64,000 nt of DNA from a virus. Taxonomy: Duplodnaviria > Caudoviricetes. The translations under genes were made by a program, and so were the position numbers. The DNA lies in the IMG/VR virus record IMGVR_UViG_2648501128_000003, positions 2,151 to 66,150 of that record; one strand, 5' to 3'. The notes under the pieces are model-generated. The model was not told the DNA's origin and ran no database searches. It saw only the letters and a program-made list of their open reading frames with translations. Below are positions 1 to 64,000 of the stretch, in pieces; the first letter of the stretch is position 1; each line of letters opens with the position of its first letter.

Positions 1-167
1 CAGCATCATAACGAAATACACGGTAGAGTTTCAGAAAAACCAAAATGGAACGATGAAAAATGGTAATACTTCCTTGGTCAAAAAAATTGATTTTTTTCAA
101 ATTCTATTTAGACCGCAGGGGCCTCGAAATTCCAGATTTATAAGCTTTTTTCATGTAAGGGGGGATA

Positions 168-410
168 TGATGGCGGTAAATGTCAAAAAACTTCAAGAAC
201 AGCTGCTAAGTCGGATTGATACAGATGATTTGGTGGAAGTGGAGAAAGTTACAAGATTCATTAGTTTAGTGAAATAAAATGTGCAGCTAGACAAAAAATA
301 TTTGTCGAGATGAAGCAACGGTGATTAAAGAAAACGGATCAGAGAAGGTTCAATTAAAAATATCAGCAAAATTTTATCAAAGAAAATAGCCATCTTACTC
401 GCTTGGAAAG
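168..410 (+). pseudogene. Degraded P27-family phage terminase small subunit remnant in host flank (older prophage relic)
   Basis: RBS AAGGGGG then MAVNVKKLQEQLLSRIDTDDLVEVEKVTRFISLVK*; continuation ...VIKENGSEK in another frame; end approximate. Confidence 0.5.
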
Positions 411-750
411 CCTATAATTGTCCACTCAATTTTTGATAGTATAAAAATCCGCCATTTTCACTATCTAGTACACTTTTCTAAATCTTGAAGGATAAAGGAT
501 ATTTTCTTTAATCCATTCACTCTTCTTTTTAATTCGTACTTCAAGATCTTTCTTGGTCCAATAAACGCTAGTGAGGTTCCAGTTGTTTTAATTGTTCATA
601 TTCAACTTTTTCAATGAGTGTTTTTGCATATTTATCTCCTCAAGTTAAGTAGAGAAAAAAGAGACCCATGAGGTCTCTTCGTTTTCGGCAGATTTTCGGC
701 GAACCAATTTTTAAAAATAAAATGTACTGCCATAAATCCTTTAGTATCAA

Positions 751-795
751 GCGTCCCAGATAGGAATCGAACCTACGACCTACAGCTTAGGAGGC
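751..795 (-). other. Prophage attachment site: displaced 3' half of tRNA-Arg(CCT)
   Basis: Reverse complement GC-CTCCTAA-GCTGTAGGTC-GTAGG-TTCGATT-CCTAT-CTGGGACG has anticodon loop CCT, T-arm and 3' acceptor strand but no 5' half; integrase at opposite end. Confidence 0.85.
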
Positions 796-802
796 TCTTC
801 GG

Positions 803-940
803 TATGTCATCGATATGTCAACGCATTGTCATTACGGCGATTGTCGTATATTTATGTCCGACAGTGTCAACGTATGTCCAACGGTGTAAATTATTTGTTC
901 TTACATACGCAATTATTGCGAATTTTTCCCGATATGTCAA
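803..940 (+). repeat. Short TGTC(A) direct repeats beside att; likely integrase arm or Xis binding sites
   Basis: TGTC at 805, 816, 827, 842, 855, 865, 875 and 935; CGATATGTCAA exact at 811 and 930. Confidence 0.55.
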
Positions 941-943
941 GAA

Positions 944-970
944 GTCGCCTTTGCGGGCGATTTTTTTTTT
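944..970 (+). terminator. Rho-independent terminator insulating prophage left end
   Basis: GTCGCCT-TTGC-GGGCGAT followed by a long T run. Confidence 0.75.
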
Positions 971-1258
971 GCGGAAAAGTGCGCGACATTAATTTTCGCT
1001 GCGTATTATAAGTGAGGGCGGAAAAGTTTCGTGTAAAATTGCGCGATTCCTTCTCGTCATTCCTATTATATTGTGAAGGCGAAAAAAGTTTTGCGAATTA
1101 ATGCTCGAAATTAGTGCGCCTTGTATTAGATATAATAAGCGGTGAAAAAATTTGCGAAAAAGTGCGCGAAGGTAATTTCGATTGGCGTCCTAATAAATAT
1201 AAGCGAAATTATTTTCGCGAAAGGGTGAGCGAATATCTTATGTGAAGGCGGAGAAAAT
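968..1258 (+). repeat. Tandem array of ~5 degenerate ~61-bp promoter-like units
   Basis: TG(C/A)(G/T)CGA at 980, 1040, 1102, 1163, 1226; TATTA(T/G)A/TAATAA and GTGA(A/G)GGCG/TAAGCG plus A-tract between units. Confidence 0.75.
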
Positions 1259-1381
1259 GACCCACTCGATCAACTTCGAACGATTATTAAAGTATGAGGC
1301 GTTTTTATTTACCGAGTAATCTACACCAACGCATATATAACTTACGCAATTAAATCTAAATTTAGTAAGGAGGAAAAGCGA

Positions 1382-2167
1382 ATGAATCAGATTACGAAAG
1401 TTTTTGAAAGTAGCGAGGTGCGAATCGTAGAAATCAAAGGAAATCCGTGGTTTGTTGCGAAAGATGTTTCTAATATATTGGGATTTCGTGATCCTTACGC
1501 AGCAACTAGAGGCTTAGATGAGGATGATAAACTGCTACACACTTTATGTGTAGGAGGTCAAAACCGTGAAACTACTATTATAAACGAATCCGGACTGTAT
1601 AGTTTAGTTTTAAAGAGTAACAAGCCCGAAGCAAAAGTATTCAAGCGTTGGGTTACGAACGAAGTCCTCCCGTCCATCAGAAAAACAGGCGGATATGTTG
1701 CGAATGACGAGTTATTCATTCAAACGTACTTGCCGTTCGCGGACGACTCAACAAAGCTGATGTTTAGCGCCACACTCGAAACTGTGCGTAAACAAAACGA
1801 AGTTATAGCAGTTATGCGTCCGAAAGCCGAGCAGCACGATAGGTTCATATCCGGCGAGAATTACCAAACGCTCGAACAAGCAGGTAAATCAGTTGGATTA
1901 GGGCGTAACAAATTATCCGCGTTACTGAAAGCAATCGAAGTATTTACGCAAAAAGGAGCATCACCAGTTCCGTATCAACAGTATATTAATAGCGGATATT
2001 TCGTGGTCAAACAGACGCCCTCGAACTACGGTGATTTTAACAACGTACAGACTTACGTTACTGCTAAAGGCGTTTCGTATATTGATAGCTTATTAGATAA
2101 ATACGGAGGCACTCGTAAACTAAACGCGATGAAACTTTCAGAAATCCGTAGAATCCAACGTAAGTAA
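1382..2167 (+). CDS. Phage antirepressor (Bro-N + KilAC/ANT domain)
   Basis: VRIVEIKGNPWFVAKDV, INESGLYSLVLKS, FKRWVTNEVLPSIRKTGGY; C-terminal PYQQYINSGYF..TYVTAKG; RBS AAGGAGG. Confidence 0.92.
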   Translation: MNQITKVFESSEVRIVEIKGNPWFVAKDVSNILGFRDPYAATRGLDEDDKLLHTLCVGGQNRETTIINESGLYSLVLKSNKPEAKVFKRWVTNEVLPSIRKTGGYVANDELFIQTYLPFADDSTKLMFSATLETVRKQNEVIAVMRPKAEQHDRFISGENYQTLEQAGKSVGLGRNKLSALLKAIEVFTQKGASPVPYQQYINSGYFVVKQTPSNYGDFNNVQTYVTAKGVSYIDSLLDKYGGTRKLNAMKLSEIRRIQRK

Positions 2168-2186
2168 AAGGAGGTCACGCGCAACT

Positions 2187-2651
2187 ATGACGCAATCTAA
2201 CGCATATATCCGCACAGGCAACACACGCACCGGCTTCTCGCTAATGTTCCACGAACTATTCGACTTGTACCATCCGTACATTGGCGATAAGGCAACGCTG
2301 TACTATCTGTACTTGTTGCGCTACCGGAACAACGACGTCACAAGTTTCGACCAAGGCAAGGCGTGGAACGGGCGCAGCAAGGTGACGGAAAAGTTTCAGC
2401 TTTCGTTTTCGACGCTGCCCATTCTCGACGAAATTCTCGAAGCGAGCGGACTGGTAACAATCGAACGCAAGCCGAGCGGTCGCGGCAAGGACAAGATTTA
2501 TTACATCGTTCACGACCCGTTAGAGCGCGCGCAATTTCGCGAACATGAGACGCAGATAGCGGAGGAATTACGACAGGTCGTCGTTAGGCAGGGCGGCTCG
2601 ATCGGCAAGTTACTCGGCAAGGAGAAAGGCGTTAATCTATCGGTGTGTTGA
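2187..2651 (+). CDS. Winged-helix replication initiator-like protein (DnaD-N/HTH_36-like)
   Basis: LYYLYLLRY..LEASGLVTIERK..YIVHDP pattern; followed by repeats and an AT-rich tract. Confidence 0.6.
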   Translation: MTQSNAYIRTGNTRTGFSLMFHELFDLYHPYIGDKATLYYLYLLRYRNNDVTSFDQGKAWNGRSKVTEKFQLSFSTLPILDEILEASGLVTIERKPSGRGKDKIYYIVHDPLERAQFREHETQIAEELRQVVVRQGGSIGKLLGKEKGVNLSVC

Positions 2652-2655
2652 TATG

Positions 2656-2740
2656 CTCTACGTTGGCGGAGATTTAACTCTACGCTAGCGTTAATGAAAA
2701 AGAATTATTTAAAAAGAATCTTTTAAAAAGAATAAATACA
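2656..2740. repeat. Candidate replication origin: two 13-mers 22 bp apart plus three AAAAAGAAT at 14-bp period
   Basis: CTCTACGTTGGCG (2656) and CTCTACGCTAGCG (2678); AAAAAGAAT at 2697, 2711, 2725. Confidence 0.5.
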
Positions 2741-2816
2741 TTGCGCCAATAGAAAAAGCACCTATTGTCGCTACGATATTAAATTTAAAAGATAACGCGA
2801 AAAAGGATGGTGCGAT

Positions 2817-3098
2817 ATGTATAAATTAATGAACGCTGTTGTGCAAAATAAGCTACACCCTAATACATTTGAAATACCCACTAAATCTGATATCGCGAAG
2901 ATAAAAATAGACACTTATGTAAAACTATGTTTTGAAGAAGTAGGAAAGCAGTCTGAAAGAATGTGGGTGTTAGTAACATTTGCAGATGGGGAAAATTTTA
3001 ACGGCGTTTTGCACAATCAGCCAGTAGGGCTACGCAGTGTAAAACATGGTGACGTTGTGAAGTTTAAACATTACAACATACTTTCGGCACCTTATTAG
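2817..3098 (+). CDS. DUF2314-like hypothetical protein
   Basis: YVKLCF..ERMWV..GVLHNQP motif; RBS AAAGGA. Confidence 0.55.
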   Translation: MYKLMNAVVQNKLHPNTFEIPTKSDIAKIKIDTYVKLCFEEVGKQSERMWVLVTFADGENFNGVLHNQPVGLRSVKHGDVVKFKHYNILSAPY

Positions 3099-3115
3099 AA
3101 AGGGGAATCGTTAAT

Positions 3116-3472
3116 ATGACGAAAAAGGTAACGCTACCTCGCGAAGTCGCGGAGGCAATCGAAATGTATTTAGGGGAGTTCGGTAAAAAGACGTTGCTAT
3201 ACACGTTCTGTAATCCGAAAACATTTGGCTGGACGCCGAAATACAGCGCATTCCATAAGTTAGATTTAGACACGTTAATGTCCGCACTTGTCAACGGCTA
3301 CGAAATCGAAAAGTCGCCCGAAGAAAAGGTGCGAGAATATTTGAACGAGACGGAGCGGTGTCGCGTGAATGCAGATACGTCTTCGCACTACCAGTTTTTT
3401 AGAGGTCGAACAGAGGGCGTCATAGTAACGCTTAACCTACTTGGCATCCAAATCGAAGGCATAAATGCGTAA
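3116..3472 (+). CDS. DUF1642-like phage protein
   Basis: KKVTLPREVAEAIE..LMSALVNGYEIE. Confidence 0.65.
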   Translation: MTKKVTLPREVAEAIEMYLGEFGKKTLLYTFCNPKTFGWTPKYSAFHKLDLDTLMSALVNGYEIEKSPEEKVREYLNETERCRVNADTSSHYQFFRGRTEGVIVTLNLLGIQIEGINA

Positions 3473-3544
3473 GCTCAACGCATGATTTTTCCGGCAAATT
3501 AGACGCTTTAAGCACGAACTAATACGAAAGGTAGGAGAAGTTAA

Positions 3545-3850
3545 ATGTCGCTAAATATCACGGTAAATTCCACGTATAAACTAACGTCAGACCCGATGCA
3601 AGTCATTGTTAATCGCAAGCACATCGTAGACCCAACGAAGTCACCGAATTGGGAACGCATGAAAGCGGAGGGCAAGTCCGGCGAGCCTCGTATAGAATGG
3701 CGCGAGGTTGCGTATTGCCGAACGGTCGAGCAAGCGTTGAATTGGATTGCGGAACAGACACAGCGCGATAGCAATGCGGAGTCGATAGCGGAATTGCTAG
3801 GCGAAATACAAGCGATTCGGCGCGAAATTAACGCGATAACAGCGAAGTAA
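3545..3850 (+). CDS. DUF5405-like phage protein
   Basis: YKLTSDPMQVIV..WREVAYCRTVEQAL; RBS AGGAG. Confidence 0.6.
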   Translation: MSLNITVNSTYKLTSDPMQVIVNRKHIVDPTKSPNWERMKAEGKSGEPRIEWREVAYCRTVEQALNWIAEQTQRDSNAESIAELLGEIQAIRREINAITAK

Positions 3851-3922
3851 TAGAAATACCCTCGGCGGAGGTAAAACGCCGGAAATCAAGCGAAAACTAA
3901 GCGAAGCTGGGAGGCGGAACAG

Positions 3923-4270
3923 ATGAACGTAAGAGTGCCTTTAGAAGTAATCGAAGAAGGGCTGACTGACGAGTATGTTCAAATAGAGACTTCGGCACAG
4001 AAAGCACACTCCGAAAAGTACGATGCGGAGTCGAAGTACAATCGGATAATTGGCGATATTCATGTGGCAATAACTACGCAAGACAATCGTCGAAGGGAGT
4101 GCGTAGACACGTATTACCTTGGTGATAGCGTATGGACTCGTACGTTAGTCATCGAAGAATTGGTACGGGAACTTACTGAGGCCGCGGGTAATGTAGTTGA
4201 AGCGCGAAAAACGTACGAAATCGCGTCAGCAGAACGTGAAAAATTCAGCATACGGATGGGGTGGTCGTAA
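3923..4270 (+). CDS. Hypothetical phage protein
   Basis: RBS GGAGG; TAATG coupling to next gene. Confidence 0.7.
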   Translation: MNVRVPLEVIEEGLTDEYVQIETSAQKAHSEKYDAESKYNRIIGDIHVAITTQDNRRRECVDTYYLGDSVWTRTLVIEELVRELTEAAGNVVEARKTYEIASAEREKFSIRMGWS

Positions 4271-4677
4271 TGAAACGATTAACAAACGAACAACTAAACG
4301 CAATACGCGAACGAGCGAAAAGGTCGACGCCGGGTCCGTGGTTATGGGAGAAGCTTACCGACGTAGAGGACGAATGGGATACGGAAATGCCCATGTTAGT
4401 GACCACGGAGGGTTCAGCCATAATGGATTTTGGCGATTGCGAAACGTATTATCCTACGGAGGGAACGCCCCCAAACCCTAACGACGCAGAATTTATTTCA
4501 TCAGCTCGCGAAGATGTGCCAATGTTATTAGCGGAGATTGAGCGGTTAGAGAGACAACTTTCGCAAGCGAACGGTCTACTTTCGGAGGCGCACGACTTGC
4601 TCGACGACGTTCACTGTTACGAAACGGAAACGTACGAAGCGATCAGTCGGTATTTCAACGGAGGTGATGGCGAATGA
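4270..4677 (+). CDS. Ead/Ea22-like phage protein
   Basis: LNAIRERAKRSTPGPW..DAEFISSAREDVPMLLAEIERL; ATG 4270 coupled to upstream stop. Confidence 0.7.
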   Translation: MKRLTNEQLNAIRERAKRSTPGPWLWEKLTDVEDEWDTEMPMLVTTEGSAIMDFGDCETYYPTEGTPPNPNDAEFISSAREDVPMLLAEIERLERQLSQANGLLSEAHDLLDDVHCYETETYEAISRYFNGGDGE

Positions 4678-4943
4678 TTAACGTAGAAAAGCTTCGAGCC
4701 AAATGGCGGACAATCGACGAGGACACTAAGCGCGCGATGAGAACTGGCGAAGAATTTTACCGGTGGACAGTGACGCCCGATATGCCTAACGATGTGTATG
4801 CGTTGATTGCGGAGATTGAATATATGAACGGAGTTGTTGGCGCGCTTAAATCATCGCTCGAATTGATCTACGATCGGGTAGAAGGGCAAGCGGCTGAACT
4901 AGCGAGGGAGGCGATAGAATATGCCGAAGAAAGTCGCAGCTAA
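4674..4943 (+). CDS. Hypothetical phage protein
   Basis: RBS GGAGGTG, ATGA overlap. Confidence 0.7.
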   Translation: MINVEKLRAKWRTIDEDTKRAMRTGEEFYRWTVTPDMPNDVYALIAEIEYMNGVVGALKSSLELIYDRVEGQAAELAREAIEYAEESRS

Positions 4944-5298
4944 GGACTGGCGCAATCGCGAGCAAGCCGACTGGACTATCGCCACATTTCAGCAGTATCT
5001 CAAGGATGCGCACGAGGAACGCTATGGCATCGCCTACACAACGCGATCATACGGCTTAGAAGGGCGCTGGCTCAAAACGCTAATCGCCGAGCATGGCGCC
5101 GAGGTTGTGCGAAAGTTTATCGATGCATGTTTCGCGGAGTATCGCCCAACGCCGCAATACCCCGGCTTAAATTTCGCGTTCATGTTTACGTATCAGCGCG
5201 GGCGAGTGTTGCCGAGAGTGTTAGCGGAACAGGCGCGAAAGACAAAAGCGCAGGCAACAGCGGCGCCAATTACGGAAGAAGAAATCGGATGGTTGTAG
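4921..5298 (+). CDS. Hypothetical phage protein, possibly replication-associated
   Basis: RBS GGGAGG; operonic. Confidence 0.65.
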   Translation: MPKKVAAKDWRNREQADWTIATFQQYLKDAHEERYGIAYTTRSYGLEGRWLKTLIAEHGAEVVRKFIDACFAEYRPTPQYPGLNFAFMFTYQRGRVLPRVLAEQARKTKAQATAAPITEEEIGWL

Positions 5299-5330
5299 GC
5301 GAAAATTATAAACGGGGAGGAATCGGAATT

Positions 5331-6251
5331 ATGACGAAATTTAAAACGGTAAAACGCAAAGCAAACGTAGGGGAGCGTATTTTGATTACTAAGGTTTCGC
5401 CAAGTGAGAGTGGTCGATACAAAACCGGAGATATCGGCGTCGTCCAAAGTTCCGCCAGTAACGTGATTGCAATAATAAACGGGAAACCGGACGTATTAAT
5501 ATTTGACTACGAATATGAAGTTATAGTCGAAAACAAAACGGAGGCGAGCGAAGTGTACACAATCGAAGCACGTTACGAAAAGGCAGTCGAGCAAGCGCGG
5601 GAGGCAATCGAGGAGCTAAGACTCGCGTCATTAGCGAAAGGATACGAGGATGCTAGACGAGATTTGACAGCGGTCACTCCAGTCGGACACCTAGCCGTCC
5701 GCACTCCGCAGGAAATTCGCGACGTGCTTACGCGTGAGCGCATTATTGAACAGGCAAAGCGCGACGTGGCGAAACTGGAAGGCTTAATGATTTCCCCGAA
5801 AGTAGGAGACGAAGGTAATAATGCTTTTCGTAATTGGCGGACAGTGGTCAATTTCGTTGTAAACCGTGAGAAAAGGACGGTCGTCGCTTTAGTTTACTCT
5901 CGTGATCTTCAAGTGTTACTAGAACGCGGAATCGCCAAATGCGCCCCGACCGACTGCTTTAACGCCCATATCGGACGCGCAATCAGCCTTCGCCGAGCGC
6001 TGGGCCTCGAAGTGCCGAGCGAATATCTCAACGTGCCACAGCCGACGGAAGTGCGAGTAGGCGACGTTATCGAGCGTACAGGGTTATTTGAATGTAGTCG
6101 AGGGTTGCGGACTATCACCAAGATCGAAACTCGCAAAAATGGCGATAAGTTTTATAGAACGGCAGAGGGTCCCGGCGGTACTGACGAGGAGAATGTCGTA
6201 AGAATCATCGACGACACACGCGAAAATGAACCGAAGGCGGTGACGAAATAA
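5331..6251 (+). CDS. Modular phage protein (KRKANVGERI beta-module plus RGIAKCAPTDCFN..IG domain); in-frame internal GTG start at 5553
   Basis: RBS GGGGAGG before ATG 5331; second RBS GGAGG before GTG 5553. Confidence 0.75.
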   Translation: MTKFKTVKRKANVGERILITKVSPSESGRYKTGDIGVVQSSASNVIAIINGKPDVLIFDYEYEVIVENKTEASEVYTIEARYEKAVEQAREAIEELRLASLAKGYEDARRDLTAVTPVGHLAVRTPQEIRDVLTRERIIEQAKRDVAKLEGLMISPKVGDEGNNAFRNWRTVVNFVVNREKRTVVALVYSRDLQVLLERGIAKCAPTDCFNAHIGRAISLRRALGLEVPSEYLNVPQPTEVRVGDVIERTGLFECSRGLRTITKIETRKNGDKFYRTAEGPGGTDEENVVRIIDDTRENEPKAVTK

Positions 6252-6565
6252 TGGGAATCGATTATTATTCTTGCGAAATATGTAACGAAGCATTTCCTGA
6301 TGTTGTTCACTACGGACATTGCGGAAATTGCGAATCGACGCTTTGCGGTAGTTGTTTCGATGAAATGCGCGAGAAGAACGGAGAGCTTGGCGAAGGGCAT
6401 CATCGGGCTAGTTGGTATGGAGAGGAAGCGCCGAACTGTTGCGACTTATGTGACGGAACAAAGCTTGATCTAGGCGAATTCGTAACCTTCCTAGTAGAGA
6501 AAATCGGCAAACCACGCGAGGAATTCGAGGCGGAATTTAAGGAACGGATGGTAATAGTCGAATGA
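6251..6565 (+). CDS. Cys-rich zinc-finger protein
   Basis: Four CxxC-type pairs; TAATG coupling. Confidence 0.75.
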   Translation: MGIDYYSCEICNEAFPDVVHYGHCGNCESTLCGSCFDEMREKNGELGEGHHRASWYGEEAPNCCDLCDGTKLDLGEFVTFLVEKIGKPREEFEAEFKERMVIVE

Positions 6566-6741
6566 ACCTAGTAGAAGCAATCCGCGCATTAACCACCGGA
6601 GACACCGCAATTGTAAGCGTGATAGGCAGACGTTATACAATTGCGGAGCTTGCTCCGAAGATGATTGGCGAAAATGCTTGCGTTTATAACAACGTGGGTA
6701 TGACGGAAGCTGAACGGAAAGGGGAGTGGCGAGTTGTATAA
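6562..6741 (+). CDS. Small hypothetical protein (59 aa, below ORF-track cutoff)
   Basis: ATGA overlap; MNLVEAIRALTTGD..KGEWRVV. Confidence 0.6.
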   Translation: MNLVEAIRALTTGDTAIVSVIGRRYTIAELAPKMIGENACVYNNVGMTEAERKGEWRVV

Positions 6742-6895
6742 TCCGTTAGAAATTTATACGAATAAATGCGATTTAGATTGGACGCAAGGCACGCTACGAG
6801 TTATTCAAGACGACGGGATAACCGTCATATTACTCGAAAAAGAGAACGGCAGTTTTCTCGTATTGAACGTGATTGATAAATACCGAAAGGAGTGA
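6734..6895 (+). CDS. Small hypothetical protein (53 aa)
   Basis: RBS AAAGGGGAG, TTG start, fills operon gap. Confidence 0.55.
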   Translation: MYNPLEIYTNKCDLDWTQGTLRVIQDDGITVILLEKENGSFLVLNVIDKYRKE

Positions 6896-6899
6896 CGCT

Positions 6900-7385
6900 A
6901 TGTCAATCGAAGAACTTACGCTGCACGCCGAGGATTTTTTGCGAAAACATTACGATATGGAATTGGCGATTCCTATACGTAAAAATAGTCGATTAAAACG
7001 AACGTTGGGCTGTTTTATCACCGTAAAGCAACAGGCGGAGTGTATCGAAATAGCCGGCTATTTAATGGACTACGGCGCAACCGAAGTCGTACTCGATACG
7101 CTTTATCACGAACTAATTCATTACGCGTTATTTACGCAAGGAAAGCCGTATCAAGACGGTCGCGTTGAGTTCGAAAATGAGTTGCGAAAGCATGGCGTCA
7201 GTAGTACGAACACGCCCGTTAAGGTCGGGAAATATATCGAATATTACTGTACGAAGTGTGGAAAGGAATACGAGACGGAGCGCCAACGCGTATTTAAATA
7301 TCCGCACCTTTACCGATCGCGATGCTGTAAAGCGCCTATAAACGTTGTGGACTTTCGAATTTATGACGGAACGGAGGCGGTATAA
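6900..7385 (+). CDS. SprT-like zinc metalloprotease
   Basis: RLKRTLG, HELIH (HExxH), C-terminal CTKC/RSRCC zinc ribbon; RBS AAGGAG before ATG 6900. Confidence 0.85.
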   Translation: MSIEELTLHAEDFLRKHYDMELAIPIRKNSRLKRTLGCFITVKQQAECIEIAGYLMDYGATEVVLDTLYHELIHYALFTQGKPYQDGRVEFENELRKHGVSSTNTPVKVGKYIEYYCTKCGKEYETERQRVFKYPHLYRSRCCKAPINVVDFRIYDGTEAV

Positions 7386-8185
7386 TGCACGCTAAATCTT
7401 GTATTCTCGCGAATCAGTGTAAACTCGCAAACTCCGAATCTTGCAACGCACACTGTCCGCACTTCATCGCCCTCCACGGACTGAACGCTGTAAGTGGACG
7501 CGTGGCAACGGCTGGCGTGCCGAATGACTATCGGCTTGTGAACGCAAGCAATTCGCCCGTTCGTCAGAACCAAGCGGCAGTTTATCGCGCGGTTGACAAA
7601 TATATCGCGACATTTGAGCGCCAGTTTGATACGGAAGGTGAGCGCGTGAAAAGCCTTTACCTTTTCAGCGAAAGCCCCGGAACGGGCAAGACAACGACAG
7701 CCAGCGCTTTGCTGAACGAATGGCTTATCGCACATTACATCGGTTCAAAAATACGCGGACTGCAACCGTTACAGCAGCCGGCTTACTTCCTCGATTGCAA
7801 TAATTGGCAGACGGATTATAACAACTTCAATCGACCGAAAGTTCCTGACGCAATAGCTGAACCGGCAGCCAAGCGATATTATAACGCAATGGAACGAGCA
7901 AAAACTGCGCCATTAGCGATTATTGACGATATTGGTGTTCGAGATTGCACGGATAATTTTAGGGCGGATTTGCATTCGATTATCAACCGTCGCGTTACGA
8001 ATAAGATGCCGACTATTTATACGAGCAATCTTCCGATTAAATACGTTGGCAAAGAGCCGAAAGTTGAAGCGTTCAAGCCTTACGACCTAGTTGACGTATT
8101 CAGCGAGGAAAGGCTTGCGGACAGGATTTTAGACATGTGCTTGACGCTGAGTTTCTCAGGCGAATCAAAAAGGGGGCTGAGGTAA
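7385..8185 (+). CDS. DnaC/IstB-like helicase loader ATPase
   Basis: Walker A SPGTGKT, Walker B IIDDIG, PTIYTSN, ERLADRI, GESKRG. Confidence 0.88.
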   Translation: MHAKSCILANQCKLANSESCNAHCPHFIALHGLNAVSGRVATAGVPNDYRLVNASNSPVRQNQAAVYRAVDKYIATFERQFDTEGERVKSLYLFSESPGTGKTTTASALLNEWLIAHYIGSKIRGLQPLQQPAYFLDCNNWQTDYNNFNRPKVPDAIAEPAAKRYYNAMERAKTAPLAIIDDIGVRDCTDNFRADLHSIINRRVTNKMPTIYTSNLPIKYVGKEPKVEAFKPYDLVDVFSEERLADRILDMCLTLSFSGESKRGLR

Positions 8186-8586
8186 TGGGAGTTTCATATT
8201 ATGCGTGTAAATGTTGTGGTGAAAGCCGGTACGAAGAATACGTAGGAAGCTGTACTACTTGCGGTAAAACGCTAGGCACATGTTGCGTGGTAAACGACGA
8301 TATTGGGTCTGATTACGCATACGAATATGGGGTTATATACGACGGGTCAGAAGCGCAGAAGAATGAGTACGGAATTGAGGAAGATTGGGAGGAAAAAGGA
8401 TGGGTAACGATCGGGGAAGTTATCGACGATACGTCAATCCAACCAAAGTATTGCCCATTCTGTACCGGAGAAGAAATTGCCCAAGAGGATATTCTCGCAT
8501 ATTTACTGAAACAAATCGGCAAGACACATACGGAAGTTGAAAGGGAGTACCGTGACTATATTAATAAACGGAAGGCGTCCGAATGA
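8185..8586 (+). CDS. Cys-rich zinc-finger protein, paralog of 6251-6565
   Basis: MGVSYYACKCCGE versus MGIDYYSCEICNE; similar C-terminal helix. Confidence 0.72.
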   Translation: MGVSYYACKCCGESRYEEYVGSCTTCGKTLGTCCVVNDDIGSDYAYEYGVIYDGSEAQKNEYGIEEDWEEKGWVTIGEVIDDTSIQPKYCPFCTGEEIAQEDILAYLLKQIGKTHTEVEREYRDYINKRKASE

Positions 8587-9008
8587 ACTGGCTAAAACGG
8601 CTATTCAAACGGAAGGATGACGAAGTATATTTCGCAGACGGTCCGGCATACGAGCCTGGCGACCTAGTTATCGTATATGACCCGTACGTCCTCGACGGCA
8701 TGGATGCGCACGAGGTTCGCGAGCCACGTTATGAAACCGTCAAGCAGAGCGCGTTTATTCCGAACCTCGGCGTTTTCGCGTATCAATTCGAGGGCGGTGA
8801 CGGCGCGTGGTATAACGAAGCGTGGCTGTTTCCAGCGGTGTATTTGACGGAGAGAATTAGCGTAGTGTTTCCGTATGAGCCGACGCAAGCAGAGCAAATT
8901 GACGCCTTATTGGACGAGTATCGTGATTACAAGGCGTTGGCTGATACGTTTGGCGATGCGGAATATTGCGAGAGGTTGGCGGAGTTGCGGAGGCTTGGCG
9001 AAAAATAA
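8583..9008 (+). CDS. Hypothetical phage protein
   Basis: ATGA overlap, operonic. Confidence 0.7.
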   Translation: MNWLKRLFKRKDDEVYFADGPAYEPGDLVIVYDPYVLDGMDAHEVREPRYETVKQSAFIPNLGVFAYQFEGGDGAWYNEAWLFPAVYLTERISVVFPYEPTQAEQIDALLDEYRDYKALADTFGDAEYCERLAELRRLGEK

Positions 9009-9483
9009 AGTGATGCTGCGCTTTTGAAATAAAATGTGAAGTAAAGGGGATTGTCCAAATGTGTGATTGTTGGGTGTGTAATATGTCAGAGGAAGAACAC
9101 AATAAAGGCATGATTGAGTACGAGTATCAAGAGTATCGCAAGAAAACTGATAATCCGTTAACAAAGGATGAATGGCTTCAAACGTTACCTAGTTAAGAAA
9201 ATTGACTAATGATACGAAGGGGGAAATGATTATGGTGATATATGAAATTGAATATGAGATACCACCATTAAGGGCGATTTATCGTCATGGGGTTTATGCG
9301 GTTGATGAAGAAATTGCAATAAAAAAGTTTACGGCAAACAATCCGAAGGCAAAGATACGAAAAGTAAAAGTACGACAATAGTAATGAACATTTCGAAATT
9401 ATTACGCAACAATGTCGATAAGTCTCTCTTTCTATTCCCATATCATTCCGTATACAATAACGAATATCAAAGGAGGTCGACGC

Positions 9484-10824
9484 ATGCACTATCCGAATCT
9501 ATTATTTTCGAAAATAGTCGACGAGAACAATCCGCAAGCACTCGCACGCTTCAACGTAACCGAAGGCGACATGCCCACGGATGGCGAGCGTCAAATCTAT
9601 CGCTTTATCACCGACTACGCCGAGCGCAATCGAGGCCAGGCGCCAAGCTATGCGACACTCACAGCCGAATGCCCAGCGTTTGATTATCAGCCACAGGTCG
9701 GCGACAGCTACGAATTCCTAGCGCGCGAAATCAAAAAGCATTCGGCGCAAGTCCAGTTCGCGAAATATGTTAACGAAGAACTCGGCAAGAAATTCGAGAC
9801 GGACGGTCACGCGGACATATTTTCGTTTCTTGACGGCTTGATTTCCGACATAAATTCGATTAAACTAAGAACAAGTGTTCTGAGTAAAATAGGAACAGAC
9901 GTCAAACACGACGGCGACAAGTTTCTCGCGGAATACGAACGGCGCAAGGCTGGCGAGTCGTTCCGCATTTGGCAGTCGAAGTTTAGCGCGATCGGCGAGT
10001 ATGTATCGTCGAATTTATACACGGTATACGGCGAGTCAGGTCGCGGAAAGTCCGTTATTACACTAGAGGATGCGATATATGCCGCCATGCAGGGCGCGAA
10101 TGTTTTAATATGGGCGATGGAAATGGGCTGGTTTGAGTTACTCGTCCGTATTTACGTTAGCATTTCCGGCGATGAAGGCATAACACAAGCGAAAATTAAC
10201 GGCATTAATCTTAACGCTGGCTTCGAAAGTCGCGACGTTCGGCTCGGCAAATTATCGGAGGAATTCGAGTCGGCGTTTAAACAGTTTATCGCAACTATGA
10301 ACGAACGAATCGCCGGCAATATTACGGTGCGTGCAGTCGATGACGAAGATTTTTCGAACCGTAGTTTAAAGGCGCTTGAATCCGATATACTCGCGACAAA
10401 AGCGGATTTCGTGGTCGTCGACCCTTTCTACTATTTGCACTACGAGAAGAATACGTCAAAAACAACGGGCGGCGATGCGGCGAATACCTCGATGAAGTTG
10501 CGAGCATTGGCGGGGCGAACGTCGACTGTTATCGTTGCCATTACGCAGGCTGACGTAAAGAAGGGCGAATCGGACGATGAAGGAAACCGCGAATTAAAGT
10601 TGCCCGACCGTGACGACGTAAAGAAAACTACGCAATTAATGGAGGACGCGTATTTGCTGATCGGAGTCGATACGGACTACAAGCAGGGTCGCGGATTGGT
10701 CGGCGTAAATAAAGGGCGCGACGGTGGCGAAGGCGACAGCGTAGAAATACTGTATATTCCGCAAGTAGGCATCGTCAAGCAGCCGGAATCGGGCGCAGCA
10801 GTTGCGGGGCAGTTCGGATTTTAA
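9484..10824 (+). CDS. DnaB-like replicative helicase
   Basis: Walker A GESGRGKS, AMEM, VVVDPFY, VAITQA, NKGRDG; RBS AAAGGAGG before ATG 9484. Confidence 0.92.
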   Translation: MHYPNLLFSKIVDENNPQALARFNVTEGDMPTDGERQIYRFITDYAERNRGQAPSYATLTAECPAFDYQPQVGDSYEFLAREIKKHSAQVQFAKYVNEELGKKFETDGHADIFSFLDGLISDINSIKLRTSVLSKIGTDVKHDGDKFLAEYERRKAGESFRIWQSKFSAIGEYVSSNLYTVYGESGRGKSVITLEDAIYAAMQGANVLIWAMEMGWFELLVRIYVSISGDEGITQAKINGINLNAGFESRDVRLGKLSEEFESAFKQFIATMNERIAGNITVRAVDDEDFSNRSLKALESDILATKADFVVVDPFYYLHYEKNTSKTTGGDAANTSMKLRALAGRTSTVIVAITQADVKKGESDDEGNRELKLPDRDDVKKTTQLMEDAYLLIGVDTDYKQGRGLVGVNKGRDGGEGDSVEILYIPQVGIVKQPESGAAVAGQFGF

Positions 10825-10956
10825 GAAACTGCGAAAAACGGCGTGCGAATGAGTAAAATCCACAGTTGATCTAGACCGAACGTATAAAAAACGGCGGAAT
10901 TTGACGTTTTACGAGAAATAGACAAGCGAAGTATACTACGAAATAAGGAGGCGCAA

Positions 10957-11952
10957 ATGGCAACGATTCATATACGTAATCAACCGGTAGAAGTCGACGT
11001 CGAAGCGGAGCTGCGCGAATTCAACTGGACGCGCCCACGTTGGACAGGCGACAAGTTACTCGCAGCAAGCCCGTTTCGCTACGATCAGACGCCGAGTTTC
11101 TTCGTCCGGCTCGAACCATACGGAGACTATCCGGCGGGCACTTGGTCAGATAGCGGAGCTTACGATTCGGAGTGGGCAAGCGGCGGCCTCGTGAAACTGC
11201 TTTCATTTTTACGCAATGAGACCTACGGCGAAACGGAAGAATACCTGCTAAACACCTATGGATTCTCGCAAGACACGACCGATATAAAACTTATACCGCC
11301 GCGATTAAAAGTTCAGCAGGCTAGGCAGCCGTTGGCAGAAGCGGAACTAAGCGAATTCACAACGGACTATACGTACTTGGAATCTCGCGGGATAAGCAAG
11401 GAAGTCCAGGCGGAGGCGGGCGTGCTATTCGACGCGAAAAGTCGGGCGGTCGTTATCCCGTGGCTCGACGCAAACGGGCGCCTTCGTAGTGTGAAATTTC
11501 GCACGGTTCGCGGAAAAATGTTTTGGTATCATCGAGGGGCGACGCCTGTGCGCGAATTGGTTTACGGAATTGAATCGGCGAAGCATAAGACGGCAATCTT
11601 GTGTGAAGCGGAAATTGATGCGTTAAGCTGGCGGCAAGCAGGTTACGCAGCGATAGCGGTTGGCGGGGCGAATTTTAACGGTGTGCAAGCGGACATCATC
11701 AAGCGGTCGCCGATCGAGGAATTAGTTATCGCAACAGACAACGATAAGGCAGGCGAAAAATTACGAGAGCAAGTTGAGCGAGTAATGAGCGGACATGTGC
11801 GCGTTAGGCAGGCGTATGTAGATGCGGAGTTTAAGGACGCAAACGAGGCTTTGGTGAGATATGGGGAGTATGCGTTGAGGAATGCGGTGGATAAGTCGGA
11901 AGTAAGGCCGTTGTTGTCCGTGAAACCACGGAGTCTGTCGCTGGGTAAGTAA
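10957..11952 (+). CDS. DNA primase (TOPRIM), degenerate N-terminal zinc finger
   Basis: LCEAEIDALS, ATDNDKAGE, KDANE. Confidence 0.9.
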   Translation: MATIHIRNQPVEVDVEAELREFNWTRPRWTGDKLLAASPFRYDQTPSFFVRLEPYGDYPAGTWSDSGAYDSEWASGGLVKLLSFLRNETYGETEEYLLNTYGFSQDTTDIKLIPPRLKVQQARQPLAEAELSEFTTDYTYLESRGISKEVQAEAGVLFDAKSRAVVIPWLDANGRLRSVKFRTVRGKMFWYHRGATPVRELVYGIESAKHKTAILCEAEIDALSWRQAGYAAIAVGGANFNGVQADIIKRSPIEELVIATDNDKAGEKLREQVERVMSGHVRVRQAYVDAEFKDANEALVRYGEYALRNAVDKSEVRPLLSVKPRSLSLGK

Positions 11953-11991
11953 CGCCTCTTACCCGTTACGTAACGTTCTGACATTCGAGAG

Positions 11992-12201
11992 TTAGTCGTA
12001 GTGCCATTCGTAAAGGTCTTCGATGGAACAATGGAGTATGTCCGCGAAGACTTTTGCGGTTGTCACTTTCATTATGTATCGCTTATTTTCATAATCGCCA
12101 ATTAACCCTTTGTCGACGTTTGAACGCTCGGATAATTGTTGCTGCGTTAATCCTTGCGCTAATCGGCGCTCTCGAAGCAGACACTTTCCGACTTGTGGCG
12201 T
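11992..12201 (-). CDS. XRE-family HTH regulator (69 aa) with apparent ACG start
   Basis: PQVGKCLLRERRLAQGLTQQQLSERSNVDKGLIGDYEN..FADILHCSIEDLYEW; RBS GAGGTG; in-frame TGA just upstream. Confidence 0.75.
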   Translation of the reverse strand, partial: TPQVGKCLLRERRLAQGLTQQQLSERSNVDKGLIGDYENKRYIMKVTTAKVFADILHCSIEDLYEWHYD

Positions 12202-12217
12202 CGTATCTCACCTCGTT

Positions 12218-12436
12218 TTATTCCTCGGTATTCATATCTCCTAATTCTAATTCAATTACTTTTTCGATAGGCACGTTTAAGTGTGTACAAATTTTATGTA
12301 TTGTAGCCAGACTAACCGGTTCATTTCTACTAATAATAGCTTGTGTTCTGGAGTTAAGACCGATAGTGTCCCGCAAATCACTAAGAACTAAACCTTTCTG
12401 TTTTAAAGTTTCTTTAAGTGGTCTATAATTTAACAA
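12218..12436 (-). CDS. XRE/Cro-C1 HTH repressor (HTH_26-like)
   Basis: YRPLKETLKQKG..VSLATIHKICTHLNVPIEKVIE; RBS GGAGGTG. Confidence 0.88.
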   Translation of the reverse strand: MLNYRPLKETLKQKGLVLSDLRDTIGLNSRTQAIISRNEPVSLATIHKICTHLNVPIEKVIELELGDMNTEE

Positions 12437-12457
12437 TTTTATTCACCTCCGAAATCA

Positions 12458-12492
12458 AAAATGTTTACATTTGTAAACATTTTGAGTATAAT
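12458..12492 (+). promoter_or_regulatory. SigA promoter for aimR overlapped by a palindromic operator
   Basis: TTTACA(12464)-17 bp-TATAAT(12487); AAAATGTTTACA-TT-TGTAAACATTTT inverted repeat. Confidence 0.7.
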
Positions 12493-12560
12493 CTAGCTAA
12501 CTACAAAAATGAGTATATCACAAGAATGCAGCGGATTAAATAAAGAAATGAGGTTTTTGT

Positions 12561-13721
12561 ATGATTGCAAACGATATTGAGTCCCAATTAGACACATTCG
12601 AAACGAAAATCAATATAAAAACCCTTTCAGAAATGTCAGGCGTTGCAGAAGCAACAATAAGACGTATTCTTAAGCGCAATCATGAAACGAATTTTTTAAA
12701 TTTATATTTAATTTGCAATATTTTATTCGACGATGACACATTAATTAGGTGGTCTTATTCTTTTGAGTTACCTAATAATATGAAAGCAGCTATGGAATTT
12801 ATGCTACTTAAAAATAAACTCGATGACCTTGATAAATACATAAGGACAAAAGTAAGTAAATGGGACAACAAAAGTGCCAAAAAGTGGGCAAAGGTCTATT
12901 CAATTATTTCCGAGTACGAAAGAAATCCTACCGACCACTTAAAAACACTTAAAAAAATTCGCGGAATATCAGGTTCTGACAAAGAGCTTGAAATCCTTTT
13001 GAAGCTAGTAGAGGCTAATATATTTTATAGAATAGTAGCGGATAATTCATCTTACTTACATGAAATGTCTAGATTATTATTTGAGATAAAAGACCATATT
13101 GGCAACACTAAAGATTTCCTATATGAAGCCTTTAGTTGTAGGTTGAATGACTTGATGAGTAAAAATTTGTTATACGTAAAATCAGATGTAAATAAGGCTA
13201 GACAATACGCAAAGAAAAATATTTATCAAAATATATGTCCGTTATTCAAAGCGAACGCATTATATCTAATAGGTGTTTCTAACATGTTCGAGAGCTACGA
13301 AATTTGCTTACAATACACAAAAAAAGCAATTGACACCTATAGAGTAGCTGGGCACGATAAGTACGCTAACGACCTGGAAAGAAGCGCCGTTCCGTTGATC
13401 AAAGCGCATTTTGGAGTGAAATACGACGAGGAAACAAAAGACCTTTCGGAAATTGCGCATTATGAAGCGAAATGGGGGGATAAGCAAAAATCGAAAAAAA
13501 TAATAAATAAGTTAATAGAAGATTCCGGAGAGACAATGTATCGGCTGTATTATAAAGGAATGGCTGAAGAAAACGAAGAAGCTCTTTTTAAATCACTAAC
13601 GCAATTTCTGAAAATAGGAGATAATTTTTTCGCGCAATTCCCTCTAAATCAACTTCGTAGATCGTCAAATACTAATATGCGCACAATGGCGGAAATGCTT
13701 TACACACAATTTATAAATTAG
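12561..13721 (+). CDS. aimR: AimR-like arbitrium receptor (N-terminal HTH + TPR helices)
   Basis: 386 aa; N-terminal HTH; C-terminal YYKGMAE..SLTQFLKIGDNFFAQFPL typical of AimR; followed by a secreted peptide gene. Confidence 0.88.
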   Translation: MIANDIESQLDTFETKINIKTLSEMSGVAEATIRRILKRNHETNFLNLYLICNILFDDDTLIRWSYSFELPNNMKAAMEFMLLKNKLDDLDKYIRTKVSKWDNKSAKKWAKVYSIISEYERNPTDHLKTLKKIRGISGSDKELEILLKLVEANIFYRIVADNSSYLHEMSRLLFEIKDHIGNTKDFLYEAFSCRLNDLMSKNLLYVKSDVNKARQYAKKNIYQNICPLFKANALYLIGVSNMFESYEICLQYTKKAIDTYRVAGHDKYANDLERSAVPLIKAHFGVKYDEETKDLSEIAHYEAKWGDKQKSKKIINKLIEDSGETMYRLYYKGMAEENEEALFKSLTQFLKIGDNFFAQFPLNQLRRSSNTNMRTMAEMLYTQFIN

Positions 13722-13734
13722 GAGGAATTAGTCA

Positions 13735-13863
13735 ATGAATATCAAAAAGAAAATCATCGCTAGTATCGGAGTAGTCTTAGTTAGTTTAGTACTGTTTGTA
13801 TCTGTGGGTGGAGGAGTTAATGTCGCCGATCTTCCTCGCGGCGGATTTATATTCACGAAATAG
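13735..13863 (+). CDS. aimP: AimP-like arbitrium pre-peptide (42 aa), predicted mature DLPRGG
   Basis: MNIKKKIIASIGVVLVSLVLFVSVGGGVNVA-DLPRGG-FIFTK; RBS AGGAGG; signal peptide plus xxPRGx motif like GMPRGA. Confidence 0.85.
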   Translation: MNIKKKIIASIGVVLVSLVLFVSVGGGVNVADLPRGGFIFTK

Positions 13864-13871
13864 ACAAGCGA

Positions 13872-13900
13872 AGGCACCCAAATCGGGTGTCTTTTTTTGT
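13872..13900 (+). terminator. Terminator after aimP
   Basis: AGGCACCC-AAATC-GGGTGTCT-TTTTTT. Confidence 0.8.
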
Positions 13901-14076
13901 TTACAGAAGTACACATTTTTACCTTGTCCAAATCATGTACGTTTCCAAATAAAACCTTGGTAATTTAGTACAATTTAATTATCAGATAAATTCAATAAAA
14001 CTTTTTTCAAAAAACATGTTCGAAATTAAAGTCACTTGGATTATATCTAGTATAAGAAAAAATGGAGGTAAATAAC

Positions 14077-14721
14077 TTGAGAGAACAACAATTAAATAGT
14101 TTAGTAATCAAATTCCAAGACAATGGATGTGATCTAGTATTTGAGGACATTTACAACGAATTATTGTCCGGCATCAAATACGCAAGTTCTAAAATCGCAA
14201 AGTCAATGGGAGTATCACAGGAGGACGTCATAGCTCTTTACGAGGACACACTCTTACATTGCATAAACAAATGGAATCCAGTCGGAGATTTCCGAAACTT
14301 TTTCCAGTTTTGCGTAAAGAGAGCGAGAGCGAGGATGATACGCGATAGAAAGTCGCTGCATGACCACGAAATGTTTTTCAATGACTTGTCGTCTGATTTT
14401 GGCGAAGAGGACGGCAAGGAGTACGATATCGCTTCGAACTATAATTTAGAAGAAGATGTCCTGGCAAAGAGAAAGGCCGACCAGTTGGCACTGATCGACC
14501 ATTTCCTATCCGATGGCGAATCTGAGACTACGGCAATAGTCCAGATCGCACTCACCTATGAGCCGAGTAATTCGGTTGGCAGACCGATGAAGCTCGAAAA
14601 ATTCGTAGCAACACAACTCGGAATAGATAAACGGACAGTCAAACGCAAATTCGAACGCCTGGCGGGCAAATTCGATTCCAAACAGTTTGGTTCTCACCAA
14701 GACTATTTAGTTGCGCTTTAA
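14077..14721 (+). CDS. Phage sigma-70-like factor
   Basis: Region-2-like LVIKFQ..FEDIY..QEDVIALYEDTLLHCINKW..FRNFF; C-terminal HTH VATQLGIDKRTVKRK; RBS GGAGG before TTG 14077. Confidence 0.78.
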   Translation: MREQQLNSLVIKFQDNGCDLVFEDIYNELLSGIKYASSKIAKSMGVSQEDVIALYEDTLLHCINKWNPVGDFRNFFQFCVKRARARMIRDRKSLHDHEMFFNDLSSDFGEEDGKEYDIASNYNLEEDVLAKRKADQLALIDHFLSDGESETTAIVQIALTYEPSNSVGRPMKLEKFVATQLGIDKRTVKRKFERLAGKFDSKQFGSHQDYLVAL

Positions 14722-14864
14722 TATATGAGCGGAATAGGACCCTTAGGCATTGCGCCCTATTCCCTCGTTCTCATTATAAACGTTATACGCTTTTTCGTAT
14801 AGCGATTAATACAACTGTAATATTAACGCAATTCGACAAATTTAGCAAGTGGAGGTCGATGGTT

Positions 14865-15038
14865 ATGCGCCAAAATTGCGCTGTTAATAAATATTATGCC
14901 CCAATCACGGAAAATAAAACCGCATTTGAGCGAAAAGTTGACCGATTGAAGCACGACGGCGTCCGGAACTACGACGCCAGCCAATCGCAACCAATCGCCG
15001 ACTTACTACCTATTATAAAGGCGGTGCGGCTCGGATGA
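14865..15038 (+). CDS. Small hypothetical protein (57 aa)
   Basis: RBS GGAGG; ATGA overlap with next gene. Confidence 0.6.
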   Translation: MRQNCAVNKYYAPITENKTAFERKVDRLKHDGVRNYDASQSQPIADLLPIIKAVRLG

Positions 15039-15559
15039 AAGTAACGTTAAGCGGTCACGCTAAACAGCGGATTAAAGAGCGATTTAAAATAGGAAACCAA
15101 ACGCCTGAGCAGTGGGTGGAAAACATGCTATCAAAAGCTATGTATTGCGGAGTAGGCGTTGATGATGACGGCAATGAATCCCGAGTTTATAGTTTTCGCG
15201 GAGCATCCTTCTTTCTAGCGATAAAGGCTGACGTCGTTAAAAGCGTTATACCGCCGAGGAAAAGTGACCGCAAAAGGTATAGGGATGCGGTAACTCGAGT
15301 AATCGCCGAGGAATTAGCGAGAGTTAACGACACTATTTCGCAACAAATAGAATCGATACAAACGTTCGTTGACGAATTAATAGAAGAAATCGAGTATCTG
15401 AACGACTGTTTAAAACGTACTCGCTCCTTGCCGAAAAAACTCGCGATAAAAGGACGAATCAAAGCGGTCGAGGAACGGGTTAATGAACTACCGGAAGAAG
15501 CACACGAACTTAAGCGCGAGTTAACGCGATATGCGAGAGGAGCTGCTGCGTACCTATGA
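15035..15559 (+). CDS. Hypothetical protein: DUF4258/RelE-like N-terminus plus coiled coil
   Basis: LSGHAKQRIKERF motif; helical C-terminus. Confidence 0.55.
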   Translation: MKVTLSGHAKQRIKERFKIGNQTPEQWVENMLSKAMYCGVGVDDDGNESRVYSFRGASFFLAIKADVVKSVIPPRKSDRKRYRDAVTRVIAEELARVNDTISQQIESIQTFVDELIEEIEYLNDCLKRTRSLPKKLAIKGRIKAVEERVNELPEEAHELKRELTRYARGAAAYL

Positions 15560-15638
15560 ACGAACTATTAATCGCATTCTCATCGCTCGCCTTCGTCCTT
15601 TGCGTAATAACCACGTGGAGAGCGGCAGGTGAAACGGA

Positions 15639-15758
15639 ATGAGTAAGAAGGCGCAGGTCGTCGATATAAACGCAATCAAACGCAACAAGCGACGCAAGCA
15701 AATCGAAGCAATGTACGTAGCATTTTACGGAAATAGCTGGGCGAAGGCGGCGAAATAA
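15639..15758 (+). CDS. Small basic protein (39 aa); preceded by a 28-aa hydrophobic ORF at 15556-15642
   Basis: RBS AGGTG; ATGA couplings. Confidence 0.5.
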   Translation: MSKKAQVVDINAIKRNKRRKQIEAMYVAFYGNSWAKAAK

Positions 15759-16140
15759 GCCGGCGCCCGCCGGAGAACGTGAAGACAGTCGTTAAGTAAA
15801 GTTGTCGCTAAAACGCAGCGCAGTTACGTAAGCCGCCGTTTTAGTTTCGATTGTAGATATTCGCGTTTTGCGACGGGCGTAAACGGTCGTGGTTTTTGGC
15901 GCAACTATACGCGCCACTTGTGCCGACAAGGGACTACGTTCGGACCCGTTACAACGCTCGGCTGTGCGGACTGACTGGCAATGGGCTAACACAAGCTGTT
16001 AGGCGGTCAGCCTGCGCCGGCTACATCGTCAAACTACTTCGGTAATTTTCCCCGCGACCGAGAAATGCAGGGCTGATTATCGAGGTTACTGCGCAGAGTT
16101 TGGCGGTGTAGCGGGCGCGGGAACAATCCGGCGTTCGAAG
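15759..16140 (+). ncRNA. Candidate large structured RNA (unclassified)
   Basis: Many long helices with G-U pairs, e.g. 16020-16035 with 16096-16111; terminal pairing 15763-15774 with 16110-16132; no credible ORF. Confidence 0.6.
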
Positions 16141-16162
16141 AAAACGAAAAGGAGTCGATTGA

Positions 16163-16903
16163 ATGAGTATTCGCGACATTTTAAAACAGCGTGAGCAACA
16201 ACGCGATCAGGCGTCGAAAGGGGATTCGGAATTTCCTGACGGAGTGACACGTTACGTCCGCATGGGTAAACACGGCGAGGTAAACGCCGACGGACGCACG
16301 TTTGTTATTCTCGCGCAACCTGACGATTGGTACGTGTATTTCGTGCATGAGGACAAAGTGTTCGACGGCAAGACGCATCACAAGTTCCGCAAGCATACGT
16401 GTTTACATTCGCCGAAAGCGGCTGACGATGACATTCTCGCATACTTCAAGCCGGGCAAGGCGGAGTGTATCTCGTGCAAAGCGGGCGCCAAGCGAAAAAT
16501 GTTCTTCATGATTCCGGTATACGACCCGCAATACAAGACATTTCGCGTTATCGATGTCGCCGAGTTTCACGCGAACAATTTAATCGCTGACTACGACAAA
16601 GCCGAAAAGCCTGCGAAAAAGTTCAACAAGGACTATTCGCTCGTTGGCGACGCTGTGTTCATTAAGCAGTCCGATAAGACTTACGCGTTGGAATCGGCGG
16701 AACTGGACGACGCGGTTATCGAAGAAGCGAAAACGTTCCTCGGATTCGACTTTGGCTTCGCTGATCTCGCTAACTTCCGCGAAGAAGCCGACATCATTGA
16801 AATTTTACAAGCTGCGGACGAAGGTGCTGTCGATAAGAGCGTGTTAGGCGTGCAAGCCGACGCAGACCAAACGCAACAAGGCGGGCAAAATTACGACTTC
16901 TAA
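16163..16903 (+). CDS. Phage ssDNA-binding protein (T4 gp32-like)
   Basis: YFVHE..KHTC..CISC..FFMIPVYD zinc/OB signature; acidic tail ending in DF. Confidence 0.7.
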   Translation: MSIRDILKQREQQRDQASKGDSEFPDGVTRYVRMGKHGEVNADGRTFVILAQPDDWYVYFVHEDKVFDGKTHHKFRKHTCLHSPKAADDDILAYFKPGKAECISCKAGAKRKMFFMIPVYDPQYKTFRVIDVAEFHANNLIADYDKAEKPAKKFNKDYSLVGDAVFIKQSDKTYALESAELDDAVIEEAKTFLGFDFGFADLANFREEADIIEILQAADEGAVDKSVLGVQADADQTQQGGQNYDF

Positions 16904-16923
16904 GCGGAAAGGGGACGGTAATT

Positions 16924-17331
16924 ATCGCACATGAAACGATAACCAAAGGTCGCCATTCCGAACTACTCGCACAAACTGCGCTACTTGCTAACGGTTGGTC
17001 GGTCGCGGAGCCTATCGCTCCCGAGCCGTTCGACCTCGTGGCAAGGGCGCCAGGCACTACGGAGTGGCGACGCATTCAAATCAAAAGCGCACGGGTTCGC
17101 GACGATCGTAAAGATCAAGTAGTCTGCAATGCACGGAAGAATAACGGCAAGCCTTACGAAATAAGCGACTGCGACTTGTTTATCGCTGTGTTAAACGGCG
17201 AAGTATTTATGTTTGAGAACCGAGAAATAACCGAGTATTGGGTCGGTGTCGACTTGATAGATACGAAGTGGACGCGTTTATCGACGGGCATCGAATCACT
17301 TAAAACAATCGAAAGCGGGGCGGATAATTAA
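16924..17331 (+). CDS. PD-(D/E)XK endonuclease-like protein; apparent ATC/ATT start
   Basis: AHETITKGRHSELLAQTALLANGWSV..PEPFDLV..RIQIKSA; RBS AAAGGGG at 16908-16914. Confidence 0.72.
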   Translation: MAHETITKGRHSELLAQTALLANGWSVAEPIAPEPFDLVARAPGTTEWRRIQIKSARVRDDRKDQVVCNARKNNGKPYEISDCDLFIAVLNGEVFMFENREITEYWVGVDLIDTKWTRLSTGIESLKTIESGADN

Positions 17332-17678
17332 TGGCGAGATTAAATGTAAAGAAATTATCGGACAAACAAATCGAATATAACGGAGTAATTTACGCAAAGG
17401 CTAGTCACCCAATTCAAACGGGAGATATCGTCCTAGATAACGAGGATCTAGGCGTCAACGCTGCCGGTGGTTTTTACGAAGTTATCCAAGTCAATAGTTA
17501 CGATGATTTTACTGTAATAGACGATGACAGTGACGATAGAGAACGAGATACTAATGATCGGGATTTCGTTCCTTACCGAAAAGTAACTGACGCCGACCAG
17601 CCGATGACTATTACTCTAACGCAGCCGGTTCATTTAATCATCAAGAATATCGCAACAATTGAATTTAAGACGGAATAA
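17331..17678 (+). CDS. Hypothetical protein, paralogous to N-terminus of next gene
   Basis: IEYNGVIYAK..GDIVL..YEV. Confidence 0.7.
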   Translation: MARLNVKKLSDKQIEYNGVIYAKASHPIQTGDIVLDNEDLGVNAAGGFYEVIQVNSYDDFTVIDDDSDDRERDTNDRDFVPYRKVTDADQPMTITLTQPVHLIIKNIATIEFKTE

Positions 17679-17752
17679 GCCTTCGTTGATTTCTGTCGGA
17701 AGGTCAACGGAAAATATTACAGCCGAAAAGGCACGAAATGGAGCGATGTTAA

Positions 17753-19168
17753 TTGGCTAAATTACAAGGTGTTAAAACGTTGGACATGACGAACGGCGAA
17801 GTCACGAAAGTTGAGTATAACGGAGAGGTTTACGCGAAAGTGGACGGCGGACGAGGCTCTATAAAACCGTGCGACATTCTGCTTAATAAGACGGATAAGG
17901 CGGACGCACCTGCCGGGAACTATTACGAAGTTACAGAGCAAGGAAGTGTATATGACGATGTTGGCGCGCTTCATATGAATATCCTCTACGATTGCTTTAT
18001 TTTCCGCAAAGTCAACGCAGCCCCTTACGCACTTGTGACCGACCGCGAGCCGAAAGCGGGCGACTTCGTAAAGTTTTTGCAGGAGTTCGTCGATGACGAC
18101 ACGGATTTAACTGCGGGCAAGTACTACGAAATTACGAGGGTTAGAGGCGACTACGTTTATTTTGACGATGACGAAAACGACGAACGGGTAAAAAATCCGA
18201 AGCATGATGGCGTAGAAGTTTACGAAAAGGTTGGCGCAACTCCTACGGAAACCTTAACGCACAACGGCGCAACCTACACGTTAGTTGACCGCAAAGCACA
18301 GCCGGGCGATGTCGTGGTGTTTACGGAGAATACGAGTAGATATGTACGTAACGGCGTACCTTACGAAGTTACTGGGTATAACGACGGAATGGCTTCAACT
18401 AGCAGGGTTATCATATATCGCGAAGACTTTAACCGCACGCCAGCCAACGTTAAGGTTTACGAACCGCAGGTCGCGCCGGTTGCGACGGAGAAGCCGTTAC
18501 AAGTCGGAGATTATGCGAAGGTTGTTAACGATGACACGGTGCAGAATGCTGGGACTATCCCGAAAGATACAATCGTAGAAATCGTCGGAAAAGATAGTAC
18601 CGACATACCTTACCGAATGAAATCATTAGTAAACGGAAAGATACGATGGGCAAAAGCGGACCATATCGTAAAAGCAACAGACGAAGAAGTGGCGAAAGCC
18701 AAAGCTACGTTACAAGTTGGCGACTATGTCCGAACACTAACCGCAAGCATATACGGAAAGTTATCGTCAGGGACAATCGGCAAAATAACGAAAATTGATT
18801 CTGACGGAGAACATCTGGTCGTTCCATTAGACGACGAGGACGCCGACGGATATTATGTCGCAAAAGACCTCGAAAAGTTAAGCGAGGAAGAAGTCGAGCA
18901 GCATCGCGCCGAGCAAGCCGAACTCTCACGCTGGGCCGCAATCGGACGCAGGCCTAACGAGTTCAAGGCGGGCGATATTGCAAAACTTATCACATCGGAC
19001 GGTTCGATTTACTTTGGCGAAATTTCAAGCGCGCAAGAGGGGTCGACGGTCAAGTTCAAGCATCTTCACGTTATAAGGTATGGAACAACTACGGAACGCA
19101 CGAAGAACCTAACGCTAATTACGCCAGTTGAACAACGTTTCGACCTAACGGAGCAATCTGGTGAGTAA
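17753..19168 (+). CDS. Multi-module protein with ~6 repeated 'K(A/P)xxGDxV' beta modules
   Basis: EPKAGDFVKF, KAQPGDVVVF, LQVGDYAKV, LQVGDYVRT, FKAGDIAK. Confidence 0.75.
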   Translation: MAKLQGVKTLDMTNGEVTKVEYNGEVYAKVDGGRGSIKPCDILLNKTDKADAPAGNYYEVTEQGSVYDDVGALHMNILYDCFIFRKVNAAPYALVTDREPKAGDFVKFLQEFVDDDTDLTAGKYYEITRVRGDYVYFDDDENDERVKNPKHDGVEVYEKVGATPTETLTHNGATYTLVDRKAQPGDVVVFTENTSRYVRNGVPYEVTGYNDGMASTSRVIIYREDFNRTPANVKVYEPQVAPVATEKPLQVGDYAKVVNDDTVQNAGTIPKDTIVEIVGKDSTDIPYRMKSLVNGKIRWAKADHIVKATDEEVAKAKATLQVGDYVRTLTASIYGKLSSGTIGKITKIDSDGEHLVVPLDDEDADGYYVAKDLEKLSEEEVEQHRAEQAELSRWAAIGRRPNEFKAGDIAKLITSDGSIYFGEISSAQEGSTVKFKHLHVIRYGTTTERTKNLTLITPVEQRFDLTEQSGE

Positions 19169-19334
19169 CACTTGCGCAAACTGTTCCGGCGATCTTTCGC
19201 CCAACAAACCGCACCTTTACGACGACCATGCGGAGCTGACGTTCTGCGACTCGCAATGCTGGCGAGAATGGGCGGTTGGGGCAGGAGAGGGCGCAGTGCT
19301 GGCGTTTTACGCGAAATTAAATCTAATAGAATAA
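19161..19334 (+). CDS. Small TRASH/YHS-like zinc-finger protein (57 aa)
   Basis: MSNTCANC..TFCDSQCWREW; RBS GGAG. Confidence 0.65.
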   Translation: MSNTCANCSGDLSPNKPHLYDDHAELTFCDSQCWREWAVGAGEGAVLAFYAKLNLIE

Positions 19335-19349
19335 TCGGAGGGATAGCGA

Positions 19350-19772
19350 ATGGCTCAATTAAATTTACTCGGCGCACAACGCGTCAAGGCGCTTACGGAA
19401 ATTCTAAAGGAGCAAGAGGCGGCAGCAATTGCGGAAATCAAGAAAGAGCAACTTTCGCATGGGAAGGCGGAGTTGATTGTTAGCTCCGAGTTAGGTATTA
19501 AGGAGTACGTAACCGAAATTGTTGCGATGGAGAAACGAATCGAGGAACTTAACGAATTTATCACGCCTAAAACCGGTGGCTATTATAAAATTACCCACGG
19601 TTACAATTACGGGAATACCCGTAGTCAATATAATGAAATGCTTGCGAAAGCACAGGCTGCTGGCACCGATAAGAAAATTGCCGCAGTTAAAGCGGAGTTC
19701 AAGCGCAAGGAACAATCGCTATGGCTGTGCGAAACATTAGAAGAAGCGAAGGCAATCGTCGGCATAGAGTAA
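19350..19772 (+). CDS. Hypothetical coiled-coil protein
   Basis: RBS GGAGG; operonic. Confidence 0.7.
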   Translation: MAQLNLLGAQRVKALTEILKEQEAAAIAEIKKEQLSHGKAELIVSSELGIKEYVTEIVAMEKRIEELNEFITPKTGGYYKITHGYNYGNTRSQYNEMLAKAQAAGTDKKIAAVKAEFKRKEQSLWLCETLEEAKAIVGIE

Positions 19773-19791
19773 CGCGAAAGGGGCGATTGAT

Positions 19792-22062
19792 TTGACGCTA
19801 AACATTCAGTTAAATTTGCGAAATCCAACGAGTGATACCGAAACGTCCGAGCGTGTCAAAGCGGCTGGCAACCGCAAGAAGGCAGCGACGGAAACGATCG
19901 AGGAAGCTTGGGCGCGAATACTGACGATGAAGAACAGCGACGCAGACCAAGCGAAGTTATACGAAGTAAAAGCGGCGATGCAGGCGGGGACGATAGGCAG
20001 GTTCCCCGCCGATGCTTCGAAAAGGTTTAGCAAAGCGGAAGCGTTACGAATGCACAGGGAACTTGCGGAACGGCAACGCGAGGAAACTTTGCGCAGAATG
20101 GTCGAGGAAACACCGGACAATTACGAACTCATATTAACGCGAGAACAGTTGGTCGATTTATCGGCGCATTTGATGGCAGAGGATATTGTCGCAGTTGATA
20201 CGGAAACGACGGGCGTTGACGTTTACACGGACGTAATTGTCGGAATGTCGTTCAGCCTTCCGAACGCGGACAGGCACGTGTATATTCCGGTCGACCACTC
20301 GGCTGAAACTCCGCAATTATCGTTAGAGTACGTACTGAATACGTTGCGACCGTTTTTACAACACGAAGCAATCGGCAAGGTTTTGCATAACGCGATGTTC
20401 GATATTGCGATGTTCAGGCGCCACGGCTCCGACCTAAAAGGCGTTGTTTGGGACACGATGACGTCGATGCATTTGCTTAATGAAAACGAAAATGACCGAG
20501 CATTGGGCGGTGTAGGTTCGTTCAAGTTGAAGGATTTAGCGCCGAAGTATCTCGGAGTGGCATCCGATACCTTCGACGCCTTGTTCGGTAAGAATGCACA
20601 ATTTCGCGAAGTGCCGTTGGACTTGGCGCTAGTTTACGCAGCGAAAGATACGCATTTAACGTGGCGTTTGTATCAATTTCAACGCGAACACATGGCGAAA
20701 ATGCCTACGATACTCGAATACTATCAGTCGGTCGAGGTTCCGTTGCTATACGTAATCGTTGATTTGGAGGCAAACGGCTATATCCTCGACTTAGATTTCG
20801 CGAAAGAATACGGAGAACAGTTGCATAAACGTGCGAAAGAATTAAGCGCCGAATTAATCGCGACCCTTACTCCGTATCATGACGGCGAAGATCTAATTAA
20901 CTTAAATTCAACGCAACAGATGCGACCGGCATTATCGAAAGCAATCGGCAAAGAACTTCCGAACATGGACGCTAAGAAAACGTTGAAACCGTTGAAAGGC
21001 GAGCATGACGTTATCGCGAAACTGCTCGAATATAAAAACATTACGAAGTTAAGTAGCACGTATATCGACGCTTTACCGTTGAAACAGAATCCAACGACTA
21101 AGCGATGGCATTCACGATTCAATCCGATGGGAACCGTTACGGGGCGATTTAGTTCCGGCAAGGACGAAGAGGATAAGACAGATCAAGGATTCAATGCGCA
21201 GAATCAACCGCAGGAAGCGCGTCCGATGTTCGTTGCGCCACCAGGCAAAGTCCTTGTGGGCGCCGACTTTAAAGCGCAGGAAATTCGTTGCGTAGCGTAC
21301 TTGTCAGGCGAGCCAGTTTTAATCGACGCTTTCCTAGAGGAACGCGATCCGTACGCAATGATGGCGTCGAACTTTTACAAGCGACCGTACGAGGAAGTTA
21401 ACAAAAATCCGGACGGCAGCGACACAAAAGAGCGTAAGCAAATGAAGGTCGTATGGTTGGCGACACTCTACGGAATGAGCGATTATTCGCTCGCAGAAAT
21501 GCTCGGCGTAAGTAAGAAAGAGGCGACCGAGTTCAAGGGAGAATTATTCGGAAGTATGCCGAAATTATCCGCGTGGTTAGCGGCGAACGATGAATTCGCT
21601 AAGAAACACGGATTTGTTTGGGCCGACAAGCAAGCGAGAAAGCGCCGAGTACCTGACGCGAAATTGAAACGCAAGCACATACCGTATGGCAAATGGAACG
21701 ACCCGAAATATGAGGATGCGAAAAAGCACAACTCGCGTATTGGTAGGGCGCTACGCCAAACGACGAATGCTCGCGTACAAGGTTCGTCGTCAATTCAAAC
21801 GAAAGTAACGATGATTCGAGCGCACGAATATTGCGTAAAAAAGCCAGGCTGGTCGCTTTGGGCTACGGTTCATGACGAATTAATTTTCGAAGTGCCGGAG
21901 GACTTTACGCGAGAAGAAGCGCAAGACATTCGCAACATCATGCTTAATTCGTACCGATGGGGCGACGATGTGCCGAACGGTACAGACATCGAAGTTATGC
22001 GCAGATGGGGCGAAGGAATACCGGTTGAAGAGTGGTTTAAATCGAAGGAGGAATCGGAATGA
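19792..22062 (+). CDS. polA: Family A DNA polymerase with 3'-5' exonuclease
   Basis: ExoI DTETTG, HNAMFD, YAAKD; TGRFSS; motif A ADFKAQEIR; motif B RKQMKVVWLATLYGM; motif C VHDEL. Confidence 0.95.
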   Translation: MTLNIQLNLRNPTSDTETSERVKAAGNRKKAATETIEEAWARILTMKNSDADQAKLYEVKAAMQAGTIGRFPADASKRFSKAEALRMHRELAERQREETLRRMVEETPDNYELILTREQLVDLSAHLMAEDIVAVDTETTGVDVYTDVIVGMSFSLPNADRHVYIPVDHSAETPQLSLEYVLNTLRPFLQHEAIGKVLHNAMFDIAMFRRHGSDLKGVVWDTMTSMHLLNENENDRALGGVGSFKLKDLAPKYLGVASDTFDALFGKNAQFREVPLDLALVYAAKDTHLTWRLYQFQREHMAKMPTILEYYQSVEVPLLYVIVDLEANGYILDLDFAKEYGEQLHKRAKELSAELIATLTPYHDGEDLINLNSTQQMRPALSKAIGKELPNMDAKKTLKPLKGEHDVIAKLLEYKNITKLSSTYIDALPLKQNPTTKRWHSRFNPMGTVTGRFSSGKDEEDKTDQGFNAQNQPQEARPMFVAPPGKVLVGADFKAQEIRCVAYLSGEPVLIDAFLEERDPYAMMASNFYKRPYEEVNKNPDGSDTKERKQMKVVWLATLYGMSDYSLAEMLGVSKKEATEFKGELFGSMPKLSAWLAANDEFAKKHGFVWADKQARKRRVPDAKLKRKHIPYGKWNDPKYEDAKKHNSRIGRALRQTTNARVQGSSSIQTKVTMIRAHEYCVKKPGWSLWATVHDELIFEVPEDFTREEAQDIRNIMLNSYRWGDDVPNGTDIEVMRRWGEGIPVEEWFKSKEESE

Positions 22063-22286
22063 GCGATAAGTTAGCGAAAATAAAGACATATATCGAAGAA
22101 AAGCTGGACGAGTTAAGTTCGGAAATTGACGAAATCGACGAGAGATTTGAAGAGGGATTTGACCCGATGGATTGGTCCGGAGGTAATTTCGACGACGCTT
22201 ATTCCTTAGGGGAAGAGGACGGCGAAACGCGTGGTTCTTACCGAGTTTTATCGAAAATTAAGCGCATCTTAGAGGAGGCGGTCTGA
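22059..22286 (+). CDS. Acidic hypothetical protein
   Basis: RBS AAGGAGG; ATGA overlap. Confidence 0.7.
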   Translation: MSDKLAKIKTYIEEKLDELSSEIDEIDERFEEGFDPMDWSGGNFDDAYSLGEEDGETRGSYRVLSKIKRILEEAV

Positions 22287-22516
22287 TGAAACAATTCACA
22301 CTCGACTTACTTTACGTACTACTCGCGTTTATTTTCGCGGTCGTACTTGACGCAATCATTTACGGAGCGTTCGGCGCTGTAATCTACTTTGGCTTACCGG
22401 TGTTAGGCGTTGACATTACATTCCATCAAGCGTTTATATTAGCGCTATTAATCACCGTTGTAGGCATGTTATTTCGCGGCGGGAACACACGCAAGCAGAC
22501 GAAAGGAGAAGATTAA
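22286..22516 (+). CDS. Small membrane protein
   Basis: Two hydrophobic segments; RBS GGAGG. Confidence 0.7.
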   Translation: MKQFTLDLLYVLLAFIFAVVLDAIIYGAFGAVIYFGLPVLGVDITFHQAFILALLITVVGMLFRGGNTRKQTKGED

Positions 22517-22930
22517 ATGAAACCGATATTTCTAGGTGATTGGGCGGAAGAAAATACGCAGCAGCAGCCGTGGAACAGCGATGAAACGGGACCGTTAGCT
22601 CATTTGAAATCAGATTTTGAAATAGACGATCAAACGCTTGAAGGCGTTGAGATAATGCTCGCGTTTTATACCTACGAGGACTACTCCGGTGACGCATTCG
22701 TTCTATTTCGCAATGATAGCCAATTATATGAAGTAAACGGCAGTCACTGTTCCTGTTATGGTCTTGAAGGACAGTGGGAGCCGGAAGAAACGACAATTGA
22801 TGTACTAGAGCATCGTTTGAACGAAGGTAGTCTCGGTGTTGATGATTATTGGTACGGTGAGGGCGCGAAGAATAAGTTTGCGGTTGAATTGCGCACAGTT
22901 CTTGCGCAGTTAAAGGAGGCGATTAATTGA
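22517..22930 (+). CDS. Conserved phage protein (YEVNGSHCSCYGLEGQW motif)
   Basis: RBS AAAGGAG; motif recalled from phage hypotheticals. Confidence 0.7.
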   Translation: MKPIFLGDWAEENTQQQPWNSDETGPLAHLKSDFEIDDQTLEGVEIMLAFYTYEDYSGDAFVLFRNDSQLYEVNGSHCSCYGLEGQWEPEETTIDVLEHRLNEGSLGVDDYWYGEGAKNKFAVELRTVLAQLKEAIN

Positions 22931-23940
22931 GTCAACTACTAGCGGAGCGAATAGCGCAAGATTTTATCGAATTTCTCGACGAGTTTCACCGATACCCTCA
23001 GCCGTACGATGACGCAATGGACGCTGAATTTTACGAACAATATGCGCGAGTGCTGCGCGAACAATCGAAATGGGGTTACTTTAATTGGAAAACGGCACCT
23101 GACGGCACTCCACGCCCAACATTCGCGCCAAGCAGCGCAGGAAAGGATGAGCGCCAGCTTTACGAAAAGGCGATGCGATCGAAACAAGACGGACGCCCAC
23201 CTAATCGCAATCAACGTGACTGGACGGGGTTGGGTTCGCAAGTAGGTGCGTATATTCAACGCGAAGTAATGCTGGCCGAACGACATTTCGAACGCTTGAC
23301 CGGCAAAGCGCCGAGATTCCGATTTGAGCGAACAGAGCGCGGTGAGCCTGCGTTTGAACACTTCGTTAAAAAGATTCACGAAGTCGAACATAATGGCGAA
23401 AAGTTCGGACTGAACGGACTGCCCGACGGAATCCTTCTTTATATAACGGATGATGGCGAAGTGTTGCGCGTTGGGCTCGAAGTGAAGTCGTTCCAAAAAA
23501 GCTACACGGATTTTAAAAAGCAAGACAAGCCGAAGCTCGACCACGAATTGCAAACGCATGTATATAACGAAATGTACGACTTAGACTACACGATCATTCT
23601 CTATCACTTAACGTACGGCGCGGAGTGGGAACGGGATTTCGGACGTAGCAAAGCGTATGGTCGATATTTCCCGAAAGAAGCACGCATTGAATTGCTCGAC
23701 AAGTTTGCGCGAGTGACGAAGGCGTGGCGAACTAAAACGCCGCCAGCGATTGACCTCGACGGATGGAAATATAACGACTATAAGACGGCGATTGCGAAGG
23801 GCTTTAGCGACGATGAATTCGAACTACTTAAAGCGCAAGTCAGACGATCGCAGCGATCGAATTTACCGCAATGGAAAAAGAATCAGTATTATGATGCGTT
23901 GGAGTTCATTCGCGAGGTGCGCGAAAAGGAGGCGGGCTGA
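22927..23940 (+). CDS. PD-(D/E)XK exonuclease (RecB/Cas4-like fold, no Fe-S cysteines)
   Basis: FAPSSAG, GLPDGIL, LEVKS, HELQTHVY. Confidence 0.8.
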   Translation: MSQLLAERIAQDFIEFLDEFHRYPQPYDDAMDAEFYEQYARVLREQSKWGYFNWKTAPDGTPRPTFAPSSAGKDERQLYEKAMRSKQDGRPPNRNQRDWTGLGSQVGAYIQREVMLAERHFERLTGKAPRFRFERTERGEPAFEHFVKKIHEVEHNGEKFGLNGLPDGILLYITDDGEVLRVGLEVKSFQKSYTDFKKQDKPKLDHELQTHVYNEMYDLDYTIILYHLTYGAEWERDFGRSKAYGRYFPKEARIELLDKFARVTKAWRTKTPPAIDLDGWKYNDYKTAIAKGFSDDEFELLKAQVRRSQRSNLPQWKKNQYYDALEFIREVREKEAG

Positions 23941-24482
23941 TGAGGATCCTCTCGTTTGACACCAGTCTTTCAGCGCCAGGAGTCTCCATCATCGAAGTTG
24001 TTCGCGGCATCCCACGCATCATCGACCTGTCGCACATCACGACCGACTCGAAAACGCAAACGCACGGACTGCGCGCTGACATAGTCGAAAGTTGGGCGAC
24101 GCTATTCCTCGCCAATCACGCGAAAAAAGGCTTCGATTTTATCACTCGCGAAGATTTCCACGGACAATCGAGCGCACAAAATTATCCGGTCATGGCTGCG
24201 TGGAGTGGTTGCGAAAGGGCTGTCGAGAAGTTCGGCTTCAAGTTCGACAAGTATACGTATATGCAAAAGAACGGGCGGAGAAAGACGTTGCTCGGCGTGC
24301 CGCAGTCGCAGGTCAAGTTGTTGGTAGTCGGTAAGGGGAACGCAGACAAGCCGGAAGTAGCCGAAGCCGTGCGAAAGTTGACGGGATACGCGGGAGAGTT
24401 CGCGAAGGACGATGAATCGGATGCATGTGCGGTGGGACTGGCGTATTTAATTAACGAAGGACTAATTAAGGGGGCGGTATGA
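23940..24482 (+). CDS. RuvC-like Holliday junction resolvase
   Basis: ILSFDTSLSAPG, VKLLVVGKGNADK, DDESDACAVG. Confidence 0.85.
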   Translation: MRILSFDTSLSAPGVSIIEVVRGIPRIIDLSHITTDSKTQTHGLRADIVESWATLFLANHAKKGFDFITREDFHGQSSAQNYPVMAAWSGCERAVEKFGFKFDKYTYMQKNGRRKTLLGVPQSQVKLLVVGKGNADKPEVAEAVRKLTGYAGEFAKDDESDACAVGLAYLINEGLIKGAV

Positions 24483-24991
24483 TGGGTTTAATAATCTTGG
24501 CGGTTATTGTAGGAACTGCCGCAGCGGTATTACTTGCGATTGAAATTCACGCCGATAGTTTCGGCGAATGGTTTGTCTCGGCGATGCTCGGATTTATGAT
24601 CGGTTTATTGACACTACTATTAGGGATTTTACCGTCATTTGTTTACGATACGTCACCGGCGACACCCAGTAAACAAGAAATTCACGCAATCAAAGATAAT
24701 AATGAAGTACATGGAAATTTTGCATTAGGATTCGGTTCAGTTGACGAGGAGCAATATTACTACTACGTAATTGAGGACGTCGAAGGATTTAAATCGATTG
24801 AAAAGACGAAAGTTAGCAAGTCGAAAATTAAAGAGGATGCAAACGACCAACCGTATATTCTGACCTATAAACATCGATTCAATTCCGCATTTGCGCGCTT
24901 TATGTACGGAGAATATAGCGGAAGTTACTCATACGAGATTCACGTACCAAAAAATACGATAACGACCGAATTTAATATCGACTTGGAATAA
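24479..24991 (+). CDS. Membrane protein with extracytoplasmic domain
   Basis: Two N-terminal TM segments; GNFALGFGSV..YYYYV. Confidence 0.72.
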   Translation: MMGLIILAVIVGTAAAVLLAIEIHADSFGEWFVSAMLGFMIGLLTLLLGILPSFVYDTSPATPSKQEIHAIKDNNEVHGNFALGFGSVDEEQYYYYVIEDVEGFKSIEKTKVSKSKIKEDANDQPYILTYKHRFNSAFARFMYGEYSGSYSYEIHVPKNTITTEFNIDLE

Positions 24992-25004
24992 GGGAGGAAC
25001 TAGA

Positions 25005-25160
25005 ATGAAACTTTCACGTAGAGAACGCAGAGCAGAAGCGCGCAAAAATAAAACGGCATTCGTGCCGCAGTATAACGGAAAAGCACCGCAATCTTACGAG
25101 GAATATTACGGAGTCGGTTACGAGCGATTCAACAATAAATTCGTAACGATCGCGAAATGA
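25005..25160 (+). CDS. Small hypothetical protein (51 aa)
   Basis: RBS AGGGAGG; MKLSRRERRAEARK. Confidence 0.65.
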   Translation: MKLSRRERRAEARKNKTAFVPQYNGKAPQSYEEYYGVGYERFNNKFVTIAK

Positions 25161-25339
25161 GCGTAGCGCAAATCAACCGCAAGCTAATCTACGCACTTGA
25201 GCGCGAGCTAGCCGAACTGGACTACGACATTGAGCGTGTAACAGCACGGCGGACAGCGCTACAAGTGCGACGGGCGGAGGTTGTCGCCGGTATTGACGGA
25301 CTACGAAAAGTGATTACGGAGGAAGAAAGGACGGATTGA
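25157..25339 (+). CDS. Small coiled-coil protein
   Basis: ATGA overlap. Confidence 0.6.
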   Translation: MSVAQINRKLIYALERELAELDYDIERVTARRTALQVRRAEVVAGIDGLRKVITEEERTD

Positions 25340-27604
25340 ATGACGGAATTATTAACGGATAGTTTTATATCGAAATACCCCGATTTTCCATCGCACATGA
25401 ACGCGCTAGGAAAATTCGTTTACTTCAGGACTTACTCGCGCTTTCTACCGAATAAAGGACGTCGCGAAACGTGGAAGGAAACGTGCAGGCGTGCGACAGA
25501 ATACAACGTCGGCTTGGCGGTCAAGCACCTTGAAAAGATTGGCTACGCGGTCGATTACGATAAGCATCGCGCCGAAGCCGAGGAATTTTTCGACAGCATG
25601 TTTAACCTTCGCCAATTCCTTTCGGGGCGTACGTTGTGGGTAGGCGGTTCAGAAAACGGAGTGGCCGACAAGTACCCACTTGCGAATTTTAACTGCTCGT
25701 TCTTGAATATCCGCAGTTGGAGCGACCTTGGCGACCTTTTCTACCTATTGCTCGTCGGCACAGGCGTCGGCTTTAAATGTACGAAGGCTTTCGCGGATGA
25801 ACTAGCGCCGATTCGGACTAATTTTACGTTGCATAACGAGTCTTACGACCCTGTTGCGAAATCAGAGCGGTTAGAACATACGGAGCTGCGCGAAATCAAC
25901 GAGACTACTATCGAAATTGTGGTCGGAGATTCAAAGGAAGGATGGGTCGAGTCACTGCGATACTTCTTCGACATTCTGACAGACAAAGGCAGCGAGGATT
26001 ATACGCATATCATTATTAACTACGATTCGGTACGTCCGAATGGCGAACGCTTGAACACTTTCGGTGGCACAGCGTCGGGACCCGAACCGTTAATGGAAAT
26101 GTTCGCGGGAATCGAGCGAGTGTTAAAGAACGAAATTGACCCGTCGCTTGCTCCGTTAGATCGTGTTTGGATTTCTAACGGTCCTGCAAGTGTTCCTACC
26201 GCATACCAACGAGTCCGCCCAATTCACATTCTCGACATCGGCAATCTTATCGGCAACAACGTCGTGGTCGGAGGCGTGCGAAGAACGGCGGAAATATTCC
26301 TTTGTGACGCAGATGACTACGAATCAATTTTCGCGAAATACGGAATCAACGGCGTTTGGAATGAAGCGCAGCACCGCAAAATTATCGAGCAAGTCAAAGC
26401 ACTAGGTATAACGGAAGTGGCGACAATGCTCGAAGGGCTTGCGCTTAATGACCCGAATGCTCGGCCATTGCATCATCGCAGAATGTCGAACAACTCCGTG
26501 GCGTTTACCGAAAAGCCTTCTAGCGAACTATTAAACTTGCTATTCGAAATGATGCAGTCGGAAGGCGAGCCTGGCTTCGTAAATCTCGAAGAAGCACGTA
26601 GGCGACGACCTAATGCGGAAGGCTTAAACCCATGTGTAGAAATAATTCTCGACAGTTATGGCGTGTGCAACTTAACGACAGTCAATCTCGTTCAGTTCGT
26701 CAAGGAAATAAACGGCGAATATTATATCGACGTAAAGGGACTACTCGAAGCGCAACGGCATTCAGCACGAGCTGGCTTGCGTATGACACTCGCGGAACTA
26801 GAATTGTCACATTGGAATGACGTTCAACAACGCGATAGATTACTAGGAACATCGCTTACAGGCGTTAAAGATGCATTCGCAATGATCGATTACACGGAAG
26901 AAGAGGAATCGCAATTACTTGAACTTCTCGGTAAAGCCGCGAGAGAAGAGGCGGACAGATATGCGAAAGAGTTGCGTGTAATTTCGCCGTTATTAGTCAC
27001 GACGGTCAAGCCGGAAGGTACTATTTCGCAAGTGGCTGGCGGAGTATCAAGCGGTTTGCATTGGTCACATTCACCGTATTATATTCGCCGAATCAGAATC
27101 AACGCTGCCGACCCGTTAGCGAAAGCAGTACAGGACATCGGTTGGCCGGTTCACGCAGAAGTCGGTACGCCCGGCGAAACGGAAGCTGAACGCATCGCCA
27201 ATGCGCGAACGCTAGTTATCGACTTTCCTATCGCAAGTGGCGCAACTAAGACGAAGGACGACGTTTTCGCAGCGGAACAATTCGAAACATACTTCCGATT
27301 CCAGCGTGATTACACCGAACATAATTCGAGCAATACAATTCACGTCCGCCCGAATGAATGGGGCGAAGTCGAATCGATAGTTTACGAGAATTGGGACGAT
27401 TTCGTGGGCGTATCATTCCTCGCTTATGACGGTGGTTCGTATCAGCTTGCGCCGTACGAGGCAATTACCCGCGAACAATACGAGGAATTGTCGGTGAAAA
27501 TGGCGGAGTTCAAGCCGGAAATCTTGCAACGATTCGAAACGGGTAGCGACAGCGACCTTGACGGAATGGACGGTTGCGAGGGTGGAGTTTGTCCGATCAG
27601 ATAA
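25340..27604 (+). CDS. nrdJ: Class II (adenosylcobalamin-dependent) ribonucleoside-triphosphate reductase
   Basis: RTYSR, SGRTLW, NCSF, VVVGGVRRTAEI, NPCVEI, TVKPEGT, C-terminal CEGGVCPIR. Confidence 0.95.
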   Translation: MTELLTDSFISKYPDFPSHMNALGKFVYFRTYSRFLPNKGRRETWKETCRRATEYNVGLAVKHLEKIGYAVDYDKHRAEAEEFFDSMFNLRQFLSGRTLWVGGSENGVADKYPLANFNCSFLNIRSWSDLGDLFYLLLVGTGVGFKCTKAFADELAPIRTNFTLHNESYDPVAKSERLEHTELREINETTIEIVVGDSKEGWVESLRYFFDILTDKGSEDYTHIIINYDSVRPNGERLNTFGGTASGPEPLMEMFAGIERVLKNEIDPSLAPLDRVWISNGPASVPTAYQRVRPIHILDIGNLIGNNVVVGGVRRTAEIFLCDADDYESIFAKYGINGVWNEAQHRKIIEQVKALGITEVATMLEGLALNDPNARPLHHRRMSNNSVAFTEKPSSELLNLLFEMMQSEGEPGFVNLEEARRRRPNAEGLNPCVEIILDSYGVCNLTTVNLVQFVKEINGEYYIDVKGLLEAQRHSARAGLRMTLAELELSHWNDVQQRDRLLGTSLTGVKDAFAMIDYTEEEESQLLELLGKAAREEADRYAKELRVISPLLVTTVKPEGTISQVAGGVSSGLHWSHSPYYIRRIRINAADPLAKAVQDIGWPVHAEVGTPGETEAERIANARTLVIDFPIASGATKTKDDVFAAEQFETYFRFQRDYTEHNSSNTIHVRPNEWGEVESIVYENWDDFVGVSFLAYDGGSYQLAPYEAITREQYEELSVKMAEFKPEILQRFETGSDSDLDGMDGCEGGVCPIR

Positions 27605-27670
27605 GCGTAAGTTAGTCGGAGACAGGGCGAGCCAGCATGGGCGCCCGCAAATTAAACGGAGGTGTGACGA

Positions 27671-28321
27671 ATGCCATTACCGTCAAATAATATGCTATTC
27701 GGATTTGAACCGTTATTAACCGAGGAACAACGCGCCTATGTCGATTCGATTTTCGATAATCAACTGACGATCGTTAACGCGAAAAGTGGAACGGGCAAGA
27801 CGACGCTTGCGGTTGCTTGCGCTAAGTTGCTCGGAAAGCCCTTAATCTACACGTTTTCGCCAGTCGAAGAAGGTTCGCTCGGATTTACGCCAGGCACGGT
27901 CGAGGAAAAGGAATCGAAGTATACCCAGCCGTTGCTTGACGCGTTGATTGAGATTCGCGAGGACCCGCGCTTTGCGATTAAGAGCGAAAAGAACCCCGAT
28001 ATGATTAACGAAGGGGCGTGGATAATTGCGAAGTCACATACGTTCGTTCGCGGTACGAATATTAAAGATTCGGTGTTGATCGTGGACGAGGCGCAGAACT
28101 TCACTCGCGGCGAACTGAAGAAGTTGTTAACACGCGTTCATGATACAACGAAGGTCATCGTAATTGGTCACGATAAGCAAATCGACCTAAAAGACCCTAA
28201 GAAAAGCGGCTTTGCGCCTTATATCGAACATTTTCGCGATGAACCGTATGCAAACGTATTGGAATTAACGAAGAACTTCCGCGGCAGATTAGCGCAGCAC
28301 GCGGACGAATTATCATGGTAG
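27671..28321 (+). CDS. phoH: PhoH-like ATPase
   Basis: SGTGKT, LGFTPG, FVRGTN, DEAQN, GHDKQIDL. Confidence 0.92.
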   Translation: MPLPSNNMLFGFEPLLTEEQRAYVDSIFDNQLTIVNAKSGTGKTTLAVACAKLLGKPLIYTFSPVEEGSLGFTPGTVEEKESKYTQPLLDALIEIREDPRFAIKSEKNPDMINEGAWIIAKSHTFVRGTNIKDSVLIVDEAQNFTRGELKKLLTRVHDTTKVIVIGHDKQIDLKDPKKSGFAPYIEHFRDEPYANVLELTKNFRGRLAQHADELSW

Positions 28322-28332
28322 GAGGCGGTCTA

Positions 28333-28989
28333 ATGTTATCAAACGAAGAACAGGAAAAGACATTGGACGATGTCTGGCGTTGGGCTAACGAACAAGATGA
28401 ACGCAAATCACCCGCAAGAAAGTCGCCAGCAAACGAGTTACCCGTAAAAATCAAACGATTACACGTGGACGCAGTTATTCCGCAATATGCCCGTGAAGGC
28501 GACGCAGGCTTCGACTTGGTCGCGGTGAAGGACGTAATTATCGAGCCTGGCGAAACGGCGCTAGTCAAGACGGGGCTGGCGTTCGAACTTCCGCAAGGCT
28601 ACGAAATGCAAGTCCGCCCACGGTCGGGTGTGACGTTGAAAACGAAGTTACGCGTGCAGCTCGGCACGGTTGACAGCGGATTTAGGGGCGAGGTTGGAGT
28701 AATTGTCGATAATATATCGCGCGAAGTTATAAAACATTTCGGCAAAGATGGAAATCTTGAACGAGTGATAATGTCGGGGCAAGCGCTGGCAGTCGTTAAA
28801 AATATCGGAGAACAATACGAAGCTATCGGAGAAATCACCGAAGATGGAACGTACATCATTCGAAAAGGCGACCGTATCGCGCAAGCCGTAATTAAGCCGA
28901 TCGAGCAAGCGGCATTTATCGAAGTTGACACGTTGGGCGAAACGGACAGGGGCGAAGGCGGCTTCGGAAGTAGCGGGGTGAAGGCGTGA
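28333..28989 (+). CDS. dut: Trimeric dUTPase
   Basis: AGFDL, RPRSG, GTVDSGFRGE, GDRIAQ, RGEGGFGSSG. Confidence 0.95.
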   Translation: MLSNEEQEKTLDDVWRWANEQDERKSPARKSPANELPVKIKRLHVDAVIPQYAREGDAGFDLVAVKDVIIEPGETALVKTGLAFELPQGYEMQVRPRSGVTLKTKLRVQLGTVDSGFRGEVGVIVDNISREVIKHFGKDGNLERVIMSGQALAVVKNIGEQYEAIGEITEDGTYIIRKGDRIAQAVIKPIEQAAFIEVDTLGETDRGEGGFGSSGVKA

Positions 28990-29255
28990 AATCGTACGTA
29001 ATAGTTATCGTTGACGAAATGCCTCGATACCTTCTCACGCCGATTATATCGGAAAATGTCCGAGTTGATTTTGTACGGATTGGTGAAGTAGTACACGGCA
29101 GAGTATTCAAAGGAAGTCGGATTAATGTCGTCGTTAATCGGACAAAGTATCGCGAATTAGACAAAGTTGATGACGAGTCTATCGCGAAATGGTGGTCACA
29201 CGTTAAGCAGGGGCTTGCGAAAGACGTAGAGATAAGGGACGGTGTTATGAAATAA
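28986..29255 (+). CDS. Hypothetical protein
   Basis: GTGA overlap; operonic. Confidence 0.6.
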   Translation: MKSYVIVIVDEMPRYLLTPIISENVRVDFVRIGEVVHGRVFKGSRINVVVNRTKYRELDKVDDESIAKWWSHVKQGLAKDVEIRDGVMK

Positions 29256-30058
29256 TGGCGGAAACTAAAATGAACGTAAAATTACTGGCGCATACCCAAT
29301 TAAGCGAGGATTTTTACGAAGGGGATTTAGTTGGCACGGACTTTCACGATTATCACATCGACAACGAAGCAACGGACGGTCAAGCGGTCGCCTTGTCCGC
29401 AATTCGAACGTGCTACTCACCGAACAAGCCGTCGGAAATCGTCACGTTAGAAGGCGCTAAATATTTCGGCAAGAAAGCGTCCGACGGCGAACAAGGTACG
29501 GAAGCCGACCGCCTGTTCCGTATGATTGTCCGGTCGGGTCACACGTCGACCCTCGAGCATCTATCGTTCACTTTCGCGATAGAAGGTGTAAGCCGTGCGT
29601 TATTAGCGCAACTCACACGCCATCGCGTGGGATTTTCATTTAGCGTACAAAGTCAGCGATATGTCCGATTCGGTTCGGGCGATCGGTCAGGCGGATTTGA
29701 TTACGTTGTGCCGGAATCTATTAAAAACGGAGGGACAGCGCCGTCCAATGACGACGAGGGCATTTACGTAACATTTACCGCGCAAGAATATTTCGAGGAT
29801 GCTATGACGCAATTACAGTACGTATATGATCGTTTAAGAAAAGCCGGTATTCCTGCCGAAGATGCCCGCGCAGTTCTACCGCAAGCAGCCGCAACTAATC
29901 TCGTAATGACAGCAAATTTACGTAGTCTGCTAGAGTTCTATGCGAAACGTAAGTCGGGTAAAGGAGCGCAAGCTGAAATAGCACAACTAGCGGAGGAATT
30001 AAAGAACGCAGTTATCGCGGTTGAGCCGTGGACGCGACAATTCTTCGAAAGTAAGTAA
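29255..30058 (+). CDS. thyX: Flavin-dependent thymidylate synthase
   Basis: GHTSTLEH, RHRVGFSFSVQSQRY (RHRx7S), EDARAVLP, AQAEI. Confidence 0.96.
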   Translation: MAETKMNVKLLAHTQLSEDFYEGDLVGTDFHDYHIDNEATDGQAVALSAIRTCYSPNKPSEIVTLEGAKYFGKKASDGEQGTEADRLFRMIVRSGHTSTLEHLSFTFAIEGVSRALLAQLTRHRVGFSFSVQSQRYVRFGSGDRSGGFDYVVPESIKNGGTAPSNDDEGIYVTFTAQEYFEDAMTQLQYVYDRLRKAGIPAEDARAVLPQAAATNLVMTANLRSLLEFYAKRKSGKGAQAEIAQLAEELKNAVIAVEPWTRQFFESK

Positions 30059-30073
30059 CGAAAGGGTGATTCT

Positions 30074-30586
30074 ATCGGTATTCTCACGAACGCAATCATA
30101 ACGATGCATTTACTAACCGGCACGCCATCGGCAGTCCACGCAGAATTGACGCCCGATACGCAAATGTGGCGTCAGCAAGCGGCGTGGCTGGACGGTGAAC
30201 TCGACAAGCAACGCGAAATTAATCAACGCCTACGCGACGAAATTGAACGTCTAAACGCGACGGCATGGCAACCGTTTGAAATCACGGCATACACGGCGGA
30301 CTGCGCCGAAGGTTGCACGGGTGTCACCGCGACAGGCATTGACGTTACACAGCGTTCACATTACGAAGGCAAACGTGTAATAGCCGCCGACCCAAGCGTT
30401 TTACCGATGTGGTCAACGGTGGAACTACGCTTTGCCGACGGACGGGTCGAACAGGCTATCGCGATAGACAAAGGCGGCGCAATCAAGGGGCGCAAGCTCG
30501 ACTATTTAATCGGTAGTCACAGCGCAGCGGTACGATTTGGTCGGCAGAAGGTCGACGTAAAAATTATCGAAAGAGGGGCGAAGTAA
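30074..30586 (+). CDS. 3D-domain (MltA-like cell-wall) protein; probable ATC start (ATG alternative at 30104)
   Basis: ITAYT..TATG..IAADP..DKGGAIKGRKLD..FGRQ; RBS AAAGGGTG at 30061. Confidence 0.85.
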   Translation: MGILTNAIITMHLLTGTPSAVHAELTPDTQMWRQQAAWLDGELDKQREINQRLRDEIERLNATAWQPFEITAYTADCAEGCTGVTATGIDVTQRSHYEGKRVIAADPSVLPMWSTVELRFADGRVEQAIAIDKGGAIKGRKLDYLIGSHSAAVRFGRQKVDVKIIERGAK

Positions 30587-30811
30587 GTGAAAAGTCTAAT
30601 CGCGAATATATGCGTTAGTATCTTGCGAAAGTTGAACGTGTCGACGCTAATCGGCTATAAAGTCGAAGGTAAATTAACGCAATTAAACGACTACGGACGT
30701 ATTTACGATAATGAATTGAATTGCAACTACTACTTACCAAACAGGCAAGCTTGGAACGTACCTCAAGGAAAATTCTCGATGACTCAAAAATGTCGTAAGG
30801 AGGCGGAATAA
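30587..30811 (+). CDS. Hypothetical protein
   Basis: RBS GAGGGG; operonic. Confidence 0.6.
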   Translation: MKSLIANICVSILRKLNVSTLIGYKVEGKLTQLNDYGRIYDNELNCNYYLPNRQAWNVPQGKFSMTQKCRKEAE

Positions 30812-31704
30812 TGACGAAAATACACGTTATTAAAGACGAGAGTTTGGGCGGAATCGAGCGCGAGTATGTCGAAGTTGATCGGAAGGCGGACGTTGGAGAT
30901 AAAATTATAATTAACAATAAAGATTTCGGAAACTATGAAAATGGCGATGTATTCACGGTCATAGGCAGGTATGATGAATCCTTAACTTCCTCAAAAGCAA
31001 TAGGGGTCGATGCTAAGGAGACGGATGTTAGAATTCGCGATTACGAATACCAAACGCTAGAACCGACCGACATCGTCCATATTGACGGCGCAAGGTATCG
31101 AATGGTCGAGCGGAAGGCGGAAGTCGGCGAGAATGTATTGATTGTGCACTCCGAGGTTGACGGGTACGGCGTTGGAGACGATTTTGAGGCACTGGCAATC
31201 TTTGCGAAAACTATTCGGATTATAGATATCGGAGGGGGAATAAATCACGTAGAACACTATGAATACCGCGTACTTGTTCCAGCAGATAAAGAACTTCTCA
31301 CCGTTGACGAAGGACTAGTAGGTGTAGACCACTCGCAAGCCAGTCCACAAGTCCTCGACCTACTAGCCAATCTTGCTTCTCGCTTAACTACTCTTGAACA
31401 GCACGTAAAAAATCTCGAAGGACAACTCGACGACTTAGTCGACCGTTCTCACCGCAAACTCACCACGATTGAACAACAATTACGCGACACGCAAGCCAAC
31501 GTCGAGCGACAGGCGGAGGAACTTGCGAAACTAGAAAAACGCGTAGACCAAATAATTACGAATGATCTCGGTTGGAAACAGATGGGGCCGGGTCGAATTC
31601 CGAACATTGAGATTAAGGTGAGCGCGATAAAATCGGAAGTGGGAGAAATCGCCGACAAACTCGCTGAATTACTCGATGAAATCGACGGAGGTGTCAGCCG
31701 ATGA
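30811..31704 (+). CDS. Protein with two 'RKAxVGxxI' modules plus coiled coil
   Basis: DRKADVGDKIII, ERKAEVGENVLI. Confidence 0.75.
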   Translation: MTKIHVIKDESLGGIEREYVEVDRKADVGDKIIINNKDFGNYENGDVFTVIGRYDESLTSSKAIGVDAKETDVRIRDYEYQTLEPTDIVHIDGARYRMVERKAEVGENVLIVHSEVDGYGVGDDFEALAIFAKTIRIIDIGGGINHVEHYEYRVLVPADKELLTVDEGLVGVDHSQASPQVLDLLANLASRLTTLEQHVKNLEGQLDDLVDRSHRKLTTIEQQLRDTQANVERQAEELAKLEKRVDQIITNDLGWKQMGPGRIPNIEIKVSAIKSEVGEIADKLAELLDEIDGGVSR

Positions 31705-32300
31705 ACCACACGCTAGAAGTTTCGCGAAAAGTCACCGTCACCAAAATCGCCCTGACCGGCAAGCTACGGACGGGCAAGGACACCGTCGCGCACCACCTGT
31801 TCATTCGCAATAGCTTCCACAAGGTCGCGTTCGGTGACGCGCTCAAGCGAGTGGCGCACGACACTTTTCCATGGGTCAGCGAGTTTTCGAAGCCACGCGC
31901 GCTGTATCAGCAAGTCGGACAGCTTATGCGTGAAATTGAGCCGGACGTTTGGATTCGCCATGTCGAACGTCAAGTCGACGCGATTATCAACGTCAACAAG
32001 GACATGTGCGATCACGTCGGCGTGATAATCACGGATTTACGCCAGCCGAACGAATACGAGTGGGCGCGATCTAATGGGTTCACGATCATTCGCGTCAATG
32101 CGCCGGAAGCTGACCGGCTAGCACGAGCGCAACGAGCAGGCGACGACTTTGCCGCCGAGGACTTAGCGCACGATACCGAGCAGCATGTCGATGGGTTCAC
32201 GGTCGATTTCGAAGTGGTTAACGACGGGACGGTCGTGGAATTAAAAGCGAAAGTGGATGCGATTATGGCGGAGATTAACGCGAAAGGGGCGGTAAATTGA
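31701..32300 (+). CDS. Deoxynucleoside monophosphate kinase
   Basis: IALTGKLRTGKDT, FGDALK, PRALYQ, ITDLRQPNE, HDTE. Confidence 0.88.
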   Translation: MNHTLEVSRKVTVTKIALTGKLRTGKDTVAHHLFIRNSFHKVAFGDALKRVAHDTFPWVSEFSKPRALYQQVGQLMREIEPDVWIRHVERQVDAIINVNKDMCDHVGVIITDLRQPNEYEWARSNGFTIIRVNAPEADRLARAQRAGDDFAAEDLAHDTEQHVDGFTVDFEVVNDGTVVELKAKVDAIMAEINAKGAVN

Positions 32301-33727
32301 TTCGCAGAATGTTGCGTAAGGAGCGAACTGACTACGGAAAAAGGATGCGAGGACAGTACGAATCGGGCGAATTTTGGGATAGTCGTCACAACATGACGGT
32401 ACATGCAATTAGACCTGACGAACTGTCGAATACATTGTCAACCGTGTTAAAAGACAATTTGCTAATCGAAATTCATGGCGTTAGTGAGCCGAAAGGGAGC
32501 GATAAATTGACGAATATACACGAAGTTTTCGAAGGTAATCCGTTCACATACGTATCCTTATTCAGCGGTATTGGCGGATTCGAGCAAGCACTAAACAAAC
32601 TCGGTGGCACTTGCATGATGGCGTCCGAAATTGACAAGTACGCAAATCAAGCGTACGAGGTGCTCTACGGACATCCGACGGTAGGCGACGTGACAAAAGT
32701 CGAGGCCGCGGACGTCCCCGACCACGACTTACTTGTCGGTGGTTTTCCGTGCCAAGCGTTCTCAGTCGCCGGCAAGCGATTGGGATTCGACGACACGCGC
32801 GGAACACTATTTTTCGAGATTGCGAGAATAGCATCGGAAAAGAAACCGAAGGCGCTACTGCTCGAAAACGTAAAAGGACTCGTTTAGCACGACAAAGGGC
32901 GTACGCTTGACTCAATCGTTCAAACGTTAAATGACATCGGCTACACGGTCGATTTCGAAGTATTAAATTCGAAGTATTTCGGAGTTCCGCAGAATCGAGA
33001 GCGAATATTTATCGTGGCAGTTCGCGTCGACTTAGTCGAACAAGAACCGTGGGTAATAGGCAAACGCACGGACGTTGTAGAGAAAGGTAAACAAAGAATT
33101 GGCTCTTTGGCGGGTGTCAAGACGTTTAACTTCGATTATCCTTCGCAAAATGAGGTTGCGACAAGGTTACGGGATATTCTCGAATCGGACGTAGATGAAA
33201 AGTTTTATTTATCGGAGGAAAAGACGGCGAAACTGGTGGCGCAGTTGGAAGAAAGAGGCTTAAAAGATACGGACGGAATCGACGTCGCGGGCAACCTTAA
33301 ACCTCCCACATGTACTCGCATAGGTCAGCGTGACGATGTTTGGAGTGCTAACGGGGTAGCAAGGACGCTTAACGCTACCGATTATAAACAACTCCGACCA
33401 ATAGCGGAAGTCCGCCCCGTCCTTACGCCCGATCGTTTAGAAAAACGGTAAAATGGACGGAGATTTAAAGACGATGGAGAAGAAGCGTTCACGCTTACGG
33501 CGCAAGATAAACACGGCGTGGCTGTCGGCAAGCATCCACGTTACCGCATCCGCAAACTAACACCGTTAGAGTGTTTCCGCCTTCAAGGCTTTCCGGACGT
33601 GGCGCACCAAGCGTTAGTCGACGCAGGTATATCGAACTCGCAGCGATATAAAATGGCGGGCAACGCCGTCACTGTAAACGTAATAGACGCGATAGGCAGG
33701 CGTCTATTACCGTATTTAGCGAAATAG
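32297..33727 (+). pseudogene. Multispecific C5-cytosine DNA methyltransferase interrupted by TAG (32885) and TAA (33449)
   Basis: FSGIGG, GFPCQ, ENVKGLV*HDKG, QNRERIF, LTPLECFRLQGF, GNAV all in one frame. Confidence 0.9.
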
Positions 33728-33745
33728 GCAATCGCTAAAACAACG

Positions 33746-34129
33746 TCAGTCTTTCGCCAACTCGAACGCATTCCAAAATACCGCACCTTCATCGACGCGG
33801 CCTACATGTTCAAATCGCGCTGGCAAGTCGTCGGCACTCAACGCAAGCTTGTCCGCAACCATCTTGCCGGCTTTCACGCCGAGGTAGCCACGCTTGTCAG
33901 GGCGTACAGTTTTCGCGTTCGGTACTTTCGCAAGGTCCTGTTTCACCAGCCCGACACGTTTGTTCTCAACGTCAACGCTGACGACAACGGGTGTAAATTG
34001 AGTAATCGCAAGGTCGCGTAGTGCCGACGCAGACACGCGCAGGCGGTAAAACTTATCGATTGTAAGGGAAGCGTCGCCACGAGACGACAAATTTAACGGT
34101 TCAAAAGCCATCTTAACACGTCCATTCAC
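33746..34129 (-). CDS. Hypothetical protein
   Basis: 127-aa ORF co-oriented with the ligase; start uncertain (34111 or 34129). Confidence 0.65.
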   Translation of the reverse strand: MNGRVKMAFEPLNLSSRGDASLTIDKFYRLRVSASALRDLAITQFTPVVVSVDVENKRVGLVKQDLAKVPNAKTVRPDKRGYLGVKAGKMVADKLALSADDLPARFEHVGRVDEGAVFWNAFELAKD

Positions 34130-34188
34130 GTTTATTTAACGCTAGTATAACGCAAAAGAGCGCATAAACGCAATAAAAAAGCCGGCTA

Positions 34189-35013
34189 TCACAACCAGCC
34201 GACGAAACTCGGCAAGCGCAACAAACCAGCCTTTGTTAAATTACGATATTTGACGCGACATTTGATCGGCGAGATATACGCAAACTTGTCGTTTTCGCGG
34301 GTAACTTGCGCACGGTAAACCTTCGGCTTTTCCTTCGCTGGCACGCCGAGTTCCATGACGCCAAGGTAACGACCGTCCTCGTCAGCGAGCAGCCAGCCGA
34401 AGTCCTTTTTCGCGTAACCAATTACGTAAACGTCCGCAAATTGGTAGTTAATCACCTTGAGCCAGTCGTGCGACCGTTTGCCGACTTGGTAACGTGAATC
34501 CTTACGCTTTAAAACGATGCCTTCGAGAGCCTGCTCCTTGACTGCTTCGTAATAAGCCACGCCGTTGCCTTCGATAAATTGCGATTTTGCTAGTTGTGTA
34601 GAATCGGTCGGCACGAGGTCGGCGAGCATTTCCTTGCGCTCGAACAGCGGTCGGCTAGTCACGCGTTTACCTTCGAGTTGAATAACGTCAAACGCAACGA
34701 AAGTAACAGGCGTTTCCCCGGCTTGCTTAGCGCCAGCTTGAAAACGGCTCATGACCGCCTCGAAGTCCGGCTTGCCTGCGCTGTCACTTACGATTAACTC
34801 GCCGTCGAGCGTTGTGCTAGGCGGAAGGGCAAGCGAGTGCAATTCGGGAAACTTTGCGGTCAATTCGTTGTTATGGCGCGAGTACATGCGGACTTTGCCC
34901 GCAGAATCAACGGAATATATTAAACGGATGCCGTCGAGCTTCAATTCGGCAATATAATCCGAATCGTCGAACGGCTCGTCCGATTTGTGCAATAACATTG
35001 GCGAAACAAACAC
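34189..35013 (-). CDS. ATP-dependent DNA ligase (LigD ligase domain-like)
   Basis: ELKLDGIR, LDGEL, FDV, EGIVLK, WLKV, LRLPSF; RBS GAGGTG. Confidence 0.93.
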   Translation of the reverse strand: MFVSPMLLHKSDEPFDDSDYIAELKLDGIRLIYSVDSAGKVRMYSRHNNELTAKFPELHSLALPPSTTLDGELIVSDSAGKPDFEAVMSRFQAGAKQAGETPVTFVAFDVIQLEGKRVTSRPLFERKEMLADLVPTDSTQLAKSQFIEGNGVAYYEAVKEQALEGIVLKRKDSRYQVGKRSHDWLKVINYQFADVYVIGYAKKDFGWLLADEDGRYLGVMELGVPAKEKPKVYRAQVTRENDKFAYISPIKCRVKYRNLTKAGLLRLPSFVGWL

Positions 35014-35090
35014 GTAAATCACCTCGCTTTAATTATAACAATTTCGATAGATTAACGGATTAGGAGACTAATGGAAACGGAGGCGGACTA

Positions 35091-35498
35091 ATGGGCGCAA
35101 TTAGCGAAAAGGAACGACGGCTCGAATCGAAATATCCCGCGCTAGACAATCCGGCGGGCGTCCGCATGCTCCTCGGCGATTACCACGCGTTGAAAGAACG
35201 CCAGTATGCCGGCGACTATGACGCGGTCGTAATACTCGTCGACCTGGCAACGGCGATCGAGCGGGCTGGGCTTACGGATAGGCAGCGTGAGGCCCTGCGG
35301 TTGGTGTTCGAGGATGACTTATCGCAGGTAGATACAGCGGACATGCTTGGCGTGAGTAAGCAGACGGTCAATCGGTTGGTAAGCGTGGGACTGGCGAAAG
35401 TGGCGAGAGTGTTCGAGAGTTGGGCGAGGCAAGGCGAAGGTTACAGTTTAGACGTAAATGAGACGGAAGGGGAGCGACAGAATGACGAAATTCATTAA
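35091..35498 (+). CDS. Sigma-70 region-4 HTH protein, candidate late activator
   Basis: LTDRQREALRL..LSQVDTADMLGVSKQTV. Confidence 0.8.
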   Translation: MGAISEKERRLESKYPALDNPAGVRMLLGDYHALKERQYAGDYDAVVILVDLATAIERAGLTDRQREALRLVFEDDLSQVDTADMLGVSKQTVNRLVSVGLAKVARVFESWARQGEGYSLDVNETEGERQNDEIH

Positions 35499-36264
35499 CG
35501 AAATATTGACGGGCGATAACGTGGAGATCTTACGTTTAATTGACGATAATTTCGTAGACTTGACGGTTACAAGTCCTCCATATGACGATTTACGCGCATA
35601 TAACGGGTACACATGGGATCCCGAACTTTTAGCAAATGAACTGTATCGTGTTACGAAAGACGGTGGCGTCGTTGTTTGGATAGTCGGTGACAGGACAGTA
35701 AAAGGATCCGAGACGGGCAGCAGTTTTAAACAAGCATTAACTTTCATGGACACTGGTTTTCGTTTACACGATACGATGATTTATATGAAAGATTCTATCA
35801 GTTTTCCGGAAACTACTCGATATTATCAGATATTTGAATACATGTTTATTTTCAGTAAGGGATCCCCGAAAACAGTTAATTTAATATCCGACCGGAAAAA
35901 CAAATGGGTCGGTCATCGGATTAGAGGACGGGAACGACAGGTAGATGGATCCTTGGCAGGTCGTCGGAAAGGGAATCCTGTAAAAGAGTTTGGTGTTAGG
36001 TATAACATATGGCAAGTCTCGACCGGGTACATGAAATCTTCGAAAGACGTAATTGCGTATGACCATCCTGCAATCTTTCCGGAATCATTAGCGGAAGATC
36101 ATATATTAAGTTGGTCGGATCCCGGCGGTATTGTATTGGATCCGTTCGGGGGTTCCGGTACAACAGCGAAAATGGCGAAGATAAACGGTCGTCAATTTAT
36201 CCACACCGACATTAGCGAAGAATATAACGAAATTGCACGTAGACGATTGGAGGACATCGCATGA
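35482..36264 (+). CDS. Beta-class N4-cytosine DNA methyltransferase, M.BamHII-like
   Basis: TSPPY then HPAIFP and DPFGGSGTT; sequence closely follows my recollection of M.BamHII; RBS AAGGGGAG. Confidence 0.88.
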   Translation: MTKFINEILTGDNVEILRLIDDNFVDLTVTSPPYDDLRAYNGYTWDPELLANELYRVTKDGGVVVWIVGDRTVKGSETGSSFKQALTFMDTGFRLHDTMIYMKDSISFPETTRYYQIFEYMFIFSKGSPKTVNLISDRKNKWVGHRIRGRERQVDGSLAGRRKGNPVKEFGVRYNIWQVSTGYMKSSKDVIAYDHPAIFPESLAEDHILSWSDPGGIVLDPFGGSGTTAKMAKINGRQFIHTDISEEYNEIARRRLEDIA

Positions 36265-36773
36265 CATCAAACGAATTCAACGCAAAAATAGACGAACTAT
36301 GGTCGCAAACAAAAGCGGGCAACCTACCGCGCGAAGAAAGGTTCGTCGCAATCGAACGACTGACGGACAGATATATCACCGCAACAGGCAAACGACCGGA
36401 TCCATCGCAGCTCGACCGATTGGCGACGCTGTGCTTGTACGAGGAAGTGACGGACGATAGACCTGACAAAATGACGTTAGAAGAATACCCGATTATGAGC
36501 GATGAGCAATACGCGAGAAGAACAGAGGGAAAGCACGTAAGGCGGCACGGTAAAGACGGTAAATTGTTACCGAATAAGACAGAGATACCTTTAAATGCTG
36601 CGTTTGACTATGGTACGGACGGTAAGAATTATCGTACACCAAAAAGACGCCCACTTTCTACTGATGAGGCGTCGCGTGCAGACGCGAAACTAACGAGAAA
36701 TAAAGAGAGACGACGTAAATACAATGAATTCATCAAGCCCGGAATAGTGGAGGTGTCTTATATTGGCGATTAG
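36261..36773 (+). CDS. Hypothetical phage protein
   Basis: RBS GGAGG; DKMTLEEYPIMS motif. Confidence 0.72.
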   Translation: MTSNEFNAKIDELWSQTKAGNLPREERFVAIERLTDRYITATGKRPDPSQLDRLATLCLYEEVTDDRPDKMTLEEYPIMSDEQYARRTEGKHVRRHGKDGKLLPNKTEIPLNAAFDYGTDGKNYRTPKRRPLSTDEASRADAKLTRNKERRRKYNEFIKPGIVEVSYIGD

Positions 36774-37314
36774 TATTACACTACCTGACGATAAATTAAC
36801 TTTTAATCGGGTCGAGTATAAACAAGTAAAGGACACACTTAAAATTAAGCCTTCGGGTGTATATTTTCTGTATGACGTGAATGGAGAGTTGCTTTACGTA
36901 GGAAAAACTAATAACTTTCGCAGTCGGTTACTTAGTCATTTCCGTGGCAGAGACGTATCTAAACCGTTTTATAGATTAATAGATTCTGTTAAAGTTTATT
37001 TTGTAGATGATAACTATGAGCGAGAACTATATGAAACTTACGCTATTAATACCTTTATTCCAACGTTCAACAAGTCGAAAACTTATTACGACGATAAATC
37101 AGAAGAATTATTCGAAATTGAAGAACGGATTAGGGAGTTAGAGGAAGAAGCTTCGTCAATTCGTGAAGATATGTGCAGTGACGGTATGATTGACGAGGAT
37201 TTTGAAGATGATTTGCAATTAATAACAGGTATTTACTTCCTAAATGAAGAAAGGCTGCGCGCAATTGAAAGTGAAATAAAATCACTTAAAAAGAGAAAGG
37301 CGCTTACTTTGTGA
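36763..37314 (+). CDS. GIY-YIG nuclease-domain protein
   Basis: SGVYFLYD..LLYVGKT..RSRLLSH..E..I..PTFN. Confidence 0.85.
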   Translation: MAISITLPDDKLTFNRVEYKQVKDTLKIKPSGVYFLYDVNGELLYVGKTNNFRSRLLSHFRGRDVSKPFYRLIDSVKVYFVDDNYERELYETYAINTFIPTFNKSKTYYDDKSEELFEIEERIRELEEEASSIREDMCSDGMIDEDFEDDLQLITGIYFLNEERLRAIESEIKSLKKRKALTL

Positions 37315-37363
37315 TGATTAGTTATCTTATTAGATGATAATTCCGGATTTTGGTTACTTTTAT

Positions 37364-37392
37364 GCTCGCCATATCGGCGGGCTTTTTATTTT
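37364..37392 (+). terminator. Rho-independent terminator
   Basis: GCTCGCC-ATATC-GGCGGGC-TTTTTATTTT. Confidence 0.75.
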
Positions 37393-37464
37393 GTCCTAAT
37401 AGCGTGACTAGGACGTTAAATATAAACGGCACGCAAATTACTCACCGAAAAGGAGACGATGTAA

Positions 37465-37761
37465 ATGGCGGACAATCAGTCACGCGAATTATCAATCGCA
37501 GTAAAGGTAGACGTATCCGAAGCACTCACGGGCTTAAAGGCGATCCAGCGCGAGGCAAAGAAAGCTACGCAAGCATTACGGGAGCTAGAGGCGGCACATT
37601 CTACTAAATCGCTACATGAAGCGTTGGTGCAACGAGAGGGTGTCGAAGAGTATTTCGTTAATGCGCACGGCGGTTCTGCAAAAATCAGCATTGATAACGG
37701 TGCAGAAGGAAGCAATTTTACGGTCGAAGGTCCGGCTAGAATCGTGGTGAATCGCGATTGA
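37465..37761 (+). CDS. Hypothetical phage protein
   Basis: RBS AAAGGAG. Confidence 0.7.
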   Translation: MADNQSRELSIAVKVDVSEALTGLKAIQREAKKATQALRELEAAHSTKSLHEALVQREGVEEYFVNAHGGSAKISIDNGAEGSNFTVEGPARIVVNRD

Positions 37762-38555
37762 GTAAGTGGAGCGTGGTTCACAAGGAAACAGGCGAGATAC
37801 GCGACTTTGCGGAGTTCCAAGCCGCACGCCAACGTCAAGCCGACGGTTACAGACAACGTCAAGAAGGTCGCAAGCACGACTTTACCTTTACGGACATGGA
37901 CAATATTCACGAGATCATCGGAAAAATAGACGATAAGCATTGCGGGTACTTGCTATACTTGCAGTGCTTTATTTCGTTTGATGGCGTCCTGGTTAACGCC
38001 GACAACGAGAAAACGGCGATGACCAAGGCGGACATTCAACGAGTAGTTGGCCTCAAGAAAACGGCCTTCTACGCGTTTCTATCGAGCATGCTTGCTAACG
38101 ATATCATTCGCGAAAATGAGGACGGCAAGTACAGCGTCAATCCGGCGTATCACTTCAAAGGCACGATCAACAATCCGAACGTGATTCGCTCATTTACGAC
38201 AAAGGTGCGCGAGTTATATACGGGGCGCAACGCCAACAAACTCGGCTTTATTTACAAGCTGCTACCGTACGTTCACCAGGAAACGAACACGATTTGCGCC
38301 AACCCTTACGTAAAGGACGTCGAGCATATCGCGCAACTGTCGAAAGGGGAAATCACAGCCTTAACGGGCGTCAGCGAAAAGACCGTGTATTCGTACCTAC
38401 GCAACATGAAGCTAGGCGACGAGTTTGTGTTCGCGGAGATACGACGCGGGAACGAGCGTTATTACAAGTTGAATCCGTTCATCTTTTATCGCAAAAACGG
38501 ACGACCTGACGCCACGTTGCGCGAGATGTTCCGGCTTGGATTTAGCGGTAAATAG
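37758..38555 (+). CDS. RepL-like tandem winged-helix replication/maintenance protein
   Basis: YSVNPAYHFKG and YYKLNPFIFYRK wing motifs; followed by iteron-like repeats. Confidence 0.65.
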   Translation: MSKWSVVHKETGEIRDFAEFQAARQRQADGYRQRQEGRKHDFTFTDMDNIHEIIGKIDDKHCGYLLYLQCFISFDGVLVNADNEKTAMTKADIQRVVGLKKTAFYAFLSSMLANDIIRENEDGKYSVNPAYHFKGTINNPNVIRSFTTKVRELYTGRNANKLGFIYKLLPYVHQETNTICANPYVKDVEHIAQLSKGEITALTGVSEKTVYSYLRNMKLGDEFVFAEIRRGNERYYKLNPFIFYRKNGRPDATLREMFRLGFSGK

Positions 38556-38624
38556 TCGGTCAGCCAAAAGCTATCGGTAAATTTGCGGACAAAATCGGGG
38601 GTCTATCGGTAAATTCGCGGACAA
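38542..38624 (+). repeat. 22-bp direct repeats (iteron-like)
   Basis: CTATCGGTAAATTTGCGGACAA (38571), CTATCGGTAAATTCGCGGACAA (38603), degenerate copy at 38542. Confidence 0.75.
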
Positions 38625-38874
38625 CTTTCGAAACGCTGTACGATTAGAGCCGCAAGGGATTCAGCCGTTTTAAGGGGCAGAAATGGCGATATTATATCTT
38701 AATCTTTAGTAGCGTTAAAACCTTGCGCCTTCGCCTAACGGCTTGCCGCCACGATTCTTTATTTAAATACATTATCGCGAAAAGTAATAATAGTAGCAGA
38801 CGGTCGAGCGTAAGCGAGGCCGGCCTGCAGCGGTTTTAATCTTTTATCTAAACGGAAAGGAGTGCGTTAATCGA

Positions 38875-39048
38875 ATGTATTACGTTGTTTTACCGAGGTC
38901 AATTTTCGTAGGAAGTACGGGTTATGGCGTATGGGATGCCGTAGTAGACGATAGCGGCGATCTAATGTCGTTTGCAACGATAGAGGACGGAAGGAAGTAC
39001 GGAGAGGCAACCGGTAAGCACTACTTCGTGTTTTCGATTGTTGGTTAA
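38875..39048 (+). CDS. Small hypothetical protein (57 aa)
   Basis: RBS AAAGGAG. Confidence 0.5.
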   Translation: MYYVVLPRSIFVGSTGYGVWDAVVDDSGDLMSFATIEDGRKYGEATGKHYFVFSIVG

Positions 39049-39659
39049 CCGTTAGACATTACGCTAACCATTTCGCGGCTTATATTAATAAGAAGGAACG
39101 CGGTAAATGGCGGAGGGGCTGCGGTAAACATGCGTAATGCAAGTCGGTGATATCATCCGCGCGGAGCTGCCAGGACAGAAGCCCTTCGAAAACTCACGGG
39201 GTCAGCGAGTTGTGCCTGTTTCGCAAACAATTCCGATGATTTATCGCCAATTTTATGCGTATTTATATACACGCAAAACGCCAACGTTTATTCGTAGATT
39301 GCGGGAAATAACGATCTACCAAACGGTGGGACACCGCATGGATAGCGGAGTGTATAGGATAGTGCATAAACGGGTAAATCGCGAAATTGACAAACGTTGA
39401 TATGACGCGGTTTATGCATCGTATGAATTCCCTATAACCACGATTATGTCAACTAGGTATGCATATACAATACAGCGTTATGCGAACGTTTATACAACGA
39501 AATGTATAAAGATAATTGTCGTCGTTGTTTGAATTGTTCATACAATTGAAATAATTTAAACCCCCAAACAGCCGTTCGTATTTCAAGAAAATAGACGGTT
39601 GAAATTTGCGCAATATTTTTCGAACTCGGGGCGTCAATTTAACGGAGGTGTTTAGCGGA

Positions 39660-39770
39660 ATGCAGAAACGTATACCTTACGACGGTAAAATCGAAAATCT
39701 TCGCAAAGGTGAAGTCATATTAACGAAAGAGCAAGCGGTAAAACTATCGCAATCAAGCCCGAAAGCCTGA
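39660..39770 (+). CDS. 36-aa protein resembling the tape-measure C-terminal motif
   Basis: RBS GGAGGTG; RIPYDGKIENLRKGEVILTKEQA. Confidence 0.6.
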   Translation: MQKRIPYDGKIENLRKGEVILTKEQAVKLSQSSPKA

Positions 39771-39824
39771 CGGATGCCTAGCGTCGGGCTTTTCGGATAC
39801 ATAAAAGGAAAGGAGGAACGCTAA

Positions 39825-41579
39825 TTGGCGCATATTAACGGAGAATGGCTCGATCGTGACCAACGCCAAGCACGCATTAACATATTATCAGCGCGGCTAT
39901 CGAAGCTTGCTGCGGTCATAAAAGCCGGCAAAGCAAGCGACTACCACATAGATACTTTTCGCAAGGACAAGGCGGAGCTTGCTAAGTTAAAACGCGTCCA
40001 CCGAGCGGAAGTTGATGTGGCGTACTTTACTTACGAATACCTGTCCGACCTTCACAACGCGACCAACGACGATAATGTTATTCGCCACGGGGAAAACGGT
40101 AAGTTACACGATGACATTGGCGCAATAGCCTCAATTCATCGCGAGTTTTTCGACCTGTGCGACCATGTTAACGTAAATGAACGAAACGCGCGTCTTGCCA
40201 TCGCAGCAGCACGTGGACACTCAAAGTCCGGCATGTTTTCGAACGCATTTCCGTTGCACCAAGTAGCGTTCCGCAAACGTAAATACATTCTTATTATTTC
40301 CGAAACGGACTCGTTATCGAAAAAGCTAGTCGGCTGGATAAACAAGCAGCTAAAATTTAACCGCAAGTTTATCGAGGACTTTGGCGTCCTCATGCACGAA
40401 TCGTCGAGTCGTAACGAGAAAGACAACGAAGAGGCGTTTATAACGTTATCAGGCACGCTCATTGAAGCGTCATCTTCCGGCAAGCAGTTGCGGGGTAAAA
40501 GACACGGAGCATACAGACCTGACCTCGTAATCGTTGACGACCCTTCTTCGCAAAATAACGAAGGTACGAAGGAAGCGCGCGAAAAGTTGATTCACTGGTT
40601 TAACTCGGTCGTTGTGCCGATCGGTTCGGCGTCTACCGCAATCGTACTCGTCGGAACAATGGTTAGCGCGACCGGGCTACTGAATCACGTGTTAAAACGA
40701 AAGGACTTCAAGTCGTCGTTTCATGGCGCGGTGGTCAGCGAACCGTCAAACCCGAAACTTTGGGAGCAGTATTGCGAAGTGTATGCACGTGCGGAATCGA
40801 TTGAGGAAGCAAACGAGTTTTATGAAGCGAACAAAGAAGCGTTAGAAAGCGGAATTGTACTCGCATGGCCTTGGCGTTGGTCTTATCGCGCGCTAATGCA
40901 CGAGAAAGTCAACATGGGTACTCGCGCATATAATTCGGAATACCGAAATCTAGCGTTTAGTGAGGACGAGCAATTTTTCTTACCGGATACATACGCGAAG
41001 TATCACTATTACTACGAAAATGAAAGAGCGTATGTTGTCTACGAAGATTTAAAGATTCCAGTTAGCGATCTCTTTATTGTTGGCGCATGGGACATCGCGA
41101 TGGGCAAGAATAAGCGATCGGATTATAACGCAGTAATTACTGTCGGTAAGCATCAGCCTACCGGCTTAATTTTCGTTCTTGATGAATACGCGTCGAAAGA
41201 GCCTGCACATGTTTTCATTGAGTTAATACTCGCGAAAATACGTCAGTTTAAGCATCGAGCGTTTAACGTAGAGACAATCAACGCCTATCATGAGTTTTAT
41301 CGCCAATTACAAGAGGCAGCGCGAACAGCAGGCTTGTACACATGCCGGATTAACGATATTAGACGGCAGGGGTCGAGCAAAGAGTCGCGTATTGAATCGT
41401 TGGAGCCAATGCTGCACAACAAAACGTTAGTGCTAAACGAAAGGCATACGATTCTAATCGATCAAATGTCGCAATACCCATTCGCAGACCATGACGATTC
41501 TTTAGACGCCTTACAAATGGCGGTTGATAGTGTTTTTAAACCGAAAGCACGAATAGCAACGAAACCAACTTATTTATAG
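39825..41579 (+). CDS. terL: Terminase large subunit
   Basis: ARGHSKS, LRGKRH, IVDDP, VGT, AWDIA, HDDSLDA. Confidence 0.93.
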   Translation: MAHINGEWLDRDQRQARINILSARLSKLAAVIKAGKASDYHIDTFRKDKAELAKLKRVHRAEVDVAYFTYEYLSDLHNATNDDNVIRHGENGKLHDDIGAIASIHREFFDLCDHVNVNERNARLAIAAARGHSKSGMFSNAFPLHQVAFRKRKYILIISETDSLSKKLVGWINKQLKFNRKFIEDFGVLMHESSSRNEKDNEEAFITLSGTLIEASSSGKQLRGKRHGAYRPDLVIVDDPSSQNNEGTKEAREKLIHWFNSVVVPIGSASTAIVLVGTMVSATGLLNHVLKRKDFKSSFHGAVVSEPSNPKLWEQYCEVYARAESIEEANEFYEANKEALESGIVLAWPWRWSYRALMHEKVNMGTRAYNSEYRNLAFSEDEQFFLPDTYAKYHYYYENERAYVVYEDLKIPVSDLFIVGAWDIAMGKNKRSDYNAVITVGKHQPTGLIFVLDEYASKEPAHVFIELILAKIRQFKHRAFNVETINAYHEFYRQLQEAARTAGLYTCRINDIRRQGSSKESRIESLEPMLHNKTLVLNERHTILIDQMSQYPFADHDDSLDALQMAVDSVFKPKARIATKPTYL

Positions 41580-41596
41580 CGAAAGGAGGCGCAACA

Positions 41597-42031
41597 ATGG
41601 CGTCAAAACGACAAAGAGAATTAGAATCGAAACTCACGTCGCAGCAACAGAAGGCGGCTTTTTTATTGGTCGAAAATGACCTGCGCGATAACGCCGACAA
41701 GCGTACGCAAGAAGAAATCGCGGAAGAGGTCGGCGTTACTTATAAAACGCTTTGGACATGGCGTAAGCAGAATCGCAACTTTATCGACTATAAAAACGAA
41801 ATAGCAGACGACTTCCTTGCGGAATACCGAAGTGGCGTATACGGACAATTACTGAAACTTATTAATGGCTCGCAGCCAAGCGTTAAAGCAATCGACTTGT
41901 ACTTGAAGCGATTCGGGCTATTAACGGAGAAGCAAGTTATCTCGAATGAGGACAGCACAGGCTCGCGAAGCAACGCAGACTTAGTGAAAGAACTTGAAGA
42001 ACTGGACGATCTTTTGAAAGAAGATGATTAA
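41597..42031 (+). CDS. HTH protein (phBC6A51-type), candidate terminase small subunit
   Basis: TQEEIAEEVGVTYKTLWTW..F; PSVKAIDLY. Confidence 0.72.
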   Translation: MASKRQRELESKLTSQQQKAAFLLVENDLRDNADKRTQEEIAEEVGVTYKTLWTWRKQNRNFIDYKNEIADDFLAEYRSGVYGQLLKLINGSQPSVKAIDLYLKRFGLLTEKQVISNEDSTGSRSNADLVKELEELDDLLKEDD

Positions 42032-42048
42032 ACGGAAGGGGCGAGGAA

Positions 42049-43644
42049 ATGTTCGGTTTATTTAGCAAGCGCGAAATAGAAAAACGCGCAGAGGCAACGA
42101 CAACCTATACGTTTAACGCGTTTCAGCCGGGCGAGCAATTTCCGCCGTATGCCGACCGTGAGCGTATTTCGCGACAAAAACGATTGAAGAAGATTTTTCA
42201 AGGCAAACAACTCGAGGTTTTCGAGCGGGCAACGGCGTTACTAAAAGATACGCCACACGCACCACAGTTAGAGAAGTTATATATCGCTATTAATCTCGCG
42301 GACATTCTCGTCACGAAACCGGCAGACTTGCTCGTTGGCGAACCGCCGATTTTTGAGTCGGGCAAGCCAGACGATAGTCCGCAACAAAAAGCGATTAATA
42401 GTTACGTTGAGGAAAACGACCTCGTGCAATTAATTCACGAAAGCACAATCGGAAACGGCTATCGAGGCGACGCATGGATAAAGATACGCTACGGTTATCG
42501 CGAAGATTTAACGGAAGTGCGGAAGATACTAAGCGCCGAAGCTTTTGAGGTATACAAGGCGTCATTTAAAGCCGAACCGATAATCGAACACGTCAACCCC
42601 GAATTTGTTTATCCGGAGGTATCGCGAGGCAACGTAAAGAGTTTTAAGGCGGTCAATATTTGTACTGTTGAATACGTAGTTAGTACGAAAGAGGAAATTC
42701 CGTTCTTAAACGTCGAGCGACACTTGCCTGGTTTTATTAAATATGAACGCTACCGTTTACATGAATACGAAGGCGGAGTCGATACGAGATTTGGCTATCC
42801 GTTGCAGACTTACAACATAGGCGAACGAGTGTCTACTGGTCGCGAAGAAGATGTTATCGAAACTGGCGTTCCTCACTTGCTCGTTAAACACATTCCTTAT
42901 AAATCGGTCGACGACGAGTGGGAAGGGATTGGCGGAATCGAGAAGATGGAAGCGTTATTGGCCGCGATTAATGACCGCGTTGTCCAAATCGACTATATCC
43001 TATGGAAACATAGCGACCCAACAGCGTATGGCCCTGATTTAGAAGGTGTGGACGGCAACGCGGCTCGATTCGGAGGTAAATACATTCCTGTTACAAAAGA
43101 GGATGCAACACCAGGTTACATGACTTGGGATGGTCAATTAGCGTCTGCGTTTAAAGAACTCGAACTACTAATAACGCTCGCTTTCCAACAGGCAGAAACT
43201 CCGCAGTGGCTATTTGGCTCGGTGCTTGGCGAAAACGCCGGTGGAACAGGAACGTCACACACGGACAGTGCGGCAATCAAAGCGCGATTCATGCCGATAC
43301 TTTCGAAAGTTAAACGAATTCGCACGCATTACGACAAGGCTATTAGGGATGCGTTATGGACGTGCCAGCTACTCGACATTGAACACGGAGACGCCGACTT
43401 TGAGCCGGTTTATCCTTCGATCGCGTGGCAAGACGGGATACCAAAGAGTGAGAAAGAACTTGCGGAAATTATGCAGATTCGAACAGGCAATAAGCCGACC
43501 ATCGACGTACGGACAGCCATCAAGCGACAAGATAACCTTGACGACGAAAAGGCTGACGAAATTATCGATCGGATTGAAGTCGACGAAAAGCAAATTAATG
43601 GTTTTGTTGAGCCTTCGGTTTTCAATGACGGCGGTGGGAGTTAA
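42049..43644 (+). CDS. Portal protein (SPP1 gp6-like)
   Basis: Position, 531 aa, YMTWDG, SAAIK, IAWQDGIP. Confidence 0.88.
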   Translation: MFGLFSKREIEKRAEATTTYTFNAFQPGEQFPPYADRERISRQKRLKKIFQGKQLEVFERATALLKDTPHAPQLEKLYIAINLADILVTKPADLLVGEPPIFESGKPDDSPQQKAINSYVEENDLVQLIHESTIGNGYRGDAWIKIRYGYREDLTEVRKILSAEAFEVYKASFKAEPIIEHVNPEFVYPEVSRGNVKSFKAVNICTVEYVVSTKEEIPFLNVERHLPGFIKYERYRLHEYEGGVDTRFGYPLQTYNIGERVSTGREEDVIETGVPHLLVKHIPYKSVDDEWEGIGGIEKMEALLAAINDRVVQIDYILWKHSDPTAYGPDLEGVDGNAARFGGKYIPVTKEDATPGYMTWDGQLASAFKELELLITLAFQQAETPQWLFGSVLGENAGGTGTSHTDSAAIKARFMPILSKVKRIRTHYDKAIRDALWTCQLLDIEHGDADFEPVYPSIAWQDGIPKSEKELAEIMQIRTGNKPTIDVRTAIKRQDNLDDEKADEIIDRIEVDEKQINGFVEPSVFNDGGGS

Positions 43645-44513
43645 TGGCTAACTTTCGCGAAATACCTTCGCCAACTTACGATTACGAGATTCGCAAACTA
43701 GTTCGCTACTACGAGGATGCACTACAGTCTATTAATCTCGAACTAATGCGGTTTGACCTAACGAATATGCAACGGGCGAATATTCTCGCCTTGCAAGCAG
43801 ATGTCGCAGCAATACTTAAGGAACTAAACGGAAAATCATCGGATTGGATAACAAGATATATTCCAGAGGCTGCTACTGACGGTATTGCGCGAACCATTCT
43901 ATCGCTAGGAGTAGCCGAGACACTTGATGAAGCACGAGCAATCGCAAAGTTTAATAGACTCAATCGCGAACTGGTTAAGGCGGCAGTTGCCGACACGCAG
44001 GCTGATTTATTACAAGTTACGCAGAACGTCGACAGGCGCGTTAGAACAGCCATTAGGCAGGTAACCGGCGAAGTATTGCGTTACAACTTAACGCAAGGAA
44101 TCAACGCTACCCAATCGCTTAAACAAGGTATAATGCGGGATTTGCGTACTAGACTAGGGGAATCGCTAAACACCGGAATTGTTGACGCAGCTAATAGACG
44201 ATGGAAACCGCATGTATACGTCGAAATGGTCGTCCGAACGAAAATGGCGTCTGCTCAACGAGAAGCGGCGATTAATGAAGGTGTGGCAAACGAAGCATAC
44301 TACGGTGTGATTTCGCGACATGGTGCGAAGGATATGTGCCGTGTTTGGGAAGGTCGAGTTATTTCGTTAGTTCCTAATGCGCCTGGTGATTTTCCGTACA
44401 TTGGCGATTTACCGCGACGTGATATTTTCCATCCAAATTGCCGGCATTTAGTGACGCCGTTTCGTCGGTTGGATAATCTACCGGAAGATTTACGTGAACT
44501 AAACGGAATTTAA
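43644..44513 (+). CDS. Minor capsid / head morphogenesis protein
   Basis: YVEMVVRT, CRVWEGR, FHPNCRH. Confidence 0.88.
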   Translation: MANFREIPSPTYDYEIRKLVRYYEDALQSINLELMRFDLTNMQRANILALQADVAAILKELNGKSSDWITRYIPEAATDGIARTILSLGVAETLDEARAIAKFNRLNRELVKAAVADTQADLLQVTQNVDRRVRTAIRQVTGEVLRYNLTQGINATQSLKQGIMRDLRTRLGESLNTGIVDAANRRWKPHVYVEMVVRTKMASAQREAAINEGVANEAYYGVISRHGAKDMCRVWEGRVISLVPNAPGDFPYIGDLPRRDIFHPNCRHLVTPFRRLDNLPEDLRELNGI

Positions 44514-44590
44514 CACTTATGACCGAACGTTATGTCATTAAACTAAACGGACAATATGCGCGACGGCGGGTAAACGGTTGGAGGTACGAA

Positions 44591-45289
44591 ATGAAAGACG
44601 CAATCAAACGCAAGTTATTATTACCGTTAGATATTCAAATGTTCGCTGATGACGACGACAATCCGAACCCGAATCCGGAGGTCAAGCAGGAGCCGGAAGT
44701 AAAAACGGTTACTATGACGCAAGAAGAACTGGACGCGTTAATTGGGCGCGAAAAGGGGCGAGTCAAAAGTAAGTATTCGGACTACGACGAACTCAAAACG
44801 AAACTAGCGGACTACGTGAAACAGGCGGAAGAAAAGCAACGTGCCGAAATGACGGAGCTTGAGCGTTTGCAGAAGGACTTAGAAGCAAAGGGCGAAGTCG
44901 AGCAGACTCTCGCTAAGCAACTCGAAGAAATGCAGGCGCAAATTAAGCATGAGAAAATTCGCAACGAATTTATTAAGGTTGCTACGAGCAATCAAATCGC
45001 GTATCTGGACGACGCTTTCAGTCTCGCAGATTTATCGGCCGTAACAATCGGTGATGACGGGAAAGTTGTCGGAATGGATGAAGCGATTAAAACGCTCGTT
45101 GACAATAAACCGTATCTTGTCGCAAAGAAACAAATTAAGCAAATTGGCGAACCGTCAAATGGAACGCATGAAAGAGTCGACAAGACAGCGGAACAGTTAC
45201 TACAAGAGGCGGCAGAAAAAGCCCGTAAATCGGGACGTAATGAAGATCGTGCCGCATATGCAAAACTTAAACGTGAGTTAGGTCTTTAA
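44591..45289 (+). CDS. Capsid scaffolding protein
   Basis: LPLDIQMFA, TQEELDALI, YSDYDELK, ELERLQ; RBS GGAGG. Confidence 0.88.
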   Translation: MKDAIKRKLLLPLDIQMFADDDDNPNPNPEVKQEPEVKTVTMTQEELDALIGREKGRVKSKYSDYDELKTKLADYVKQAEEKQRAEMTELERLQKDLEAKGEVEQTLAKQLEEMQAQIKHEKIRNEFIKVATSNQIAYLDDAFSLADLSAVTIGDDGKVVGMDEAIKTLVDNKPYLVAKKQIKQIGEPSNGTHERVDKTAEQLLQEAAEKARKSGRNEDRAAYAKLKRELGL

Positions 45290-45320
45290 AGCTATCGCAA
45301 ATAAAACGCGGTAGCTTTTT
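45288..45320 (+). terminator. Hairpin/terminator between scaffold and capsid genes
   Basis: AAAGCTATCGC-AAATAAAAC-GCGGTAGCTTTT. Confidence 0.55.
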
Positions 45321-45359
45321 GTATTTCAAAAACTATTAAATTTCGGAGGTTATTTAACT

Positions 45360-46451
45360 ATGAGTAAAATCCTATCAGGTGAATTAATCGGAGTACGCGA
45401 GTCCGTACAAGATCAACTATTACTATTAAACGCGTATCAAACGCCATTTCTACAAATGGTGGGATTCAGTAATCCTGCGACAGCGGTTGAGCATGTGTGG
45501 TTTGAAGATTCAATGTTCGCGGAGGAAAGTAAAGTAGTTGGCGCAAAACTAGCGGCCGACACGGAAATTGTAGTAGCTGACGCAGAACCATTCCGTACGC
45601 ACCAAGTTGTTAAAGTCGGAGAAGAATTGATTTTGGTTACTGGCGTTGACGTAGTTGCGAAAAAGCTAGTAGTAGCGCGTGGGTACGCTGGTACAACTGC
45701 GGCTGATATTGCAGACGGTGCTAAAATCGAAGTTCAATTCGTAGAGGGGCAAGAAGGACGCGACGCTCGTGCTGCTAGATACAAGGCACGCGTAAGAAAA
45801 TCCAACTTAATGCAAATTTTCGACGACACTGTTGAAATCAGCGGAACAGCGGCGGCAGTAAGTCAGTACGGAATTGACGACTTATACGAATACGAGAAGC
45901 AAAAGAAACAACTTGAACTTGCGTTGCAATTAGAAAAGGCGTTAATCAACGGTATTAAGTATGAAAACGGAACAGTACGCCAAATGGACGGAGTGCGTCA
46001 TCTTATCAAAACGAACGTAACCGACCTAGCAGGCGCTGATTTAACGATTGAGGCGTTAAATGACTCCTTCCAAGCGATTTACACGAAGGGTGGTTTCGCA
46101 ACAGGTGGTGCGTATGAGGTAATCGTACCTGCTAAACAAAAACGTGTTATCGGTAAGTTCGACAAGAGCCTGGTTGACATTGCGCAAGCTGATCGCACAC
46201 GCGGAACAGTGGTAAGCCGTATCGTTACTGATTTCGGAGAGTTCGACGTTTCTATCAACGACAACTTAGCGTCAGATGAAGTTCTAATCGTTGATAAAAA
46301 CCGTATCGCGGTTAAGCCGTTAACTGGCCGTGAGTTCTCGCACGAGTACCTTGGAAAGAAAGGCGACTATCTACAAGGAATGCTTGTCGGCGAATACACG
46401 CTTGAGTTCCTTCAAGAGGCGGCTCATGCACGTATCAAGGGGGCGAAGTAA
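45360..46451 (+). CDS. Major capsid protein (SU10/DUF5309-like) with inserted beta domain
   Basis: TPFL, HVWFED, NLMQIF..VEISGT, EKALING, GEYTLE. Confidence 0.9.
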   Translation: MSKILSGELIGVRESVQDQLLLLNAYQTPFLQMVGFSNPATAVEHVWFEDSMFAEESKVVGAKLAADTEIVVADAEPFRTHQVVKVGEELILVTGVDVVAKKLVVARGYAGTTAADIADGAKIEVQFVEGQEGRDARAARYKARVRKSNLMQIFDDTVEISGTAAAVSQYGIDDLYEYEKQKKQLELALQLEKALINGIKYENGTVRQMDGVRHLIKTNVTDLAGADLTIEALNDSFQAIYTKGGFATGGAYEVIVPAKQKRVIGKFDKSLVDIAQADRTRGTVVSRIVTDFGEFDVSINDNLASDEVLIVDKNRIAVKPLTGREFSHEYLGKKGDYLQGMLVGEYTLEFLQEAAHARIKGAK

Positions 46452-46676
46452 TTGGCGGTATATAACTCAAAATACCGCGAGTTAAAGTTTTACGTGGACG
46501 GAGAGCTACACGCTTTTTCTAGCGGTAGCTTTTCGACTACTGACGCAAAAGCAATCGCGGTACTCGACAATCTAGCCGATGCCACTCGCGTCGAAGAGGC
46601 GAAAGCCGAAGCAAAAACGGAGGAAGCGCCGAAAACAAAACCGAAAGCGCCAGCGAAAAAGTCCTCCGGAAAATAA
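46452..46676 (+). CDS. Small head-associated protein
   Basis: Directly after capsid gene; Lys/Ala-rich tail. Confidence 0.65.
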   Translation: MAVYNSKYRELKFYVDGELHAFSSGSFSTTDAKAIAVLDNLADATRVEEAKAEAKTEEAPKTKPKAPAKKSSGK

Positions 46677-46695
46677 CTAAACGGAGGTGCTTGCG

Positions 46696-47064
46696 TTGGC
46701 TTGGAATTTAACAGAGGCGACGGAATATATTCGCCTTAATACGCTTGATAACGAGGATTTTCTTGACGCAGACGACGATAGAAAAACTGCAATCCTAAAC
46801 GTAAGTAAACGGACACTTGACCGTAAATTCACCGGTAAAAACATTCCGAATGAGGCCGTGTTCATTTTCGCGGCAGTGTTGGGAGCTGCGTTTAACGATA
46901 CGAACAAGTTACAACAACAAGGGGTAGCGTCATTCTCGATTAAGGGTATCGCATTTACTTTCAAAGACTGGGCGAAAAAAGACATTGACTCACTAATTCC
47001 CGCAGAGGTTTATGACGTAATCGGCGTACCTAGCGGTCGCCAAGTAAAGTGGACGGTGTTGTAA
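46696..47064 (+). CDS. Head-tail connector protein
   Basis: Position; EATEYI..GVASFSI. Confidence 0.7.
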   Translation: MAWNLTEATEYIRLNTLDNEDFLDADDDRKTAILNVSKRTLDRKFTGKNIPNEAVFIFAAVLGAAFNDTNKLQQQGVASFSIKGIAFTFKDWAKKDIDSLIPAEVYDVIGVPSGRQVKWTVL

Positions 47065-47412
47065 ATGGCGATCATTCCATTAAAACAAACCGTTACCGTA
47101 AAGCGAAAAGGCGAAACCGACCGTTGGGGAATCGAAATTACGCCCGACATTGAATTCACGCTGAAATGCCGAGTCGATGAAGGCGCAAAGCTAACCCGAC
47201 GTACCTCGCAACAGCCAGGCGCAGTCCAAACGCTGTCCGAAGAAGTCGTCAGCTCGGCGCAAATCCTGTTCGATAAATTCACAGACATACGTTTGACCGA
47301 CGAAATTTTATACACGGACGAATCCGGCAACACACGAGTTTACCTGCCAATAAACGTAAGTCGTGTGCGGGGGCTGAACGGTAAAGCGGTGTTGACGGAG
47401 GTGCTTGTATAG
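47065..47412 (+). CDS. Head-closure / head-tail joining protein
   Basis: KQTVTV..DRWG..KCRVDE. Confidence 0.68.
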   Translation: MAIIPLKQTVTVKRKGETDRWGIEITPDIEFTLKCRVDEGAKLTRRTSQQPGAVQTLSEEVVSSAQILFDKFTDIRLTDEILYTDESGNTRVYLPINVSRVRGLNGKAVLTEVLV

Positions 47413-47832
47413 ATGGCGCGGAATGAATTTAACTTAGACCTTTCGCCGTTGCGTAATTTAATTCAAAGGTCGCCGGCGGCTGCAGGTCGTGGGGCTCAAA
47501 GGGGCATGCGCGACATTAAAGACGATTGGAAGCGCGGAGCTGTTGACGTAGCACCACTCGACACGTCCAACCTTCGCGAGCAAATCGATGGAAAAGTCAA
47601 AGGTAGCGGCCTTGATACGATGGTAGAAATCGAAGCAAACGCGATGACTAGTAAGCAATTTAATTACGCTTATTACATTCACGAAGGCGGATTTGCGGCG
47701 GATGGTAAGCATTTACGAACGCCCGGAACCGTCGAAGAATTCTTGAAACAGCCGGCGGAGCAAAGTGAGCAACGCTGGCAACAAATGCTTGAACGCGAAA
47801 TACGCGAACAATTAACGCGAGAGGGGTGGTAG
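47413..47832 (+). CDS. HK97 gp10-like tail component
   Basis: APLDTSNLR..YAYYIHEG..FL. Confidence 0.8.
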   Translation: MARNEFNLDLSPLRNLIQRSPAAAGRGAQRGMRDIKDDWKRGAVDVAPLDTSNLREQIDGKVKGSGLDTMVEIEANAMTSKQFNYAYYIHEGGFAADGKHLRTPGTVEEFLKQPAEQSEQRWQQMLEREIREQLTREGW

Positions 47833-47833
47833 C

Positions 47834-48292
47834 GTGGCGTCAGTCGTAAATGAAATCGAATCAATTACCGAATTTATCGAGCCGTTATTTGCGGGCGCGA
47901 ACGTTCACTATCAGCAGATACCCGTCGAGCTGAAGCCGAACACGTTAATCGTGCGTTACTTGTCGAGTGGCAACGCGACCGAGACGAATTATCACTACCG
48001 GCTTGATCGCGATTATCAAATCGTATATTTCGCGCAGAACGAGTTCGCTTGCCTGCAAAAGTTCGAGCATCTTGAACGAAAATTGAATGACTTTTTAGTA
48101 ATACCGTTGAAAAACTCCGACCGTTACCTGCGATTGGAGTTTTTTTCATTTTCGCAACCATTCAAAACGGAGAGCGGAACGGTAATGGCAATATTAGGCG
48201 TCTTGCGGGCTAGTTTGCGTGAACCACGGACACAACCGGTCACGCCGAAAATTATGCACGTAGACGCAAGAATCGAAGAAGGAGGACGATAG
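47834..48292 (+). CDS. Tail terminator (XkdJ-like)
   Basis: Position before sheath gene. Confidence 0.65.
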   Translation: MASVVNEIESITEFIEPLFAGANVHYQQIPVELKPNTLIVRYLSSGNATETNYHYRLDRDYQIVYFAQNEFACLQKFEHLERKLNDFLVIPLKNSDRYLRLEFFSFSQPFKTESGTVMAILGVLRASLREPRTQPVTPKIMHVDARIEEGGR

Positions 48293-48293
48293 A

Positions 48294-49355
48294 ATGTCGA
48301 TTACGCAATGGGACCCGACCGCGTTGCCAATACGGCCAGGGCTTTACACAAACTTTGTTGAAGCGGCAATCGCGCAAATTACCGGTGGCGCGCGCGGAGT
48401 TGTAGCGATTCCACTCAAGAAACACGCCGGTCAAGCGGTTGCGAAAAAGTTCTACACGATTGAACGCGAGGGCGACGCGATTATAATGTTTGGTCAAGCG
48501 AATATTCAGTCGGTCGTGTTCGCACTGGCTGGAGGTGCGAAAGAGGTACTTGTTTACACAATGCCGACGATTGACGGCGCAGTAACAGAAGAAATCGCGT
48601 ACACAGAGGCGCGCGAAGCTTTCGAAGCACGTCCGTTTAATGTATTCGTTTACGACGGCGAAATCAGCGCGACGCAACAAGACGCGACTGTTGTTTGGCG
48701 CGAACGAAATGAAACGGAGAAAAAGCATTTCTTCTTCGTAACAGGTGGCGACGCAGTAGCCGACCAAGATCCGGCGACAGGAAACGCAAGGACGACGAAG
48801 TTTGCCGACGACGCGACCGTTAACTTAATTACGGGCGTAACGATTGGCGACAAGGACTACACGAGCGCAGAATATTCGGCTCATATCGCAGGGCTTATCG
48901 CAGGCACGCCAATTAATCGCTCAATTACTTACGCGCAAGTACGCGTCGATGACGTGACAAAACGCCTACGTAATAGCGAAATCGTGACGGCATTGCAGAC
49001 CGGCTCACTTGTACTCGTTCACGATGGCGAAAAGGTCATCGTTGAGCAAGGAATTACGACCGGCAAGCAGAAAATCCGCAAGGTGCGCGCACGTCAAGCT
49101 ATCGCGACGGACGTCGAAAAGACAGCACGCGACCATTACATCGGAAAGCTCGACAACAACGAGGATGGTCAAATGGCGCTGATTAACGCAATCAAAGCGT
49201 ATCTCGAAACGCTCGAAGTTAATAACGTCGTTACCGACATCGTGGTAACGCTAGACCCTCAACGTGAGTCGAAGGGCGACCAAGTATTCCTATTCATTTC
49301 AATTACGGAAATCGATTCGATGGAACGAATCTTCTTAACTATATCAACGCAATAA
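48294..49355 (+). CDS. Tail sheath protein (XkdK-like)
   Basis: RPGLYTNF, ARGVVAIP, SITY, IVEQGITT, YIGK..N, DSMERI. Confidence 0.9.
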   Translation: MSITQWDPTALPIRPGLYTNFVEAAIAQITGGARGVVAIPLKKHAGQAVAKKFYTIEREGDAIIMFGQANIQSVVFALAGGAKEVLVYTMPTIDGAVTEEIAYTEAREAFEARPFNVFVYDGEISATQQDATVVWRERNETEKKHFFFVTGGDAVADQDPATGNARTTKFADDATVNLITGVTIGDKDYTSAEYSAHIAGLIAGTPINRSITYAQVRVDDVTKRLRNSEIVTALQTGSLVLVHDGEKVIVEQGITTGKQKIRKVRARQAIATDVEKTARDHYIGKLDNNEDGQMALINAIKAYLETLEVNNVVTDIVVTLDPQRESKGDQVFLFISITEIDSMERIFLTISTQ

Positions 49356-49371
49356 GGACGGTGAATAACGC

Positions 49372-49794
49372 ATGATGGACCCGAGTAAAGCACTTAATGG
49401 TGTATTTGGAAAGATGTATCACGATGGGGAATGGCTTACGAATATCACCGCAGCGGAAGCAAATGTTGACATTGGTAAGGAAGAGATTCGTATAGCTGGT
49501 ACGCGATGGGTTGGACATAAGACGGTTAGTTTAACGGGTAGTGGTTCAATGACGGGTTATAAAGTGACTAATGATTTATCCATGAGAATTGCACAAGTTA
49601 CTGACGACAACCAAGGCGTATTCGTGACCGAATTAGTCATGAAGCTAGTTGACCCGGAAAACCACGACGGCAAGACATGGGTACGCTTGAAGGGCGTACA
49701 GTTCGACAGTATTCCGTTACTGAAATATGAAGTCGGAAGTATTGTTGAGGACGAAATGCCGTTTACTTTTACCGGATTTGAATACTTGAACTAA
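49372..49794 (+). CDS. Tail tube protein (XkdM-like)
   Basis: NGVFGK, GSGSMTGYKV, KLVDP, PFTF. Confidence 0.9.
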   Translation: MMDPSKALNGVFGKMYHDGEWLTNITAAEANVDIGKEEIRIAGTRWVGHKTVSLTGSGSMTGYKVTNDLSMRIAQVTDDNQGVFVTELVMKLVDPENHDGKTWVRLKGVQFDSIPLLKYEVGSIVEDEMPFTFTGFEYLN

Positions 49795-49855
49795 AAATTA
49801 TGGCGGGCGCTTGCTCGCCTTTTTAAATTCGAAAATTACCGAGAGGATGATATAA

Positions 49856-50421
49856 ATGGACGCACTAGAAGCGTTATTAGGCGCAGACTTGAAAATCGAA
49901 CAAGAGGTATTTATTAAGCGATTAAATACGCATTTTACCGTGAAGGCAATCGACGGTCAAACGATCAATAAACTTCGCGATGAAGCTACGCACTACGTCG
50001 GCAAAGGTTCGAAGCGAAAGGCGCAATTTAACGAGGAAGAGTTTAATAGTTCGCTGATTGTCGCAGGCTGTGTCAATCCCGATTTCAGTAACGCGAAATT
50101 ACTCGAAAAGTATGGCGCAAGAGACGCGAGTGACTGTGTACTAAAAGCGTTACTAGCCGGCGAAATTATCGCATTACAAGAAGCAATCCTTCGCTTGAGT
50201 GGTTTCGTCGATAACGCCGACGACGAGGTGGAAGAGGTAAAAAACTAATTGAGTCAGGCGGAGAAGCGTACTTGTTGCATCGAATTTTCCAAAATCACGG
50301 AATACCGCCTGACGAAGTGTATCGCAAAGAATGGCGCATTCGAAAGTTTATGTATGCGTCCGAGTTAATCGTAATCGATGCGGAAGAAGACTTCCGTAAA
50401 AAGAAGGGAGGTAACACATAA
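49856..50421 (+). CDS. Tail assembly chaperone (XkdN-like; short form ends 50248) with predicted -1 frameshift extension
   Basis: Slippery A AAA AAC at 50239-50245 before TAA; -1 frame open (LIESGGEAYLLH..PPDEVY..FMYAS) to 50421. Confidence 0.85.
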
Positions 50422-51968
50422 TGGCGTTCAATTTACGCGCAACATTATCGCTTGATGGTAGTCAATTCATCAACACTATGAACCGTGTTAACCGCGTCTT
50501 AACGTCGCCGTTACGAGCCATCGGCAGTCTAACGACGAGTTTGCACGGACTTGTGGGCGCATTTACTGCGGCTGCGGGAGCGAAGAAGATATTTGAAGAA
50601 ACAATTGGTCAGGCGGCGAAGTACGAGCAATCTACGATTACTATTAGCGCCATGTTAAACGATAAAAAACTCGGTCAAGACTACATGAAACTCGTTGACA
50701 AGTTCGCGATAGACTCGCCGATCATGGATTCGCAATCAATGCTCGCCAACTCGAAGTCATTCTTGACGCAGTCGAAGGACATGAAGCAACTCGAAAAAAT
50801 GTGGTCGTTAGCTGAACGTATGGCTGCGATTGACCCGTATCAAGGGGTCGAAGGGGCCGTGTTCTCATTGCGTGAGTTGTTCTCCGGAGATGCTTTTTCG
50901 ATTGTTCGACGTTTCGAAATGCCGAAGAAGGTCATGAACGAAATTAAGAAGATGGAGTTGCCGGACCAGTTAGAGGCGCTAGACAAATATTTTAACAAAA
51001 TAGGTATGACGCAGAAACTTATCGACGAGATGGGTGGAACAACGCTCGGTATTTGGGCGCAAATTAAAGAAAAGACGAACGTAATTCTCCGTACGATGGG
51101 TCAGCCAGCGTTAATGAAGATTAAGTCGTTTTTAGACGGGCTTAAAAATAACATGGCGACTGTCAGCGAAGTCATGGCGAACCGAAACTTCTTTACGCCG
51201 GAAGAGTTCAAAGCTAATCTTGAGCGTGCCATGACGATTGAAAATTTCAAGGAGACTGGAACGAAGATTCTTGAAAGTGTTATGACGGGTTTTATTAACG
51301 CAGCGAAAGGAATCGGTAATTGGATTCAAGCACTGACAAATAATCCGGAGTTTCAAAAGCTTGAATCTCTCTCGGCGAAAGTAATTTTCGTGTTTGAGGA
51401 TATCTGGGGAAGATTTGAGACTTGGTTGGCTAATGGTGGGCAGGAGAAAATTAATAGAATCACTAAGGAACTTCTGGAGGTTATGGCTGTCGGTCTGATT
51501 GCCTCACAAGAAATAATCGTCAAGGCGGCTACTACTATCGGAGAGGCTGTCGGGTCCGCGATGGCAAGTAGTGCCAGTGATACTTTTGCAAAGTGGCAAA
51601 ACCAAAAAATGAACGAATCTAAGTTGTTCAAAATACCGATGTTAGCACCATTTAAATGGGCGAATAACATGGGTATGAAGATGAGGGAAGACGCCAAAAA
51701 AGGGGATTCTAAAAAAGCTTCGCCCAGAATTATTCCGCCGAAGAAAAACGGAGGTCTTAGCCGTGTGCCTTATAACGGTGCGACCTACTCGCTACACAAA
51801 GACGAAATGGTCTTATCTCGCGGAGAAGCGGCGGCTTATCGTAAAGGCAATCATGGTGGAGTTGTAATATCGGGAAATACGTTCCACGTGCGCCAAGATT
51901 CCGATATTCAAAAGGTCGCGCAAGAGCTTGCGAAACTAATCGAAATGGAAGGGGCGCAAATGCCGTAA
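50421..51968 (+). CDS. Tape measure protein (short, 515 aa)
   Basis: Position after chaperone; helical; C-terminal GGLSRVPYNG..LHKDEMVL. Confidence 0.88.
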   Translation: MAFNLRATLSLDGSQFINTMNRVNRVLTSPLRAIGSLTTSLHGLVGAFTAAAGAKKIFEETIGQAAKYEQSTITISAMLNDKKLGQDYMKLVDKFAIDSPIMDSQSMLANSKSFLTQSKDMKQLEKMWSLAERMAAIDPYQGVEGAVFSLRELFSGDAFSIVRRFEMPKKVMNEIKKMELPDQLEALDKYFNKIGMTQKLIDEMGGTTLGIWAQIKEKTNVILRTMGQPALMKIKSFLDGLKNNMATVSEVMANRNFFTPEEFKANLERAMTIENFKETGTKILESVMTGFINAAKGIGNWIQALTNNPEFQKLESLSAKVIFVFEDIWGRFETWLANGGQEKINRITKELLEVMAVGLIASQEIIVKAATTIGEAVGSAMASSASDTFAKWQNQKMNESKLFKIPMLAPFKWANNMGMKMREDAKKGDSKKASPRIIPPKKNGGLSRVPYNGATYSLHKDEMVLSRGEAAAYRKGNHGGVVISGNTFHVRQDSDIQKVAQELAKLIEMEGAQMP

Positions 51969-52624
51969 TGGGAAAAGTACAATTTTGGCTAATCAACGGG
52001 AGCAAGCGAATCCAATTACCGGTCAATCCCGAAACAATGTCCGTAAGTAGCCCCTTCGGATTCGAGGACGTCACTGTCGCGCAACTTGGCGAGATTACCG
52101 TGATAGGAGACGTCATGTTGCGCGAAGTTACATTTTCGTCATTCTTTCCGCGTGACTATAATCCGTCTTATTGCGAATATTCGCGCCTTCCACGACCTAC
52201 CGATATTCACAATTTACTTGAGCGCTGGAAACGCGAGCGAAAGCCTATTCGTTTTGTTGTGACTGGTACAATCGTAAATTTCGACGTAACTATTCGGGAC
52301 TTTACGGTCGAGCCAGAACGTGCAGGAAGCCCTGGCGATTTGTACTTCTCGATGACACTAAAGGAATATCGCCATTTTACCGTAAAGAAGGTCAAAGAGT
52401 CGGATGGCAAGGCGAAAGCTTCGAAGGGCAACGAAAGACCGGCGCCACCTCCGTCAAAATCAACGAACTACTCCGTGAAGAAAGGCGACTCGCTTTGGAA
52501 AATCGCTGCGCGCGAGTACGGAGACGGCAATCAATGGCGTAAATTGTACGACGCAAATAAAGCGATAGTCGGCAAGAATCCGAACCTGATATATCCAGGT
52601 CAAAAGTTGGTGATTCCGCGATGA
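51968..52624 (+). CDS. LysM-containing tail tube initiator (XkdP-like)
   Basis: LPVNPE, SSFFP, LysM YSVKKGDSLWKIA..NPNLIYPGQKL. Confidence 0.92.
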   Translation: MGKVQFWLINGSKRIQLPVNPETMSVSSPFGFEDVTVAQLGEITVIGDVMLREVTFSSFFPRDYNPSYCEYSRLPRPTDIHNLLERWKRERKPIRFVVTGTIVNFDVTIRDFTVEPERAGSPGDLYFSMTLKEYRHFTVKKVKESDGKAKASKGNERPAPPPSKSTNYSVKKGDSLWKIAAREYGDGNQWRKLYDANKAIVGKNPNLIYPGQKLVIPR

Positions 52625-53640
52625 GTGAAGCGCGATTGAAAGTAATTTACGACAACGACCTCGAAATCACGCCGTTAGTAATTAGCGCTGATTTATCGGG
52701 TCACAGCGAAAAACCTAATCGTCAATTATCGTTAACCTTGAAAAACACGATTGATGGACACAAGCAAGCCGTAAGTATCGCGAAAGGTAAGCGAATCGAA
52801 TTTCGCAATAACAACACGGTGCGTTTTATCGGCGTAATCTTCTCAACGGATATCAACGAAAAGGGCGACATGCAGATTACGGCTTACGACGAAAATATTT
52901 ACCTACTAAAATCGGTCGAAACTCGCAAGTTTTCGAAAGTTAAAGCGTCGGATATTGCGCGTCGACTTTGCGCAGACTTCGGCATCGAATACGGACAAAT
53001 AGCCGACACGGGCTACGTAATCCCAACGCTTATTTGCCGGGAAAAAACGTTATACGAGATTTTACTAATGGCGCTAACCTTAACGCGAAAGCAGACGGGC
53101 AAGCGCTTTTTTATATGGAGTAAAAACGGACGGCTCATGATAACGTCGGGTGTCGAGCAGAAAGCGCAATACCTAATCGAAGCAGGCACGAACATCATTA
53201 GCGCCAGTTACTCCGAATCTATCGAAGAAACGAAAACGCGCGTCAAGGTTATCGGCGGTAAAGACGGTAAGTTCGTAGCAACAGCGAAAGACTCGGCGCT
53301 TGAAAAGCAATACGGCATCATGCAAGCGGTCGAAAAGATGGACGAGGATGCGACGAAATCACAAGTCGAACAGCGTGCGAAAACGCTACTCAAAGAACGG
53401 GCGGTAATCGACGATCAAGCGACCGTTACTGCGTTAGGTATCGACGAAATTATCACCGGAACAGCCGTCTATGTTCGCGAGCCAATGACGGGTATTATCG
53501 GCGGCTACTACGTCACCAGCGACAGCCATACGTATCAGAACGGCTCGCACATGATGACGCTGGAACTTTCGCATACTTACGACTTACCAACAATCGAAAT
53601 ATCGAAGGAGGAATTGGGCATTGTCGACAAACCAAAATAA
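52621..53640 (+). CDS. Baseplate hub protein (XkdQ-like)
   Basis: TAYD..YL, DTGYVIP, YGIMQ, SHTY. Confidence 0.88.
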   Translation: MSEARLKVIYDNDLEITPLVISADLSGHSEKPNRQLSLTLKNTIDGHKQAVSIAKGKRIEFRNNNTVRFIGVIFSTDINEKGDMQITAYDENIYLLKSVETRKFSKVKASDIARRLCADFGIEYGQIADTGYVIPTLICREKTLYEILLMALTLTRKQTGKRFFIWSKNGRLMITSGVEQKAQYLIEAGTNIISASYSESIEETKTRVKVIGGKDGKFVATAKDSALEKQYGIMQAVEKMDEDATKSQVEQRAKTLLKERAVIDDQATVTALGIDEIITGTAVYVREPMTGIIGGYYVTSDSHTYQNGSHMMTLELSHTYDLPTIEISKEELGIVDKPK

Positions 53641-53980
53641 CGGGCGACTGGAAGGAAGCGGAGCAGCAAAACTGATTCAGATGATGAAAAAGCACGGACA
53701 TAATACCGACGTTGATGTCGAACTGGCAACGGTTGTCGCGCCTCCTCCTTCGTTGCAAATCCGTTTAAATAGCGATAATTTAACGCTCGATAAATCTGAT
53801 TTAATTATCGCAGAACACTTAACGGAACATACGCGAAAGGTTTCAATTACCGGCGGGTCGGTGTCAGTGTCGGACGCAGCCATGACGGTCAAATCACCGT
53901 TAAGCCCCGGCGACCAAGTGATCGTCGTGTCCGCGAACGAGGGGCAACTTTACTATGTTCTCGACAAGGCGGTGGTGTAA
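53621..53980 (+). CDS. Baseplate spike-like protein (XkdR/DUF2577)
   Basis: LATVVAPPP, LSPGDQV, YYVLDK. Confidence 0.85.
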   Translation: MSTNQNNGRLEGSGAAKLIQMMKKHGHNTDVDVELATVVAPPPSLQIRLNSDNLTLDKSDLIIAEHLTEHTRKVSITGGSVSVSDAAMTVKSPLSPGDQVIVVSANEGQLYYVLDKAVV

Positions 53981-54408
53981 TGGCGTTATCACCGTTTCAG
54001 CCAATCGAAGAAAGGGTCGACGCGGTAGACGAAATCACCACAGTCGAGCCATCGAAAACATACCGACTAAGCTACGAGTCAAACGAAATCAGCGGACTAA
54101 TCGACGGTGAAGAAGCCTTGCGCCAATTCATCATAAAAGCGATTACGACGGCGCGATTTCGTTTTTTAATTTACGACGAGCAATACGGCTCGGAACTCGA
54201 CGAACTAATCGGCGCAGACGTGTCGCTCGAACTTTTGCAAATGGAAATTCCGCGCGTGATAACCGAGGCGCTGATTTACGACGACCGTGTTGCCGACGTA
54301 ACCGACTTCGAAGTCACTCGCGACGGCGACAAGTTATTCGTCAGCTTTCGCGTGGTCACAACGGAAGGCGAGGACGTAATACTCGACGAAATGGAGGTGG
54401 GGCTATAA
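53980..54408 (+). CDS. Baseplate wedge protein (XkdS/DUF2634)
   Basis: EALRQ..TARF..IY..YGSE..EALIYDDRV. Confidence 0.88.
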   Translation: MALSPFQPIEERVDAVDEITTVEPSKTYRLSYESNEISGLIDGEEALRQFIIKAITTARFRFLIYDEQYGSELDELIGADVSLELLQMEIPRVITEALIYDDRVADVTDFEVTRDGDKLFVSFRVVTTEGEDVILDEMEVGL

Positions 54409-55484
54409 TGTACGAAAATGAAACGAAAGACGCGATACTTGCCCGTTTACTTGCGCAGATTAACGACGACATTGATAAGCGTCAAGGCTCGGTAACTAAC
54501 GATTTGCTTTCGCCGGCTGCGATTGAATTTGCTCAGGCATATCTCGCTCTCGACCAAGTGTTGACGTTTGGATTTGCGACCGAGGACACGCCATCTAATT
54601 TCCTCGATTTACGTTGCGCAGAAATGGGCGTTTATCGTAAGCCGTCCGTCAAGGCAATCGGTCAAGTTACGTTCAGCGGTCCGGAAGGCACGGTCATACC
54701 CGTCGGCACTCGCGTTAGAACAGACGAAGTCGAGCCGGTTTATTTCGCAACAACAGCCGAGGGCACGATTACAAACGGAGTAGTCACGATCAACGCCGAA
54801 GCGGAAGCCGGAGGCATTAACGGAAACGTTGCGCAAGGAAGAATAACGCTTGTGCTTGGCGACCTAACTGGTATCGTTACCGTGAATAACTCGCAACCTT
54901 TTGATGGCGGGGTCGACACAGAATCGGACGCGTCATTACTCGCGCGATACATCGACAAGGTAAGCAAGCCGGTCACGTCGGGCAACAAGTATCATTACGA
55001 ACAATGGGCGAAAGAGGTTGCCGGTGTGGGCGACGCGAAAGTCTATCCGTTATGGGCGGGCGCAGGCACGGTAAAAGTCGTCTTGCTCGACGATGAAAAG
55101 ACAGCGCCAGCGCCTTCGGTCGTTGAAGCGGCTACGGCGCATATTAACGAGGTTGCACCGATTGGCGCGACGGTGACAGTCGTTGGTGCGACAGAATTGA
55201 CGATTAATGTGTCGGCGACATTAACGCTTGCCCCAGGCGCGAATCTTGACGAAGTAAAAGCGGAGTTTAGCGCGGCATTGGCGACATATTTAAAGTCGGT
55301 CGCGTTCGTAACTAACGAACATACTGGCGAGCCGGAGTTAATCCGTTACACACAAATCGCAAACTTATTGCTCGGCGTACCCCCGATTATCGATTACGAA
55401 AACTTGACGGTTAACGGCGGAACAGCGAACATTCAGCCGACTAGCGAGCAAGTTGGCGTTGTCGGGACGGTGGTGTTTACGTGA
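54408..55484 (+). CDS. Baseplate J-like protein (XkdT)
   Basis: DKRQGS, LDLRCAE, GGVDTESD, SGNKYHY..WA..V.GV, GAGTVKV. Confidence 0.93.
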   Translation: MYENETKDAILARLLAQINDDIDKRQGSVTNDLLSPAAIEFAQAYLALDQVLTFGFATEDTPSNFLDLRCAEMGVYRKPSVKAIGQVTFSGPEGTVIPVGTRVRTDEVEPVYFATTAEGTITNGVVTINAEAEAGGINGNVAQGRITLVLGDLTGIVTVNNSQPFDGGVDTESDASLLARYIDKVSKPVTSGNKYHYEQWAKEVAGVGDAKVYPLWAGAGTVKVVLLDDEKTAPAPSVVEAATAHINEVAPIGATVTVVGATELTINVSATLTLAPGANLDEVKAEFSAALATYLKSVAFVTNEHTGEPELIRYTQIANLLLGVPPIIDYENLTVNGGTANIQPTSEQVGVVGTVVFT

Positions 55485-56071
55485 AGTTTCTCGGCACAGA
55501 TTTAACGCGAAACATTGAACGCGATATGTTCGATTATGGGCCGCGCGAATACGAGGACTTTCGCGAGTCAAACGCCTTAATCAAATCGGAAGCGGCGGAG
55601 TTTGAACGGCTGAACGCGCAAATAGCCGACGTGCTTTCGCAGTTCTTCATCGACACAGCTACGTGGGGACTTTCGCGATGGGAGCGGCTTGTCGGCGTAA
55701 CGACAGACGAATCCAAGCCGTTGAGTCAACGAAGGTCGGTCGTTAAGGCGAAGTTGCGCGGAGTGGGTACGGTTACGGTCGACTTGATTAAATCCGTTAG
55801 TGAATCGTGGTACGCGGGAGAAGTTGAGGTTACGCAAAACACGACGCAGTATCTCGTGACCGTTGAGTTTACGTCAAGTTACGGAGTGCCAGAAAACCTC
55901 GACGACGTTGAGCGAGCATTGCGCGAAATTATACCGGCGCATTTACAGTTAGCGTTCAAGTTTCGCTTTGTTACGTATGACATGCTTAAAGCAACGGGGT
56001 TAACGTACGACGAGATAAAAGCGACCGGGCTTACGTATGACGAAATAAAGAACGGAGGAATAGCGCAGTGA
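55481..56071 (+). CDS. Baseplate protein (XkdU/YmfQ, DUF2313)
   Basis: QFFIDTATWGLSRWE, IIPAHL; C-terminal 10-aa repeats TYD(M/E)(L/I)KATGL. Confidence 0.88.
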   Translation: MKFLGTDLTRNIERDMFDYGPREYEDFRESNALIKSEAAEFERLNAQIADVLSQFFIDTATWGLSRWERLVGVTTDESKPLSQRRSVVKAKLRGVGTVTVDLIKSVSESWYAGEVEVTQNTTQYLVTVEFTSSYGVPENLDDVERALREIIPAHLQLAFKFRFVTYDMLKATGLTYDEIKATGLTYDEIKNGGIAQ

Positions 56072-56940
56072 GTACACCGAAACTAAATTTACCGACTGTA
56101 ACTGGAAACATGGCGAACGATGTTGTTGCGCATCTTAACTCGTTGGCGGAGGCGGTCGACGGGAAGGCTGGCTCGGCGAGTGGGCTTGCGATGTTGAACG
56201 CAGAGGGAAAGGTAATTAACGCGGATGGGTCGCAGGCTGGTGAAGTTACGCAGGCGGAGTTTGATGCGCATTTGGCTGATAAAGCGAATCCCCACGGCGT
56301 GGATAAAATTCAAGTTGGACTTGGGAACGTAGATAACGTCAAGCAAATCCCGTTAAGTGAGAAAGGTCAACCGAACGGGGTGGCTATGTTAGATGCTGAT
56401 GGGAATGTAATAAACGCAGATGGAAGTGGCATTAGTGGGTTTGAGTTAATCGCAACAGTAGAGCCTAGCGTATCAACCTCGGCGATAGTTCTATCAAGTA
56501 TACCGACCAAGTATAGAGACCTAAAGTTAATTATTAAATCTATTATTCCAGGCAACACAAACGGAGGACTAGCACCAGTTAGTTTGAAGATAAATGAAAG
56601 TGGAGTAGGGACAGTTAGAGGTATATCATTCCAAGGTTCAAGTACTACTAATGTAAACCATGATTCACAGTTGTATATTGGTCACTTCTATAGTCAGGTG
56701 AATACCACAAATGAGGCTACTTATGCAGAAATTGAGTTCTCGAATGAGCAAGGGGAAGCTAAGCGAATTAAACATAATCAGTACATTACCGGCTCATCAG
56801 GTAGTTCCCAAAAATTTGGGTCACTAGTGCTTTTGAGGTCGCCTGTTATAGAAAAAATAACATCAATTGAGTTATCAATACCTGATGTGAATTTCAAGTT
56901 TGCGCCAGGAACAAAAATTCAGTTATTCGGGGTGTTGTAA
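56068..56940 (+). CDS. Tail fibre / receptor-binding protein
   Basis: TPKLNLP start; HLADKANPHGV..QVGLGNVDN fibre motif; C-terminal ITSIEL..GTKIQLFG. Confidence 0.8.
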   Translation: MSTPKLNLPTVTGNMANDVVAHLNSLAEAVDGKAGSASGLAMLNAEGKVINADGSQAGEVTQAEFDAHLADKANPHGVDKIQVGLGNVDNVKQIPLSEKGQPNGVAMLDADGNVINADGSGISGFELIATVEPSVSTSAIVLSSIPTKYRDLKLIIKSIIPGNTNGGLAPVSLKINESGVGTVRGISFQGSSTTNVNHDSQLYIGHFYSQVNTTNEATYAEIEFSNEQGEAKRIKHNQYITGSSGSSQKFGSLVLLRSPVIEKITSIELSIPDVNFKFAPGTKIQLFGVL

Positions 56941-57240
56941 ATGTATGAAGTTATTATTGATGAATGGGGTGAGTGGCATGTTGCAAAGAATGCTGACGGT
57001 GAAGTTACTTCAAAGTTATTGGTAACACCTTCTCAAAAGTGGAGAGACGAAAACCAGCCTGATGTTTCTGTGCCACAACTGCCTACCTTTGAAGAAAAGT
57101 TGGAAACCTTAGAGCAAGAAAAGTTAGTCTTACAACTAGCCTTGGCAGAAAGTATAGAAAAACAGGAAATAGATAAGATCAATAATCAACTAGCATTAGC
57201 TGAATTAGTAGAAACGTTAACAATGAAAGGAGTTTTATAG
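56941..57240 (+). CDS. Tail fibre chaperone-like protein
   Basis: Position; QLALAEL repeats. Confidence 0.6.
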   Translation: MYEVIIDEWGEWHVAKNADGEVTSKLLVTPSQKWRDENQPDVSVPQLPTFEEKLETLEQEKLVLQLALAESIEKQEIDKINNQLALAELVETLTMKGVL

Positions 57241-57241
57241 A

Positions 57242-57382
57242 ATGATAATTTTGTATGCGGACTTAGTAGAATTGGGATTAAGAGTGTTGGAAAATCCACA
57301 ACCGGGCGAAATTGCTGTTCCTGCTTTCTTGAGGGCGGACGTAAAGAAAGAATTAGAAAAACGTGCTTCCATGAGTTCTTAA
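57242..57382 (+). CDS. CD1375/XkdX-like small protein (46 aa)
   Basis: LYADLVELG..VPAFLRADVKKEL; RBS AAAGGAG. Confidence 0.7.
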   Translation: MIILYADLVELGLRVLENPQPGEIAVPAFLRADVKKELEKRASMSS

Positions 57383-57436
57383 TAAGCTTATGGCCGAGGA
57401 TGAGCAATAAACAACGATCAAAGGCGGTGATTCAAC

Positions 57437-57670
57437 GTGGACAATCCCGAAGTAATTAAATATCTTCTATCGCAGGGGCCTTACGCAGTATTATTCGTAG
57501 GGCTCCTTATTTATGTAATGAAAACGAACAAGGAGCGCGAAGCCCGTCAGGAGCAAACGAACGCCGAGCGCGAGTCACGGCTTCACGACTTACTCGACAA
57601 GTTCAGCGAAAAGTACGACGTGGTTATCGAAGAACTTCGCGGCATCAAATCGAAACTAGGAGGCGATTAA
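57437..57670 (+). CDS. BhlA/UviB-family holin-like protein
   Basis: SQGPYAVLFVGLLIYVMKTNKEREAR. Confidence 0.88.
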   Translation: MDNPEVIKYLLSQGPYAVLFVGLLIYVMKTNKEREARQEQTNAERESRLHDLLDKFSEKYDVVIEELRGIKSKLGGD

Positions 57671-57673
57671 TAA

Positions 57674-58147
57674 TTGGCTAGTGTAGAGCGGAACTGTCTA
57701 CAGTGCGGAACTACATTTTTCACTTTTCCGTCATATATAAGAAGAGGTAAAGGAAAGTTTTGCTCGATTTCATGCGGGACTACCTACAGAAACTTAACTG
57801 ACAACCCAGCTTGGCGCGATGAAGTTAAAAAGAAAATCAGCGAAAACCACGCGCCTGTTCCTTGGTTGTTTGATTATAGGTTCAATAACTACAAAGGAAT
57901 TGACGTAAAGCATTATCGAAAAAAGGCGTTGAGATACTATGGAGATAGTTGTAACAGATGCGGTATCAATGAAAATTTACAAGTTCACCATAAAGACCGA
58001 AATCGAAGTAATAACGAATTAGATAACTTGGAAGTGCTTTGCTACGATTGCCACTCCGAAGAACATAAAAATGAATTCAAAAGAGAGCGCTGTCCGGAAA
58101 CGGGGCGCTTTTTGAGTGAAGAAAAGGAGAGTGATGTCCATGTCTAA
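57674..58147 (+). CDS. Free-standing HNH endonuclease
   Basis: CLQCG..FCSISC; CNRCG..LQVHHKDRNRSNNELDNLEVLCYDCH. Confidence 0.88.
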   Translation: MASVERNCLQCGTTFFTFPSYIRRGKGKFCSISCGTTYRNLTDNPAWRDEVKKKISENHAPVPWLFDYRFNNYKGIDVKHYRKKALRYYGDSCNRCGINENLQVHHKDRNRSNNELDNLEVLCYDCHSEEHKNEFKRERCPETGRFLSEEKESDVHV

Positions 58148-58918
58148 AACATTCAAAATCGTTATAGACGCTGGTTAGGTCACGGACTCAATACACCAGG
58201 CAAACGTACGCCCGACGGTGAACGCGAATGGTCGTTTAATAATACGGTCGTGCTTGCGCTTATCGCCGAATTGAAGCGATATCAGAACGTCGAAGTCCTG
58301 CGCCTAGACGACCCGACGGGCAAGACCGACGTCTCACTTACGGAGCGTACTCGCAAAGCAAAAGCGTGGGGCGCAGACGTAATTATTAGCGTTCACCATA
58401 ACGCAAACACCTCGAAGTGGGGCGCATGGGGCGGAGTTGAGACGTTAGTCCATCAAAGCGCGGACAAAGTTTCGCTTGCCCTTGCGGAAGCTGTACAGCC
58501 GGCGATAGTGAGCGCGATGTGTTTGCGTAATCGAGGAATCAAACCCCGGAGCGACTTGCATATTCTTAACGCGGGCAAGACGTACGGAATCCCTGCGATT
58601 CTCACCGAAGGCGGATTCATGGACAGCACGACCGATATCGGAGCTTTGCGCGACAAGGCGAAGTTACACGCGCAAGCTAAAGCGATCGCAGACGGAGTAG
58701 CGAAAATATTCGCGTTGAAATTGAAGGAGGCGGAACAAGTGACGAACAAAACCGAGGAATACAAACTAACGCCAAACGACGAAAAGGTAATCGCAGACCT
58801 CAAACGTTGGGGCATTACGGATGGCAAGAACCCGACGCGACAGGTTACGCAATTATACCTGTGGCACGTCGTACACGGTGTGATTCAAGCGGTTAAAAAC
58901 GGAAAGGTGGCGGAGTAG
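58140..58918 (+). pseudogene. N-acetylmuramoyl-L-alanine amidase (Amidase_3) endolysin disrupted at 58176-58180
   Basis: MSKTFKIVIDAG*, then after TAGGT the other frame reads HGLNTPGKRTPDGEREW..SVHHNA..ILTEGGFMD. Confidence 0.85.
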
Positions 58919-59146
58919 ATGACGAAACAAACTAAACCAATTAACGCGGGAACAGTTACGAGGTTCATACTTCTATTGCTCGCGTTGCTTAATAGCGGAC
59001 TGGAAATGTCGGGCAACAGTGTATTGCCGGTCGACAAAGAAGGCGTTAGCACGTTTATTTCGCTGGCATTCCTCGGGGGCGCTTCGTTGTGGGCATATTG
59101 GAAGAACAACGACGTGACGAAGAAGGCGCGGAGTAAAGACGAATAA
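58919..59146 (+). CDS. SPP1-type holin
   Basis: GTVTRFILLLLALLN..WAYWKNNDVT. Confidence 0.9.
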   Translation: MTKQTKPINAGTVTRFILLLLALLNSGLEMSGNSVLPVDKEGVSTFISLAFLGGASLWAYWKNNDVTKKARSKDE

Positions 59147-59254
59147 ATAAAACAAGGGCAGGCGAAACTTATACGCTTGCTCTTACGTACATATTTGTAG
59201 TTGTCTAACGTTGGTAACTACGGTAAAATTAGGAATAGGAGAGGGGGATTTACG

Positions 59255-59815
59255 GTGGAAAAGAAATCAAAAATAATATTAATAGTGGTTGCTGCACTTA
59301 GTTCTATTTATATATTTGGTTCACTCTTGCCGGACATCTTCATTAAAAAAGAGAGCGATAGTCCAGTCATAGCGGTCGGGGCGGAGAATAAAGATATCGA
59401 ATCTGAGAGCGTTGACAATTCACAAGAAGAGGAATCTGGAGCGACGGAACATGTCGTCACTTGGTCGGATAACTTCCAAGGGTATGAAACAAAAATCACA
59501 AGCGTTAAATTTGATGATAAGACTATGAGCGTTTACTTCGAATTATACAATGGCTCTGACGTTACTTTCCTCAATAATGTTGAATGGGGAGCCGCAGTTA
59601 TTAATCAAAAGCAAATAAAAGCGAACATGTTCGGAAGCAATGACGTTGGCGGCGAGCACCTGGGAGATACAAAGCATGAAGGTTATGTCGTTTACTATGC
59701 CGATAGCCCAGAGGATTTTGCTGACGTTAAAGAAGTACGTTTAACATGGACGTTAACTAATGATAGTACGTATGAATCAAAAGACTACGACATAAAAATT
59801 CCACTAACGCCATAA
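59255..59815 (+). CDS. Membrane-anchored extracytoplasmic protein (moron, DUF4352-like)
   Basis: N-terminal TM, acidic linker, beta domain; own RBS and terminator; AT-rich. Confidence 0.7.
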   Translation: MEKKSKIILIVVAALSSIYIFGSLLPDIFIKKESDSPVIAVGAENKDIESESVDNSQEEESGATEHVVTWSDNFQGYETKITSVKFDDKTMSVYFELYNGSDVTFLNNVEWGAAVINQKQIKANMFGSNDVGGEHLGDTKHEGYVVYYADSPEDFADVKEVRLTWTLTNDSTYESKDYDIKIPLTP

Positions 59816-59856
59816 CTCTACGGTCATCCAAGCCGTGGGTTATGGCGTTTTTTTGC
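59806..59856 (+). terminator. Terminator between convergent genes
   Basis: AACGCCATAAC...GTTATGGCGTT-TTTTT. Confidence 0.75.
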
Positions 59857-59858
59857 GT

Positions 59859-60089
59859 TTACATTCCAAAATAATCATCCGGCACGCTTTCGCCTATCTT
59901 TTTTAACGCCTTCTTTATGCGCGTGACAGTTGAAAACTTAGGCGTGTACTCTTTATCGTTACATAACCTCGAAATTGTTCTTCGACTTAACCCCGATAAT
60001 TCCTCTAATTCGATTTGCGTTATTTCCTTCCGATCTAACCAACGTCCAAACTTCGTTCTATCTTTACCTAATCCGAAAAATGAAAACAT
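59859..60089 (-). CDS. XRE-family HTH regulator
   Basis: ITQIELEELSGLSRRTISRLC; RBS AGGAG. Confidence 0.85.
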   Translation of the reverse strand: MFSFFGLGKDRTKFGRWLDRKEITQIELEELSGLSRRTISRLCNDKEYTPKFSTVTRIKKALKKIGESVPDDYFGM

Positions 60090-60324
60090 AACGATCAACT
60101 CCTGCGTTTTTAGTACAAGTATCGACAGGAGCCAAATTTTTCATACATGCAAAAAAGTAACATAACGGACAATCAGCGCACCATACCTTTTACTATTCCG
60201 ATTAAAATTCTCGCCTAGAATTGCAAAAGGAATAGCAGAAACTCTTACGTATCAATAGTCGTAAGCTTGTCCGTTACCTTCCTTTTCGCTGGGACTATTC
60301 TACGAATAAAAGGTGGTGTTGCTT

Positions 60325-61620
60325 ATGTTGTTCGAAGTGCTTTCGTCGGCTGTGGTCGGTGGGCTTGTCGGCGCGTCCTACTTACACCAACTCGGACTAG
60401 GCGGCAATGACACGCGAAACATTATCCGGATTGCAGCCAACGCAGGGCTTGTCGCAAAAGACGGCACGCAGATACGTCCTTTTCGCCGGACTAATAAAGG
60501 CTCTTACGTTGAATACGTATTTCAGCTTCCGCAAGGGCTATCGTCGCAACAATTCCGCGATAAACTAGACCGATTCCAGGACGGACTAAACGCAAAACGA
60601 CGTGTACTCGATATTTCGCTGGCGGACTTACGCGCGATTAACTGGCGAGGTCGTGACGTTGTTTCGCATCTGCGGGAACTAGCGACGAAAAAGAAAACGG
60701 AGCATAAGGAGGTTGAAGTCGAGTTTGACGGCATGTTAAAGTTTCGCGTTTATAAGGAGCCTTTGACGGAGTTTTTCGAAATTGACGAATCACTTTTCGC
60801 ATCATTAAAAGGCTGGCAAGTTCCTGCGGGCATGAGTCGGCAAGGGCTAATACGGCACGATTTCGATAAAATCGCGCATAGTTTAATTGGCGGTTCGACT
60901 GACTTCGGAAAGTCCAACATTCTGAAACTATGGATAACAACGCTAATTCACCGAAAGCCTAACGAAGTAAAATTCACGCTAATCGACCTAAAGGGCGGGC
61001 TGTCGTTTTCTCGTTTTCGCAAAGCTAAACAAGTCGAAACTGTCGCGAAGAATGCGGAGGAAGCGCTCGAAGCGTTGCAATCGGTTCAGCAGCGCATGAA
61101 TAAAACGATGGACTATCTCGAAGCAAACGGATTTGAGGACGTAAAGGAAGCAGGCATAAAAGAGCGTTATTTCACGTTTATTGATGAAGCTGCCGACATC
61201 GCTGACGATTCAAATTGCGTTGATATAATAATCGACATTGCTAGACGCGGAAGGGCGGCAGGAGAGCGTTTGGTCTACGCGACACAATACCCAACGGCTG
61301 AAACGATTGATTCGCAGATAAAACGGAATTGTATCGGGCGCCTGTGCTTCGTGCTTGATACCGGAATAGCGAGTAAGGTCGTTATCGACCAAGAAGGTGC
61401 GGAAAAACTACCGTTAGTTCAAGGACGTGCAATATATAAGAAGGTAAAATGTACGGAAATTCAGACGCCTTATATTAGTAATAAAACGATTGATCGCATT
61501 ATCGGGCCGCACATTACAATCAAGGCGCGCAAGGAGGGCGATACGAATGCAAGCAACGATAGCAAAGGAGCAACGCCAGGAAAGCATTCTCTTGTCGTTG
61601 AAGAAATTGGGATTTCTTAG
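60325..61620 (+). CDS. FtsK/SpoIIIE-family ATPase
   Basis: GGSTDFGKS, LIDLKGG, FIDEAA, ATQYPT, GAEKLP..GRAI. Confidence 0.92.
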   Translation: MLFEVLSSAVVGGLVGASYLHQLGLGGNDTRNIIRIAANAGLVAKDGTQIRPFRRTNKGSYVEYVFQLPQGLSSQQFRDKLDRFQDGLNAKRRVLDISLADLRAINWRGRDVVSHLRELATKKKTEHKEVEVEFDGMLKFRVYKEPLTEFFEIDESLFASLKGWQVPAGMSRQGLIRHDFDKIAHSLIGGSTDFGKSNILKLWITTLIHRKPNEVKFTLIDLKGGLSFSRFRKAKQVETVAKNAEEALEALQSVQQRMNKTMDYLEANGFEDVKEAGIKERYFTFIDEAADIADDSNCVDIIIDIARRGRAAGERLVYATQYPTAETIDSQIKRNCIGRLCFVLDTGIASKVVIDQEGAEKLPLVQGRAIYKKVKCTEIQTPYISNKTIDRIIGPHITIKARKEGDTNASNDSKGATPGKHSLVVEEIGIS

Positions 61621-62140
61621 TCGGTCGCAAATTCAACGATTACACAGACTCGGCGGTGATCGCAACGCTAATCGAATATTAAGCGATATGTGCGATTATC
61701 TGAATACGGTCAGACTGGGCGAAAACATCTACTATTTAAACGCTGCCGGACGTGAGCGCGTCGGAGCAACGAAGGTATTAAAGAAGACGCATCAAATTAC
61801 GCATCATCTAATGAGAAATAGCCTTTATTTTGCGCATGGCTGCCCGTCGTCATGGAAAAGCGAGGTTAAGCTTGCGGTCAAAAATGAGGTAACGGTTATC
61901 GCAGACGCCTTGTTTACGCTGGCAGGTCGTTACTTTATTTGCGAAGTTGATAACGCGCAGAAAATGAACGAAAACAGGGCGAAGCTAGCAAAGTATCGCC
62001 GGCTGATCGAGTTGGGCGTATTTGAAAAGTCGCCGAAGTTTATTTGGATTACGACGACAGAGTACCGCCGGAAACAGTTAACGAAAATGTGCGAATGTCT
62101 TGACGCGAGAATCTATACGAGGGGTGATTTCGATGTTTAA
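61547..62140 (+). CDS. Replication-relaxation family protein
   Basis: wHTH (LSRSQIQRLH), HHLMRN, ADA..EVD..K..Y; RBS AAGGAGGG. Confidence 0.82.
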   Translation: MQATIAKEQRQESILLSLKKLGFLSRSQIQRLHRLGGDRNANRILSDMCDYLNTVRLGENIYYLNAAGRERVGATKVLKKTHQITHHLMRNSLYFAHGCPSSWKSEVKLAVKNEVTVIADALFTLAGRYFICEVDNAQKMNENRAKLAKYRRLIELGVFEKSPKFIWITTTEYRRKQLTKMCECLDARIYTRGDFDV

Positions 62141-62540
62141 GCGAAAAGAAACGATGTCCGTTAAGGAGTTTATGGCGCGAAAGGAGCCTTTGCGGATTCC
62201 GCAAGAGCGAAATTATAAACCAATCGTCAAAGCCTGCGTAACTGCCGGCGTCATTGTGCTGTCTCTAACATTCGGCGATGTTTCGCTTGCTGCGGCTGGC
62301 GCAGTTAACGGGGCTGTCACCGCGAAAGTGGTCGGTGCGTTTGCGCCCCTTGTCGAGTTGGTCAAGGCGTTGAGTTATCCGATTTCGCTCGTAATGATGC
62401 TAGGCGGCGGGCTGTTCGTGATGGTGGGGAACGCGGATCGTGGCTTCGGAATGATTCAAAAAGCGGGACTGGGCTACGTATTGGTGCAAATGCTTCCGTT
62501 GTTGATGGATTTGCTCGTCGAGATTGCGAAGTCGTTGTAA
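62133..62540 (+). CDS. Membrane protein, VirB2/TrbC pilin-like
   Basis: AxA signal-like region, then LSYPISLV..GGLFVMVG..AGLGYVLVQ. Confidence 0.6.
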   Translation: MFKRKETMSVKEFMARKEPLRIPQERNYKPIVKACVTAGVIVLSLTFGDVSLAAAGAVNGAVTAKVVGAFAPLVELVKALSYPISLVMMLGGGLFVMVGNADRGFGMIQKAGLGYVLVQMLPLLMDLLVEIAKSL

Positions 62541-62563
62541 AGGAACGTTCGTTCGTATATAAT
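62535..62563 (+). promoter_or_regulatory. SigA promoter with LexA (DinR/Cheo) box upstream of yolD
   Basis: TTGTAA-17 bp-TATAAT; GAAC-GTTC-GTTC at 62543-62554 in the spacer. Confidence 0.8.
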
Positions 62564-62591
62564 ATACGTAAAACTAACGGAGGTACTACGA

Positions 62592-62927
62592 ATGTTAAAA
62601 GAACGCGGCATGAAAAAGTGGCAGGGATTCATACTTCCGGAGCAAGTCGAAGCGATGGCGTGGCTTGCCGACGAAATGGCGAAAGTTGATAAGCCGGTAG
62701 TCGACGAATATCAACGTATCGAATTTGACTCGCGCGTGGATTTCGCAATGGAGTTCAACTTGCCGGTAGAATTTACGGTGTGGACGGCGGGCAGATTTTC
62801 GAAGGTAAACGGACATGTGAAATACGTCGATATGATTTCGCAACAGTTTCGGGTTAAGTTGGCGAATGGTTTAATTGAGCGCGTGAGCATGGCGGACGTG
62901 GTTGACGTGACGGTTGTCGAAGATTGA
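62592..62927 (+). CDS. yolD: YolD-like protein
   Basis: RGMKKWQGFILPEQ..KPVVDE. Confidence 0.88.
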   Translation: MLKERGMKKWQGFILPEQVEAMAWLADEMAKVDKPVVDEYQRIEFDSRVDFAMEFNLPVEFTVWTAGRFSKVNGHVKYVDMISQQFRVKLANGLIERVSMADVVDVTVVED

Positions 62928-62929
62928 AC

Positions 62930-62964
62930 AAAGACCCGTCGGATTGTCCGCGGGTCCCATTTTT
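62930..62964. terminator. Terminator hairpin between yolD and integrase
   Basis: GACCCG-TCGGA...TCCG-CGGGTC flanked by A and T runs. Confidence 0.55.
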
Positions 62965-64000
62965 AAATACGTATACCATTTCGTTTAACGATATTTCTAA
63001 GCGGCGAAAATTTATTGTGCTGTTGGCGTAAATGCTCGTTGTCCATCTGAATATATTTTCGCGTTGTTTGAATATCTGCGTGATCTAAGATTCGTTGCAG
63101 TGTAAATAAATCTCCGCCATTTAATATGTAGTTTCTCGCAAAAGTATGCCGAAACATATGCGGATGCAAGCGCGGTATATTTAGCTTTTTCTTCAGGCGG
63201 TTAAGTCTACGTCTAAATGCGTCCGCGCTAAAATCGTCGCCATATGCGTTCATAAACAACTGGCTACTATCTCCAAAATAACTTCTCGTTTCGTCCAATA
63301 ACTGCCGCAGTCTTTTCGCGACCTCTCTACTCATTGGGATTTCGCGATTCTTTCTATTTTTCGCAATCTGTGACGGCACATAGAGCGTTAATTGCCGAAA
63401 GTCAATTTGTTCCTCCGTTAGTGATAACGCTTCATTAATACGCAGGCCACAATCTAATAGAAGCAATACGAGCGTTTTGTCGCGCCATTGAGCGTAGCGT
63501 CTGTCATCGTAGGCGGCGAGTATCTTGTCGACTTCCTCGTCGGATAGCCCCGGCACTTCTTCCTGTTCGTCGTCGAGGACTTGCGAAATGTTTTCCATCG
63601 GGTTCGTTTCGATAATGCCTTCGGTCTGTAGAAATCGGAACATAGTTCGCATTGTCCGAATCCGGATATTAATCGTATTTACCGATAGTTTTTTACCTTC
63701 GCGCTGTCGTTGCTTGTCGCCTTCATACGGAGTTCTTTCGATGCGCAAATAATTTATGTAACCTCGTATTGTGTCCGCGTCAATATCATTGATGTACTTC
63801 GTGTCGTCGCCGAGCCATTCGCAAAAGTAGCGCATCGTCGCGTTGTACCCATCGACAGTTCCAGGTCGAACCCCTCCGGCCTCTTTCGCTCTAACAAAAA
63901 TAGCCAACGCCTCGTCAATCGGGGTCTGTCGGTCAACCTTAGGCTTTGAGACTTGCGAGGCTGTTTTCGCCCCTCGTTCCGCAATATACTTCCGTTTCAT
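62963..64000 (-). CDS. int: Tyrosine integrase (start at or beyond the window edge)
   Basis: SAM-like domain; GLRINE, AKNRK, HMFRH, LDH, TTRKY catalytic residues. Confidence 0.95.
   Translation of the reverse strand: MKRKYIAERGAKTASQVSKPKVDRQTPIDEALAIFVRAKEAGGVRPGTVDGYNATMRYFCEWLGDDTKYINDIDADTIRGYINYLRIERTPYEGDKQRQREGKKLSVNTINIRIRTMRTMFRFLQTEGIIETNPMENISQVLDDEQEEVPGLSDEEVDKILAAYDDRRYAQWRDKTLVLLLLDCGLRINEALSLTEEQIDFRQLTLYVPSQIAKNRKNREIPMSREVAKRLRQLLDETRSYFGDSSQLFMNAYGDDFSADAFRRRLNRLKKKLNIPRLHPHMFRHTFARNYILNGGDLFTLQRILDHADIQTTRKYIQMDNEHLRQQHNKFSPLRNIVKRNGIRI

Follow-up and report, generated by a model that had tools for sequence, protein, structure and literature searches.

The stretch of DNA analysed here, which we call the window, comprises 64,000 nucleotides of a virus of the Caudoviricetes (Duplodnaviria; positions 2,151 to 66,150 of IMG/VR record IMGVR_UViG_2648501128_000003). 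The setting is a prophage of about 62 kb, with 47% GC and phage genes all along the island, in a host genome of 5.3 Mb and 37% GC. At the start of its late/packaging region, 3.4-3.5 kb upstream of the large terminase, lies an intact gene on the plus strand (35482..36264) for an orphan β-class DNA amino-methyltransferase of 260 residues, P0001, whose ATG at 35482 is preceded by the Shine-Dalgarno sequence GGAAGGGGAG. The protein matches the N6_N4_Mtase family (PF01555, 1.7e-39) at 136.5 bits, the cut-off being 26.7, with residues 25-253 aligned to positions 1-220 of the 221 in the profile, and its best PADLOC model is an orphan methyltransferase (oMTase PDLC03714, 1.9e-110). SPPY at residues 31-34 and LDPFGGSGTT at residues 219-228 stand in the β-class order, motif IV being N-terminal to the AdoMet motif I (FxGxG), and SPPY and DPFGGSGTT are invariant across a 20-sequence alignment. 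SPPY is a motif typical of m4C enzymes; among solved structures, 8s9m and 8s9n, both cytosine-N4 methyltransferases, match best (E = 1.8e-16, the match being limited to the C-terminal 63 residues), and the NCBIfam adenine-specific models score far under their cut-offs.

The methyltransferase start overlaps by 17 bp a sigma-70 region-4-like phage regulator (35091..35498, plus strand; phrog_3512, 2.3e-23; PF04545), and its stop overlaps, as ATGA, the ATG of P0124, an ORF of 170 residues (36261..36773, plus strand; phrog_13088, function unknown). A GIY-YIG nuclease gene, two genes downstream, and a ligase gene are further neighbours, and a neighbouring C5 methyltransferase gene is broken into three ORFs. 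No nuclease family of the restriction-modification (R-M) type was found among the neighbours of the gene by family profiles or PADLOC. We considered P0124 as a hidden restriction enzyme and rejected this, since it has no Pfam, NCBIfam or PADLOC family and its only look-alikes in the atlas are weak, helical ones. The orphan N4-cytosine type of enzyme originally predicted here is thus borne out as far as an intact N4/N6 amino-methyltransferase with SPPY and without an R-M nuclease beside it, and P0001 has the look of an active orphan prophage N4-cytosine methyltransferase.

The nearest named relative of P0001 is a methyltransferase of Bacillus amyloliquefaciens (WP_240692085.1, 274 aa, 69% identity); searching a phage database with that protein gave no informative annotation. 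M.BamHII, the 'proviral H2 BamHI methylase' of B. amyloliquefaciens, has GGATCC as its target. According to PMC3459991, BAMTA208_6525, an m4C enzyme of prophage origin in B. amyloliquefaciens TA208, protects BamHI and BglII sites (RGATCY) and, in part, BclI sites (TGATCA). From species, size and family, we infer that P0001 is kin to both enzymes; like them, it is prophage-borne, orphan, small (about 260-275 aa) and of the N4/N6 β-class with SPPY. GGATCC is most probably part of the target of P0001, which is likely to be the broader RGATCY: the specificity given in PMC3459991, together with GGATCT at two conserved positions of the relative L151 (below), suggests that it may not be strictly GGATCC. 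The way such sites cluster in the gene and its closest relatives (below) points indirectly to the same target.

An exact search finds eight GGATCC in the window, at 23944, 35616, 35704, 35860, 35947, 36117, 36138 and 36398, in agreement with the coordinates and counts of the original prediction, including the single other window site at 23944. The total is unremarkable (7.71 expected from dinucleotide shuffles); the distribution is the abnormal part. Six sites fall within the 783-bp coding sequence (35482..36264), one lies 134 bp past the stop codon and one is distant (23944..23949), the clustered sites being 21-260 bp apart across about 0.9 kb. Site 1 (35616..35621) is written TGG GAT CCC and encodes W-D-P at residue 45, W and P being derived in the subclade. 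Sites 2 to 4 are each GGA TCC: site 2 (35704..35709) in K-G-S-E at residue 75, where five Bacillus-clade genes and the homologue L277 also have GGATCC; site 3 (35860..35865) in K-G-S-P at residue 127, with a derived Ser (Lys in relatives); and site 4 (35947..35952) in D-G-S-L at residue 156. Site 5 (36117..36122; TCG GAT CCC) encodes S-D-P at residue 212, with a parallel gain in L233, and site 6 (36138..36143; TTG GAT CCG) encodes the L-D-P of motif I at residue 219. The seventh (36398..36403) encodes P-D-P in the downstream ORF (36261..36773). It had been suggested that the WDP, KGSP and SDP sites were gained; relatives indeed show F-D/N-F, KGKP and SNE or SNP at these places, so these three sites were gained via amino-acid changes.

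With an AGATCT (35525..35530; codons E-I-L, residue 15), the coding sequence holds seven RGATCY, while the remaining 61 kb of the island hold five, so that 7 of the 12 RGATCY of the phage are inside this one gene. There is none between 20889 and 35525, and none in the upstream regulator (35091..35498). Searches around the clustered hexamers for phasing and for an extended operator-like or flanking consensus found none; internal repeats or a longer common motif were likewise sought there, and rejected, none being found. GATC was rejected as the signal in place of GGATCC, six of the eight in-gene GATC lying within GGATCC and one other being the AGATCT at 35525. An assembly or cloning artefact was also rejected, the sites being in frame and within conserved motifs, and the gene being intact and part of a complete phage genome. 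The ORFs of the broken C5 methyltransferase were searched for a matching site cluster, and none was found.

The excess persists at the level of codon choice. Synonymous resampling with phage codon usage gives a mean of 0.75 GGATCC in the gene, and 0 of 20,000 resamples have at least five (observed, six); when synonymous codons are shuffled inside the gene, the mean is 1.04 and none of 20,000 permutations has six or more. The exact Poisson-binomial probability of at least six, given the protein and phage codon usage, is 1.8e-6 (6.7e-6 with a cruder all-ORF codon table), and GGATCC is used at six of the nine codon positions able to encode it. A codon-shuffled gene with similar counts had been named in advance as a possible refutation, and the shuffles do not reach the observed count. 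For RGATCY, the seven in-gene sites compare with 1.5 expected under the codon null (P = 9.9e-5). Gly-Ser dipeptides are written GGATCC in three of four cases in the gene and in 0 of 65 elsewhere in the phage (Fisher P = 7.6e-5), and xAsp-Pro in three of three and 1 of 23, respectively (P = 1.5e-3). In a scan of the island for clustering of 107 motifs, GGATCC ranks first (P ~1e-9), the next unrelated motif being CACGTG (P = 0.026); the methyltransferase cluster, with seven sites, is the densest 1-kb GGATCC cluster of the 5.3-Mb genome, the runner-up having three; and GGATCC in this gene is the top match in a screen of 283 homologous coding sequences by 80 palindromes.

A syntenic metagenomic prophage, L151, carries a methyltransferase gene 86% identical to the focal one. 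All four of its in-gene RGATCY coincide with focal-site positions, as GGATCC at residues 45 and 156 and as GGATCT at residues 75 and 127, for which P under independence is 9e-4 or 7e-5 by direction. As only nine positions can encode the hexamer, this sharing could be convergence and not retention. The two genes are identical at 26 of 81 four-fold sites, that is, at saturation, and the codons next to the hexamers differ between them; the common sites sit in the first 60% of the coding sequence. The L151 locus has four RGATCY, every one of them in-gene (P = 2e-6 in a set of 16,416 tests), and its flanks, 20 kb, have 0 with 7.9 expected. Together, codon choice and this diverged relative indicate, as far as sequence can tell, that the in-gene sites have been kept by selection on the hexamer itself.

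Outside the gene, the island is depleted of the same sites: RGATCY occurs 5 times (about 33 expected), TGATCA once (10.5 expected) and GATC 91 times (238 expected), while CGATCG is spared (23, with 39.7 expected). Clade flanks are likewise poor in GGATCC, with 11 where 34.9 are expected. The target published for BAMTA208_6525 in PMC3459991, RGATCY with partial TGATCA, thus coincides with the sites clustered in the focal gene and the sites that the phage avoids. The prophage avoids most 6-bp palindromes. Across the host genome there is no avoidance of GGATCC (665 sites, with 623 expected from a mononucleotide and 801 from a Markov model), and a search of it with PF02923 (BamHI family) gave no match, as did the same search of control genomes. 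The selective agent is therefore not visible in the host, there being neither avoidance of GGATCC nor a BamHI-family nuclease detected by a search whose control was also silent.

That the protein family shows such clustering in general was considered and rejected, on the following counts. Among a first set of 226 loci, 210 have no in-gene GGATCC, and at least two are present only in the focal gene and in those of L151, L070 and L071, which are the nearest full-length relatives of the set. Among 283 distinct coding sequences, at least two are found in the focal gene, L151, the Bacillus-clade genes L312, L316, L317, L071 and L311, and the outlier L277 (54% identical). Two extra scans added 87 distinct genes, 82 without GGATCC, three with one and two, including L414 (63% identity), with two. 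For the 185 of the 283 genes that have an independent codon table, GGATCC numbers 15 in the 60-99% identity bin (n = 17), with 5.7 expected, and 12 in the bins below 60% (n = 167), with 37.0 expected, a depletion. In the Bacillus SPbeta/H2-like clade, six of 13 genes lack GGATCC, in-gene RGATCY fits the codon null (P = 0.1-0.8) and each locus, of 17.8-20 kb, has 2-15 RGATCY in its flanks. Since these genes fit the null, the strong effect is confined to the lineage of the focal gene and L151, effectively two data points. A general self-site signal, sought with other palindromes and homologues, was rejected as nothing emerged beyond noise and AT-rich compositional matches. The two extra scans, of viral sequences with P0004 and P0007 as queries, added nothing to the focal subclade. 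Among public sequencing runs, one soil metagenome contained 13% of the sampled words, and three runs yielded four contigs of 151-198 bases that span none of the first five sites.

What calls for explanation is a cluster with a codon-level excess, conserved in a relative at saturation and set in a phage that avoids the same sites elsewhere. We hypothesize that cognate sites, purged elsewhere, have been gained and kept by selection in the one gene inseparable from the protector, such that inactive alleles become restriction-sensitive and the architecture enforces itself; this is our tentative reading, and we would stop just short of calling it probable. The phage would meet Bacillus-type restriction with two arms, RGATCY, TGATCA and many other palindromes being purged from its 62 kb and the enzyme methylating the sites that remain. 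Recombination could part any other stretch of DNA from a working protector but never the methyltransferase gene, and for that reason cognate sites would not be purged inside it. There, sites may have arisen by synonymous as well as amino-acid changes, with selection holding them at about eight times the neutral expectation, until most phage substrate sites of the enzyme lay in its own gene. Phage DNA carrying an inactive allele would then expose cleavable sites clustered over 0.9 kb, and survival in restricting hosts would be tied to an intact methyltransferase gene.

That loss-of-function alleles would be cut, as originally predicted, is valid as a consequence of the arrangement; that self-enforcement, over another function in cis, is the selective reason for it is what we infer. 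We stress that the purging of a phage's own defective descendants is second-order selection only, and that the strong per-site conservation fits a direct cis function more easily than self-enforcement. A precise deletion of the gene also removes the sites, and so the arrangement is not true addiction. A bolder version, which we regard as doubtful, is that the orphan methyltransferase is 'cis-addictive', the cognate sites gathered in its coding sequence, in a genome cleared of them elsewhere, making its own activity indispensable in restricting hosts; it would thereby resist the mutational decay that hits anti-restriction genes once avoidance has left them nearly useless. The C5 methyltransferase neighbour lacks a site cluster, and its gene is already disrupted.

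The direct cis function most readily imagined is autoregulation, in which the in-gene sites let the enzyme sense the methylation state of the phage and limit its own synthesis, possible routes being a transcription roadblock at unmethylated sites, titration by the sites or methylation-dependent expression. Per-site conservation at saturated divergence suits such a first-order function better than lineage-level policing, the sites common to L151 sit early in the coding sequence, and there are precedents of methyltransferases governing their own genes via cognate sites or substrate state; CcrM and CfrBI promoters, for example, carry cognate sites. Here, however, the promoter and upstream region have no RGATCY, all clustered sites being within coding sequence, and a spread of sites over 0.8 kb of it is not known from any other case; nor do the hexamers have an extended operator-like consensus or the sequence any sign of an effect on expression, and we consider this explanation unlikely.

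We hold it less likely still that no selection is involved and that sites merely drifted up in an always-protected gene, as a chance extreme of a many-window scan. Linkage would account for avoidance ending at the gene, in keeping with the seventh site 134 bp downstream and with 5 of the 11 clade flank sites being at most 2 kb from the gene; moreover, Bacillus-clade genes fit the RGATCY codon null, and the case was picked by eye out of a very large scan. Relaxed avoidance, which had been raised from the outset, accounts for the tolerance of sites but not for a count about eight times the neutral expectation (GGATCC, 0.75 expected and 6 observed, P = 1.8e-6; RGATCY, 1.5 expected and 7 observed, P = 9.9e-5), and L151, an independent relative, shows the pattern again at identical positions although four-fold sites are saturated, while three sites required amino-acid changes that the null leaves uncounted. 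Quite improbable, finally, is that the hexamers are unrelated to specificity, serving as a packaging or recombination signal like P1 pac or as sites of another protein, with the enzyme recognising a different motif. Its specificity is, after all, itself predicted, its gene stands 3.5 kb ahead of the large terminase, where the late/packaging region begins, and a GIY-YIG nuclease gene is two genes downstream; as a precedent, PMC12707154 mentions that in phage P1 pac cleavage is under the control of clustered Dam sites. Yet the spacings of 21-260 bp over about 0.9 kb have no phasing or flanking consensus, and what we find is not a tight array at the small terminase but sites spread over 0.9 kb, 3.4 kb upstream of the large one. 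Multi-site genes, further, occur only among the closest relatives of the enzyme, the GGATCC/GGATCT interchange in L151 agrees with the RGATCY m4C specificity published, and the phage avoids exactly RGATCY and TGATCA and spares CGATCG.

Returning to the self-enforcing architecture, we find parts of it in known systems. As with the multispecific enzymes of SPbeta, phi3T and H2, T4 Dam and P1 Dmt, there is no partner nuclease, the gene is in a late or early-late operon and protection of progeny DNA is the presumed role; unlike those phage orphans, our phage is nearly without substrate sites except in the methyltransferase gene, with its 7 of 12 RGATCY. As with CcrM, CfrBI, EcoRII, SsoII and LlaDII, cognate sites lie in cis to the gene of the acting enzyme, but those systems have one or two promoter or operator sites, whereas the focal gene has six or seven in its coding sequence and none upstream; the promoter sites of the CcrM/CfrBI type are absent. 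As in type II R-M addiction (post-segregational killing), loss of methylation would expose DNA to cleavage and penalise loss of the methyltransferase; unlike in that case, there is no linked nuclease, the killing enzyme would come from future hosts, and the vulnerable sites are in the focal gene itself instead of across the chromosome. Set against M.BamHII and BAMTA208_6525, the focal gene sits in a host of 37% GC, in whose family a close homologue is present in 0 of 268 other species genomes. For these two enzymes, the available part of PMC3459991 reports no in-gene site clustering, and our literature searches, together with passages of PMC12707154, turned up no account of a methyltransferase gene with its cognate sites clustered within it.

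Orphan methyltransferases are common in phages, and their maintenance, regulation and target matching are largely unknown; their specificity is usually unreadable from sequence. The present case offers a strong codon-level signal of selection, with cognate-type sites concentrated in the enzyme's own gene and avoided elsewhere in the phage. If it is not general, it is a well-documented oddity of one phage lineage. If it is general, wild-type and synonymously recoded alleles in restricting and non-restricting hosts would make a simple experimental system, the clustering of sites within a gene would be a sequence-only clue to the specificity of orphan methyltransferases, and the arrangement would represent either a new selective logic by which genes are maintained in mobile elements, one that enforces itself with no toxin linked to it, or else a new form of methylation feedback.

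Exact searching places GGATCC in the window at 23944, 35616, 35704, 35860, 35947, 36117, 36138 and 36398, reproducing every coordinate of the original prediction, which had described a methyltransferase gene packed with its presumptive target. Eight copies are close to the 7.71 expected from a dinucleotide shuffle, so the anomaly lies in the placement of the sites and not in their number: six fall within the 783-bp methyltransferase ORF (35482..36264) and a seventh lies 134 bp downstream, inside the following ORF. Elsewhere in the whole genome no 1-kb stretch contains more than three, and the host genome shows no overall avoidance of the hexamer (665 observed, 623 or 801 expected). As a look-elsewhere control, 107 motifs were scanned for clustering over the prophage island; GGATCC at this gene ranks first (P ~1e-9), the next unrelated motif having P = 0.026. 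No extended consensus flanks the hexamers of the gene.

The 260-residue product, P0001, is unexceptional within a known family and is putatively M.BamHII-like, as the original prediction held. The PF01555 (N6_N4_Mtase) match spans its full length (1.7e-39), and SPPY (residues 31-34) precedes DPFGGSGTT (residues 220-228), the beta-class order; its top PADLOC model is ‘orphan methyltransferase’ (1.9e-110), and the solved structures closest to it by sequence are those of cytosine-N4 methyltransferases. It neighbours a sigma-70 region-4-like regulator (35091..35498) and a 170-aa ORF of unknown function (36261..36773), which starts with an ATG overlapping the stop codon of the methyltransferase. 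Two genes downstream is a free-standing GIY-YIG nuclease-like gene (36763..37314; PF01541, 1.4e-8), followed by a strong terminator-like hairpin (37364..37382); tblastx finds no counterpart of this gene in L151, a metagenomic contig carrying a syntenic related prophage. A phage ATP-dependent DNA ligase (34189..35022, -; PF01068) adjoins the methyltransferase block. A C5-cytosine DNA methyltransferase gene (PF00145; 32297-33727) is spread over three ORFs, with N-terminal motifs in the first (32297..32887), no family match in the second (33014..33451) and a C-terminal motif in the third (33518..33727); this is apparently the decayed remnant of another anti-restriction methyltransferase, and no palindrome clusters in it. 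The ligase/C5-methyltransferase segment is missing from L151. The host chromosome has a second PF01555 methyltransferase gene (G000:C11:1118255-1119148; a 379-aa open frame). No neighbour of the focal gene matches a restriction endonuclease family, and a search of the genome for BamHI-family proteins, whose control was likewise silent, detected none.

When synonymous codons were resampled from phage usage with the protein fixed, the mean was 0.75 GGATCC and none of 20,000 sequences reached five; permuting the gene's own synonymous codons gave a mean of 1.04, with 0/20,000 reaching six, and the excess thus stands up to the codon shuffle that the original prediction had named as a check. The exact Poisson-binomial probability of at least six sites is 1.8e-6 (6.7e-6 with a cruder codon table), six of the nine codon positions able to encode the hexamer being used. 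For RGATCY the count is seven against 1.5 expected (P = 9.9e-5). Gly-Ser dipeptides are written GGATCC in three of four cases in the gene and 0 of 65 elsewhere in the phage, and xAsp-Pro dipeptides in 3/3 and 1/23, respectively. The suggestion that some sites occupy residues differing from those of M.BamHII is borne out against the wider family, where the changes F-D/N-F to W-D-P, KGKP to KGSP and SNE/SNP to SDP create focal sites; a homologue, L233, acquired the SDP site in parallel.

We fetched 466 homologue loci, the first 353 of which yielded 283 distinct CDS. Among the first 226 loci, 210 contain no in-gene GGATCC, 12 contain one and four contain at least two, these being the focal gene and its nearest full-length relatives in that set, L151, L070 and L071. 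Later scans added L312, L316, L317, L311 and the 54%-identical L277 to the multi-site genes, and gave 87 more distinct genes (82 with none, three with one and two with two, including L414 at 63% identity). In a screen of the 283 CDS against 80 palindromes, the focal gene with GGATCC comes first, and L071, L277 and L312 also place this hexamer in the top 20; other palindromes are not prominent. Of the 283 genes, 185 could be given an independent codon table; the remainder, with fewer than 1,500 codons in their flanks or with stops, were dropped. The 60-99% identity bin holds 15 GGATCC against 5.7 expected (n = 17), close relatives not being mutually independent, and the lower bins hold 1 against 9.5, 6 against 20.3 and 5 against 7.2 (n = 35, 95 and 37); GGATCC occurs 11 times in the flanks of the 16 closest loci, where 34.9 are expected. 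In the Bacillus SPbeta/H2-like clade, sites occur at two conserved motifs (G-S-E, aa 75; L-D-P, aa 219). Since six of its 13 genes lack GGATCC and its RGATCY counts equal the codon null, the strong effect is a property of the focal lineage. L277, on a separate branch, is an IMG/VR contig of 4,052 bases whose gene (2906-3691) has three GGATCC at aa 23, 75 and 219 against 0.40 expected, and none in its short flanks.

The L151 methyltransferase is 86% identical to P0001, and only 26 of 81 four-fold degenerate sites are identical between the two genes, which represents saturation. L151 nevertheless carries four RGATCY, each exactly at the position of a focal site (GGATCC at aa 45 and 156, GGATCT at aa 75 and 127), and the codons on either side of these hexamers differ between the two genes. 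Under independence the coincidence has a probability of 9e-4 given the focal sites and 7e-5 in reverse. The gene contains all four RGATCY of the 20.8-kb locus (P = 2e-6, the best non-compositional result of 16,416 locus-by-motif tests), and its flanks contain 0 RGATCY against 7.9 expected, 0 TGATCA against 3.8 and 11 CGATCG against 11.6. We regard this comparison as evidence for selection that retains, or repeatedly regains, the hexamer itself, and RGATCY is suggested to be the relevant word.

The nearest named protein to P0001 is a 274-aa B. amyloliquefaciens methyltransferase (69% identity). The methyltransferase BAMTA208_6525 of B. amyloliquefaciens TA208 derives from a prophage and is silent in the lysogen; it is reported to form m4C and to protect sites for BamHI and BglII and, in part, those for BclI, a spectrum of RGATCY with partial TGATCA (PMC3459991). 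This spectrum coincides with the clustered sites of the focal gene, with the exchange of GGATCC for GGATCT in L151 and with those words of the GATC family that both phages avoid. P0001 probably shares this specificity.

The window corresponds to G000:C11:1573781-1637780 of a 5.3-Mb genome (37.4% GC), and the island to window positions of ~2,000-64,000, at ~47% GC between flanks of ~36%. Phage genes occur throughout (anti-repressor, DnaB-like helicase, DNA polymerase, ribonucleotide reductase, large terminase, portal and major head protein). The prophage lies some 10 GC points above its host (~36-37%), and a close homologue of the methyltransferase was found in none of the 268 further genomes searched from the family of the host, which together suggest that the phage lineage has not long been associated with this host group. 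Seven 6-bp palindromes are absent from the island and 21 of 64 have an observed/expected ratio below 0.3, GGATCC outside the focal gene ranking 21st of 64. Outside that gene there are five RGATCY (about 33 expected) and a single TGATCA (10.5 expected); CGATCG (23 against 39.7) and CGATCA (33 against 40.8) are largely spared. Over 2001-64000 minus 35482-36264, GGATCA/TGATCC occurs 0 times against 18.5 and CGATCC/GGATCG three times against 35.5; AGATCT has a single copy there and GGATC-containing hexamers are nearly missing. A 34% GC stretch (12001-14000), which may be a recently acquired insert, holds the island's sole TGATCA (13396) and an ORF (12561..13721, 386 aa) matching the phage ‘transcriptional regulator’ family phrog_1728. 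Directly upstream of the large terminase gene, no ORF in 38556-39824 (1.27 kb) exceeds 87 aa and there is no tRNA; a small terminase gene was not recognised.

BamHI, BglII, BstYI and BclI are Bacillus enzymes, which makes it plausible that phages of Bacillus-type hosts would defend against them by both site avoidance and methylation. The analysis establishes the clustering, the codon-level excess, the conservation in a saturated relative and the avoidance elsewhere. In a mosaic phage genome, sites outside the gene could be separated from the methyltransferase by recombination and would be purged, whereas those inside it could not. Such linkage would explain tolerance of in-gene sites but not the ~8-fold excess, for which self-enforcement and direct cis regulation are the two candidate explanations. 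Purely neutral relaxation, ranked third, is improbable. Direct cis autoregulation through the in-gene sites, which we rank second and consider unlikely, is favoured by the per-site conservation, as expected of a first-order effect, and there are known methyltransferases that regulate their own genes by sensing the state of their substrate (PMC12707154); the lack of any site upstream of the CDS argues against it. Least likely, and ranked fourth, is that the hexamers serve an unrelated DNA signal or that the enzyme has a different specificity.

What is unusual is an orphan methyltransferase whose own CDS is where cognate-type sites are concentrated and conserved, in a genome otherwise purged of them; we found no published description of such clustering in the literature covered, subscription journals and REBASE notes lying outside that scope. 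The explanation we rank first, and hold tentatively, is self-enforcement combined with linkage. This is second-order selection, which clean deletion of the gene escapes, and the broken C5 methyltransferase of the same phage, with no site cluster, is a single suggestive contrast in line with it. As seven of the phage's 12 RGATCY lie in the focal gene, a point-inactivated allele would itself be the main restriction target, and gene lineages with internal sites would therefore resist decay.
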